64,000 nucleotides of DNA, taken from positions 1-64,000 of the forward strand of contig JAPEUI010000040.1 in NCBI GenBank assembly GCA_026025075.1. The letters run 5' to 3'. A program made the translations under genes and the position numbers. Position 1 is the first letter of the stretch, and every line of letters begins with the position of its first letter. Under the pieces are notes generated by a model, which was not told where the DNA came from, searched no databases, and saw nothing but the letters and a program-made list of their open reading frames with translations. Shown here in pieces: positions 1 through 64,000 of the stretch. Source of the stretch: Vezdaea acicularis. Taxonomy: Eukaryota.

Positions 1-932
1 TCTGCGTCACTTTGTATCATCGCCGTCGCGTTTCCCTCATCACCGGTTAGAATTAGAGACAGCTCCTATAGCTGCGAGCGCAAGCTTGTAATAGTCCATC
101 CACGTTTTATTTCCTGCCACTACTATTGCTACTGTCTTACTGCTTGCGTTCGTCGTGAGCCTCGTTTTCTCGAACGTCTCATCACCATCAGCCCTTTCTG
201 CGTCATCGCCTGCGATCGATCGATGAGCGATCACCGAACGATCAACAGGGGCTATTTCCCACTCCTTCCCTGCACTCGCCGGCCCGCCAGCCCTCATCCC
301 CGACGAACGCTGCCGCTGCCGCCGCGGCCGCCGGCTTCTGCTCGGGAGGAGCCGCCCGCGACTCCCTTCCGCATCCGCCGCGGCCGCTGCGGATGATGAT
401 GCCACCCCCCCCCCAAGCCACCGGCTTTTGCTTACGCGGACTCCCCGCTGCGCCGAGCCTCTACCGGCCTGATACGAGCACGCTGTGTGATGTCGAATTC
501 TCCTCCAAATTTGGGGTCGGCTGGGTGGAAGAAGAGGGGCTGTGTATGGTATGGCTGGTTTGGGGAGGGACCCGGGAGATTTGGGCCGCCAACAGCGCTA
601 AATGAGGGAACGCCGAACCCACCAACGCGCCAAGCGGTCTTGGGCGCAAGCCGCGATTCGCTCATCACCCCACCATCACCACCCACCACCACCACGACCA
701 CGAACCCTTCCAGCTCGCATCTGAGACCCGGCTGCAATAATCGCTCCACCATTTCCTCCACATCGGTTGTTCGAATCCCAACTGCCGGCTGTTGCAAGGT
801 AAGGCTGCTTTGGGACGATCCGTTGAGCGAGCGAGTCGGGATCGAGAGAACTTCATCTGAACCGTCTGGCTGGGTATTTTTTTCCGGCTGTTCGTCGTCG
901 TGCCCTGCCTCTCCCCTACGGACATTCACGCC

Positions 933-1076
933 GTCCACCAACTACCGAATCGCCGAGTCCCCGAGATACCGATATACCGAACCGCCGAAGCACCGACCCT
1001 CCGAAGTACCGAACCTCCCAATCTACCAGTCCACCAGTCAACGAACCAACGAACCAACCAACCACACAATCTCCCA
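933..1076 (+). repeat. Degenerate 8-nt-period tandem array (18 units; nine consecutive units NNNNCCGA at 941-1012)
   Basis: Read directly: ACTACCGA ATCGCCGA GTCCCCGA GATACCGA TATACCGA ACCGCCGA AGCACCGA CCCTCCGA AGTACCGA, continuing in register as ACCTCCCA ATCTACCA GTCCACCA GTCAACGA ACCAACGA ACCAACCA ACCACACA ATCTCCCA. Confidence 0.85.
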
Positions 1077-1096
1077 CCACCGCGCAAGAACCAACC

Positions 1097-1905
1097 ATGG
1101 CGCAAACAGCAAACTACCGCCTCATCGACATCGACCGGCTAGACCCCGAAGCCGCGTGCAACTTCGACACCTCCGCGCTCCTGCCGCCGCTCGAGCGCGT
1201 CTCCACCGCAGATGTGCAGGCCATTGCAGGACAAGTGCGGCAGCTGCTTCGGGGGGGAGATACCGAGGGCGCGTTGGTCGGGGTGTTGGGGAGTGCGCCG
1301 TATGGCGGGGATGCGCCGGCGAAGGTATGCTACTGATTGTTCTTTCGGGAGAGGGGGAAAGGGGGAAGTGAGGGGAGGTGGATTGTGAAAGCTGTGCTGT
1401 GCTAACGGATCATGGGGGGATAATTAGGACGTCCATCTTGCAACCGTCATCGAAGTTCTCCAATCCATCAAAGCCTCCGAGATGTCGCCCATGCTGAAGC
1501 GGATCTCCAGCTCAGAAGGCGGGACCGAGCTGCTGGACGTGCTGATGAAATATTTGTACGTCTGCTCTCCTTTGTCCCACCCCTATTCCCGAACCCTCCT
1601 CTCCCCCCCCTCTCCCCCCACCCTTCTTCAACCCCCGCACCAGACGCCCCCCCTCCTAACGCCACACCCCCAGATACAAAGGCATGGCCCACCCTCCCTC
1701 CAGCACCTCCAGCACCTCCTCCTCCGGCCGTCCCACCTCAACACTATCACCCCAGCCCACCGGCTTCTCGCAGATCCACACCCGCAACACCGCCGAAGGC
1801 GGTGGCCAGGCCATGAGCGTCCTCCTCAGCTGGCACGAGAAGTTGGTCGAGTTTGCGGGACTGGGCTGTGTTATTCGGGTCATGGCTGATCGGCGGACTG
1901 TTTAG
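1097..1905 (+). CDS. ARC15: Arp2/3 complex subunit 5 (p16-Arc, ARPC5); exons 1097-1324, 1428-1555, 1674-1905
   Basis: Spliced product reads NYRLIDIDRLDPE...AKDVHLATVIEVLQSIK...LLDVLMKYLYKGMA...MSVLLSWHEKLVEFAGLGCVIRVMADRRTV. Two GT-AG introns with CTAAC branch points. Confidence 0.95.
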
Positions 1906-2064
1906 CTTAAGCGGGGGGGAGGGGGAGAGAATAGGGGGTTGGGGGGGAAGGGGTACGCGGGTGGGAGTGGGAGATGAGGAGGGATTGATATTAAGCCTCA
2001 TTAAAAGCGATGAGCACAGTTCTGCACAGTTCTCTCTCGCGGTTCTTGCACTAGACGCCCACCC

Positions 2065-2104
2065 ATCCCCCCCAAACCCCACTTATCCCCCCCAAACCCC
2101 ACTT
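2065..2104. repeat. Perfect 20-nt tandem duplication (ATCCCCCCCAAACCCCACTT x2) just after the NDUFAF5 stop codon
   Basis: Two identical adjacent copies at 2065-2084 and 2085-2104. Confidence 0.9.
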
Positions 2105-2112
2105 CCCATCCC

Positions 2113-3258
2113 CTACTCCCCTCTCTCCCCCCTCCCCTCCAACACATCCTTCATACTCCTCTCCGCACTCCCCCTCTTAAGCGGCCTCCTCTGCCCCGGC
2201 CCCTCTTTCCAGCCAATCGCATGCACGATCCTGAACGTCGCGGGCAACACTTTACTTCCCCCCTCCACCCCCCCCTCAATCTCCGCGCCATCAACCCCAT
2301 ACATCTCGCGATACACGCCTTCCAAGCCCAACAAAACATCTCTACTCAACCCCCCCTGATGCTGCGCGGCAAGAACCGCGTTTCCTTCGCCCATAGCACC
2401 AAGATCGGCCATTAAGGCGTAGACAGAGGGGTAGCCGATGACGACTTCCTCGGTATCAACGGTCAACATCTGAAACCCCGCGCGAGTGAGCAAGCCGCCG
2501 ATATCACGCACGTCGGCGAAGGGGGAGACATGCAGCCCTACGCCGCCCAGCCGCTCGAGAGAGCAGAGATGTAGGGATGAGCGGAGCTCGTGCAGGGTTT
2601 CGGCGCCGGGGAGGGCGAGGAGGAGGGGGCTGTCGGGTTGCAGGCAGGTGTGGGCGGAGCGCAGGAGAGAGGGGAGGTCGTTCGTCCAGTGGAGGGACAT
2701 GCTGCTTAGGATTGCGGAGAAGGATGAGGGGGCGTAGGGAAGGGTTTCGGGGGAGGGGAGGGCGGTGAAGGTTGTTTTTAGAGGGGAGGAGGGGAGGGGG
2801 TCACGGTGCAGCAGGGTCGGTGAGGTGTCGGCGCAGGTTAGGTGCGAGATCTTTGTGGCGAGTGGGGAGGATGGGGGGGCGGAAGTGAGGTGCCGCGCGA
2901 TGTTTAAGCTGTTGGCCCCGAGGTCGAGGACGTCTGGGAAGTGTCGGTTTATGTCCTAGTTTGCGCTGCTCGTTAGCTTTCTTTCGATTTGATAGCAACA
3001 CCGGAATTTAGGGGTTGGACGTACGAGTAACCGATCACACACCCGTCTCGCGACTTCATCGCGCAGATACTCGACTTTCCGCGAGGCCTTGGCGTCGTGC
3101 GCCGCTCGCTCTTTTTGGAGGAACTTGGTGCGTTGGTTGAAGACTTGGAGGGAGGGCGGGCCCGGGGTTTGTACCGCGTAGGGCCGGCGTTGTCGTTGGG
3201 GGTGTCTGCGGCGGAGGGGTAGAGTGGGGATGAGAGGGCGAGGGGTGGGGGGTTTCAT
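2113..3258 (-). CDS. NDUFAF5: Mitochondrial complex I assembly factor 5, SAM-dependent methyltransferase-fold protein; intron 3024-2956
   Basis: Arg-rich N-terminal presequence, VFNQRTKFLQKERAA, YLRDEVARRVCDRLL|DINRHFPDVLDLGANS, SLHWTNDLP, ETLHELRSSL, HVSPFADVRDIGGLL, DLGAMGE, LPATFRIVHAIGWK. Confidence 0.92.
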
Positions 3259-3608
3259 TGTGTGGAGGATGGTGGTTAAGGTGGTGGAGACGGCTGTGCG
3301 GAGGGGAGATGGTGCAGGCTCGCAGGTGGATGTTGGCCTGGAGTCGTGACGTTAGGCGGCTGCACCCGCTGAGCCGCACCGTGCTGCTTGGTCCCTGCAG
3401 CCACGCGACAGGGGGCTTGGACTGGGGCGGGTTTCCACGACATCGCATGCGGGTTGGCGGACGGATAACCTTTTCATGCAATTTGGCTCTGACGAGCTTC
3501 AACGCACCAACGGCCTCGTAACAGTGCAATCGAAGATATGTTGCTATTATCTGCAGCTCTGCACGCTCTAGCCTGAATCATTTTCTTCGAGGCTTCGTCG
3601 AACCAACA

Positions 3609-5484
3609 ATGTCGCGCCCTTTTCCCTATACCTACATCTCATGTCCCTGCACCTCCAGCTCCACGCCCCTCCCCTCATCCCGCACCGCACTCCCTCCAGC
3701 ATCAGAGAATCCAAATGGTACACGAGAAGATGAAGGAGAGGAAGAACGCACCTTCGACCCTCGCGCCCCCCGCTCCGCATACTCTCTCTACCCACTGGAG
3801 AACCTGCTCTTCTGCGAAGACTGCTACGAGATCCGCTGCCCACGCTGCGTAATCGACGAAGTAGTCTGCTGGTTCTGCCCGAGCTGCCTCTTCGAGACTC
3901 CCAGCAGCATGGTGAAGAGCGAAGGGAACCGGTACGTGGGCCCTTCTCTATCTCCAACCCAAGCCCGCAAACGAAAGCACTACTAATACCCTCATTCCCC
4001 TCTAGGTGCATGCGCAACTGCCACAACTGCCCAATCTGCACCTCCCCCCTCCAAGTAAGCGGCATCGAATTCCCGCTCTCCCCCGACGCCAACGCCACCC
4101 CGGCCGCCGACCGCTGGGACCTCAACTGCCCGTACTGCCTGTGGACCTCGCAAGAAATCGGCATCACCTTCGAAAAGCCGAACAGCATCGGGTACCAACT
4201 GAAACGCATGCGCAACGGCGACGGCGCCGAGACGAAGCCCTGGCTCGAGATGCAGCGGGAGCGGGACAAGCGGCGGCGAGAGCGCCACGCGGGGCCACAG
4301 TCGTCAATGGACGGCAGTAGGTCGAAAGAAGGAGAGGAAGCGGCGCCACCGGAAAATAGACAGATGGAACCCGCAGAGCAGTACGCCGCATTAAGGAGCT
4401 TCTACGCGTCGCAGATGGTCGAGGCGGGCTTGGCCGGCGGGCTGGATAGTACGCCCGGCTACGGCTCTCCCGCAACCCTCAACCGCATCATGGGGCTGTA
4501 CTCCGGCATCAGCGGCTACGGCCTCAAGAAGGAACGCCCCAAGCCAGCCATCATGCGCGAAGCGCCCGACGCCGAGGAAGGGCTGCAGCTCCTGCGCAAC
4601 GACGACGCCGTGATCCAGCAGATGCGCGAAGTCGGTTTCGCAGGGAGTACGTCTCATTTCCCCTATCCTCCTCACAAAACCCCATCATGTAAGACGGCAC
4701 TGACAAACGTAATATTTCTCTAGCCACCACCCTCGCCCAACGCGCCCACCATCCCCACCCCCCCCACTTCCTCTCCTCCCTCCGCCCCCAACCCACCCTC
4801 CTCCGCTCCAAACGCTCCAAACGCTGCCGCTCCTGCCGCCACATCCTCGTCAAGCCCGAGAGCAAAGTCACCAGCGCGCGCTTCCGCATCCGCCTCGTCG
4901 CCACCGCCTACATGCCCAAAACAACCCTCTCTCCCTTTCCCTCCTCCATCCCCCCTAGTACCCTCTCCACATCCACCCCCCCAAAAAACCTCATCCCACT
5001 CCGCCCCTACCACCCCACCCAATTCCTCCTCACCCTCACAAACCCCTCCTTCAACCCCATCCACATCACACTCGGCACGCCCCCGCACATCCCGGGCCCT
5101 CACCCCTCCAAAGTAACGATCCTCTGCCCGACCTTCGACGTCGGCCAGAACAGCGACGTGTGGGACGAAGCGCTCGCCACGGGCCGGCACGAACGAGGAC
5201 TCCGCGCGGAAGCGCTGGGAGAGACGGAGAGAGTGGCCGAGGCGGGGAAGGTCTGGGCGAAGGGCAGGAATTGGACGAGTGTCGTTGTGGAGGTCGTGCC
5301 TGGGGCTGTTGCGCCTGCGGATGGGGGAGGGGAGGGGGAAGGGGAGGATGAGGATGCGGATGTGTTGGAGGTTCCGGTCTTTGTGAGGGTGGAGAGTGAG
5401 GGGGCGGAGGAGGGTGAGGAGAAGGGCGGGAAGTGCGAATTGGCGTATTGGTGTGTGCTTGGGGTGGGGAGGATCGCTGGTTGA
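3609..5484 (+). CDS. DCTN4: Dynactin p62 subunit; exons 3609-3931, 4006-4646, 4724-5484
   Basis: Cys-rich motifs LLFCEDCYEIRCPRC, FCPSCLFETPSS, RCMRNCHNCPIC, CPYCLWTS and LLRSKRSKRCRSCRHILVKPE. Canonical introns restore the frame. Confidence 0.93.
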
Positions 5485-5717
5485 GAGGGGGGCATTATGG
5501 GGTGGTTAAAAGAAGAGAGCTGGGGTTAGAGGCTTGGGGTAGAAGAGCTCTTTGTGACTTTATGGAGCAAGATACTACACAATAACTGCAATGGTCTTCC
5601 CTGCCATCTCGGGTGTGACGCTTGAATAGTCTTTCTCGCCGAGTACACTACAGAGCCAGGGCCTTTGAGCAAGGCTAAGCTTCCATGAACCACCGCCACA
5701 TTCCACCAGCCTCAGCT

Positions 5718-6558
5718 CTAATACTCCACCGGCCCTCCCTGAGGGAACTCAAACCCAACACCCCGACCTGTCAATCTTCGATACACCTCCGAGTACGTGT
5801 CAAGACGGTAGTCGACGCCACCTCTCTCCTTCTCATCGAGCACCACCTTTAGCACCTTGCTTCCATCCTCCTTAGTCCTTGTGCGCTTGCCCACAATCTC
5901 GACAGGGTAGACCAGGTCGGTCAAGATGGCGTCGTGCACGGCGGTGAGCGTTCGGGAGCGGGGTCGCTTTTGAGTCTGCGAGGTGCGGGATCGGTTGGAG
6001 CGTTTGGGGCGGGGGAGGATACGCCGAGAGGCGAGGATGAGAACGTGTCGATCAGAAAACTTCTTTTCGAGTTCACGGGTCAGGCTGGAGGGGGTGGGTA
6101 TTAGCTGTGGACTGGGCTAGGATGGGGAACGGGGGGGGGAAGTGGGTGAGAAGGTGGGAGAACGAACCGTTGCTGGACTTTGTGGAAGCCTTGAAGAAGA
6201 GGAACGGGGACAAAGATTACGATTGCCTTTTTTCCGTGGCCGACTTCGAGCTACATGTGGGCGATGTTAGCAGATGTGCCATAGGCTTGAAGTTCATTGG
6301 TGTATATGAAGAATATTGCAGATCAGATCGATTCAGAGGGCACGAGACTATATCATGACCATCCGATCCCGCCTTGGAACCTTGGAATTGAAGCCCACTT
6401 ACTTCTCGAGCGGATACGAATTGCAACGGCCGCAGAGCACTCTTCATGTCCGGGATATTAACCTCCAAATCGTAGATCGCACCGGCAATGCTAGTCTCCA
6501 GCTCCGAAGGCTTTTGCCTAGATGGGCTCGTCGGAGCGATTTTGTTGAGCGCAGCCAT
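5718..6558 (-). CDS. RPS7: 40S ribosomal protein S7 (eS7); exons 6558-6403, 6250-6168, 6084-5718, plus a probable 5'-UTR intron at about 6639-6564
   Basis: [28 protein letters not shown]...[17 protein letters not shown]...[28 protein letters not shown]. Confidence 0.98.
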
Positions 6559-6712
6559 GATTGCTGTCGATAACCACGTATCTACTGCTGTAGATGGAGG
6601 AGTGGTTGATGGCTGGGGGTGCGTGGGATCAGTTCATACCTGTAGATTCGAAATTTGGTCGAGTTGCGGTTGAGGCTCTAAGCGAGAGGCTTGGCGTGGG
6701 AACGACTGCGAG

Positions 6713-6747
6713 TAGGGCTGCGACCTTCGCTTGCCAATATTGACTCA
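6713..6747. promoter_or_regulatory. Candidate RPS7 promoter elements: TAGGGCTG (Tbf1/Homol-E-like) at 6713-6720 and TGACTCA (Gcn4/CpcA element) at 6741-6747
   Basis: Both motifs lie just upstream of the first RPS7 exon. They are short, so function is inferred only. Confidence 0.35.
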
Positions 6748-6970
6748 GGTCCGTCATCCCCTATGGTCATGGTTCGTCACATACGCTAAACAAGATCTGG
6801 TCAATTTAAGATGAATATCGGAGAATACAATCATGAGTGCTACTAGGTTTATAATTTGATTCACTTCGATGCTATAATGGTATCGCATAAACTCCTACAA
6901 AAACGCCATGCTGCGAAAACCCTGGATTGCAATGATGCCTTGTAGGGGTAAAAGACAAGGCCAGACTTCC

Positions 6971-8101
6971 TTACGAAATCTTGTTCACACGTTTCTTCGC
7001 AACCTTAAGCTTGCCACCTACCCGGTCCACATCCTCATCTACTAGTTTCAACAAGTCGTCATCGTTAGCTAATGCCGCGTTGATTTCCAATCCAATCGCT
7101 TTCTGCCGTGCAATGACCTTAGCAAGCTGATCCACGTCTTGGTCTTGCTCAGCCATCATCTGTCTCTGTAGTAGAAGAACCCCGTCATTGTCTAGCTCCC
7201 TCGTCTGCTCCGTCTCGGGCGCCGTTCTTCCAAGGACTCGACCACCTTGTCTTCCTCCAGCGCCATTAGGCGTTGCGAAGAGCACAGACCTTTCTTGGTT
7301 TGCAGCAGCGAGCCCGCCAATTGCAGCGGAACCATTACCAGCGCTCCTCGTAGTGAGAGAGTTGCTCAACGCCTCTAGACCATCTCTTTCTTTTCGTGCG
7401 CTTCCTACTAGATCCTTCCTTCTTCTCATCTCTCCATCGCCTAGCTTCTCTACCCCCCATGTGCTTCCATCTGACTCTCCCATAGCCTTTAGGCCTTGGT
7501 CGAGCGCCGTTATCATACCTCCAGCTTTCACGAGACACCTCTTGGCAGCGGCCGAGCTTTCATGCTGCCCCTGTACGCTTGTAGCTTGATCCCTTCTAGT
7601 AAGATGCAACCTTGCATCATGTAACTGTGTCCTTAGTTCTCTGTGGCAATCCAGCCATACTGTTGGATCGACAATAGGTGCTCCGCCCATTGAAGGAGAA
7701 ACCAGACTTCCATGAAGCTGACTCGCCGCACTGCTGGAGTTTGCGCTTGCCGTATTACTAGGCAAATTCAAGAACGCTCGCCAGGCGGCAGTGTTCCTCC
7801 ACCGCGTATCTCCTGACTCATTTATACTTCTCAAATAACCTTCTAGCCCTTGCCTCCGCTCTTCGGTCAGCTCTGGGCTCGATGTCGTACGTTTGAACCA
7901 AGACTTCTGCGGTAGGGTGGCTGGTGGCGGGGCGCCCACCTGAGAGGTAAGCTCGTCATGTAGGGCAGTGAAGTCAGAGTAGCGTTTTTGAATGATAAAC
8001 GAGCGAAGTGGGAGGCGTAATGAGATATTGTAGATTGTGTATGGCTTTGTTGTGGAGGAAAGAGCGGTGTTTGGGATGGCAATCTCGATTGGTGGCGCCA
8101 T
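6971..8101 (-). CDS. VAM7: PX-domain Qc-SNARE, Vam7-like, intronless, 376 aa
   Basis: N-terminal PX domain (YTIYNI...KRYSDFTALH...LPQK...EERRQGLEGYL), C-terminal SNARE motif (MAEQDQDVDQLAKVIARQKAIGLEIN), no transmembrane anchor. Confidence 0.92.
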   Translation of the reverse strand: MAPPIEIAIPNTALSSTTKPYTIYNISLRLPLRSFIIQKRYSDFTALHDELTSQVGAPPPATLPQKSWFKRTTSSPELTEERRQGLEGYLRSINESGDTRWRNTAAWRAFLNLPSNTASANSSSAASQLHGSLVSPSMGGAPIVDPTVWLDCHRELRTQLHDARLHLTRRDQATSVQGQHESSAAAKRCLVKAGGMITALDQGLKAMGESDGSTWGVEKLGDGEMRRRKDLVGSARKERDGLEALSNSLTTRSAGNGSAAIGGLAAANQERSVLFATPNGAGGRQGGRVLGRTAPETEQTRELDNDGVLLLQRQMMAEQDQDVDQLAKVIARQKAIGLEINAALANDDDLLKLVDEDVDRVGGKLKVAKKRVNKIS

Positions 8102-8690
8102 GATGGCTGCGGCTGCTTAGATGCTCGCAAACGGCTTTAATGTCGGAAGATACAAATGAGAATACAGCAGGTAGGGAGAAAAAAAGGTAGGACGGGAAGG
8201 GGTTATGTATTGGAGTTCCTTGAACTTGGTGCCTAGGGTGTGACTGACAAGGAGCTATGACGTGAAACTTGGGCTCTTTCTTTCTTGGCGATGCACGCGG
8301 GCCGCACCGCACCAGTGGATGCAGGCACACCCATGTCGGGTAAACCGTAAGGGGTATCGGGCCAAAGAAGCTATGAGTGACAATAGCATGTTTTAGTAGA
8401 AGGGATTTTGGACATGCAAGTCACTCATAAGAAATACGTCTGTTCAAGAGGGGGATTTTCAATCATCTTGGTTCCATGTTCGTTTATCATTGATACTACC
8501 CGCCCCGAATGCGTCAGATCCACCCTTGACCCTCGCACATCCCCGCTGATGCAATTCAATGATCAAAGCATGGTGGACTAGCATTTAGTTTTAGAGAATA
8601 GAGGTCCCATCTCTCAATTCCCAGGTAGAACGTTTAAGACACGAATAAAGGCCAAAGAAACGCTCAATGCATTGGAAATGATCTAACTGC

Positions 8691-9845
8691 CTAAAATGTT
8701 TCTAGATCATCTCCGCCTTCGGTTTCTGCGGGAATCTCAAACCCTTCCTATATGCGTGGTGGTGGATTAGCAAGGAGCACAATCTCAAGAGTAGCTTAAG
8801 TTGGAGAGATATACCTCTGTAGAGTAGAGGATATTCTGGATGCTCTTCACAAGCCCCTGTTCGTCCTTCTCAATTTCCGGATCAAGATCGACAGCTTGTT
8901 GAATTAGCAACTCAATATCCCGCAACTTATTGAAATAGAAATCTCGTTCCCTCTCAAGCCCTGTGACCGATTCTTTCAACTGCTGATTTTCTTGAGCTAG
9001 AGCGGATGCATTCCCCCCTCCAAGCGGAGTTCGAGTTCGAGCTGCAGCTCCCCCAGTCGATCCAGGTGCCCGTCGTGCTGTGGGACCACCACTCCCCCCA
9101 ACACGAGGGGCACTAGTCGTAGGTGGGGCGCCAGAGGCCTTCCGCCGAGCCACGGCATCGTATTCTGTACCGGGGAAATACTGATCCCAATACTTCTTGC
9201 TCCATTGTAGAAATTCGAGGTTATCCTGCATTTTACATTTGACAAGTGACTCGACTGGCACAGGCCTATCTATCTGGTGTTTTGTGAAGCAGTCTGATGC
9301 ATTGTCAGCAATCTCCGTCATAGAGTAAGAGTATAATCTCTGGAAAACGTAGGCTTGTCGCCCCGCAGAAAATGTAGGGAGTCTAACTTTGGAGGATCTT
9401 GAAGTTCTGGAGATATGCATATTCGGTGTTGACGTTGAACTTGACTCTTGACATCGGGACATCCACTAGAAAACAGTTGGTTAGTCTAGGTGCAAGGCGT
9501 GCTTGAGAGATGGGATAGAGGGAGACTTGCTGTAGATGCTGTCGAAGACTTGACATAGGGCCGCTCTGCATAAAGAATCAGCAACCGCTCCGACTGATCT
9601 CAGATCGTATGTGTTGTCTTGGGAACCATGAGGGGGAACCATCCCAGTGAGATAGGCTCATTACAATTTGGAGGGAAGAGCATACCCTGTACCACATTGT
9701 TCAACTTTGGTAATATTGAGTTGGAGTAGGTTATTGAGCCACGCCAGGAGCTCCTGCCTGTGTTACACACGATCAGTATTGAGGGCTTATTTGAGTGACA
9801 CAATATGTAGTGTCAGTCCACAAGTACAAACCTTGATTCGCCCAT
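8691..9845 (-). CDS. BIM1: Microtubule plus-end binding protein EB1 (Bim1/Mal3), multi-exon, includes a GC-AG intron at 9530-9466
   Basis: MGESR|QELLAWLNNLLQLNITKVEQCGTG|AALCQVFDSIYM|DVPMSRVKF, CKMQDNLEFLQW, GLERERDFYFNKLRDIE, C-terminal EGFEIP...DDLETF. Confidence 0.96.
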
Positions 9846-10518
9846 TTTTGGGTGGTGAGGATATTCGGTGCGCGCAAGTGGATTTGTTTGCTATGGCTGC
9901 CGGGATCGAGAAAGGTTGCCGCCTTGGGGGGGAGGGCGGTGGATGATGAGCTAACACTCGTCCCTGAACTTCAAGGCAAAAAAAATCTAAGGAGACAATG
10001 ATTCACTGTGAGGTCGGAAAACGCAAATTTATGAGGAAGCAATTCTGGTCTACAAATGTTGACCTGTTTATGGCGACGGGAGGTCGACGTGGTGATGAAG
10101 GACACGCCAAGGTATCCCACCATTTCATGATTCGCGAAATATCGTTGTATACACGCGATCTATTGGCTGACAAGACTATTGACGCTAAAGATCATGTTGC
10201 CATCCTTAATACTTTCCAGGAATTCACTTCAACGAAACCTCTACCATCATAAAGAGGGGTTGAGTTCCTAGTAACTCAATTACATAGAACTCTCAGTACT
10301 TTCAGTCGTCCAAATAGTCATCTGACTATTCTACATACTTTAGGTAGTCTATGGCTGCAAGGACCCAACAGCCTAAGCTACAGAAGTATGACTTAATTAA
10401 AATTAGATTCCTATTCTGCCAGAACCAACCCAAAGTAAGGGAAATGCCGTAGACGCTTCGAGATACCACCAAAATGAACGCTTTTCTCCTATCCCAAACC
10501 CCTATACATGCATGAAAT

Positions 10519-12729
10519 TCAAGCCCCCAGTAAATCGCAATCCGGTATACTTGCCCCGAAGTCCAGCAGCATAATCTTTCCATCTTGACTTGTACACACG
10601 AGACGCCTGTAGTCAGCCTTAGAGCTTAGTACCCACATCGCAGTCCAATCTCTGAAATCGAGCGTACAACGGCCCGACTCAAGGTCGAAGACTTTCACCG
10701 TGTGGTCATAACTGCCGCTGATAACCCTGCTGTTGGCCAGGTCAAGGTGGAGAGATCTCACAAGCTTACGATGACCCTCTAAGTCTTTGATGCACTCTCC
10801 GGTATTGGCATCCCAGACGCGAATGACGTGATCATTGCCACCAGAAAGGATCAATCGCGAGTCTTCACTGAACTGTACACAAGCAAGGCCTCGAGAGTGT
10901 CCAGCAAATTCACGAATACATTTACCAGATTGGATATTCCAGAGCTTGATCATGGCATCGCCACTGGTGCTGACGAGGAGATGTTCCCGCATTTGCACTG
11001 CGTTGACGGGTCCTTTGTGACCAAACAGTTGCCGCAGTAGCTCGCCAGTCTCTCTACTCCAAACACATATGGTGAAGTCCTTAGAGCATGTAATGATATA
11101 TTTGTGGTCGAAGCAGACGTCTAGTACGCCGAGGGTATGGTGTGCTAGGCGCCTGATAGGCTTATAGTTTTCTTTGATTGACCATACAATGGCCGTGCTA
11201 TCGGATGAACCAGTGACAAGTATATCCTTGTCAAAATCCAAGCAAAGGATGGATGCATGATGGAAGTCAGATGAAGATGTACGTGGGGAGACGATATCAT
11301 CAGAGACAGGCGAAGGAGCCAGCTGTGGCACAGAGATATAGTGTGGCCTAATTGCCAAACTTCCGTCTGTGAACTCCGAAGTGTGCAACGACGCGTCATA
11401 GACAGACCTGCCGGTTAAAGGTTGAGAGGGCCCTATGACCTTGATACATTCCTGCGTACGGATATCCCAGACCCGGACAGTTCGATCTCGAGATCCTGAA
11501 ATGATCTTCTCATCGTCGAACTGTATGCAGTACACACTGTCCGTGTGGCCGAGGAGATATTTGCCTGTACAAGCGCCACTGTTCCAATTTTTCGTAAGCT
11601 GATTCCTGATAGCAAACATCCGCTTCCAATCCTGGTTGGCCGTGTTATTTCCGATCCCCCTTCCTCCGGTGAACGTTCCTAATTGCCGAGGCGAAATTCT
11701 GGTTCCTCGACAATGCTCATTGAAAAGTGCGCTCCTCCAAACATGGCGGGAAGATGCAGCCGCCTGCCAATTGCTGGACACCAATTCAGCCCGTATTAAA
11801 CTTCGATGATCAAGAAACGAGAGAATGTGCTCTATCAGCTCGCTGGGAAGATAGTACACTGGATCTTTTCGGACCATAGACGGATCAACCGTTTCAGTCC
11901 GGAATGAGTCCCGCCCCCCACACTGCATGTCGATCCCAATGCCGCTCTCAGCATCGCGATCTCCCGTTGTTTCTTCTTTTAATGCTATGACACGGCCAGC
12001 TATCAGCCGTTCATTCTCAGCGGCCGCGGCTGCCCTGGCTGCGGCCCCTCCAGCATTTCCATCAGGAAGAACAGGTGGAGCTGAGCCGCTCCCAGGAATG
12101 GGAGAGGATCGAAAGAAGGCTGCATCTCCAAGGCTGGACTGAGGCCGAGAGAGCGAAAATGAAGGGCGGTGTCGAAAGCTGGTTGCACGTTTGATCCACC
12201 CTGTCGCTTTTGAGCTAGCCCTGGAAACAGGACGTTCATGTGAAGCAAGATCTCTATCATCATAGAATGCCGCGTCAACTTTCTCATAGCTCGGCTTTGG
12301 TGCATTGTGACGGACGGACATTGAAGCTCTACGGGCTACTTTGAGAAGCTTATCTCTTGCTCCTCTGACACTGACTGAGCTATGGGTATTGTGACGCCTT
12401 AGCCTTGCAGGTGCACTTGTTGAGCATGGCGTCTCAATAGGGTCCATGGCAGACTTTCGGAGTCTTAATAGCAGTTCCTCAATGTCCTCACTTCGCTGAG
12501 ACACTGGCGCTAGGTTTGGTGATTCGCTCAGGTCAAGAAAGGACGTCTGAAATCTTGTCGAATGTTCATTCTCATTGTTCATTGTCGGTACCCCCTTTGA
12601 AAAGCCAGCACATCGATTATCGCTGCCTCCTGGCCCGATGTCGGCATACGTTTCCGGGTGAGCCCGACAAGGCCACGAATAGTTCGAGCGGCCGGAGGAA
12701 AGCCATGATCCCTTTCCCCTTGAAGTCAT
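10519..12729 (-). CDS. F-box/WD40 SCF substrate receptor, beta-TrCP/FWD-1/Pof11-like; true start uncertain; probable 5'-UTR intron at about 12814-12751
   Basis: F-box (DPVYYLPSELIEHILSFLD...AELVSSNW) followed by WD40 repeats beginning GHTDSVYCIQFDDEKIISGSRDRTVRVWD. Confidence 0.9.
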   Translation of the reverse strand: MTSRGKGSWLSSGRSNYSWPCRAHPETYADIGPGGSDNRCAGFSKGVPTMNNENEHSTRFQTSFLDLSESPNLAPVSQRSEDIEELLLRLRKSAMDPIETPCSTSAPARLRRHNTHSSVSVRGARDKLLKVARRASMSVRHNAPKPSYEKVDAAFYDDRDLASHERPVSRASSKATGWIKRATSFRHRPSFSLSRPQSSLGDAAFFRSSPIPGSGSAPPVLPDGNAGGAAARAAAAAENERLIAGRVIALKEETTGDRDAESGIGIDMQCGGRDSFRTETVDPSMVRKDPVYYLPSELIEHILSFLDHRSLIRAELVSSNWQAAASSRHVWRSALFNEHCRGTRISPRQLGTFTGGRGIGNNTANQDWKRMFAIRNQLTKNWNSGACTGKYLLGHTDSVYCIQFDDEKIISGSRDRTVRVWDIRTQECIKVIGPSQPLTGRSVYDASLHTSEFTDGSLAIRPHYISVPQLAPSPVSDDIVSPRTSSSDFHHASILCLDFDKDILVTGSSDSTAIVWSIKENYKPIRRLAHHTLGVLDVCFDHKYIITCSKDFTICVWSRETGELLRQLFGHKGPVNAVQMREHLLVSTSGDAMIKLWNIQSGKCIREFAGHSRGLACVQFSEDSRLILSGGNDHVIRVWDANTGECIKDLEGHRKLVRSLHLDLANSRVISGSYDHTVKVFDLESGRCTLDFRDWTAMWVLSSKADYRRLVCTSQDGKIMLLDFGASIPDCDLLGA

Positions 12730-13735
12730 CTTGTGAAACGTGTCTGAATTCTAGTTCAGAAAGTCAGCACGCTATGTCCGGACGAACTGTCCTGTGCTGA
12801 CAAGACTTACTTACAAGAGGGTAGCGGCCAAGGGAAGAGAACCACGGTTAGTTGAGACAATTTCACGCGCCTCGGAGGCCGGAAGTGAACCAAACCCCTT
12901 CAATCATGAATTTGCAACGCATCCAGGCGCGTGAGCCGAATTGCCAGGCGATTAGGATCACGTAAAGGCGCACATTCCAATGTCAGGTCATTGAAGGATG
13001 GACATGTTAAAGGCGTAAAGCATGGAGGTAGACTCTGTCAAGAGCGTCAGGCGTGCCCAGTGCGTTTCGAGGGGAGTAAAGATTGACAAGATGTTGTGCA
13101 GACAGAACATCAAGTGGAGATTACGCGTGGAGAATCAATCTTCAACTGCACGTTTCTAAGCAAGATTATATCCCTTCGTAGGGAGCAGATATAGTGAAGG
13201 TGACTACGATGCGCAATTTACGGGAAACTAACTTTCGTAGGGCACCGTGTGTCGAGATAGCTCTATGTCCTGGACGTCGGTTGGTTGACTTTTAGCGAAA
13301 GAAAAACAACGGAACGGGCGCGCCAGTCTAGCCCTTCCACTCCCCCTGGACTGGAGGATCTCTGGCTATCGCAGGCGACGATCGGGAATTTGCAGAATTG
13401 ATTGGCTTCTGCTACTCCTGACTCAAATTTTCACGCAGATGTGAAGACCTTGAAAGGTTAACACGTTCAATAAGCCCCTAAGTTTCTCTGAAAAACGTTC
13501 ATGCCGGTACACCCTTCAACTCTGAGGACTTTGACATCATTGGTGTGGCGCTGCTCGGCCTTCCTCTTCCGTCACCGCGATTGTAAAATCGACCAATCAT
13601 CTCTGATCTGGGGGGAAAAACTTTCTTAACCCGCAGTGGGCACAACTCGTTTGATATCGCGCAAACGAACCACAAACCTAACAAGAAAATCCTCTCACAC
13701 CAAGATCGTCTCGAAGAACGGGATAGCTGCCAACC

Positions 13736-14224
13736 ATGTCGTCCACAGGTTTTCAAGTGCCGGCTATCTACAGGCTCTTCTTTCTTACTATTGAACCGGC
13801 TTGCCACCTCATGGGGGCGTATCTGGCATACTTTCGACCAGCCGAATACCTTCGCTTGACTCACGCCGCGTCGGCTCCAATTGGGGATGAGGTACCGCTT
13901 GCGACGAAAGTAGTTCTATACCAAGTTGCAGACTTGTGTATGTTCTTCGCAGTCTGTCAAGCCCTGGTGCTTCGTTCCTCGGTCGACCTGCGTGTTTGGA
14001 GGGCCCTTCTGTTTGCTATCCTTATTTCCGATGTTGGATACATCCTCAGCTTCACCCCGCTGGGGCTTGACATCCTCTGGGACGCCAAGAAATGGACATC
14101 CCTGCATGTTGGAGCTATCGTCTTTGGTTATTTCGGGGCAAGTTTACGACTGTCGTTCTTAGCTGGCATAGGGATGCCATTAGAAAACAGGCGCATGCCG
14201 TCTTCCCCATCAAAGCGTGGGTAG
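13736..14224 (+). CDS. Small uncharacterised fungal membrane protein, about four TM helices, 162 aa, intronless
   Basis: Four hydrophobic segments. The pattern IYRLFFLTIEP...ALVLRSSVDLRVWRALLFAILISDVGY resembles a widespread fungal DUF family (DUF7704-like, recalled, not verified). Confidence 0.8.
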   Translation: MSSTGFQVPAIYRLFFLTIEPACHLMGAYLAYFRPAEYLRLTHAASAPIGDEVPLATKVVLYQVADLCMFFAVCQALVLRSSVDLRVWRALLFAILISDVGYILSFTPLGLDILWDAKKWTSLHVGAIVFGYFGASLRLSFLAGIGMPLENRRMPSSPSKRG

Positions 14225-14704
14225 ACGACCTAGACACCATCTCGCCGGCATTGAAACCTGATGTCTCGACAGACTAACAGCCTTGCCAGTATATGCCTTG
14301 TGTTGGCGATGAGCCCTCCTAAGCTCTTGCCAAAGTGGACTTAACTTTCCGACGTTCGGTAGCTCAACATGCATAGCTGGCAGTGCATCTTCCGTCGGGC
14401 GTCTTTTGATGGAAACAAACTTTGATGCTCTACTACATCAGCCCTGGACAAGGGCCATGGGTCTTGCGTTGGGACCTGAGGATCCTGAAGTGGGGTCTAT
14501 GAATGCCTTAGAAGGAGAAATCGAACGAGCCTTGCGCAAGCAAGCTAACGATCCAACATCCGATAACAACATCACTTAGCGTCAGGAGAAAGCTACATTC
14601 TGATATATGCTCTGCCCGCACTTGTATCTTTGCCTTAACCTTAAATCCAAGGTGATCAGGCTTGTGTAGCGAGATGGTTGACAGGGTTATTCCTACTTCC
14701 GACA

Positions 14705-15607
14705 ATGGCTGCGGATGAGGCCTCGTTCAAGCCCGTCACGGGCGAAGTTTTAAAGCACAGCCTCGTGGCCGCGATGGATCGGGGGAATCGGGATGCCGCG
14801 TTGACTAGATTGCGTACTCTTTACGCATACGAAAGATACTGCGAGCTGGGTAGGCATTATGACGCTGCCCGCGGAGTATCAACGGTGACGAGTACAATCG
14901 ACTTGGCAACGACGAGAAACGGCGATGATCGCAGCTCATGAGAGAAAACAAGACTTGGCGGTTTGGGTGGGGGGTCCAAGCGTGGCGAAGAGACTGCACA
15001 GCCGCACGTGGCGAGTGTATCAGGCGACTTCCGACGAATCAACGGGCTTCCTCCGTCTCACCGCCTTCATGACCCAGCTCCGTCGGCAAATGTCCGGATC
15101 TGATTTCGGGGCCAGCTGGAGCCCGTTTGCCCGAATGGAAGTTGATATGCTGGTAATGGGGAGGAGCAGCCCGTGACGAGTGACACAAATGCGAGTGCGC
15201 GCTCCGCCGTGTAGAAGTCTGTAACATCCTTCGGGAAGGAGCAGGACCGCGCCATGACGCTGCCAAGGCACTTGGGGGGATGCGCCGAGCTGGAGCGGCT
15301 CGAGATGCGAGCCGACTCTCGGTCCTTGAAACTCCGGTGTGATGGAGGGGGCCGACGATACTTTGTCGTCTGTCGGCCAGGCTGAAGGGAGGCGGTTAGC
15401 GTGCAAGTCGTTTTGGCCTGTTCAGATGTTCGTAACAATGAGGGCGTTTATCATGTCAGCTTCCCCCTTGAGCAGGAGGTCGCGAACCGGTTGGCCCTGG
15501 ACGGGGGTGCTCCTCAGGCGCTTGCTAGGGAGTTGCCGGCGGCTCTCGCAGCACGGGAGCTTGGGCGGAACGGTCAAGCGAGCGGTTTGTCCTGTGCCAG
15601 TAAGTGA
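14705..15607 (+). pseudogene. Possible decayed gene: protein-like segments in shifting frames broken by stops
   Basis: MAADEASFKPVTGEVLKHSL...; then ...KRLHSRTWRVYQATSDESTGFLRLTAFMTQLRRQ...; then RYFVVCRPG*REAVSVQVVLACSDV...ALARELPAALAAREL. No family recognised and no convincing introns join the segments. Confidence 0.25.
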
Positions 15608-15799
15608 GCACACGATCTGCCTAGCCATGAGACAGGGCGTCAATCATGATACCGCATGCACCCGTTGACTTTGATGAGGTAACGCCGAGAAGCAACAAGT
15701 CGGGGCGAGACCGGAAAATCTTATACCGTTCACTCCAGGCGCTTCCCCAGGCATGATTCGCCAAGCAGCACCAGCCGGTTAGTGGCCTAGGCATCGCTG

Positions 15800-15808
15800 C
15801 ACAGCCCC
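15800..15808 (-). promoter_or_regulatory. Candidate calcineurin/Crz1 (CrzA) response element GGGGCTGTG upstream of PMC1
   Basis: Matches the G[T/G]GGC[T/A]G[T/G]G consensus about 230 nt upstream of the ATG. PMC1 orthologues are established Crz1 targets. Confidence 0.45.
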
Positions 15809-16034
15809 ATCCAACCTTCCCATTCAACGACTACAGTTGGGTTCGCAATGTGCTACCGTGACACTGCCCCATGTTCAGTCAATTGATTTCATTTTCCATT
15901 TGCCTCTTGGATACCTTACCTTATAACTTAGTTATGCCACTCTCTCCGCCTTGAACAATTCTGCCCACCTCCCGGACTCTCAACATCGCGACAAGGGCTG
16001 CTAAACCATCGCCCGCGACGAGTACACCGCCGTG

Positions 16035-19000
16035 ATGGCAGACAGGTTATCGACGCCGACGATGGTCATAACGACAGTAGTAAGCTCCAACCGTCCTATA
16101 CATGCTGCTCATGGGCCTCAGTTACTAATCTAATGCCTCTTACAGGAGAACCCGCCGGATAATGCAGAAAGAGCAACGACTTCACCTCCTAGGGTAGATG
16201 ATCGAGGCCTCTTGACAGCAGCTTCGCCGAACTCACCAACCGCGAAATCTTTAGATGGAGAGACGTTGGGCGAACGGTCGAGATCGAATTCCGCGGTCAC
16301 AGCGAGTTCGTTCGACACCTCGTTGAAACCGAAAATGAGCGGGGAGACGGAGATAGGAGGAAGTTTTAGGTCGAGATCTATCTCGCAGTCGACAATCGTG
16401 CCGCCTGAGGAAATATCAGCTGAAGATGCGCTGAAGCAGAATGACCGGGACAAAAGCGAGTTTGCAGTTGATAGCGGCCCTTTCGCGTTCACACCCGGCC
16501 ACCTGAATAAGTTACTAAACCCTAAGAATCTGTACGCATATAGGGGGTTAGGAGGTCTTCGGGGTATCGCAAAAGGGGTTCACTCAGACGTTGGAGCCGG
16601 GCTCAGCATCGACGAGACGCACATTCAGAGCAAGGTCAGCTTTGATGATGCTGCGACCATCGATCCTATTCTGGACCGTAAGACTCAAGACGGGCTTTTT
16701 GCACCGTTTGAGAAGACGACCACTGGTCAGAAGCCGCCTGGGCGCTTCGAAGATCGGTTACGAGTTTTCAAGGACAATTCTATTCCCGACAAGAAGGTCA
16801 TCAGCTTCTGGAAGCTTTTGTGGATGGCATTTAACGATAAAATTCTAATATTACTTTCGATTGCTGCAGTTATATCTCTCGCTCTCGGACTCTACGAGAC
16901 ACTCGGTCAGCCTGCAGCACCTGGACAACCTCCAAAGGTTGATTGGATAGAAGGCGTTGCAATCTGTGTGGCTATCTTCATTGTTGTGATCGTCACAGCT
17001 TTGAACGATTGGCAAAAGGAAAAGCAGTTCATTAAGCTGAATAAGAAGGTAAGTTCCCATCTCTCTTCAGAATCGACGAGCTCAACTAATCCTATGACAG
17101 AAAGAGGATCGTATGGTCAAAGCTATTCGGTCCGGAAAATCAGTGGAGATTTCGGTCCACGAAGTTATGGTTGGGGACGTGCTCCATCTAGAGCCTGGCG
17201 ACATCATCCCAGCAGATGGAATATTTATCAGTGGTCACAACGTTCGGTGCGATGAATCTTCGGCGACCGGGGAGTCAGACCAGATGAGGAAGACTGCAGG
17301 AGACGAAGTAATGAAGCAAATTGCCAACGGAGTTGGATCTTGCAAACTCGATCCTTTCATTATCTCAGGTGGCAAGGTCCTCGAAGGCGTGGGAACATAT
17401 CTCGTCACGAGCGTCGGTGTCTATAGCAGCTACGGAAAGATCATGATGGACGTTCGCGAGGAGACGGAGCCAACCCCTTTGCAAGTAAAGCTTTTTGGTC
17501 TAGCTGGCGCCATAGCCAAGCTGGGCACACTGTAAGTTGTGCCATCTCCATTCAACAGATCGATCAAACTAACACGTTGGACCTCAGGGCCGCACTACTA
17601 CTATTTGTAGTTCTCTTTGCTCGCTTTCTCGCTGGTCTATCCGGGAATGTTGGGACTGCTGCCACAAAGGCATCTTCTTTCCTCGACATCTTGATTGTTG
17701 CTGTCACAATCATCGTTGTAGCAGTGCCCGAGGGATTGCCACTCGCCGTCACTCTCGCACTCGCTTTCGCGACCACTCGAATGCTCAAGGAGAATAACCT
17801 TGTTCGAGTCCTTCGCGCCTGTGAGACGATGGGCAACGCTACAACGATCTGTTCTGACAAAACGGGCACTCTCACCGAAAACAAAATGACAGTGGTTGCT
17901 GGGACCATTGGTTCCGATGCAAAGTTTGCTTCAGCTGTCGCGGGGAACTCTGATGATAAGGTCGAGACGTCTCAAACCGTCATTGATCGGCTTTCGCCTT
18001 CTGTAAGAGATGTACTGCTGCAGTCCATTGTAATCAATTCGACAGCCTTCGAGGCCGAAGAAGATGGAAAAAAGACTTTCATCGGTTCGAAGACCGAGAC
18101 TGCTCTCTTGATGTTTGCTAAAGACTTTCTTGGAATGGGTCCAGTCGGTGAGGAGCGCGCAAACGCTACGATAGCTCAGCTCTTCCCCTTCGACTCGACT
18201 AGGAAATGTATGGGTGTTGCCATCCAGCTGAAGAATGGAAGTTATCGACTCTTCATCAAGGGTGCTGCCGAAATCCTGCTCGCAGAAGCTACACGGGAAT
18301 TGGTCGACGTTGGCGCTGACGAGCTTCATGAGCGGGAGATGTCTGAATCATCACGGAGTGCGCATGCCTCGACTATTACGGCGTACGCCGAACAGAGCCT
18401 TCGAACCATTGGATTTTTGTATAAAGATTTCCAGGAATGGCCTCCTCTCGGAACTAGGCCGCTAGACGAAGACCGCTCCATGGTTGAGTTCAGCGATGTC
18501 TTCCATAATTTAACTTTCCTTGGGATTTTTGGTATTCAAGATCCTCTTCGACCCGGCGTGTCTGACGCCGTTAAGGCTTGCCAGGACGCTGGAGTCGTCG
18601 TTCGGATGGTGACCGGCGATAACATCACTACAGCGTGCGCCATTGCCACTGAATGTGGTATCAAGACAGATGTCGGCTTGGTCATGGAAGGGCCCGACTT
18701 TCGCAAGCTTCCAGATGCAGAGATGAATAGAATCATCCCCAATTTGGAGGTCTTGGCTAGGTCTTCCCCTGAAGATAAGCGCATCTTAGTCAAGCACCTC
18801 AAGGCTCTCGGCGAAACAGTCGCAGTCACTGGAGATGGAACAAACGATGCTCCGGCTCTTAAGCTTGCTGACGTTGGTTTCTCCATGGGCATTGCTGGTA
18901 CTGAGGTCGCAAAGGAGGCCAGCGAGATCATTCTAATGGACGACAACTTCCGCAGCATCGTGAAGGCAATCATGTGGGGCCGTGCCGTAAACGACTCTGT

Positions 19001-19925
19001 AGCAAAGTTCCTGCAGTTCCAGATTACAGTCAACATCACGGCCGTCCTCCTGGCCTTTGTATCTGCAGTTTCGAGTTCTCAGATGCACTCCGTCCTCACC
19101 GCAGTACAGCTTCTGTGGGTGAATCTCATTATGGATACATTCGCAGCTCTTGCTCTCGCGACCGATGCGCCGACAGAAAAGATCCTAAAGCGCAAACCAG
19201 TCCCGAAGAGTGCTGCTCTCATCACTACTCATATGTGGAAGATGATCTGGGGCCAAGCTGTCTATCAGCTAGTTGTCACCTTCGTCCTCTACTTCGCTGG
19301 CGCCAAAATTCTCGGCTACCCCGTCAACGACCCAATCGTCGGAGCCAAGTATCAAGCCCAGCTCGACACCATCGTGTTCAACACCTTTGTCTGGATGCAG
19401 ATCTTCAACGAGTTCAACAGCCGTCGCTTGGACAACAAGTTCAACATATTCGAGGGCGCGCACCGTAACTGGTTCTTCATCGGCATTAACTGCGTTATGA
19501 TTGGTGGCCAGATTATGATCATATTCGTTGGCGGCAAAGCTTTCCAGATCGTCCGCATCGACGCCACGCAGTGGGCTATCTGCGTCCTCTGTGCGATCTT
19601 CTGCTTGCCTTGGGCGGTTCTCCTGCGCTTGATTCCGGATGCGTATGCGGCCTCGGTCTTTCGCTTCTGCAACCGCATCCTGGCAGTCGTCTTTGCCCCG
19701 TTCATTTGGGCATGGAACCAGTTCTGTCGACCTTTCCGGGCAGTGAATCGGTTCGTGCGCCGTAAGTTGAGACGTTCGTCTTCGGATAGGAAGAGTGTCG
19801 TTGAGGAGAGAGACAGAGAGGCGGGAATTATCCCAACGAACGAACCGGAGCGACGAGACACCGAAGAGAGCGTTAGCTCCATGCCCACTCCACCACCAAT
19901 CACCATCACGCATTCCTCAATTTGA
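16035..19925 (+). CDS. PMC1: Vacuolar P-type IIB Ca2+-ATPase; introns 16080-16145, 17049-17100, 17532-17587
   Basis: DESSATGES, VAVPEGLPLAVT, ICSDKTGTLT, KGAAE, MVTGDN, TGDGTNDAPALK and QLLWVNLIMDT motifs. Confidence 0.97.
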
Positions 19926-20867
19926 GTCGTAGCTCATTGTTCACAAGTATACGCATTGTATATTAGTATCTTTCCTTTCCTTTGCTTCAGTCTGTATGTT
20001 TTGATTCACTACTCTTTAATCCATAGCGAAGGCGTTTGGGCTTCCCACAGTAAACGGACGGATGGGGCGGCGACTTGCTTACATTGCATCAACTGGCGGC
20101 TGGGTTCGATAGAAAGGCGGCTTTTGCATCAGGCGGGGGGCATCACATTTGGCGGTGGCGGCGGCGGCGGTCATTGCTATAGCATTGTTATCCTTTTATT
20201 TTGCTGATGCACGGGAATCGCATTGGCTTGAGCATGATGTGCTCCGGCGATTATATTACTAGCCACGGATAAAACCAAATACACGTTATTACTACCTCCG
20301 TGTTACTTGAGCTTGGCATGGCCTATTTGTGACCTGCGAATGGCTTGTGAGTATGCCCCGGTTCAGGAATGCATGTGAATGCCCGCCTAACCTTTTCGGC
20401 GGAATAGTCGATATGCCCTTTTATGGAAGGAACTAACCAACCCCCCCCTTCCCCTTCCTTGCCTCCTGCCCACATTCTTGAGCTACACGAGCTAGGAAGC
20501 CTGTACGACTCAACAAGAGCTGCCGGAAGTGCTCAACAGATCTCCTAACATTTCTAGACATGGTACGGCCAGGTTGTTCGTTCTGGTGTTCTCAACAGGG
20601 GGGCGGGAGGTGGAATGAATATGTCACGCTGGAGGTATATGAATTTTGCAGGGTTTGGAAAGGTTTATCTTTAGTTTGAATAGACAAAGCCTAACGAGTC
20701 CGAACAATTGACTCCGTCCGGACCCAAACCCCCCCAATAATCAAGCCCCACCGCGCCAGTAAAAGTGGAACGAATCAACGATGAGGAAAACGGTGTTCAA
20801 ATGGGGTATATCCAACTCCAACTCCCTCAACCCTTCCTTCCTTCTTCTCCAGTCCCCAACCCGAGGT

Positions 20868-21737
20868 CTACCGCCGATAAAACCCCTTCTCGACAGGTGG
20901 AAGCGCCACCTGCCCACTCGGGCCATTCCACCTCCCCACCGGCGACGGCGGCGGTCCCTCCGTCTCCCACCCCGTCCCCCACCACTCCGCACGCCACCCC
21001 GTCCGCTCCTCGTCGTGGTCGTTCACGACATCGTCGTCTTCCTCATCGTCCAGACTCTCGACCTTCCAGCTGCCATCGCTATGACGCCTCATCTCCTTCT
21101 CCTCCCCCTCTTCATCCCCATCCCTGCGTCCCGCCCTTCCAGCAGGCGCCAGCAGCGCAACACTCGTTCTCGGCGAGACACATTCGCCGTCCTCCGCATT
21201 CTGCCGGCGTCGGCATCGTTGCAGGGCTGGAGCGACGCCCATCTCGTCTTGCAGATGAGGCGGCCACGCCAGCCGCCCATCCGCTGCCCGCCGCTGCGCT
21301 TCCGAGACGTTCATGCTGCGGCGGCGCTTCGCCGCCAAGCTCCTATTGTGGGCGCGTTGGCCGTCCGTCTCGCTGGGGAGGGAGATGGTGCGGGAGAAGA
21401 CGGCATTGCGGGACTTCTTCTGCGAGGCGAGGGCGTCGTGGCGGCGGTGCTGCCGTTGGCGGTAGTTGTTTGCCCATGGGGGAAGGGCGGGGAGGCGGAA
21501 GGACAGGGTGTTGGTGAGGGCGCGGAGTTTGGGGGTGGGGGAGGACGGCTCTTCGTGGGGAGCGCGGAGGGAGAAGACTTCGGTGCTGTAGGCCGGGTCG
21601 GGGTGGTGTAGCTTTGCTCGCACTTTCGTGCTGAGCTTGGAGGCGAGGCGGTGGATGAGGGATGGCGCCTCGTCGTAGATGTTGGGCATTACTGCCATGT
21701 AGGGCGTGTCTCTTCGCGGTTTGGCGTAGGGAGACAT
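20868..21737 (-). CDS. Hypothetical basic, largely disordered protein, 289 aa
   Basis: ATG in good context (CACAATG), CT-rich leader, TATAAAAGG box at about 22045-22037, convergent with PMC1. No domain recognised. Confidence 0.55.
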   Translation of the reverse strand: MSPYAKPRRDTPYMAVMPNIYDEAPSLIHRLASKLSTKVRAKLHHPDPAYSTEVFSLRAPHEEPSSPTPKLRALTNTLSFRLPALPPWANNYRQRQHRRHDALASQKKSRNAVFSRTISLPSETDGQRAHNRSLAAKRRRSMNVSEAQRRAADGRLAWPPHLQDEMGVAPALQRCRRRQNAEDGECVSPRTSVALLAPAGRAGRRDGDEEGEEKEMRRHSDGSWKVESLDDEEDDDVVNDHDEERTGWRAEWWGTGWETEGPPPSPVGRWNGPSGQVALPPVEKGFYRR

Positions 21738-23007
21738 TGTGAAGGTGGTGGTGGTAGCGGTGGTGGTGGAGGTGGTTATGGTGGTGTTGGTGAGCGAATG
21801 GAAGGGTTTGGATTGTTTGAGGGAGGTGTGGAGGATCCCTCTTGATCGTTGATGAATGAGAGATGGTTTGGTATAGTATCTTGTAGTAAGAACTTGAAGA
21901 TTCGTGCAGTGAAAAGCACGGTGTAGTAGATAGGAGAGAGAGATAGAGGTCTCCAGATATAATGAAGCTGTAAGAATGCTTTTACTGACAAGAAGAATAT
22001 AGAAAGGAAAGAGAAAAGCAAAGGATGAGGACCATTCCTTTTATACTCGTCCACGAAAGTGGGGCCCCTGAGCGCCCCGAGAGGGCTCGAGAGGGAAGAG
22101 CAGTCTAGTTCTCAACGATATGAAATGGGCGACCTCCCATTTGTTCAGACTTCCTATTCAGTGGGTCTTTCCCTTCGTCATCAGTTCAATGCAGACTAGA
22201 CAGCCTTAAAGCAGCTGTCAGATGTCAGAAAGGAGAGCTAGGGGGCGGGCGGCGCCGTTAGAGGCGTCTGGGAACCCTTTCGGATACCCCTATCCGAGGC
22301 GGAACCGTGGTTGAGATCGGTTGGTGGAGCTTATTTTCCCGCTAAGGAGCCGGAATGTTGCCAATTCAGTATTTGATAGAGGGATTGTTGGCTGGGAGAC
22401 TGCTTGTGATATCTGCGTCGACTCGATCTTTTTGTTGGGGGTGGGGTGGTTGGTGACTCGATTTCGACTAGGTGGATTCTTCCGATAAGTGGTGCTCCAG
22501 CTGATTCGATGAAGGGGTTAGGATCCGCTTGTTAGAGGACCATGCTCTTGATGGTGCATTGGGAGACCTCTGGTGCAATGCTCTGTATGACTCCTTGGCT
22601 TTAGTATGTCGCGTCATCAGATACCGCCGTTCAGTTGAGTTTGACCGGAGTGCAGTGGATAAAACCCTTCGCCCTTTCCCTTGACCTAGCCATTTTTATT
22701 GAGAGGATTTCGACGACTCCAGCTGCTAGCAACTGCAATTTCGAGCAAAGGATTTCTGGATTGTATGAAGAGGTTAGGATGCATTGATCTGTCAGGATAC
22801 TCGAAACAGCACGCATCGTGGAAATCACGAGTAAAGAACCACCCTAAAGGTTGAAGACAGGTGTACTTAATTGTGGGTATAAGACGTTAATCTACACTAG
22901 CATACAAGGGAATATTAGCATAGCATGACTCATATCCTTGCTACCAACCGCATTAATAGCAGGCCCATATGTGCAATGCTTTGAATAAGGATATCCTCGT
23001 GTACCGT

Positions 23008-26000
23008 TTAAATCGCAAACCCAATCGATTCTCTGTCATCGTCGATGACCCTAGCATATCTTCGCCATGTTAGTCTCCTATTAACATCATTTAACAGGCT
23101 TAACTTACTCGAGTAGTAGCCTGAAAAACCAGACCTCCATATCCTCATTCCTTAGTACCTTATTCGCCCAACCCTGCCCTGCAACAGCGAGTCTCTTTGC
23201 GTCCTCCGCACCGTCTTTCTCAAACCATCGCACCAGCTCCACCCATTCTCCCCCTCGGAGACTCATCGGCACGTAATGGACCCACGGCTTCAGCCATTCC
23301 GCATGCCATTCACGGAAGACGGCTAGCTTATAGACAAGTGACTTACTCCGCAGAAACGCGTAGAATCGGCCAGAAAACGCATTTCCATCAACGTCAAGAA
23401 GATGACGATATTTCCACGCGTCTTGTGGGTCAACCCGGTCCACTACATTAAAGGCTTCTTTTTGCGCATCACAGTCACCAGGATCGCACTGGCCAACATG
23501 TGAAAAGGTCACGTCGAACAGGTCCCTGAACTCTTCTCGGGGCTTCTCGACGACTCTCCAACCCTGCTTCTCATTTGGGTGCTCCAGGATCTGCGCGTTA
23601 TCGTGCGAATTCATGATGCGTACCACACGCTGGCGGTGCTGACGTCGCCAGCCGCCATCACGAGAGAATCCGCCCGTGGTGGAGCCTCGCCAGTACATTT
23701 TTGGTTCCTTTTTCTCCCATGTAGTATCCCGATCCGCGTCGTAGGCGACTTTCGTTGACCAGTACCATGGGGAGGGGTAAAGGATGTCCTGGAAGGAAGA
23801 AAGCTTTGATTGGGAGAATATAGGAAATAGGTCGTGAACAACATTAAAAGCATTAGGACGGTCAAAAAAGCCGAATGTGGAGGAGTATGAAGGCGAGAGA
23901 CAGATATCCGAGAAAGCGGTAGTGTTATAGATGAAGCCCAAGGGAGACAATGCGTAAGCTGTCTCATTATCGGCTGGTGACTCGGAAAGAGAGCGGGAAG
24001 GAGAGGAGGGGTCACAGGATAGGCGGGAGTTAGTCCAGGTGGGTTGATGAGCGAAGACGTTGAAACGAGTCGTTTTGACTTCTGGAATGGATTTGCCTGC
24101 GTTAACATCAGCAGGACGAGAGGAGAAGCTGTTTCTTGGCGAAGAGTTGCCAAGGGCTTTGGGTATATTGTTCGTTTGTGCCAGGTTGACAAGTCGAGCG
24201 AGATCTTCGTGTGGCACAACTACCCGAGGTTCGTCATGGATATTGAAGGCAAGATCCATGTCGGGTAAGAACTTTATAAAATCCTGCATCATTCCTATCG
24301 TCGAAGCCTGCTGCCACTCGTCGCCTCCATCGGCTTTGCGGACCTCTCCATCCCGAATCAAAATCCCAATTAGATTGTTCTTGAACCCCAATGACTCTCT
24401 GACTCGTGCTCTGATAGTAGCAGGCTGCAGTCCCCAGAAAGGTAAGAGAGAATCGTATATCCCATCATATTCGTCAACAAGCTGAACGCCTTTTATTTTA
24501 GCGAGTTGATACCATTTATCGAAGTTTGGTGGAGGGGATATTCTGTAACGCCGGCGATATTCCTCAACCGCTTCCTCTAAAGACTTCGATTGTCTTGAGA
24601 GCCTAGCAGTAAACTCGGTCTCGGCGTTATCGACGAGCTGGCGTATCGGGTGAGATGGGGAAGATGAAAGCGAGAGGGGTGCATGGTCAGTCAAGGGAAC
24701 TAGCCCAATTTCTGCTAAAGCTGGAATATCAACTTGTCCACTTATTTGCTCCCGCCCCAAGTACACCGCTACGACACTGAGAGATATTATTGAGAGGATC
24801 GAGAGCAACTGCCTTAAGCGTACCCTTGCTCTTGATTCCACGCCGGTGAGAGCTGTAGACTGGGCATCATGTACGAGTAAATATGTGGCAGCGGCTGCCA
24901 GAGAAGAGAAATATGCTCTGAATGCCGAAATTGATATCGCAAGGTTCGCTAGAAGGTTGCCGGACAAACTGGCTAAGGAACAAGCGAACGCTCCCTGTTC
25001 GTGAATCTGGGAAAGTGTATTAGCAACTGCTACATCATCTCTGAATGCGTACAATAGACGATCTGAGCATTCGACACACGTGAATCGATTCTTGTAGGAT
25101 GGCAGTGTCTCTGATAAACGTTGAAAATTGTGGGTGATGCCTATGGGCTTGGCGGCGAAAATGGCGCTGATCCTCTTGTGTTGGCTGACCAAGGCGTAGC
25201 CAGCCCAACTCCAACAATTTCCTCTTAGATCTTCTCCAAGGGATGACGTCGGCTATCTTGGGATATATAAGCCAGTGCTGCCCTTTCAGAAGTTGACCTT
25301 ATCCTAACCTGCCTGGGCTATCCTTCTATTCGTTGCTCTGGGATCCCGAAACCCAGTTTTGATAAGTGCTTGTAGAAGATTCAGTAACTTACCATTGACA
25401 CTACTAGAATCTCCTTGAAACCCCCCACAATGGCGACAAAAATCCCCTGTAAGGCCCAAATTCCCCGTTGTCCCGTTTTCCAATCCTCTCCTTGTAAGCC
25501 CTCGAGTCTTTTTGAATAAGAGATCGCGTCTGTGCGTAGCGACTCAAAGAGCAGGGTGGTGATGGCCGAGCCAAGAGCAGCCACCAGCGAAACATCCCTC
25601 AGCACGGTTACAAAGACACCACCCGAGGCTGATCCTGTTGATGACCGACGCCGCGAGATGGAACCGTTCGCGGATACAAAACCACCGTTGCCTGTGTACT
25701 TGTCATCATCCTTTGTGATCAGCACCTCCTCAAGCAAGACGTAGACCATTGAGAGTAGTAAGGTGGTTGCAAAACCGAGCGCTCTCGAAGAGGATGTGAC
25801 GAAAGGCTGGACCAGCGCCAAGAACGCTGCAAGAGTTAATATCCAAAGTAATCGCTTCGACCCTTTGCCCAAGGAACCAGCGCTATGATCAAGAGCTGGA
25901 GGGAGGAAGCTTTGATCTTTGAGATTGAGCCATCGCAGCAAGATGATGAAGCTAGGAATGAACCCCTAGAATTCAAGTCAGCCTTATTCATGACCTTTAT

Positions 26001-26322
26001 CGACAAAGGTATATCCAGAACTCACCCGCGACCACCACAATTCGCGTTCGCTGCCAGAGGCCCTTTCGCATGTCTGAACGAGCACTATCAATGCTCCACT
26101 TGACCAGCAAGCTTTGCGCCGGCCAGTATTTTCCCCATAGCCACCATTATAAGCCCCTCCCAGTACACTGGCGCCCCATGCAATTGCCCATGATCCAGTG
26201 TGGATTGCCAAAGAATGTGTAGGCAGGACGCCGATATTCGTTATCGTCGAGCAGACCAGGAGCAAAGCTGGCAGGGCAATCGTAGAGGCATCAAGGGCTT
26301 GAGCGAAGGAATGGAAGCGCAT
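23008..26322 (-). CDS. CAP10/glycosyltransferase family 90 protein (beta-1,2-xylosyltransferase-like) with multi-TM N-terminus; includes a 386-nt intron at 25392-25007
   Basis: HPIRQLV, QSKSLEEAVEEYRRRY..PPPNFDKW, LPDMDLAFNIHDEPRV, FSQSKLSSFQDILYPSP, YWRGSTTGG, LDVDGNAFSGRF, LKPWVHYVP; last exon YARVIDDDRESIGFAI*. Confidence 0.93.
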
Positions 26323-27284
26323 TGGAGGCTAGTCGCACCCTGAAATAGTCATTGGAAAGTGATAGCACAGCAATCCATGGGCACCGGAATCTCGAAGTCT
26401 TAAGTTGTTGCTTGTCAAGGAGCTTCCGTCTTTGCGGGCAAGGGTTCTCGGCACCTTCTAAAAAGGCTTGGCATCAACCCACTCTAAAATAGCCATTGAA
26501 GCGAGCACAAAAGGGGCATGGTGTGCATGGGGGTTGACAAAGTCTTCCCATAAATTGAGACAAGTCAATATAGCGTCCTGGTTCAAAATGCACTCCACCG
26601 CTAGCTATGCTATATTTAAAAGATACCCGATACATGAATGCCAAGCAGGTGGAGGTGGGCCCTCCACCATTGAAACAGGGCCATCCAGCCGAAGATACCT
26701 TTACCTTGAGAGCATGTCTAGTATTTGACCTGCACTAGTTGGAGTGCTTTGAAGCATGCAAATCTTGATAGGCATGCTGAGCTCAGACCAGCCTTGTTGC
26801 TTTAATAAGGTTACGCAAACGCATCGACCTTTTGTGTATGCGACCCTTCTGAACATAGCTCCGAGCCACTGCTCTTGACCACTTCCTCTCTCTCGAATCT
26901 TGATGATACTCCTCATCTTCGCTTCTTACCTTTCATGTATTGCTTTACGAAACGGTGACCGTTTCCAAGTATTCTCACTCCTTATTTTCAGTTCGCACCG
27001 TAGTGTCAGATATCAACATCATTAAACCTGGTTTAAAGTGAAAAACTTTGAATTGCGCAATGATTGTCAGGGCTCATGACGTGGCCTATTGGCGGCCGAT
27101 TGTCTCACGTTCGCGCTGTGCTCAACACGAGGGCACGGGGTGCGGAATGCTCTTCCTCTTATGTGACCTCGGCGCACAAAATAGCTCATACCATTTTCCT
27201 ATATAGGTTCCATGGTACTGGATGGGTATTCCTTCTTTTGTATCTCGTGTGGCGTGTCTTCCACTAGGCAAGTGCATGATGCGT

Positions 27285-28092
27285 ATGAAAGGCGCCACAC
27301 AAGCGCTTCTCCTCCCCCTGCTCGTACCTGCCGCACACACTTTCCGGGTTGAGGGCTTGCAGGTATCAGTAAGCCCGATAGTTGACAGCATCGAGGTACA
27401 CGTCGGACGGCTCTCCTTCGTCCTCCATGATGACCAGAGTAGCAAAACAGAAACCGCCTGCCTCCTGCATTTCGACCCTGCGAACCTGCCCCAAAGCGAC
27501 AACATCGGCTGTCAAGTTCCGACTTATGGCTTCTCGTTCAGAAAAGGAGATAACGCTACGACCTCTTGGCCAATGGCCAACATCTCAAGTATTGAATTCG
27601 ACCTCTTCCACACGTGAGCGCTGCCCGACTAACCTTTTCCATCCCTTTCACCTCCTTTCCAAGCCCCCTTAAAGAAGCACAGCATCAAGCAACTAACCCA
27701 ACACCAGTATCCAAGTCTACCCCCTCCTCCCCAACAACACCATCTCAAACCACCCCCTCATCGCCATCCGCAAAGAAATCCTCCGCGCCACTCTGAACCC
27801 CACAAACTTCACCTGCGACAACGCCTCGCCCGTCGATACCTGCGGCTCCCCAACTTACGAAACCGCATTAATACCCACCTTCGTCGGACTATACACCGCG
27901 CCAGCCGGCTGGGTCGGCGACCCTGGCAATAGTTCGCAGCCGGGCATCGATACTAAGTACAAGCCCGGACCGGAAGCGCTGATTGACCTCTATAGTAACA
28001 TCCTCGTGAACTCGACGACGGGGAGACCGGTCGATGGCAATGTCAGTTTGGTGCAGCAGGGGTATAGGGAGGCTTCACCGGCAACGTCCTAG
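27285..28092 (+). CDS. Secreted four-Cys protein, probable Alt a 1 (AA1)-like beta-barrel domain (gene A); exons 27285-27613, 27708-28092; in-frame ATGs also at 27276 and 27279
   Basis: Signal peptide MKGATQALLLPLLVPAAHT; TETACLLHF...IGCQVPTYGFSF; GTGAGC...ACTAAC...CCAG intron; exon 2 reads IQVYPLLP...NFTCDNASPVDTCGSP...YTAPAGWVGDPG...ASPATS*. Confidence 0.8.
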
Positions 28093-28873
28093 TGGGAAAG
28101 GGGTGGAGAACCGTGTACCCTGTGTTGGCAACCCTCACTTGCTGCAGCGGCTCTAGGGAACGATCGACTGTTGCATTGGCTTCACTAAACTGAGTGCTAG
28201 GCTATGGAAGACTTTTTCGTGTGTATCCTGCGGCTAATCCCACTCGCCTGTCGGCTTGGGGCCTACCCTACCAACCCTACCAATACCCTGTGCATAGAAG
28301 GCGTGTCATCCGCCCTTGGCCAGTGCGAGGGGTAGATTTTGATGGAAATTTCTACTTCATTTCTTGCTAGGGCGTCACAGGGGTTAGCATGCATAGGGGT
28401 ATTTAGGTGGTGGGGGCTCCTCTGATAGAAGGTTTGCAGACCTGACGTCTCATCTGTCGGCTTTTGTGGTCATATGCTAGAAGTCGCTGGGATTGCTCTT
28501 GCTGCATTGGAGTGGATGATGAAACTTTATAATTGGGATGGGTAATAGGAAACGAACGCGGCGTCAAATGCGTTTGATTGATTCAGCGGTAGTTTGGTGT
28601 TCTGTATCTACATTTACAAGGGCTAGACACAGGCAAGTGGTCTTAGTCTTTACGTGCGATAACTTGGCGTCAATTATGGACCATTTTGAGTATCACTTAT
28701 AGTCTCAGGAACTGACAACCCTGTCCCATTTCGCCAGTCAACCCCCTTAACCCCCCTCCTCTCTCACCCTCTCACTCACACAGTCATGGCTCCCACCCTT
28801 ACGCCCGACAAAGCAGCCAATCTCCTCGACGGATTGCTATAGTCGACACGCTCGATCAGCTCCCTCACACCTT

Positions 28874-30266
28874 TTACGACGCAAGCTTATCCCCCACCCA
28901 ACCCGCCGGTGCCGGTACAGCCGTCCATGGCCCTAAGTATACCTCAGAGAGCGTCAGCACGGCGCCGTACTGATTCTCCACGTAATTCCACGTATGGACG
29001 GCTGCAAAATCATGCTTCGCGGTGCGGACGTCCGTTTGCCCGTTCGACCCGGTGACACTGTTGTGGGAGTCAGTATGCTGACTCATAGGCCCTATATAGG
29101 AAAATAGAAACTCACGTATGCTGTAGGGTTACCGCGACGTTTGCGCCTTCTAATCCGATTGCTATGCCCATGGTTGGGTTGCCACATACTTGGATGTTGG
29201 AACCAGCCGGCCAGGCGACGTCCCAGTCAGGCGAGGAGCCGTTAAAGAACTTGATGCTGGGAATAGATATGTTACAGTGGCCTGTTAGGCCCAGGACACT
29301 CCCCACAAAGCTATCGTTATCGGTAAAATCGATCGAGAACCAACTTGGGTTGCCGCTGTTTGCAGGTAGGTGGAGAATTGGGTTGGAGAAGACAAAGAGC
29401 GCACCATTGCTTGTGGGTACAGGGGGGGCTAGAGTTTGGTACGACACGACTGCGTAGGATAATGTAGTTCCTGCAGCGGCTTGTCGCTCTGTAAAATTCA
29501 TAGACGTGGGGTTCGTGTCTCGTTTACTTGGGTGTACGAAGCTACTGGGATAAGACGTGGCGCTGTTAACATAAGTTAATGTAGACAGTCGAAGGTAATC
29601 TCCAACCCAACCAGCTGGAGCTGGCGTCTGGGTATAAGGCTCCGAGAATGTTCCATACGTCGTCAGACCTACGCCCCCACCGAGCGGCAGAACAGTCCAC
29701 GTGTGGTAGTCTGGGTACGCATGTTTGGCAGTGCGGACAATGGTACCCACCGCTGGGTTTGTGATACTATGCAAGGCTTCAGCATCTTCAGATGTATCGG
29801 ATAATACGTGAACTTACGTATGCTGCAATGTTATTACAGTGTTTGCACCTTCCATGCTGATAGCAATACCAAATGTGAGAGCCCCACACGCTTGGATGTT
29901 GGATCCCTTGGGCCAGTCGATGTTCCAGCTTTCGGGGCCGTTGGAGAACGTAATACCTGGTATAGAGACGTTGCAGTAGGCTGACATGGCTCCAGCGGTC
30001 TCTGCAAAGGTATCAGTATCGGTGACCTCGACCACGAGCCAGCTCGGATCTCCGCTATTCGGCGGTTGATAGATAAATGGGGCATTGAAGGTGAAGTAGC
30101 TCGTTGTAGGAGTAGCAGCAGCTTGTCGCTTTTCGACTCTATTGAGGGGTGCGGATGTTTGAGTGGGCCGTGGTGCCCGCTCTATAACCTTGACGTGACC
30201 AACAACACCCCTGAGAAGGGCAGGGACGACGAGGAAGATATACAGAACCGCTTTGATGAAAGTCAT
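28874..30266 (-). CDS. Secreted tandem two-domain precursor with Kex2-type sites (gene B); exons 30266-29818, 29766-29116, 29057-28874
   Basis: Signal peptide MTFIKAVLYIFLVVPALLRGVVG; two clearly homologous repeats (NSG[DN]PSW..CN[VI]SIP..WP[KA]GSNIQ[AV]CG..EGAN..TLQHT|..VRTAKH..HTW..PAPAGWVGD). Both introns are canonical and restore the frame. Confidence 0.88.
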
Positions 30267-33210
30267 GCTTATGATTGGTATTTGGAGCCTGCCAAATATG
30301 AAAATTGCAATCGATAAAGTAGAGTCTGCTGCAAACCTGTGGAGGGTACGGCCATCTTTATCATTGGGGCGAAGGTCTAGTACTCGTTCAACGGCATCTG
30401 AGGCTGTGAAATGAGAAACAGCTAGAGTTTCATTGGTGTGAAACTTTAAGAAGTGAATGCCGCACGTCGGATGTATTTTGGTGCGTAAAGGCTTGATTTC
30501 TTCCACGCGCCAGATATAATGGAAAACCCAGGTGGAACTCCCGGTAAACCTACCCGGGAACCGGGATTGATGGATTGGAGACCGCTAGAAGGGGCCTTGG
30601 CAGCCTGATTGCCTAGTTTCCATAGAAAATCCATGATTTGGAGTTTTAGGTACGTCTAAAACCCGTCGGGGACGTGTTTCCCAAGATGGTGAAACAAATC
30701 CATTACGCGGATTTGGTACTTGCAAGGTCTTCGCCTTGAATCCTGTTTGACGTTCACCATTTCTGATACGCAATCCCAGCATCGTGGCCTGGTTGCGTCA
30801 AGCTATGAATGCGACGGCTTCTTCTCAACGTTGGGATTACAAGGTTCTTTGTTACCATTTTGGCTATTTACTGGCAGTCTGCGCCTCGCTTCTCCAACCC
30901 CATAATCTAAATTGGAGTATCCGCTCTGTCTCGTCCGAGCCCCATGCAACATTTGCCAAAACTGTCATTTGAGAATAGGCTCAATTAGGCTTGCTTAGTC
31001 TGTGGCGTAGCCATACAATCTATAGATTGAGTGAGTACTTCAAGCGGTCAAGCCTAATTGGCTACTTTGTCTAGGGGTTATTCGCTTGTGAGGAAAGGCA
31101 AGTCTGAAGACCCTTTCGATCGAGTGCTTGAATTAGATCTATCTTACTTAATATACGTCCTCGACAGACTAGTCTCAGTTAAATGTTGATGGCAAGGGCT
31201 TTTTGAAGGACACGCTGTAACCCATAGCACTTTCCCATCCATTGACTAGGAGGTTTTTGACTACGCACGAATTGAGAACATACGTCGACATCAGTGGCGT
31301 TCGCCTGGACGTGCTCGTGCATCTCCCTATCCTTCCACGGCGCCACCCGGGAACTTTCGTGGATAGAAACCGACCATGGTGGTCAAACCAGGACGCTACC
31401 TCACCGTGAAAACGCTTGAAAGCTTTAGGGGGTGATTCCCTTATTATCGGATAATGCAACGAAACACCGGGTCTCAGAATTAATCGCAATTTGCATCAAG
31501 GATGATGGACGTCGTGCCACCCTTCGGTTGGCTGAGACCGGATTTCCACTGCTGTGGGACTGGTCCAAAGCGGTCAAGCATGGTTCCATCCCAGCCCATC
31601 AGATTCAAGGATGTCAAATGGGTCGGGTATGGTGGGCGAATGCCGGAGCTCCATTATTGCGAACTTGGCGGGGATGCGCGGACCGGAACTGGCTCTATGA
31701 AAAGGATGTCTCGCAGTGGACTGTAGCAAGCCCTCCGAAGGCGCACAATTGACGTTACCGCCGCGCCGTGTTTTCATTGCGTTGAGCCCTAGTCGTGACG
31801 ACGACTCCTGCGAGGCATTTTTGCGACTTGCTGCTACTGTAGATCGAGTTTGCCAGGCGCGTGGACGTCGATCGGGTGGTGCTGTGGCCAGGCCTTCTCG
31901 TAAAGCAAGAAGCACCAGCCTTCAGCCTCGTGCGTTTGCAGAAAGTAAGAATAGATACGTGCATTGCACCTCAATCAGGAGTGCCTGACCGGGCGTCTCG
32001 TCGCTTCGTCGAGTTTGCAGCAGGTTCGAAGGAGACGAAAGTGACCTCCAAGCCTAGTGCGATGTCCGAATGGACCACCATACAAAGTAAAGTGGAATGA
32101 CAATTACAAGCTCGTTTTGTGCAACAGCTCGAGAGAGGGGGCATGTCTGGAACACATGAGCCAAATCAGATGAGTGGGCTCGTTTGCTAAGATGTGTGAT
32201 TCATCCAATGGCGGACGCGGGCATGGTCACCGCAATGCTTGGCCGCCGGCGATGATTTGCAAATTCGCAATGGAGGAGCAGGAAGCCGTGGGGTTACTGA
32301 CGAAGCCACGATGCTGTTGATGGGAAAGAAGAGAGGATAAAGCAACAGGGCAATCGATAGGCGCGCTGGCAGGGCCAGGCAAGAGCGTCTCGAATGTTGC
32401 CAAATTAGGAATGCGGCAAGGCCTGGGCGAGCGCTCTCGGGGCCCATCTCATTCACCCATTCCCACCGTTCCCGGCCCACGCTTGCCTGCTAAACCTTCT
32501 GCGCTCGCCCCAACCCACCCACACCTGACTCCTCCCTCCTGCCACCCTCCATGGTCCTTCGACAACTCTATCCTAACCACCGCCTCCGCCTCTTCCCAAT
32601 TCCTTGCACTCTCCAGCGGTGCAGGGAACTTTGATTTATCAACGACCACGTTGCGTGTGTTTGACCAGCTCATCAAGCCATCTCTGCATTGTCTCGACGC
32701 GTGTTTGGACCGATCGTGGCAGAGTTGTGAGGTGCCTTCAACACCCTTCGACCCGGTCCTGTTGATCAGTGCCGAAAAGTAAGCTCCTACCCTCTCACTC
32801 TATTACCCTCGTCCGCACATCCATAGGGAACTTCGTGGAGGCAAATTCAGATCACAGCTACGACGTACTGCTTCTTCAGAAGACGGTGCTCGTGTCTCTT
32901 TCTTGCCTTCGCGCCCTTTGCGTGGCAAGCTCGCTCACCGCCGAATTCCTGTGGTTCTTGGTGAAAGCTAATTCATCGCCTAGCGCAGGCTCAAGAAGGC
33001 TGCACCTCAAACACACATTATCTCGACACATTGTCCTCCATCTCAACACTGACCATTGCCATCTTAAACCGCTTCGAATTCTCTGCTCCTCCTGAACCTC
33101 CAATCAACTCCAGGCTTTCCATAGCAAGAGAGATATCTTGATATCAAACCCAAGCTCAGCTTTGAAGGATCTCACGACATCGTGGGGTCACTCCGACAAA
33201 TATCATCAAG

Positions 33211-34924
33211 ATGACTACGATGGTGAATCAACCCGCTTCTAAATCGAAATCTAACCCTCTGGTTCATACTCCTTTCCCTACAGCCGCGATTATCTTAGCG
33301 TTCATGTTCAACATGGTCATGTTTGGAAGAGCGGAGTCTCATTGGACCCGTCGATTCTTTGAAATGAAGCCTTGTTCATTGTACCACCAGTGGCTGTGTA
33401 CTGCGGCAGATCTCCACTCCTACCGTTCCACCTTTGCAAATCTGCTTATGTAATCGACAGAAGCTAACGTTTCAATACTTTCCTAGGACTTACGAGTGGG
33501 GAACAAGTACCGCATCGGTCGTAAGATTGGTAGTGGAAGCTTTGGTGATATCTACCTCGGTGCGAACAAGATTCATCGGTCCCGTCTACTGTTCTCATTA
33601 CTAACGAGAACTCGTAGGTACGAACATCATTTCTGGCGAGGAAATTGCAATCAAGCTTGAAAGTGTCAAGGCCAAGCATCCGCAGCTTGAGTATGAGGCT
33701 CGAGTATACAAGTCCCTAGCCGGTGGTGTCGGCATCCCATTTGTCCGTTGGTTTGGGACCGAGTGCGATTACAATGCCATGGTGCTCGACCTTCTTGGAC
33801 CTAGTTTGGAGGACCTCTTTAACTTCTGTAACCGCAAGTTCTCCTTGAAGACCGTGCTTCTCCTGGCCGACCAACTGATTTCCCGGATCGAGTACATTCA
33901 TGCCAAGTCATTCATCCACCGTGACATCAAGCCCGACAACTTCTTGATGGGTATTGGCAAACGCGGAAACCAGGTGAACGTTATCGATTTTGGCCTCGCT
34001 AAGAAGTACCGTGACCCGAAGACTCACTTCCACATTCCGTATAGAGAGAACAAGAACTTGACTGGTACTGCTCGCTATGCCAGCATCAACACTCACTTGG
34101 GAGTCGAGCAATCCCGTCGTGACGACATGGAATCTCTCGGCTATGTCATGCTTTACTTCTGCCGAGGTTCCCTTCCATGGCAAGGTCTCAAGGCCGCAAC
34201 CAAGAAGCAGAAGTATGACCGTATTATGGAAAAGAAGATGACGACTCCTACCGAGGTCTTGTGCCGCGGCTTTCCCAACGAGTTCGCTATCTATCTCAAC
34301 TATACGCGCTCTCTTCGTTTTGACGACAAGCCTGATTACTCTTATCTCCGCAAGATCTTCCGGGATTTGTTCGTCCGCGAAGGATTCCAATATGATTACG
34401 TCTTCGACTGGACTGTCTATAAATACCAGAAGAATGCACAGGCCGTTGCCCCCGGCGGTCCAAATGAATCCGCTTCTGATAAGGCAAATCGTGAGGAGAA
34501 AGAGAGATTGGAGAAGGAAAAGGCCAAGAAGAAGGCTGGAGGTGGTACCAATTTCGCTACAGCTGGTAATACGCAGCAATATAGCAATACCACTAGTAAA
34601 GGCCCGACGGCTGTGTCCACCCAGCGCCGTAAGGTGCTGGAACGTCCAGGCGGTGCTGCAGGTGCAGACACTCCAGATACCAATAGAGCTGTGGGAGGGA
34701 GTGACAGGATGTGAGTACAACGCAAGCCGGTTCCTTGTAAGGAATCTCTCTCTCTGTCTTGTGGCTTCTTGACGTACTCCCCAACCTTTATGTATAGACA
34801 ACTTACTGATGCTATAGTCCCAAATTCTAGGCTCCGCTCTGCATCTAGAGGAGCTGGACCGAATTACTCTACGACTCCTGGCTATCAAAATAATGCTGGT
34901 AATAACAACCAGTGGAATTACTGA
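33211..34924 (+). CDS. HRR25: Casein kinase I (Hrr25/Hhp1/CK-1a); exons 33211-33222, 33488-33559, 33618-34710, 34831-34924
   Basis: [75 protein letters not shown]. Confidence 0.98.
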
Positions 34925-36068
34925 TTGAACGCTCGTAGGCGACGTAAGAGTTCGGGACCAAAAGTTCTCAAAATCACAGCTCTAGTCGCTATTGGCTTAA
35001 CATCCTTTTCTCCACCCGGCTTTCCTGCTTTCTGGACTCTTTGTGCTTTTTACATGGCTCGTGCAGCGCTGTGACTTGGCTGATTCTCTCCACAACTTTT
35101 ACTCATAAGAGAGAATCCCTTGCTCCAGCTTTGGTTATTCGGCTACCCGCAAAAATAACCGGCATGAACGGCACGCGCGCATCCTTAACTTACGAGCCAG
35201 CTATACGATCCTTTACACCATCACGATTGTCAAGCATGGCCTTTCAAGCAATATCTTACGGTCAATGACAACTCGCTTCGCTGGAAAGAATTGGTGGAAA
35301 GATGAAATCTGGCGGATGAGCAACTAGATCACCGCAGATTCGGATACGTGGTTGGGAGATATAGCATACACAGATATCTGATCTCCTACCGGCTGTTATG
35401 GATGCCGAGTCTTTCCCCCTCGCGCCTGCATCTTGAATTTTCCTTTTTCTCTGCACAATTGCCCACAATGCATTTGCCCCTTATGTCGCCACCCCCTTCG
35501 CCCCCATCATTTGCATATTTCCTTGAGCTTGCAATCCCGTTTTCATTGTTCTGAGCTGGCGTGGGGAGGCACTGAGGGGACGAGAAGACATCACGAAGAC
35601 CACGCCACGTCGATTGGCAAGTGACCGGGAAGTATCGCTTCTGCTCTCTTTCGGAAATGTGAAATGCGGCGATCGGAGCGGCGGGCTGGCTCGGACATGA
35701 TAGCGAATGACATTATGATTGCTCCATTTGCACCAACTCGTCCCAAACTCGTTTCAAATGCTGAAAGTTAAATGCTTGATATTATTATCCGCAATAAGCT
35801 AGTCACTAAAGTTGCAAGAATCGTTTGTCGTGATGAGATATCCCTAGCGATGCCACCATTGCCGATTTTGAACCATAAGATGGAACATGCCTTTCGCCCA
35901 TCCCAGCCGTCATCGACATCATGAGGGAACGCAAATGCGAGTAGAGTAATGCCCGTCCGTCCCGCGACCGAAAAACAAGCAAATAAGCAGCAACAACAAG
36001 AACAGCAACAGCACAGCAACACCACCCATGAAGGCTACCCAGCCCTTGCCCCTGCATGAGACCCCCCC

Positions 36069-39000
36069 TTAGACATCCCACAACCCGCCCCCACCGCCCC
36101 TCCTCCCCGCGCCCTCGACCGTCCACAGACTAACCGCGCCATCGCCCCTGACACTAGCCGCCAGAACCATGCGATGCGGATGAAACGCCGTGACAGCCAC
36201 GCCGCCGCCTCTCCTGGCACCGCCCGTGACGGGAGCGACGCTGGAGAGCTGCACGCCATGCGTATTATACACCGCGAGACGGCCGGCAGTATCCCCTGTC
36301 GCGAAGACCGGGTCATGTTCATGGACGCTCAAGCTCTCGAGCTCGTCGCGGGCACGCCCGGATTTGCCGGTAATGGTGGCGGCGGCGGTGACGAGGCCAG
36401 TGGCGTTGGCGAGACCATCCGAGCCTTTCCCGCCGACGGCGGTGATGCGCTTGAGAGGGGCGGCCATGCGGATGTCCCAGAGGAGGACCTCGCCGTTGCG
36501 GCTGGCGCTGATGAGTTCGCGTTGGCCGCCGCGCTGCATGTGGATATTCACGACAGGGGAGCGGTGGCTTTTCCAGACGCGTACCATCGTCTCGCGAGGC
36601 GGGTGGCGCTGGTCGTAGATCCGGACGGCGCCGTCGAGGAAGCCGGCGGCGAAGATGTCGCCGGCGGCTTGTTCGGAGGTGAGGGAGACGATGGGGGAAG
36701 ATGTGCGGGCGGGGATTTCCTTTAGGCGGAAGGGAGATGTCAACTTTGATAGAATGAAAAAGGGTGGTAAAGAAGCGGTAGTGGGAAAGTAGGATGAAGC
36801 TAGTGAATTGGGTGGGAGAGAGGAAGGGGGAAACTTACAGCCATGCAAATTTCTGTCAAAGCGTTCCATACGCGGATGACACGCATATCGCCAGCAACCA
36901 AGAGGCGGCCGCGGCCCTGCAACCACTCAAAGGCAAGGCTGGCGTTATACTCCCTTGGCTCAATATCAGTCAGAGCGCGCCATGCACTCACGAGCTCGGT
37001 GCGCCCCTCCTGCTCATAGTTGCGGTATACTTTGACCACGCCATCGCTCGAGCCAGTCATCAACAGCGCCACATCATCTTCATTGATTAGTCTTAAATCA
37101 GATATCTTACTCCCGGTGGGGTTCGCATTGGTGAAGCGGTTCAATAGTGTATGGTGGTACCAGTCCCAGATGGAGATGGACGAGCGGTCGTCGGCGACGA
37201 TGAGATGGTCTTCGAATTGGTGAAAGACCATTTTCGAGGGCTGCAAGATGTTATTGAAGAAGCCCGCGGGACTATCCCAACGACTGGAGCCAGCCTGCTC
37301 CTTTTGAGGCTGCGTAGACGACATGATGCGCTCGTTACGCGAGCGACGCCATAGCCGCTGGTTGTAGTCTTTGCTGCCGGGCTCTTCGGCTTCCGGTTGC
37401 TTCATTTGGGGGACGCGGAAGTACTAAGGGTTTGTTGTATTAGACATGGCTCATAAAGGTGATGCTGAGGAAGGTGGAAGGGCTTCACTTACTTCGATTG
37501 ACCATTCGACTAACGTGCTACGTAACGGGAGCTTCGGTATCCGGTCCAGATCTCTTAGTCTGAATGCCCGCGGCATAGGAGCCTTCGTACCATCTACTGA
37601 GATTGTAGAGCGATCTTCCATGCTCGACCTATTCCATTCTTGTGGGACCGTTCCTCTTCGAGTTACTCCAGAGCTCTGGGGCCGTTTGCCCTATGAATAC
37701 TTATTAGTATGTGCGTTTGCGAGACCCTCATAAAGGAATTAGAAACGTACAGAGTCAGGCCCGTTCACTCCTCCAAACGCCAAAGTAGTCAACGCGCTTG
37801 TAAGATTGCTTGCAGTACGTTTGATTCCCATAGACAAGTAGCCTTCATTTGCCGACTCTTTCTTTGGGCTAGGCGATGGCGGAAGTGTGACCTCCCGCCG
37901 TATCGGTTCCACAGTGGTTGGCTTAGAAGTTTTAGAGGGAGCGGATAGCTTCCTGATATCTTCCATGAGCTGTGTACAATTAGTGCCTAAAGGTGATGTC
38001 ATCACAGCATGATAGACATAGTCCACGATAGAGCTACCATAGTTTGCGATCTCTGGATGCGGATCCACAGAGAGAACCAGGATTTCCTTCCAAACGGAAC
38101 CGAAAATTGTCGCTCGGGATACTGAAGGTCCTAATGAAGGCCGTCGACCATCTGGCTGCCTTAGAATAGCCCTTGTCTCTATCTTTCTGTTCTTGTGGGG
38201 ACTATCGTCTGTCTTGAGTGGATTGAGTAAATATTCACGCTCTTCAATCAGCTGTTCGTATGCAACCACCATGAACTTGTTTTCATATCTCTTCACAAAG
38301 GTTGAGAAGAAAACTAATAACTCCTTGCGGACTATGCTGCTACCATCATTTGCCATGACGAGTAGCGCCGATGCAAGGCCTTCTTCAATTTCTTGGACGG
38401 GATCAGTAATATCGACAATCCCAAGGAAACTGTCAAGAGCGTGTAGCATTGCCGCCCTAACCTCTGGAACGTAGTCTGCTCTAAGCTGGAGAAGTATTTC
38501 GTGTGCCTTCATCGAGATACCATCCCACTTCGCATCGGGATAGTCAACCCAAAGCTCTGCAATGCAGAGAGAAGCCCACTGTCTCAACAAAGGATGTTCG
38601 TCCGTTAGATGCATTAGGCAAGACTTTATGACAGAGGCAGACAAGCAGACACGCTGAGCTTGCTTATAGCCTCTGCAAAACATCGTAATGATGAATGCGC
38701 ACATCGCGCGATGCTCTGACGCATTGCCTACGGGAATACCCGTGCCAGGACTAAGGATTGATATGAAGTACTGGTAGCCATTGTCCTTGAGTAGGTCTTC
38801 TTGGCAGCCTTGGTCCACAGCGAGGATACGGGCCCAAATAAAGACCATGACTGGCTTCAGCTCTGATGCAGCGGACTGTAGGAGCTTCAGTACGTATGGG
38901 AATATGCCGATGCTCAAGGCTAGATTAACCGCCCACGGTCCGAGGTCGAGGAATTTGCTGAGCAATATCAGGGCCCTTAGTCGATGAACCTGACTTAGCA

Positions 39001-40765
39001 GTACTTGTAACACGATTGGGAGCTGGTCAGGAGGCTCTTGTGTTACGGCTCCCCTTGCTAGATATACTTCGAATGCGGTAAGTTGCTCTGCAAAGAAAGT
39101 AGAGTGCTGGTACTCATAATGCCGCCGTCCTGCCTCAGCATCAAGCAGAGCAGGCAGTTGGGCACAAACCATCTCAAGAGCCAGGTCCCAACTTTCCCAC
39201 AAAGGATGATGATGCGTCTCTGGGAGGACAGGCCAGGATTGCGGGTGACACTTGTGAATTCTCATGATTCTCTGACTAAGGAGAAAATTGCGGAAGAGCG
39301 CTGCGACCATGAGATCTTGGCGAAAGAGCTTCTTGAACAAAGCTCGAGGTAGAGTGTTCCACGCAATCGTGTCCGTGATTGCGGTAAAGATCCAATTCAG
39401 TTCGCCTTGTGGAGTTCGACGCTCCTGTAACCGGCCTGGGAGCTTGAGCACGTCGTCCACGGTGAGTGAACTGGGTAATGGATTCTGTAACACAAAGAAC
39501 CTCAATGCTATCTCAATTGGCGTAGTCAAACAACACGTAAAAAGATCGGCAGGTAAGTCGGGGTTGGTCGGAAGAGTCTCTTTCCTCCCACAGGCCGCCA
39601 GTTGAATACAGTCATCAAAGGTCATAATTGGTGCCTCAGGGTCTCTAGCTCTAATCTCTGCATTTTCTGCATCGCGCTTCTCCACAAATCGGTTGAAGTT
39701 GTAGATAATATTCCCTGCATCTGAACAGTCGTATACAAGGAGAGCAGGCGACCCCAGCCACAATTGGATATCGTAAAGCGAAATAGGGATATACTGCGTG
39801 TAATTTTTGTTGAATACCCAGATCTCCCCCGAAGGAGTGGGCTTGGGTACCCCATGGCCGTTGTAATGGAACAGAACACGTTCGTCTTTGGCGTTCCGTC
39901 GAAGTGCTGTTAGGAACTTCTTTGTTTCTTCAATTGAAGGGTCTAGGTATTGCTTGTATCTTGTTCGTAAGCTCAAAGTCTCGTATTGAACTTGCAAGTT
40001 CTTGCCAATATTTTCCAGAGCTTTCGGAGGCGGCATAACAGTGGGATCAACCCAGCACTCCATTCGCGCGCTTGGGCTTGTTCGAATGACATCTGGAGGA
40101 TCGACCCCAAGGTTCAGACAAAGCGCTAGGGCGGCAGAAACCGTCTTTAGTCGATCTCTCATTCGCCATTCTTGCAACGGGAACGTTTCTTCGGGAGGCT
40201 TAGGGTTGCCTCCAGTCTCATGTCTTACATCTGTGAAGTACATCCACCATGTCTAGAAGCGGGGGATGTCAGAATGGTGGACAGCTTATGATTCGCCATG
40301 TGAGGCTAACGATTAGGAACATACGTCAGTCAAAGACTTGAGGTGCTCATCCGAGCTATCAAATCCATGCCTCGTCCACGTCTCATCCCCAATAAAGTCC
40401 TCCTCAACCTCATATACGTCCACGTTGCGAGGGCCGACATCGCTCTTAGCTCGATTGAAGTCCGGCTGTGGCCTTCCTCGATTCCGCCGTCTGTTCTTAC
40501 CCCTAGTTGCAATTTGGTTGCCCCTTTCCTGATCCGAGTCATCTGAATTATACGCACTGTTCTCGCCTATTGCCGTGCTAGGCCTTATGCTCGCGGGGTC
40601 TTGAGGTGATCGAGAATCACCACGAAGCGTAGCTTCCGTGGAGGAGGACGAGGCAGTAGCATGGTGTCCGTTAAGCGTGACATAGCTTTGTTCGGGCAAG
40701 AGTGTCGTCGAAGAGCGCTGGAGGCCGTTCAGTGTATTACTAGTAGTTGAATTACGGTCTGCCAT
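36069..40765 (-). CDS. KOG1: TORC1 subunit Raptor (Kog1/Mip1), five exons
   Basis: Raptor N-terminal domain (WRMRDRLKTVSAALALCLNLGVDPPD, RVLFHYNGHGVP, LPADLFTCCLTTPI, LFRQDLMVAALFRNF), HEAT repeats and C-terminal WD40 repeats. Confidence 0.97.
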
Positions 40766-41900
40766 CGTGAGAAGCTATCGTCTTTACCAAGCCGCCATTT
40801 CTGGCAAGTATGTGGATGAACAGTTCACGCCTTCGTGGACGCGCACGAGAGCGATGTGTTCAGTTATATGAGTTGGTTCTTCGGTCGGCGAGAGCTCTTC
40901 CGCGCTTCGAATGCTGGCAAACTTGATGCAACGGAAGTGTTCTGTATTGTGAGGCGTTTGTCGTTGAAGCTGCCTGTCACCAACACTTCGACTGACTGCG
41001 TGGCCTGTGCTGCGGCACAGTTTATATCTCCGACTATCAGATCTCTAGAAAGATACAGAAGGCATCTAATGCTCCGCAGAATTCAAAAACGAAATGGTAA
41101 GAGGCCGCAGCTGTAAATTCATCTACAATATCTTCGTATTCAAAGTTCCGGCGGCATCACCCGAGGTTGAGGTCACGTTCGCAGGATTTCATGCGCTACG
41201 GAGGTACACATATGTGACCAAAGCCTTCAGGGATTTTACGCAGCGATACCTTGCTAGGCTAGAAAATAACTCGCATCAGACTACAAGCCTATAGCTGCCA
41301 GGTAACTCTTCGAGTTCGTGCGCCAAATCCGAATTTTGGGAAAGTATTCATGCTGCAGCTAAACCTCACTTCGGCTAATCGTCGGTTATTGCAACGTCCC
41401 TTTCAGCCTCATCTCGTCTCCCCGTTATTGCGGTCTATTTTGGGTGATGAGCATAGTGTGGACAAATCGCGAAGAGGGTTGCGTTGACAAGAAATTCATG
41501 ATTTTAATAGCGACAAGATATCTTCATCGGCTCATAGACTACAGACATAGGAGATGAGGACGCTGCATCAAAGGTTTCAACCCTAGTAATATCACAAGAC
41601 CTCGCCCATAAAAGAGAGAAAACGCGATGTCAACAACGTTAAAGTCCAATCGATGATCCTCAAAAAACAAACTCAAAAAGCGACTCAACGCCGCGGACTT
41701 GAAGGCAGGAAGCGACCACGGTCCAGACGTATCGCATGTTGTTCGTACGCAAGGCCGCACGGTGATAATGACGACGCATGGTGAAAACCAAATCGCCAAG
41801 CAGTCCGAAGTGCTAGGGTACAGGAAGGACATCTCTAACGCCAAATGCATGATAGCTCTAATCCAAACAGACCATTACACGTCCCCGTAATAACTTGTAG

Positions 41901-44900
41901 CTATATGTTTTTGCTTGGATGATGTACTCCTTCATTTGGGCGGGGAGGAGGTCCCATGTCTGTTCGTGTGGTCGGTTCTGGCTCTGCTTCGCCCTCGTCT
42001 AGCCTTCGGCGCCAGTCGGCAAGGCTTTGGGAGAGATCACCGGTTCCGGGACTCATGGGTGCCTTGTCAAAGTCGAACGAGGTGCTCAGGCGAAAGTTGT
42101 GCTTGTTGTTTGTCTCCCAGTGAGCTCGGAGGGCATCAAGCTCAGACGCAAGGCTATCAAGAGCAAGAGATGTACGGTTGTCAGGCCCGTATACTGAGTC
42201 TGCTGTGAGACTATCGCGATTGCTTGTGCCACCGCTAGGAGCGCGTTGGTGGCCAAGTGCTCCGTTCATATCCACCTGACGGGACTGACGTCGCTTCTCG
42301 TCTATTGATGTTTCCCACTTGTCAAGGAGCATAGTGACTTTCTCTTCGGCACCAAGCGCACGAGCTTCTAGAGTCGAGTTCTCGGTCCTCAGATATTCTA
42401 GTTGGCTTCTAGCCTGCTGCGTAGCATCAGCCAGCTGTTTTGAAGTCTGATTATTGACGTCTTTGTAGTGATCCCTCTCTTCTTGAGTCTTCCTCAGCTC
42501 GGTCTGGACAGATTCCATCTCTCGTTCGAGTTTCGTTACTGACTCCTTGACGTGTCTTTGTAGGTTCTCTATCTCTTTTCTGAGATCCCCTCGCTCTTGC
42601 TCCCATTCTGCAGGTACAGCATTCTCGATTGACTTGGAGGAATTCTTGCTTGCTTCCTCGAGCTCACTCTGTAGGCGAGCATTCTGAGTCTTATATCTCG
42701 AAAGCTCGTCCTTCATACGCTTCAGCATTTTTTCTGTACCTTTGACGTAGTGCACAGCCGATTGGTAATCATTTTCCAGCTGTTCCAGCTTCTCGCGGTA
42801 TTGTTGCTCAGCTTCTTGCTCGCGCGCTTCGAAAGAGGACTTAGTCTCGTGGTGAGCTTTCATGCTTGCATCTAATTGTTGCTCAAGCTCTCGCAGCTTG
42901 TTTTGTTCGGGGGTTCCAAAACCTGATCCGGGACTTGCATTACTTCGCGAGCGTCGAAGATCACCAGGATTGATACCCCGCTCGCCGAGAAGGTCTCTTA
43001 AAGCAGAGTGCTGAATCTCCATCGACTTCGCCTCCAGTTGATGATTATCGAGCTTTTGCTTCATAGCAGTGTTTTCGGCTTGCAAAGCTTGCATATCTCG
43101 CACAGCGCTTTGAAGTTGCTTGCGTATTGACATGCCTTCCCTACTCGCCTGCTCTTGATAGGCCTCAAGGCCAGCGATTCTCTCTTCAGCCCCTCGAAGT
43201 TTATCGGCTGCGGCATCTGCAGCGGCTTGACTCTGGCGAACAAGAGCATTAGCATTCTCAACTTGCCCTTGGAGTATCTTGACACGTTCATCTGCTGCGC
43301 TTCCACCTTCCTGATCTAGGCTCCTGCTTGAGGAATTTTGCAGTCCCGAAAGCATCGCTTGTCGATGGGTCCGAGCTTCCTCAGCATGCTTCGCTGCAAG
43401 GTCTTCTGCATCTCGCAGGCGTCCAACAGTAGTTTCCAGCTCTGAAGAACGAGCGTCGTGCGCGGCCCTCAGTTGACCCAAGTCTCTCTCGGTAATCTCG
43501 CGCTGGGATCGCTCCTCATTTAACTTCTGTTCGAGATAGTCCGCTTTGTCCGTAGATGCTGTTAGAGCCTCGCGAAGCGAATCAATCGCGCTGGAATGGT
43601 CCCGAGTGCTGCTAAGAATTTGCTCAAGCCTAGAGCTTAACTCATTCTTGTCCAGCTCCAGAAGCCGTGCTGAAGAGAAAGCTTCTGCACTTCTTGAAGA
43701 TTCTTCTCGGGCCGTTTTCTCGGCTTGATGAAGCTGTGATCTTAAACTTTCCACTTCAGACTCATTACGCTGCCTATATAAATCAAGTTCGGAAACACGA
43801 CCTTGTGCGGCATTTGCTGTTTCTTCTGCCGTTCGACGGGCACTGCGCTCTGCTTCAACGTCAGCATGGAGAGCGTCTAGCTTCTGTTGCAGTTCCTTCT
43901 GCATCGCTAGTGATGAGGCCAATTTGCGACCAATCTCAGTCGATCGATCGGCGTCCATGTTAGTCATGTCTCGTGGCCCGTCTGGTTGAGGAGTACTTGT
44001 GTTGCTTCCACCATGGGCTGCAAGCTTCGCTTTGGCGTAGAATGCTTCGCTGACAGCAGCATCTCTTTGCTTCTCTACCTCTGCTATTCGCTTTGCAGCC
44101 TGAGTGACCTGAGAAGTAACAGATCCCTGTACCCTCTCTAGTTCTGTTCTCATTGCTAACAAAGCTTCAACGAGGGGTCGATCATCCTCATTAAAACTGC
44201 CACTGGGTCTATCTTCGAGCACAGGACTGTTTGGAGCATTGGCCGCATACCCTGCCTTCTTAGCCAGCGCCAACTCAGAAGCATACCATGCATTTCGACT
44301 TTTGGCTGCTTCGAGCTCTTGGGTCAGAGCTTCGTAGTCTCCCATATCACTGCGAGACATGTTGCCTGAGTTTGCAGATAGGCCCCTTGATTGATCCATA
44401 AGGGCCGTCTGGCTTGCAGAGGGTCTTAGCTGGCCTGGGGAATCATTGACGCTGTCTATGGAGCCTTGCCCTCGAGCTTGGCGGGACCTTGATCGACTTG
44501 GTCCAGGCGCGCCCGATATGTCGGTAGCATCTTTTGGCCTTGTGATTATCTTCGAGGCAGGGCCTGTCGGTGTTCTTTGACCATTAGATAGAGCGGTATC
44601 ACCGCCATTTGCGCCTTCACGCGATGTAGGAGAGGTATTGTCCTTGTCCGTTGTGGAGCCACTCCTCGCTATCTCTGAAGATGCAATGCCACGTTCACTT
44701 CGTACTGGAGGCCCTCGACCTTGCGGGCCACCTGCCATCGGCATCATGCCATTCACTCTGGGTGGTGGAGCTTGCTGCTGTGGCGGCGGTCCCGACGGTG
44801 CCTGCGCCAATGACGCACGGGGGAGCCTTGATCCCGGACCGCTCATACCATTTTGATCAGGAGGTCGATTGAATGGATTGTTATTGCCCATCACACTTTC

Positions 44901-46652
44901 ACGCGGTGGCGCTCCATGAGGACCTCCAATGCGCTTTTGCTCGGGATTGCCATTTGCACCCTGAGGACTGCGGGCCTGCTGCGGCGGACCGGTCTTCTCT
45001 CCACCGCTTGGTCTGCGAAGACCAGGAGCGCCCCGATCGGCATACTGCGGAGAATTTTGATCGGTAGGATACCGAATCTTGGCCGTATCCAAAATATACA
45101 CCAGGCTCAATTCTGCTGCGTCGCCAACCGCAGCGCTCGGCTCTCCACCCAAAACGACAATCTGCTTGTTGAAGGCGGTCATACTATGGCCGGATCTCGC
45201 GGTTGGTGAAGGACCCATATTCTGAAATGTGTACCACCGTCGCGAAGAGATACGGAATGCTGCAAGGTCCCCAAGGTCTTCGCCATCTTCAGTCCGTCCT
45301 CCAAAAATATACATGACGTCCCCAACCAAAGCAGCGGCATGACCTTCGCGAGGGGCCGGGATGTATCCGATGCAGGACAATTCAGACCAGAGGTTGGTCC
45401 TAGGATCGTACGACCAAACATCATTAAACCATTTGACACCATTAGTACCTCCGAATCTGTCACCCATCAGCAAACTTATCATCCGACAAAGAACAGAGTA
45501 TTAGGGCTTACAAATAAAGCTTATCGTTCAGGCTAACGATAGTGTGATTGGTTCGAGCTGGTGGTATCAAGCCTGATGCGGGACCACCGTCGCTACTGCT
45601 CCTGATCAGAATTTCCCATCTATTCGTTTGTGCTTGTAGCGCGTTGAGATCGAATGCTGCGAGATCATTGAAAAAGTAGCCCTCCACTTGCCCCCCAAAA
45701 ATATAGATTTTAGACCCGATGATGTTGAGTGTATGACCGTACCGGCCGGCCGGACGCGGTCCAGGAGGCATCGCTCGAGACCATTGCCGCGGGCGAGTAC
45801 CTACAAGTAAGAAGTCAATCGACCGACTCTAATCTCAAGTCAGAGAAGACTCACTGGTGTTCAGCAAATAAAGGGTATCATCCAAGACATCTTGATCATC
45901 CATCTTCGTATCACCTCCAAATACAATAAAAGCATTACCAACTAATAAACTTGCATGGCCGACTCTTGGCCCAGGCCCCCCTCCCTCAGGCATTGTAGGA
46001 AGAGGATAGCAGGCCATGTTCGCGCCTGACTCAACTGTCCACAGATCGCCTTTGACTGTAGAGCCATTGATCAGACCTCCCATGAGATAAATGTCGCCTT
46101 CTTTCGAGGCTGTCGAGTTGACTGCCGCGCCATATCGAGGAAATGGACAGGCTTGCGAAGTCGAGAAATTAATACGACGTTGAGACCATGGATAAAGAGC
46201 TGCGTTAGGGTTTGACATTGGAGGGGCAGAGACTCCATTGCGCTGGACCTAAAATAGAAAAGTCAGCCAACAAAATATAGAGAAAAATACCGAGAAATAT
46301 TCAAATAAAGTCACGGTCCGTTAGAAGCAGCGAACTGATCCAACATGACGTATATTGCATGAGTGCTTACTTGCTGAAGATCCGAATCTGATCTCTCACG
46401 GAGGGGCGGTTTCTGCTCTGGGCTCGGCGACGCCGTACCACCTCTGGATGCGAGCGAATTGCTCACGCTTTCGCTCGGAGTAGGCGTCTGGTTTCGCGAG
46501 GGGTCCTTCTCCTTATTCAGCGCTCCTACCGGCCCTCCGTTCGTGCCTGGTATGGATGAGACTGAACCTGACGGATTGACTGCTTGCCCTTCCTTGGACG
46601 ACGCTTGCACCGCATTCCCCTGATGCTTTTTGGATTTGAAAAGAAAAGCCAT
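41901..46652 (-). CDS. KEL1: Kelch-repeat cell-polarity (cell-end marker) protein, Tea1/TeaA/Kel1 family, four exons
   Basis: MAFLFKSKK start, kelch repeats (PFPRYGAA, GPRVGHASLLVGNAFIVFGGD, GRYGHTLNIIGSKIYIFGG, APREGHAAALV), long coiled-coil C-terminus with SLASELDALRAHWE. Confidence 0.93.
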
Positions 46653-47765
46653 CGTGCCCGCTCACGGCGCAGATGCGCATGAATGATACAAGGATTATCC
46701 AACACTCGTGTCGCCGTTTCTTTGAAGCCCTTGCGGTCGAATGCGAAACTTCGTGGGCCTCAACCCTCAGGAGCGACGCCAAGCCGCGGGCCGAACGAAA
46801 GAGCGTGAGTTGGGGGCGGCCCAGCGGATGTCGAAAGAGCAGGAGGCTGTTCGTCGCTGGACATGAACGTGAAGTAAAGACGAAAGAGCAAGGTTCGATG
46901 TCGAGATGGGCCTTTGGTTGAGTCGGCCACGATAGGGATGGAGCGGGAGCGTGGGAGGAGTCGCAGCGAGGTTGGTGATTGAGAAATCCGAGAAAGCAGG
47001 CTGGCGATGTCCGCTGGTGGTGAGAGGGGGTTGCTGCAATTGTTCCTGGGCTAGGCCGGATTGGTGTGCGCCTAACCACTCGCGTTTTTCTAGATTCCAC
47101 GACCTGAGGGGCGCTTGATCCAGCGACACCCCCGAGCGATCCCAATTGCCGCTGAGGGTCCGATATTGACGCCACTGATTCGTTCGCGCGATATGGGCAC
47201 CGTCGGTGCGACGTATCACTGACGGCGGATTAGACGGAGAATCTGGCTGAGGCTGGTGCCATCGCCAGTTGATCGCCAGTGGAAGACTGCGACAGACGAC
47301 AGGCGCGGCCAGCCGAAGCTGTCACAAGCCAGGCCTTGCAGCGCTGTAGTTTCAGGCAGGGGGCTTGAAAGGGGGTCACCTCCTCGTCTGGCTGCTGCAG
47401 CAAAAAAGTCCTTCACGCATTGTATATTACCACTACACCATCTACAGCCTTGCATCGCTCGTCGCTTTTCCTTTCTCGGCCTTCGCAAATGGTCGCCCCT
47501 GGACATTTGTCTTCGTGCACGAGGCACGGGGATGCAGCTGGGGCATAGAACGCTCCGCGCTCGATGCTCGTGAGCCCGCTTGTCGTGGTCTACTGGTAAT
47601 CCTTTGCGCCTCCTGGATGTTGGATGTGGGCACAAGCAGGTTCGCTTGCTTTCCCGCGCATCCTGCGACCTCGGCTCGCCGTAGATCGTACGGTAGTCAC
47701 CGCCAACCTCACAGTCCCCAATGGCCAATTCTAAATAGCAAAGAAAAGAAAAAGCAAAGCCTATT

Positions 47766-49091
47766 TCACCATCCGGATCTATCTAGAGCCCATTGCACTG
47801 CATCCCAAACGCCATCCAAAACTACCGTGGGTGTGTACGCCGGCGCCCCTCCAGTATAGACCCCGCTCCTCACTAGCACAGACGACCATTGACTCTTCCA
47901 GGGGCTCTGATATTCGTTGGCGCCTCGAATATCGCTCTCAGGATTGTCGCCAACCATGAAGACGTGCCGCAAGGGCGAGATGTCTCTTGGTTGAAGTAAA
48001 GCCTTACGGTGAGCATTTAATCGATCTTCTGCGAACTGGTATGTCGTAAAGGAGGGCTTCCCAAAGATATGTGCATTCAACTTGGCGCCGCCCGTAAGGG
48101 CAGCCCATACCCCTTCCAGTGAGGCGCGATACCCGCCTTGCCCAAGCCGAGGGAGAGGATAACTTGCGGCCCATAGTAGATCGCCGTTGGAGAAATAAAG
48201 CTGGGGTTGGCCATCCTGCTGGAAACCCATGTTCGGTAGGCTAGGGTCATTGTTCTTCTTGGAGTATGAGCCCAAGACTCCTTGTTCTGAAAGCAAAGCA
48301 TCCACGATAATCTGCGTGTCCGGGCCCCAATCGCGAGGGTCCGCAAAGACGAAGATAGCATCAATCTTGAGGCTGCTGTCCGGTCGACTAGGGTTGATGG
48401 GTCGAGGTAAGGGTCTGGCGAACGCTTTGTATTGCTCCCGAAGTGCAGTCTCAAATGGCCAGATAGAAGGCTCAGCGTTCAGTATATCAGCTGGGACAAT
48501 GACGTTTCGGAAACCGTATCTGTAGTGGATGTATAAGCAGGGGCGGCAAAGGATCCTTATATATGAGAAATCACCTCTCCGCAACCGCTCTGGCCTTGTC
48601 CCCATCTCCCCCCACCACAAGGATACACTTATCTTTGTATCCCAGAGGTCCCTCAACTAACCCAGCAAAAGGCGTGTGGCTCTGAACAAACATACTGACG
48701 TCTAGCGGTACCTGTAGCTTCTCACTGAGCTCGGATACCCTGTCTTCCTCGTGCTTCCCACCTCCATTGGTAAGCAGAATGAACGGGATTTTGTGAGACT
48801 GTAGATGCGTAAGAGCCTTATTGGCACCGGGCAAGGGTGCTGAGCTCCGAAGAAGAACTCCATCTATGCTGAAAGGGTTAGCATCGCTCGTGGTAGTCTC
48901 AATATTACACACTCAAACGCAAACGCGAAATCTGGCACACGAGTGGCCGGTCCTACAGCGCGGGTTTGCAAAGTTCGCACAGGCACAGCTTGAGGGATTG
49001 ACCAGTACCGGTGCCCCCTAGAGTGATGAGGGGTGCTACATAGTCTTATACATTGGCTTCGACTGCACGATGACAGCCCTCGGTGTGCCAT
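47766..49091 (-). CDS. HAD-superfamily class IIA hydrolase, CECR5/HDHD5-like, probably mitochondrial, two introns
   Basis: FAFAFD|IDGVL, PFILLTNGGG, VQSHTPF, VFADPRDW, FSNGDLLWA, FGKP, MVGDNPESDIRGAN, SVLVRSGVY. Confidence 0.92.
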
Positions 49092-49554
49092 TGGTGCAAG
49101 CGGAGTTGACACGAAAAGTGCGATTGCATCAGTGAAAAGGCGTTTCCCGCTTCGCGTAACTATTGCTCTCTCGTCTATAACCGAACCGTAACTTCTTTTG
49201 GATACATCCAAATAATTCAAAAGTTATCACCTCATTACTGCGTGAAAGGATGGCTACAGGAGATGTGCAGGGGAGGCGCTTGTTTGCGAAATTCCGTGGT
49301 CTGAATGGCAGGATCGGTGCCGACAGCCCTAAAGCAATTGAGTTGACAGTTGCCTGCCCACCTTTGGCACTTAATTTAGAGCGAGGCTGAGGTTTCTTCC
49401 AGCTCCTGCAGCTCTCTGCATTGTTTTTCCTCTTTACAACCATTTCCCCAGTTGCATCATACTGGGAGCCTCTGTAACGTTGTAGGCTCGAAACGATCTA
49501 CTGTTACCATTACTTCAATCCACAATCGCTTCTCTTCACGAGCAGGCAAGAGAA

Positions 49555-51661
49555 ATGGCCTCACTCACTCCATCAAACTCAGACCCGCGACAGATCAAAG
49601 TGCCTCATTCTAGGATGGAAAGGTTCAAAGCTTTGGTGGGGAGTGATGTAGAGATTCCGCTCAGGCTTGCGAAAGGTGAATCATATACACGACCATATCT
49701 CATCGGACTGTGGAACAGCTAACGCTACGGCTGGCAGAGCAAACAAATCCTGTAAAGACGTCATCACGAATTGCTCCAATCCCATATATCAGGCCCAATG
49801 AAGTCCTCTACGAGCCTCACTTGTCTAGCCAAGCTGTAGTGAAGACAGGGTCTGCCGGTATAACGAAATCCCAATATGGAGCTGCCCCAATTCCATCTCA
49901 GGCCAGCGACCCTGAGGAAGCCTCAAGACTGGCTGCAATCGTAGAGTCTTCCATCATGGAGCATTACCAATCGGTCCGCCCGCTAGGTGACCTGACCGCG
50001 CCAGGAACGCTCTTCTGCCCCGTCAAAGCAGTAGAAAAATACCCATATAAATATATGGACAGGAACCTTGGCGAAAAGGTGTCTCAGGCTTTTTTCGCAG
50101 GAGGCAAATTCTGGGAGCGAGATTGGACGCTGTAAGTCGGAGAAGCCCCTTTTGCTAGAACCTACAGCCGCGTATATAAAAGCCAATGGCCTCGACGCTT
50201 TGCGCATGGGCCATCTCACCCTAAGAGAGAAATGCTTTCAATAGTTCGACCGGGGCAGCTAGAAAGGCTTTGCTAATTTTGATAATTCCTAGATACTACC
50301 TTCATACGGAGCCTCATTTCACAGGAAAGCCTTTAGTCCTCGTACAAAGTGCCGAGGTCTTAGCCTTTCTTGCGAAGATTAACCAGTCTCTCGGCTCTCA
50401 CTTAGGTCTTCCAGACGACCCGGATGAGAATGGCTTCCTTGTGGATTTTCTAGATGACGGAACACCTCGTCCACGATTCTTAGGCCTTTCCCACTCTAAA
50501 GCCTTCTACGAAAGGCTGGTGGCGAAGATTCCTGTCAAGGACTTCAAGCCTACGCTAGAAGCTGATATCACCGGCGAGACAGCTGTGAAGCCAGATCAAG
50601 CGGCCCTAGAGGAATACAAGAAGAGGGTTGAAGCTGCAATAGATGCACAGAAGAACAAATCGAAGGCGCAGAGGAAGAAAAGAGAAGAGCAGCGCCTAAA
50701 TCGTGTTCTGAGCTGGGGAAAACAAATGCGAAGGGCCCAAAGCTATCTAGGCCTGCTGGCGAAAACCGCGGGAGGCTTCACGAATCAAGATTCCAAGGAG
50801 CCAAACCCATTAGCTATAGTCGATCCATCATCAGATATTCCGAGCCCTTACTTGACTGAACCTGACGGATCTAATCAAACCCATTTGGACGTGACGTTGG
50901 CCGCGCCCTTCAACTTCGACCAAGCAGTCGTTTTTATCAGCATCGATTGCGAAGCCTGGGAATTCAATCAAAAGACGATCACAGAAATTGGCGTCTCAAC
51001 CCTCGACACGCAAGATCTTGTCGGCGCCCCCCCGGGGGAGGGCGGAAAGGATTGGTTCCCAAAAATCCGCTCCCGGCACTTTCGCATCATCGAGAACGAC
51101 CATCACCGGAACCAGAAGTTCGTCCAAGGCTGCACCGAACGATTTGATTTTGGCAAGTCTGAATTTATCCGCCTCGCCAATGCACCCGCAACTGTAGGGT
51201 CCTGTCTCCGCTGGCCGTACTCTAACCCCGAATTCCTGGACGGGTATGTCTCACGAGAACAGGCCGCCAGCCACGAGACGCGCAAGCTCGTTCTTGTGGG
51301 GCACAGCACCGACGCCGACGTGGCCTACCTGAAGAGCATTGGGTTCGACATTGGCACGAACAAGAACTTTGTCGATGTCATCGACACGGCTCGTTTCCAT
51401 CAGTTCGCCAGGCGCTCCAGGCAGCCTCGGGGTCTGAGAAACGTTCTTCATGATCTGGACATCTCGGCCTGGAATCTTCACAATGCGGGGAACGACGCGA
51501 CTTATACGCTGCAGGCGATGATTGGGCTCGTCTTTCGCCATACGGAGTATCCTGGTGGCTGGAAGGCGGAGGTGGAGGTGCCTGTGGTTGCGGATGGGGA
51601 GCCCGTGGTTGTGGGTGAGGAGCCTCTGGTTGCGGCCGTCGGCGAACCAGTCTCATCTTAG
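49555..51661 (+). CDS. DEDDh exonuclease of the QIP (QDE-2-interacting protein)/Gfd2/YDR514C family; introns at about 49676-49737 and 50132-50292
   Basis: VFISIDCEAWE...ITEIGVSTLDT, RHFRIIEN, LVLVGHSTDADVAYL, VIDT, LHNAGNDATYTLQAM; N-terminal FCPVKAVEKYPYKY...GGKFWERDW. Confidence 0.85.
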
Positions 51662-53959
51662 GAGGAGAGGGGAGGAATAGTCCGCGGTTCAAGATCAGGC
51701 TGGGGGGGCGAATTGCGGGCACTGGTAGCACTGGATGGTAGGCATATAGAAGCACTGCATGGCGTGAAAGGATGAATGCCTCGAGGTTTCACGGGGGTAG
51801 GGCGTCTTCTATCAAGATCGGCGTATGGCAAGGAGGATCTCCCGCCTCTGTCCTGCAAACGACAACGATACCTATGCCTCATAGATAGTACGAAGCGCAT
51901 GATAGTTATCAAAACTCCCTGCAACCTCTCTCGACGTGGCTACTGACACAATGCATATCTATGACACCATTTGAAAATAAATGACATGACGGCGTGCTCG
52001 CTCCTTCTGTCTTTGGCCAGATCAAAACTCTGTGACTCGTGCCTTTAATCGTACGGGGAAAGAAGGCTGTGGAGACGGGTCAGGTGTTCTCGAAAAGACT
52101 TTCTTGGCTTGCTCTAGCCAAAAGAAAAAAGAAAACCACCGCCAAGTCTGGCGCCAGAAGCTGCACCGTAGCCGGAACTCTCACCTCTCGACGTGGCTTG
52201 CGAGCCAGAAAGCCCCGAAAGAGTAGACATGAGTCTCTCCCCGCCTGAACTTTCCTCTGTCCGGCTCTGTTTCCCCCTTGGCCCCCTTGGGTCAACACGC
52301 TCGATCCGGACGCGGGTGGAGTTGCAGCAGTCTGGCCGGATGGGGAAACGACGACCCAGCGGCCTGGCACCCCGTGGGGAACGGTCAGGAACCGTTTCAG
52401 ATATCGTTCGACGGTCAAAGGTATGCAGGAGAGCAGGGGGTGGCACGACGGGGGAGGTCGATGAAACGCGAGGACTTCAGGAGTTTGACGGTGAGGACGA
52501 CGGAAGGGGAAGGGGGGGTTCACCACCGCCGTCAACAGATACACGGCCGCGGCTGCCAAAAGCGAGAGAGCCGGCCGCTTCGAGAGTACCCGCCAAGTGC
52601 TTTGCCGCCGTTACGCTGCTTGGCGTTCGGTCGGGTCAGGAGAGGCACCTCCTTAAACGATCGAGCGGTCGTTTGGTGGTTGTGCCCTAACGAGCGATGC
52701 GGTGCGTCGTGCGCGCCCCGAAGAGGTCTAGCGCCCGATGAGGCCGGCGGGGGCGTCGATGGAGAGACGACAGGGCGCGGCGAGGACGGAGGAGGGGGAG
52801 GGGCGCGCGACGGCCCCGTTGGCCAGCAGCCCTTTGATATTGCGGTCGCATAGCGAATGAGAAGGATGCTAGCCAGCGTCGTCCCTCGAGGGGCTTCGGA
52901 GTCGCTGTCTGCTTGCGGCGAGCTGCTCGACCGTCCGCAGGGATGGCCGCCGCCGATCCGTGTCCGGCCGTGTCGAGTTGCAGTGGGACGTGGCCGTCGT
53001 GATCCCGGCGCGCCCAGTGCGAATCCCTCGAGCCCATCAACATCCCCGGGCCTGAGGAAGCTTCTCTCTCGTGCGCTCTCACTGGGTCCCGGCCCCCCCG
53101 TCAGCACAGCGTAGGGCTCGGGCAGCCCGCGGACGACTTCCCCTCCCCCCTCCCCGATGGCTCGAGAGGGCTGCATCCACGTCGCCGCATCCTTGCGCGC
53201 GCGCACGTCGCAGAACGCGCGCCGTTTCGTCCAGCACACCCTCTCCGCCGTCGTTCGAAGCATCGGCGCAGGGTCGTCGAGGATCGCCGGCCGCTTCGAC
53301 GGGCGCGTCTTGGCCGTGGCCGTGGCCGTGGCCGTGTGCCGACGTGCCCTACCATTTGGCTTTTCCCGGCACAGCAGCGTCTGTCCCCCCCCCCAGGCGA
53401 GCCCTACGGCCCGACCTACTTCCGCCGTTTCCAAAGCAGCCGCCGCCGCCTCCTCCTTCTCCTCCTCCCTCCCCGACCCCCGACATCGCCGCTCCATTCG
53501 GCTCCCCGTTCGCGTGGGCTTACCGTCGCCCGGACCGTCGAGCTCTTGGCAATCCGCGAGCACCACCACGGGGCCCCCTCATCCGCGAGAATACAAGTAT
53601 CGAGGAGTGTCCGCCCGGTCGACGCTGCATACGCTCGACATAGAAACAGATTCATCCTCATCCGCCGAACCATTTCTCCCCCGTGCTCCCCTCTTCCGTC
53701 TCCATTGCCGACCAGACCTTCTCACCCGCAACAGCTCCGCACCGTCCTGTCTTCTCAATCCGGGAGAAAGCTTCACATCCGCTCTTCGGCATCCCCGCCA
53801 ACCCCACCTCGCCCGCACCGGAAGAAAAAAACCCGCAAGGAGGATCAATCTCGCGGTCTGCATTCCGAGAGGGCCGTCGATCAGATTCATCGCCGCGGTC
53901 TGTCCGCGTTCGTTCATCTTTCTCGACCTCGCCCGATTCCCCTCCCGCCCAGCGCCAGC

Positions 53960-55193
53960 ATGCAAAACTCGCATCTCGACTACAACTATTTTGCGGGGCC
54001 CCCGCAACCCTACCAATTCGCGAACCTGGGCCTCTCCGATCTGCCACCCACCCCGACGGGCACGCACGGCCAACAAGCCGACAACTACCCCGATGGCTCT
54101 CCTCCCGTAAGCCCCCTCTTGTCCTCAATTAAAAGAAACAAAAACTTCCTTTTCAAACTCGGAAAATCCCCTCTAACCTTTCTCCTGGAAATTGTAGGAA
54201 TACGAACCCTTCCAGTCCTTCACGAACCCCTTCCCGCGCTCCTTCGACGCCCACGGCCACGTGCTCGCCGAGAAGGAGATCTCGCACGCGCCGGACCTGC
54301 TCGACCTGCACGCCCTCAACGAGCTCCAGAACAATGGCGCCGCCGATAACGACATCGATAGCATGCAGAACCAGCGCAGCAGCAGCGAGGAGAAGGAGCC
54401 CCTCACGCCCGCGCAGTCGCGGCGGAAGGCGCAGAACCGAGCCGCGTGAGTTTTTTTTCTACATTTTATATCGCTGATGGGTTGTGGTTGTGCGCGGGCT
54501 TTGTCGTAGCCATTGCTCCTTTCAATTGCTACTTTTTCTCGCTCTCACTCTCACTTTCTCTATCTTTACTAACACACATATCCCAGCCAACGCGCCTTCC
54601 GCGAACGCAAAGAACGCCGCGTCAAAGACCTCGAATCGAAACTCACCAACCTGGAAACCGCGTCCAGCAACCTCGCCGGCGAGAACCAGCGTCTAAAGCA
54701 AGAACTGCACCGCCTCTCCACCGAGAACGAGATCCTCAAAGCCACCTCCGCCCACCACCATCATCGAAGCACCAGCACCAGCAGCGCCTCCAACCCCACC
54801 TCTACAAACTCCACCTCCACCAACCCCTCCTCCTCTTCCTCCACCTCCAACCGCCGCACAACCCCCACCCCCCCACCTCCGGTCCTCGGGCCCATGACCT
54901 ACTCCCCCACCCAATTCTACACCTCCGTCCTCTCCTCCCACTCCAACAAAGTCCCCACCCACCGCATCACCATCAGCGAGCTGACCGGCGAGCGCCTCCT
55001 CGACGCCGGCGCCGCCTGGGATCTCATCCACGCCCACCCCTTGTTCGGGAAGGGCCTCATCGATGTCGCGGACGTCTGTGAGCGGTTGAAGATTAAGGCC
55101 ACTTGTGATGGCCAGGGGCCCGTTTTTCAGGAGGGCGATGTGAAGGAGGCTATTGAGGCTTGTGCTAAGGGGGGAGGGGATGAATTGATTTAG
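53960..55193 (+). CDS. Yap-like bZIP transcription factor (Fcr3/RsmA type); exons 53960-54106, 54198-54445, 54587-55193
   Basis: RSSSEEKEPLTPAQSRRKAQNRA|AQRAFRERKERRVKDLESKL leucine zipper; C-terminal GERLLDAGAAWDLI...CDGQGPVF. Confidence 0.92.
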
Positions 55194-55668
55194 TGGGGGG
55201 GGGGTGGATGACGATTTCTCATCTGGCATGGCGTTTTTTTTTTCGGGCTTGTTGATGTTGTTTTTGCTTCGCCGTGTTTTTCTGTCCAGTATTTGTCCGG
55301 CGGGCGGCCTCTCCCCTGTATTCCACCAGCGTACTCCCTTCCATTTCTTCTCTCACCGGCGGCCGAAAACCAGATTCGCGCCCACTCTGTACTGCTAAAC
55401 TCGTCCTCGTATTATTATTTTACTACTGCTGCTTTGATCTGATCAGATGATATCGTCACTCTCCCCCCTCCATTTTCCCCACTCCCTAGCCACCCATCCC
55501 CATCCCCCTCCCCTGACTCCCTGGACCCAGGCGTCCTGGGGATGCAAGAATGACGCTAACCCCCTCTCGGCCCAGCCCTAAACTCAGGTTCCACCCATAC
55601 TGACCTGCCCAACTCTTTTCTCGCGGGGGGGGGGCAGAGGGGGCGCCACTTTCTGCATGGGGTTAGTC

Positions 55669-56101
55669 GTGGTGGTGGTGGTGGTGGTGTCGAGTCGTGA
55701 GTGGTGGTGGTGTTCAGTAGGTGCCTATGTAGTACCAACTTTGTCCAGTCGCCGCAGCGCAACAACAAACACCCCCATCACCCTTTCTCAAGTAGAGCGC
55801 AAGTGCGGTTCCTCGCGAGCATGTCCTAAACCGGACTATGTGGTCCTATACTTCTTGTGGTTTGGGTCAGGGGGTTAGTTGGTGTCTCGATCTGGCGAAC
55901 TTTTTGGGGTTCGCGTGGAGCGGCGCGAAAGGGGAAGAGGAGGGTCGACGCCGCTTGTGCCGCAGACGGGAACTTGGAGGTCGGTTCTTCGAGGACGGGG
56001 GAGAAGGGGAGGGAGGGGAGGGTAGTGGCTTGGCGGGTGCGGGTGCGGGAGCGATGAGGTCATTGCGAGGAGTCTGGGGTGGTGGTGGTGGTGGTGGTGG
56101 T
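55669..56101. repeat. Two (GGT)n microsatellites (about 55669-55690 and 56078-56101) in the convergent bZIP/PLP2 intergenic region
   Basis: Direct reading of GGT triplet runs. Confidence 0.8.
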
Positions 56102-56393
56102 ATAACGACAAAGTGGAGTGAACTGACGTGTCCGGGAACCGGGGGGAAGCTCGGACGAAGGAGAGGAACAGGGCGGGTAGGGCAGAGGACTCTGCCCTAC
56201 CGGAAGCGCGTGGAACTACTGCATCTTGTGCGCGAGTTAAGGGGGGCCGATCGCGGGAAGAAGACGAAAGGAAGGGAGGGAGGGGCCGTGGTGGGTAAGG
56301 AGGGTTTCGGGGATGCTTCAGATCACGGCGGGGCCGGAGAGGGGATGGAAGGTGGTCATAGGGCTGAGAGAGCTAGGCGAGTTGCGGGTGTGA

Positions 56394-57332
56394 CTAGTCC
56401 CAGTCGTCGCCGTCGTCGCTGGCGGCCTCGCCAATCGTTGCGCGCGCCCGGATCGCCGTGTTGGTGGCGTCGCGTGGAGAGGCGGATTCGCGGACGAGGC
56501 GACGGTCGCGGGGGGAGAGGGCGCCGATGGACACGAGTAATTGCTCCACGTCTGGAAGAGGGGGACGCTGATTAGCGGAATGGTCGATAGAGGACGAATG
56601 GAAGATGCAAGAGGGGGCTTACCGTGTATTTTTGTCTGTCGGCCGTTCAACTCCTGGAGAGTCACGAGTTGTTTGACGATTTCTTCGTCGTGGTACACGA
56701 GGATGGTGGGACAGTTCTTGTCGGGGTACCCTTCGATGCACATGTCGCCCCGGATCTCGCAGAACTTGATATCCCCGTACTTCCGCGCTGCTTCTCTCCA
56801 CAGCTCCGACAGCACGCGCGATTCCGTGTTCGCGCCGTGCGAGGAAGTCAGATGGACGAGCACGAATGCAGCCTTGGATGCTTCCGTGACGTCCCGCGCA
56901 TAGTCGGGCTTCTGGATGGGGTAAACCTGGTTGAAGACCGACGCGCTTTGCAAGGTCGAGAGTTCCTGCATCCGCTGTTTTCTAGAACTTCGTCAGGTTT
57001 CGGCTGGGGAATGCGGACCGCGCAATTATTAGAGCTGTCTGACCTGTACTTCTCCAAGAACGCCTCGTCTTCATCATCTTCTAGTTCGTCTAGCTCTTCG
57101 AGGTTCTTGCCCTCGAGTCTGTTTTCGTGTGCGAGCTGTTGCGCTTGCGCGAGAGCCTCCTCAATCATGGGAGTAGGCGACGGAGGCTTCTCTGGTATAA
57201 CGCCATGCTTGCGGAGAATGTCGTTCCTGTGACTGTAAGCAAAAGTACGCAAACTGCGAGGCCTCTTAAATATATTTACCATTCCGTATCAGCATTAGGA
57301 TCATCAACCGGGACATTGACTGGCATATCCAT
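56394..57332 (-). CDS. PLP2: Phosducin-like protein 2 (PDCL3/Plp2), three introns
   Basis: DPNADTEW|NDILRKHGVIPEKPP, LDELEDDEDEAFLEKYR, DYARDVTEAS, CIEGYPDKNCPTILVY, acidic C-terminus DDGDDWD*. Confidence 0.95.
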
Positions 57333-57746
57333 CTTTTGCTGGTAATAGTGGAAGAAAAGCTGCTGCCTTCCTTCTCTGGATTTCGTTCTTCGCTGACGAC
57401 GCCCTCGGCTGAAAGTTTGCTCAATGTTTGATTCAATCTTGCCAAGCATCGTGCACACTAGCCCCTTCTGGCTGAAGCGCACAGGAGACATCGCAACAAT
57501 TAAATCCCTTATGAGTTGGCCGGATGAGTTGAAGAACCACATTGATTCCAAAGGTCTTTAGATATGCAATTTCTTTTCTAAGTCCATGGGCTACGCGGAG
57601 CAACTCGGACTTCCCTTGCGATACCTACGGTCTGCGTTGTAGCCCTTTTCACATTGCTCCCAATCGCCCGCAGGGTGTCAGATCGCTAAAAGCCCACGCT
57701 CGGGCAGCTTGATTGAGCGCCTGGGTCGGGGCGGCCACAATACAAG

Positions 57747-60741
57747 ATGAGCTACGCAAAGAAGGACGAAGATGGAGACCTAGCCATGGTGAAGGTCGAT
57801 CGGACTTCGGTCTTCCAGGAAGGCAAGTAAATCGGCATCCCCGCCATGAGATACCATTATCTGATACCTTCCCAGCGCGGCTCTTCAACTCGTCTCCAAT
57901 CTCTCCACGAAGATGTCGGATTCTTCTCACGAAGCTTGCCCTTCTCCTCTTCACGGGGGAGAAGTTTCCCACCAACGAGGCTACGGATCTGTTCTTTGGA
58001 ATCACAAAACTCTTCCAGAACAAAGACCCCAGTCTTCGGCAGATGGTCTATTTGGTTATGAAGGAGCTCGCGAATACGGCGGAAAACGTGATCATGATAA
58101 CGCAGAGCATCATGAAGGATACCGCAGTTGGCAGTGATGTTCTATACAGGGCGAATGCGATACGGGCTCTGTGCCGCATCATAGACGTAAGGGCACAAGC
58201 AGTCTCTCCGTAGCTTCCTCAAATTAACACACCCCTTTCTAGGCTTCTACTGTTCAGGCCATCGAACGACTCATCAAAACTGCCATCGTCGACAAAGTTC
58301 CGTCCGTCTCTTCCGCGGCTCTTGTTTCGTCATACCATCTACTGCCGATTGCCAGAGATGTCGTTCGAAGATGGCAGAGTGAAACCCAGGAAGCAGCTTC
58401 GGCTGCCAAGGGGGGTTCTGGCTTCTCGCTGGGTTTCTCTACAGGAAGCTCTCATAGTGCCCCTGTTGCTAATACGGGCTATATGACCCAATACCATGCT
58501 ATCGGTCTCCTATATCAGATGCGATCCCACGATCGTATGGCCTTAGTCAAGATGGTACAACAATTTGGGGCCTCGGGTGCTGTGCGGAGTCCTGCTGCTC
58601 TAATACTGTTGGTCCGGTTGGCTGCCAAACTGGCAGAAGAAGACCAAAACTTACGAAAGCCGATGATGTCACTGTTAGAAGGTTTCCTTCGGCATAAAAG
58701 CGAGATGGTCAACTTCGAGGCTGCTAAATGCATATGCGATTTGCGGGATGTCACGGATGCTGAAATAACGATGGTCGTAAACATCCTCCAGATTTTCCTA
58801 ACGTCTCCTCGAACAGTCACAAAATTCGCTGCTATTCGCATCCTGTACAATATCGCCTCTTTCCGGCCTCACACAGTTCTTACGGTCAATCCAGACATAG
58901 AATCTCTAATCACACATAATAACCGCTCAGTCGCGACCCTAGCAATTACCACTCTCCTCAAGACAGGCAATGAAAATAGTGTCGACCGCTTGATGAAGCA
59001 AATTTCGGGGTTCATGGCCGATATCACAGACGAGTTCAAGATCACGATCGTAGAGGCTATTCGGACACTGTGTCTCAAGTTTCCAAGCAAGCAGGCTGGT
59101 ATGCTCGCTTTTCTCAGCGGCATCCTTCGTGATGAAGGAGGCTATGAATTCAAGCGAGCTGTGGTGGAGAGCATGTTTGACCTTATCAAATTCGTACCTG
59201 ACAGTAAAGAAGATGGTAAGCCTTATGATAGCCAAGGTTTTTGAATGTCACTAATTTCTGCAGCCCTTGCACACCTCTGTGAGTTCATCGAGGATTGTGA
59301 GTTCACGAAGCTCGCTGTCCGTATTCTCCACCTTCTAGGCGTCGAAGGACCAAAGACCTCACAACCTACGAAATACATTCGTTACATCTACAATCGTGTC
59401 GTCCTAGAGAATGCTGTAGTACGTGCAGCTGCTGTTACAGCGTTAGCCAAATTTGGCGTGGGCCAAAAAGATGCCGAGGTTAAGAGAAGTGTAACCGTAC
59501 TCCTCACACGGTGCTTAGATGACACAGATGACGAAGTGCGAGACCGAGCTGCTCTGAATTTGCGGCTTATGACAGAGGAAGACGATATGGCTATTCGATT
59601 CATCAAGAATGATTCGATGTTCTCGTTGCCAGTCTTTGAGCATCAGCTGGTCATGTACGTGACCGCGAGTAATAAAGAAGCCTTTGCTAGCCCGTTCGAT
59701 ATATCGACCGTCCCGATCGTTACCCGAGAGCAGGCCGATGCAGAAGACCGAACGAAGAAGCTTACAACAGCAACTCCCACGCTCAAGGCGCCAAGTACTG
59801 GGCCGAAGAAAGCAGCGCCTAGTACAGGCGCCGAGGCGGTTGCATCAGCTGCCGCTGCTTCAGAAAAATACTCCAAACAACTCTCTTCTATCCCTGAAAT
59901 CAAAGCATTCGGCGCAATTCTCAAGTCATCTCCGGTTGTGGAGCTGACGGAATCAGAAACCGAATACGTTGTCACAGCAGTGAAGCATGTTTTCAAGGAG
60001 CACATCGTCCTTCAGTATGACGTTGAGAATACTGTACCGACCTGTGTTCTTGAGAACGTTACCATAGTAGCAACGCCGTCGGAAGAAGATGAGGATGTAG
60101 TTCTCGAGGATGAGTTTGTCATCCCGGTCGCAAAGCTGGCTGTAAACGAGCCGGGCACAATCTACGTTTCATTCAAGAAGGGTGATGAGAGCACATTCCC
60201 GGCCACGAGCTTCACCAATGTTCTCAAGTTCACCATCAAGGAGATAGACCCTACGACCGGAGAACCCGAAGAAGGAGGCTACGAGGACGACTATGAAGTC
60301 GAAGATTTGGAGCTTACGGGGAGCGATTACATTGTTCCGGCTTTTGCTGGAAGCTTCAACCACGTCTGGGAGCAGATTGGCGCTGCTGGTGATGAAGCTC
60401 AAGAAACACTTCAGCTTAGCAGTATTAAGAGCATCGCAGGTAAGACTTCCCATATTATAACAGAAGGCCCCCCACCCTGTTTTAGAAGTCAGGCTAACGT
60501 TCGTGAAGATGCTACCGAACAATTGGCAAAGACTCTTTCCTTACAGCCACTGGACGGCACAGATGTACCAGTCAACACCAGCACACATACCCTGAAACTG
60601 CTAGGGAGAACGGTCACAGGCGGAAAGGTTGCTGCAAATATCAAAATGGCTTATTCCGCCAAGTCGGGCGTGACGACGAAAATCGTGGTCCGCAGCGAGG
60701 AGCAAGGAGTGGCGGCGCTAGTCATTGGCTCCGTTGCGTAG
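57747..60741 (+). CDS. SEC21: Coatomer gamma subunit; introns 57823-57875 (GC-AG), about 58187-58242, about 59216-59263, and 60440-60508
   Basis: MSYAKKDED...VFQE|ARLFNSSPISPRRCR, LFFGITKLFQ, DEGGYEFK, LCEFIEDCEF, IYNRVVLEN, LTESETEYVV. Confidence 0.97.
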
Positions 60742-61557
60742 AAGGAGCGCCCTGGCGCCTTCTCAGCCCGATGGCGGCGTATCTTCGAACACAAGAAGGT
60801 GCCTTGAGAATGGTCTCTGTGAATGCTAGTTCCGAAGACCTCGTGTAGAATCTGTGAATCTGAGCTTGAGCATTTTGGGGGCGTGTATTGTTTTGCAGCG
60901 AAAATGACAATGTGCTGTTGCACAATGTCGTACAATTAGATGTTCCATGAATCAAATCATTTTAACAAGTCACTGAAGCGGAACTGCAGGTGTTTTCCCC
61001 TTCCCCTCTCCCTTCTCCACCAACCCTCAACACGCAAACGCATAGAAAGTTGACCTCGTAGAGCCGGGGCTGTGTGGAAGATACAATCTGCTCTACGTAG
61101 CTCTGCGCGACGAGCGGCAATCACTCCACTCCAGTTCCTCTCCCACTCCACTCCAGTCCCAGTCTCACTGGACTCTCCCCGATGGCGAAGAATCTCCCGC
61201 GACCGTCGCTGCATTTTGGAGAGTTAGAGAGAGAGGGATGTACTGCTTGTGTCCGATGTTGCGTTCATTGTTTTTTTCGATCGAAGTATTCTGTTCAGAG
61301 TGTCCCGTTCAATGCGTCCAATTTTTTTGGATCAGCGTTGTCCGATAGGCTCATTACAATTTAATCCTTGCACCCGCAACAAATTGATGGCGCCAAGTCT
61401 AGAAACGAGAACTGATTCTAGACCAAGTTTTCGCTTGTGACGTACCAAGATTCCAGTCGCGATCACCGTCGCGTTCCCCCGGAAGCTGTGCAACTCTCGA
61501 CTTCATCGCAACGGCCACGCTTCTAGACCTAGCGCTGTCTGAGTGCAAGTCTCCAAG

Positions 61558-62971
61558 ATGGTGTATATCCGCCTGAACCACCTTCCGAAGCTCAAGGAGT
61601 ACAAATATGCCGGTGTCGACCATTCCCTGACCTCGAAATATGTTCTTAAGCCATTCTATAACAATGTCTTTATCAAGCTCTTTCCCTTTTCAATGGCGTA
61701 AGTTCAGACCTCCAAGCGCTACTGGAGCATACGCTAATATGATCATAGCCCGAATCTTGTAAGCTGTCTCCCATCGCGTCGTCTATAGAGGCAGGATATT
61801 GATCTTGCATGTGATCTAGATCACCTTGACAGGATTCAGCTTCGTCGTCGTGAACTTCCTGACTCTCCTCTGGTACAACCCAACCCTCGACCAAGACTGC
61901 CCGCCATGGGTCTACGTTAGCTGGGGCATCGGGCTCTTCCTATACCAGTCCTTCGACGCAGTCGACGGCACCCAAGCGCGGCGCACGCGCCAGAGCGGAC
62001 CTCTCGGGGAGCTCTTCGACCATGGCGTCGACGCCTGCAACACCATGTTAGAAGTACTCCTATTCGCCGCCGCCATGAACCTTGGCCAAGGCTGGTATAC
62101 CGTGCTCACGCTGTTCGGGGCGCTGTTCACCTTCTACGTCCAGACGTGGGATGAATACTTCACCCATCAGCTTACGTTGGGGATTATCTCGGGGCCCGTG
62201 GAGGGCATACTGACGCTTTGTATCGTCTTCCTGTTCACGGGATACCAGGGCGGCGCTCATTTCTGGCATCAGTCGGCAATACGGACTTTTGGCATCTCGA
62301 AACCGGGGTTTCTGCCCGATTGGATATACGAGATCCCGTTCTATGAATGGTTCATGGTATACGGCGGCATCGTGCTTGTCTTCAACACCCTGCAGAGGTA
62401 AGTTCTGCCTTCACAATTCATCCCCTTTCAGGGCACGAATTGACCACGGACATTCCCTAGCCTGCAAAACGTCATCGAAGCCCGCCACAAAGAAGGCCGA
62501 CGGGCGCGCCTCGCTCTCGTCGCACTCCTCCCCATCCTCGGCGCCTGGGTCCTCATCCCCATCTACCTCTTCCTCCAACCCATCATCCTCTACCACCACC
62601 TCGTCCCCTTCACCTTCTACGTCGGCCTCATCAACGCCTTCTCCGTCGGTCAGATCATCACCGCACATCTCGTCAAGGACCGCTTCCCCTTCAACAACGT
62701 CCTCGTCGCCCCCCTCTTCTTTGCCGTTATCGACTCTCTGGGCCCTTTCTTGCAACATAATGTTGGTATCGGATGGCCGAGTGCGCTGGGAGATAATATC
62801 TATCAGGTCTCGTTCGTCTTCTGTTGCCTCGGTCTGGCCGTCGGTGTCTATGGCAGCTTTGTCATCGATGTCATCTATGCCATCTGTGACTACCTGGATA
62901 TCTGGTGCTTGACCATCAAGCATCCGTATGCTCGGGAGCGGCCGCATGAGGCGGAGAAGAAGGTCAAGTAG
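61558..62971 (+). CDS. EPT1: Diacylglycerol choline/ethanolamine phosphotransferase (CDP-alcohol phosphatidyltransferase), includes a 10-nt microexon at 61749-61758
   Basis: LKEYKYAGVDHSLTSKY, M|APNL|ITLTG, signature DAVDGTQARRTRQSGPLGELFDHGVD, C-terminal ICDYLDIWCLTIK. Confidence 0.95.
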
Positions 62972-63232
62972 CAGGCAAGTTGATCATGTATTTGAGCGCG
63001 ATCTGCAATCCAGGGGGGGTTCGGAGAAGATACCGCGCGATGCAGCGCAAATTTTCTTTCAAGTGCTGCTCGAGATTATTGGGGCTTTTTATATATGCGT
63101 TTAACTGACGAGAATGATCTTAATGACAAACCGAAACTAGTTCCGTGGTATATGGCGTGCTTGTTATACTCTTACAATTGAATGCCCATAACTGAGTATA
63201 CACAAAAGCGAAAATAAGGATATGAACCAATC

Positions 63233-64000
63233 TCATTTTCTCGCCCTCTTGACATGCGCATCCAGCGTCCCCTGCCCCTTCCCCATCTTCCTCTTATTGC
63301 CTCCTTTATCCCCACTCCTATTATCCCCCCCTTTATCCGCCGCCCCGCCCATATCCTCTTCCACTGTGCCATCATCACGCTCGCCCACGCCTTCCCGCAC
63401 ACTCCGCCCATTCGCCGGCTTCCCAGCCGTCGGCCCCTCGCCTTTATCATCGAACAGCGCCTTCCACGAATTGTCCAGAACCCTCGGATGATCGCCATAG
63501 AGGCCGACTTTATAGGCCTCCTTCATCCCGTCGATACAGACGGTACGACGCTCGCCGAAATCAAACATTGGCTTGGGATATACCTTCATTCCATTATCTA
63601 CGGTGACAGGGGCAGTCGCATCGCCCTGGATGAGACAACCTGCCTTTTTCTGATCCAGCACGGGGGCTTTCCACGGCTCATAGATGTACTTAACCGGAAA
63701 GTCCTTCAGCTCGGGGACATACCTCCTGACGAAGGCGCCGTCGCGATCGGTCTTCTGCGGAAAGGCGATGGGGGAGTAGCAGCGGAAGAACTGGCTGTAA
63801 AACGCGGTGCAGCTGAGCCACTGCCAGTTGCCGGCGTTGCACGCGACTTCGTGGTCGATGAGCCACTCCTCGAAGACCTCGGCACCGCGCTCCCAGCTGA
63901 TGTAGCAGCCGCCGCGCGTGAGGAAACAGGCGACGGCGTGCCGTCCGAGGTGGTGGATCCATCCTTCTTGCCGGAGCTGTCGCATCAGCGCGTCGATCCA
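63233..64000 (-). CDS. (6-4) photolyase / animal-type cryptochrome family protein, 3' part only (runs off the window)
   Basis: WIDALMRQLRQEGWIHHLGRHAVACFLTRG with the catalytic His pair, ISWERGAEVFEEWLID, NAGNWQWLSC, YVPELK, YIYEPWKAP. Confidence 0.93.
   Translation of the reverse strand, partial: WIDALMRQLRQEGWIHHLGRHAVACFLTRGGCYISWERGAEVFEEWLIDHEVACNAGNWQWLSCTAFYSQFFRCYSPIAFPQKTDRDGAFVRRYVPELKDFPVKYIYEPWKAPVLDQKKAGCLIQGDATAPVTVDNGMKVYPKPMFDFGERRTVCIDGMKEAYKVGLYGDHPRVLDNSWKALFDDKGEGPTAGKPANGRSVREGVGERDDGTVEEDMGGAADKGGDNRSGDKGGNKRKMGKGQGTLDAHVKRARK

Follow-up and report, generated by a model that had tools for sequence, protein, structure and literature searches.

Genes A and B of Vezdaea acicularis form a convergent pair within the 64-kb stretch of DNA analysed here (referred to as the window). 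Taken as a whole, the observations are probably best explained if the two genes encode orphan, locally duplicated secreted glycoproteins, perhaps built on a very divergent barrel like that of the Alt a 1 (AA1) family. They would constitute a small paralogous family, in which gene A encodes a single domain followed by a tail, and gene B encodes a pro-region followed by two tandem domains.

Two convergent, intron-bearing genes

Judged from their sequence, A and B are real, convergently transcribed, intron-bearing genes, arranged tail to tail with A on the plus strand (27279-28092) and B on the minus strand (30266-28874). Exon 1 of gene A (27279-27613) encodes a hydrophobic N-terminus and the N-terminal half of the domain, including Cys61 and Cys78, and ends at the second base of the Thr112 codon. 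It is followed by a phase-2 intron of 94 nt (27614-27707, GTGAGC...CAG) with CTAAC branch-like sites. Exon 2 (27708-28092) completes the domain with its C-terminal half, in which Cys148, Cys157 and the octapeptide APAGWVGD are found, and continues with a tail of 56 residues up to the stop codon.

On the minus strand, exon 1 of gene B (30266-29818) encodes a hydrophobic N-terminus, the pro-region up to Lys46-Arg47 and the N-terminal half of repeat 1 (Cys98, Cys127). Intron 1 (29817-29767; 51 nt, GTAAGT...TAG) lies in phase 2 in Thr150. The C-terminal half of repeat 1 with APAGWVGD, a linker with Lys231-Arg232, and the N-terminal half of repeat 2 (Cys314, Cys344) are all encoded by exon 2 (29766-29116). 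Intron 2 (29115-29058; 58 nt, GTGAGT...CAG, with a CTGAC branch-like site) is in phase 2 in Thr367, and exon 3 (29057-28874) supplies the C-terminal half of repeat 2 with APAGWVGD, four further residues and a TAA stop.

Splice inspection found GT-AG ends and phase 2 in all three introns, and in each of the unspliced frames (3/3) a stop codon is reached at the donor. Every intron splits a Thr codon that follows a His, with "AC" closing the upstream exon and "T" opening the downstream one; the contexts, with a slash at the intron, are DLFHT/IQ in gene A and TLQHT/IT and TLQHT/VT in gene B. The initial annotation of this DNA had placed a phase-2 intron within the Thr codon of a His-Thr pair in all three domain copies. 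Splicing confirms this, and the spliced products are proteins already in GenBank. Spliced gene B matches KAI9858745.1 (P0003, 427 aa) letter for letter. Spliced gene A is M1824_004164 (P0006, 239 aa), whose annotated ATG at 27279 is two codons upstream of the ATG at 27285 chosen initially. Both are labelled "hypothetical" in the V. acicularis metagenome-assembled genome. Because these models are present in GenBank, the locus is annotated, and its earlier description as "hidden" was wrong. The source genome of this moss-dwelling, lichen-type ascomycete was assembled from metagenomes of moss samples, and the genus Vezdaea has an uncertain position (incertae sedis) within leotiomyceta. According to a 2026 paper (PMC13616976), isolates of a new Vezdaea species have been established.

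The two repeats of gene B, B1 and B2, are identical at 81 of 183 positions (44%, E = 1e-51), and the repeat units begin at R47 and R244 of P0003, both with RQAAA. By this comparison, the tandem domains of gene B are the product of an internal duplication; the second domain would have arisen together with a copy of the intron. The suggestion that the family grew locally by domain duplication therefore holds for the tandem within gene B. A tblastn search of the window with the three domains (E<=50) revealed no further or decayed copy.

Relatives and fold of the domain

No relatives were found among 1.84 billion representative proteins, 5.8 billion clusters and the JGI metagenome contigs. With B exon 2 as query, phmmer returned two matches from the 1.84 billion representatives, both of them gene B fragments on near-identical contigs. 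A search for homologous proteins gave none for B exon 2, and only P0006 itself for A exon 2 and for P0006. Two patterns representing the N-terminal half of the domain matched 393 times in the JGI metagenome contigs, and none of these matches is a relative according to tblastn. The family was initially considered lineage-specific, and the protein, cluster and metagenome searches agree, having yielded no relative outside near-identical Vezdaea-type contigs. The best reading of these searches is that A and B make up an orphan, paralogous family found at this locus only. Searches against known families and structures gave a similar picture. No Pfam family was matched by hmmscan, either with five exon pieces at E<=1 or with P0003, P0006 and four alignment rows at E<=10, and neither AltA1 (PF16541) nor TSP1 (PF27986) appeared. 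PDB sequence searches at E<=10 found no Alt a 1, PevD1 or Tsp1 chain, and the rows obtained are at chance level (BMP10, E = 0.63; IMP dehydrogenase, E = 0.3).

AlphaFold2 produced unusable models, with a mean pLDDT of 35.3 for P0006 alone and 37.5 for B repeat 1 with a four-row alignment. Gene A was omitted from that alignment because MAFFT aligned gene A pieces with gene B pieces inconsistently. Both low-confidence models are almost entirely strand, and the domain is probably all-beta. A Foldseek search of the PDB with a low-confidence model gave a best E of 0.32 and TM values of 0.17-0.22, and the matches listed included no AA1 entry. Since the models are unusable, a fold comparison with Tsp1 was not possible; the reference structures are PDB 5XMZ for PevD1 and PDB 7CWJ for Trichoderma virens Tsp1.

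Our preferred guess, held tentatively, is that the domain folds as an Alt a 1/TSP1-like beta-barrel, a type known from small secreted proteins of other ascomycetes, and has diverged very far. Like members of the Alt a 1 family (Alt a 1, PevD1 and MoHrip1; PF16541), the products of A and B are small, come from a fungus, have a putative signal peptide and are probably all-beta. In Alt a 1-type proteins, four conserved Cys form two short-range intrachain disulfides, the Cys of PevD1 being C70, C84, C125 and C135 (PMC6322577). By their spacing, the four Cys of gene A also fall into two short-span pairs, 61/78 and 148/157. An Alt a 1-type Cys spacing had been proposed for gene A; the pair spans are similar (17 and 9 residues versus 14 and 10 in PevD1), and the gap between the pairs, at 69 residues versus 40, is 29 residues longer.

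Further leads come from the language-model neighbours of B repeat 1. For P0003 50-208, the Protein Atlas gives clusters of small Ascomycota proteins as neighbours, with scores of 0.80-0.88; shuffled proteins, according to the figures supplied with the tool, attain the range below 0.9 one-third of the time. AltA1 occurs in 11% and 30% of cluster members, and TSP1 in 18% and 47% (the latter in clusters with scores of 0.81 and 0.80), and 9 of the 10 best family-bearing matches have a family or clan in common, AltA1/TSP1. Queried with B exon 2 by itself, the Atlas offered no usable match. The suspected relationship to Alt a 1 thus retains weak leads in the Atlas neighbours and the Cys spans of gene A, against which stands the absence of a Pfam AltA1 match at E<=10. 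Unlike Alt a 1 proteins, moreover, A and B have a domain of ~160 residues rather than ~135, each B repeat contains one Cys pair with a span of 29-30 residues, and gene B has a tandem two-domain architecture. To our knowledge, a C-terminal APAGWVGD is not known from AA1 proteins. As for TSP1 (PF27986), PMC8616854 describes Tsp1 as a secreted ascomycete beta-barrel with four disulfide-bonded Cys and without enzymatic activity. A and B are similarly ascomycete, Cys-containing and putatively secreted, and have TSP1-bearing clusters near B repeat 1, but they show neither a Pfam match to this family nor a PDB sequence match to 7CWJ.

Alternatively, the domain may not be AA1-like at all, but a separate, undescribed extracellular domain, possibly with a new fold, present in Vezdaeales only and marked by APAGWVGD as its signature. 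This is a possibility that we take seriously without favouring it. In PMC6322577, AA1 proteins are reported only from Dothideomycetes and Sordariomycetes, a range that does not include Vezdaea with its uncertain position in leotiomyceta. A separate domain would also be consistent with the lack of Pfam, PDB-sequence or database relatives at any threshold tried, and with the best Atlas match (0.88), which is a cluster without a Pfam family. However, AA1-like proteins are very divergent, the AltA1/TSP1 family or clan is common to nearly all of the best family-bearing Atlas matches, and the four-Cys layout of gene A resembles the one given for PevD1. Going further, one could imagine a new extracellular fold that has no kinship with Alt a 1 and is private to Vezdaeales, an isolated order, with APAGWVGD as a functional site used by A and by Kex2-released B domains where the fungus contacts algae or mosses. 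We consider this unlikely; in that case the motif may, for instance, form an edge that binds a ligand or a partner, or may signal processing or attachment to the cell wall. Under the preferred AA1-like reading, APAGWVGD would either close the structure at the C-terminal edge of the domain or serve there in binding or assembly.

The APAGWVGD motif and the relation of gene A to gene B

In a six-frame translation of the whole window, APAGWVGD occurs exactly three times: in gene A at 27898-27921 on the plus strand (residues 176-183 of P0006), and on the minus strand at 29621-29598 in repeat 1 (exon 2) and at 28912-28889 in repeat 2 (exon 3) of gene B. The observation that each of the three copies ends in this octapeptide is thus borne out, with no further occurrence. 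In every copy the motif is found at the C-terminal edge of the ~160-residue domain. The three copies differ synonymously at 7 of 7 degenerate codons and show no amino-acid change; an invariant peptide against saturated synonymous sites supports purifying selection on APAGWVGD. We found no occurrence of PAGWVGD, AGWVGD or APAGWV in the searched literature, in line with the initial failure to recognise the motif from described families. In the JGI metagenome contigs, 155 stretches encode APAGWVGD, and tblastn identified no relative among them. The 8-mer is therefore not unique in nature.

Comparison of A with B by BLASTP reveals the 8-mer as the sole shared stretch. Outside the motif their similarity is no better than that of shuffled sequences (z from -1.1 to 1.8, with off-register controls reaching up to 3.1), in agreement with the statement that gene A is highly divergent from gene B. 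The idea of three copies of one domain is thus proven for B1 and B2, whereas gene A shares just the 8-mer with them in BLASTP. Each protein has four Cys, at 61, 78, 148 and 157 in A and at 98/127 and 314/344 in B. The B repeats were thought to keep only the first Cys pair of gene A; there is indeed one pair per repeat, which may correspond to either pair of gene A, and MAFFT aligned the second Cys of A with the first Cys of B.

Homology between A and B is likely; what supports it is the shared 8-mer, the common intron position and the neighbouring location of the genes, not alignable sequence. It is also conceivable that A and B are non-homologous, in which case APAGWVGD would be a short linear motif that two secreted proteins without common origin had each gained independently, perhaps as a sorting, processing or attachment signal, and the common intron site would be coincidental. 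Such an origin would be consistent with the shuffle-like scores outside the motif, the BLASTP result, the differing Cys patterns and the occurrence of the motif in unrelated metagenome stretches. Nevertheless, it appears improbable to us. The motif occupies the same position in all copies, and 48-63 residues ahead of it, in 3 of 3 copies, a phase-2 intron interrupts the same HT[IV] tripeptide. In addition, A and B are adjacent on the contig, and 11 of 21 residues around the motif are identical between A and B repeat 2, extending slightly past the 8-mer. Finally, hhalign of A with B gives P = 1.7e-4 (probability 50%), in an alignment that does not place the two HT sites together.

Constraint, secretion and possible role

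Moss and biocrust DNA metagenome runs permit a comparison of haplotypes, and 3 of the 4 runs examined contain a diverged haplotype. It differs from the window at 33 of 321 bases in gene A exon 1. Its single-base indels are located upstream of gene A (27128) and in the gene A intron (27621 and 27624), with none in exons. At 27255-27297, 43 letters are replaced by 75, and an in-frame ATG is retained. In the N-terminal part of gene A, 11 codons out of 85 changed nonsynonymously and 10 synonymously. Protein variants of gene B are few: one among 150 residues, five among 129 and none among about 60. Without homologues and without a confident AlphaFold2 fold, A and B might be read as annotation artefacts or decaying, functionless pseudogenes. 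This is very improbable, since frames, splice sites and start are kept despite the divergence of gene A exon 1, no single-base indel lies within an exon, the B repeats are in frame at 44% identity, and the motif is unchanged though its synonymous sites are saturated. We reject the pseudogene reading on the grounds that the reading frames are kept across haplotypes.

Over 10 residues, hydropathy peaks at 2.36 in the N-terminus of A and at 2.64 in that of B. A hydropathy scan of P0003 and P0006 found no transmembrane-like windows beyond the N-terminus, and A carries 8 N-glycosylation sequons and B 5. A signal-peptide-like N-terminus, sequons, paired Cys and no other membrane span together make secretion or a cell-wall location probable; by this hydropathy heuristic, the products of A and B are most likely secreted or cell-wall glycoproteins. 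KR dibasic sites are found in gene B at residues 46-47 (30131-30126) and 231-232 (29525-29520), and none is found in gene A. With one KR after the pro-region and another in the linker, it is conceivable from the sequence alone that a Kex2-type protease would cut the gene B product into two single-domain proteins. Gene B resembles Kex2-processed fungal polyproteins in its putative signal peptide, followed by a pro-region ending in KR, and in the KR of the linker between two units that both start with RQAAA. Unlike in those polyproteins, the units are whole domains of ~180 residues rather than short peptides, there are only two of them, and the dipeptide at the start of the second unit itself is ER instead of KR. 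The least probable explanation of all is that B (and A) are precursors of the kind known from Kex2-processed repeat proteins or fungal ribosomal (dikaritin-type) peptides, from which APAGWVGD would be set free as a small core peptide: an invariant short peptide repeated in a putatively signal-peptide-bearing protein, and the KR sites of gene B, might suggest it, but the first of these sites is 152 residues upstream of motif 1 and the second 25 residues downstream of it, no dibasic sites flank the motifs, gene A is devoid of KR, Cys and strands are conserved throughout the ~180-residue repeat unit, and a Pfam scan of 49 window ORFs found no DUF3328/UstYa-type or other tailoring family, so that we reject it for its lack of flanking KR and of tailoring genes.

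In the same scan, the Pfam-matched neighbours of A and B are housekeeping genes, and the locus is situated among these rather than in an effector-rich or repeat-rich compartment. A and B are comparable to the orphan candidate effectors of filamentous ascomycetes in that they have no sequence relatives, look secreted and are locally duplicated, and in that the N-terminal part of gene A is fast-changing between haplotypes. They are unlike such effectors in lying between housekeeping genes instead of in a repeat-rich compartment, and in coming from a fungus that is lichen-type or associated with algae rather than from a plant pathogen. The effector or elicitor role proposed initially is a hypothesis, and any role may be at the interface between the fungus and algae or mosses.

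Sampling of lichen-type and alga-associated fungi has been poor, and hardly anything has been learned about which proteins they secrete to the organisms they live with. A cleanly duplicated, secreted-looking family with a strictly kept 8-residue motif and no relatives is therefore a concrete candidate for a partner-directed role. If the domain is an Alt a 1/TSP1-type barrel, that family would extend beyond its reported classes and gain a tandem two-domain form; if it is not, the domain of A and B would be new. Either way, the picture is that of an ordinary orphan small secreted protein and not of a new kind of system.

Gene models and predicted secretion

All stop-to-stop frames were enumerated in window positions 26800-30800. 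The frame of gene A (+ strand, 27279-28092) has ATG codons at 27276, 27279 and 27285 and runs to a stop at 27615-27617, which falls within a GTGAGC donor starting at 27614; it picks up after the CAG at 27705-27707 and ends with the stop at 28090-28092. Gene B (- strand) starts with the ATG at 30266. Its first stop lies within a GTAAGT donor (29817-29812), the frame picking up after a TAG, at 29766, and its second within a GTGAGT donor (29115-29110), the frame picking up after a CAG, at 29057, and terminating in TAA at 28876-28874. The two genes are convergent, with their stop codons 781 bp apart. All three introns (94 nt in gene A, DLFHT/IQ; 51 and 58 nt in gene B, TLQHT/IT and TLQHT/VT) are in phase 2 and interrupt the Thr codon of a His-Thr pair: the 'AC' after His ends the exon and the 'T' comes from the downstream exon.

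These splices reproduce annotated proteins, confirming what the initial annotation had described: two tail-to-tail genes with His-Thr phase-2 introns and three APAGWVGD motifs. Spliced gene B is, letter for letter, KAI9858745.1 (P0003, 427 aa; 'MAG: hypothetical protein M1824_004165 [Vezdaea acicularis]' at NCBI), reached by cluster look-up of a fragment match. A search with exon 2 of gene A led to 'hypothetical protein M1824_004164' (P0006, 239 aa), identical to spliced gene A except for a start two codons further upstream. The locus was therefore wrongly called hidden, since both genes were already annotated as hypothetical proteins.

Both proteins have a hydrophobic N-terminal stretch (10-residue hydropathy maxima of 2.36 in gene A and 2.64 in gene B), and a hydropathy scan found no transmembrane-like window beyond the N-terminus in either. 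N-x-S/T sequons number 8 in gene A and 5 in gene B. In gene B, the RQAAA that opens repeat 1 follows directly on KR 46-47, and a second KR (231-232) lies in the linker, 12 residues ahead of the second RQAAA. In the fungal secretory path, Kex2-type proteases cleave after KR, so gene B may encode a pro-protein yielding two single-domain products.

Three proposed domain copies and the APAGWVGD motif

The two gene B repeats align with 81 identities in 183 columns (44%, E 1e-51) and share the RQAAA start, one Cys pair, an intron at the same column and the APAGWVGD end. They are a tandem duplication in which the intron was copied along. The RQAAA openings lie at 30129-30116 and 29486-29472 (- strand), with K before the first (making the KR site) but E before the second, suggesting that the dibasic processing site was once part of the duplicated unit.

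That the copies represent one domain is thus shown for the two gene B repeats only. In BLASTP, gene A matches both repeats by the exact 8-mer alone. The domains were divided at the intron, cut off ahead of the motif and scored against 1000 shuffles: in-register halves of genes A and B gave z = 1.8, -0.1, -0.9 and -1.1, and off-register control halves 0.5, 1.7, -0.8 and 3.1. An hhalign comparison of the two-repeat gene B profile with gene A returned P 1.7e-4 and a probability of 50%, with the motif driving the score and the His-Thr sites not superposed. Homology of genes A and B is argued from four observations. First, the 8-mer occupies the same domain edge. Second, the phase-2 intron interrupts an HT[IV] tripeptide in each copy, 63 residues (gene A) or 48 residues (gene B) upstream of the motif. 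Third, the genes are adjacent. Fourth, the domains are alike in size and character. On these grounds, gene A is likely homologous with gene B.

Within the window, APAGWVGD is confined to these three copies. The peptide is identical in 3/3 copies, while among its 24 bases synonymous differences are found in 7/7 degenerate codons, with no replacement. This pattern shows that the copies are old and the peptide under purifying selection, and it excludes recent gene conversion. A tblastn search (E<=50) found no further or decayed domain copy in the window, and the motif was absent from the literature searched. The P-A-G-W codons of gene A (27901-27912) form a perfect 12-base palindrome, so that the opposite strand likewise reads PAGW; this looks accidental, because PAGW is encoded by different codons in gene B.

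Relatives and possible fold

Searching 1.84 billion representatives by phmmer with the 216-aa middle exon of gene B gave two matches, both gene B ORF fragments on near-identical contigs: one is 96% identical to repeat 2 and the other is the repeat-1 exon. Word-indexed searches of 5.8 billion clusters gave no match for gene B exon 2 ('longer'); gene A exon 2 ('longer') and full-length P0006 ('near', E<=10) each retrieved P0006 itself and nothing more. In JGI metagenome contigs, APAGWVGD is encoded in 155 stretches and two N-half patterns match 393; tblastn found no relatives among them. Pfam-A yielded no family for five exon pieces (E<=1), nor, at E<=10, for the whole proteins P0003 and P0006 or any of the four rows in an alignment of the gene B repeats and one variant. 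PDB sequence searches gave no matches or chance-level rows alone. No other paralogue was seen in the protein collections, which include this MAG's NCBI proteins. With matches confined to near-identical contigs and repeats 44% identical, the proposal of a lineage-restricted, locally duplicated family holds.

AlphaFold2 gave mean pLDDT values of 35.3 for P0006 alone and 37.5 for gene B repeat 1 with the four-row alignment, both low-confidence models being nearly all strand. Foldseek found no PDB match to the repeat-1 model at E<=0.001 (best E 0.32, TM about 0.2). Models of such low confidence provide no evidence against the Alt a 1 idea. In a protein-language-model Atlas queried with P0003 residues 50-208, whose own figures rate any score below 0.9 as no more than a lead, the neighbours were Ascomycota small-protein clusters: one without a family (0.88), one with AltA1 in 11% of members (0.84), an 'AA1-like domain-containing protein' cluster (0.81; AltA1 30%, TSP1 18%) and a 'Small secreted protein' cluster (0.80; TSP1 47%). 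A family or clan was common to nine of the ten best family-bearing matches, again leads at these scores.

Gene A has Cys at 61, 78, 148 and 157, and the residues flanking its Cys pairs appear to resemble the signature of AA1, the Alt a 1 family. The AA1 member PevD1 (5XMZ), with a solved structure, has conserved Cys 70, 84, 125 and 135 (PMC6322577); the spans of the pairs are alike, but gene A has 29 extra residues between them. Tsp1 (7CWJ) is described as a beta-barrel that forms a dimer, contains two disulfides and lacks enzymatic activity (PMC8616854). An AA1/TSP1-like ancestry of the domain is tentative, if quite conceivable, and the effector or elicitor role and the Alt a 1 fold are leads.

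Haplotype variation and genomic setting

Window positions 27000-30500 were compared with contigs from four DNA-type metagenome runs, three of which (X1, X2 and X4) carry a diverged haplotype. Its differences from the window number 17 in 27002-27254 and 33 within gene A exon 1 (27298-27618), and just 4 in 27817-29063 (X2) and 2 in 28772-29334 (X1). The divergence is a mosaic, 6.7% upstream of gene A, 10.3% in exon 1 and 0.3-0.4% from the last third of gene A through the 3' part of gene B, as if an old haplotype block ended inside gene A. Among the differences listed, one single-base indel falls upstream of gene A, at 27128, and two more in the gene A intron, at 27621 and 27624. At the start region of gene A (27255-27297), 43 bases are replaced by 75 other letters in X1 and X2; at the X4 contig end the in-frame ATG is still there, with a predicted signal peptide one codon shorter. 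Over codons 1-85 of gene A, the 27 differences listed change 21 codons, 11 with and 10 without amino-acid change (six more differences, in 27540-27618, lie outside this classing), and six consecutive residues are replaced at codons 32-37. Gene B protein variants are few (F64S; A248T, T251A, S253T, N270D, I316V), with none in the last exon. From these indels, codon changes and few gene B variants, the reading frames of both genes are kept across haplotypes and the N-terminal half of gene A changes fast; selection and a locally old haplotype block both fit.

Pfam matches among 49 ORFs across the window point to housekeeping genes: Raptor N-terminal domain, Kelch repeats (Kelch/Tea1-like), F-box/WD40, P-type cation ATPase, glycosyltransferase 90, protein kinase, dynactin p62, EB1, PX, coatomer gamma, ARP2/3 p16 and DEDDh exonuclease. 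In these ORFs Pfam found no tailoring enzymes, transposon-like matches or other secreted-protein families. The 64-kb window is densely packed with conserved housekeeping genes. Long ORFs without a Pfam match include 20871-22040 (-), 52535-53578 (-) and 53003-54346 (+), and ORF 13727-14221 (+) matches DUF7704, a domain of unknown function (E 1e-25).

Genes A and B are best classed as an orphan family whose products are probably secreted glycoproteins; the domain may be a tandem form of the AA1/TSP1 barrel that has diverged far. Fungal genomes commonly encode such orphan secreted proteins. The taxonomic position of V. acicularis is Vezdaeales, leotiomyceta incertae sedis, and the modest interest of the family comes from its invariant motif and this isolated host lineage.
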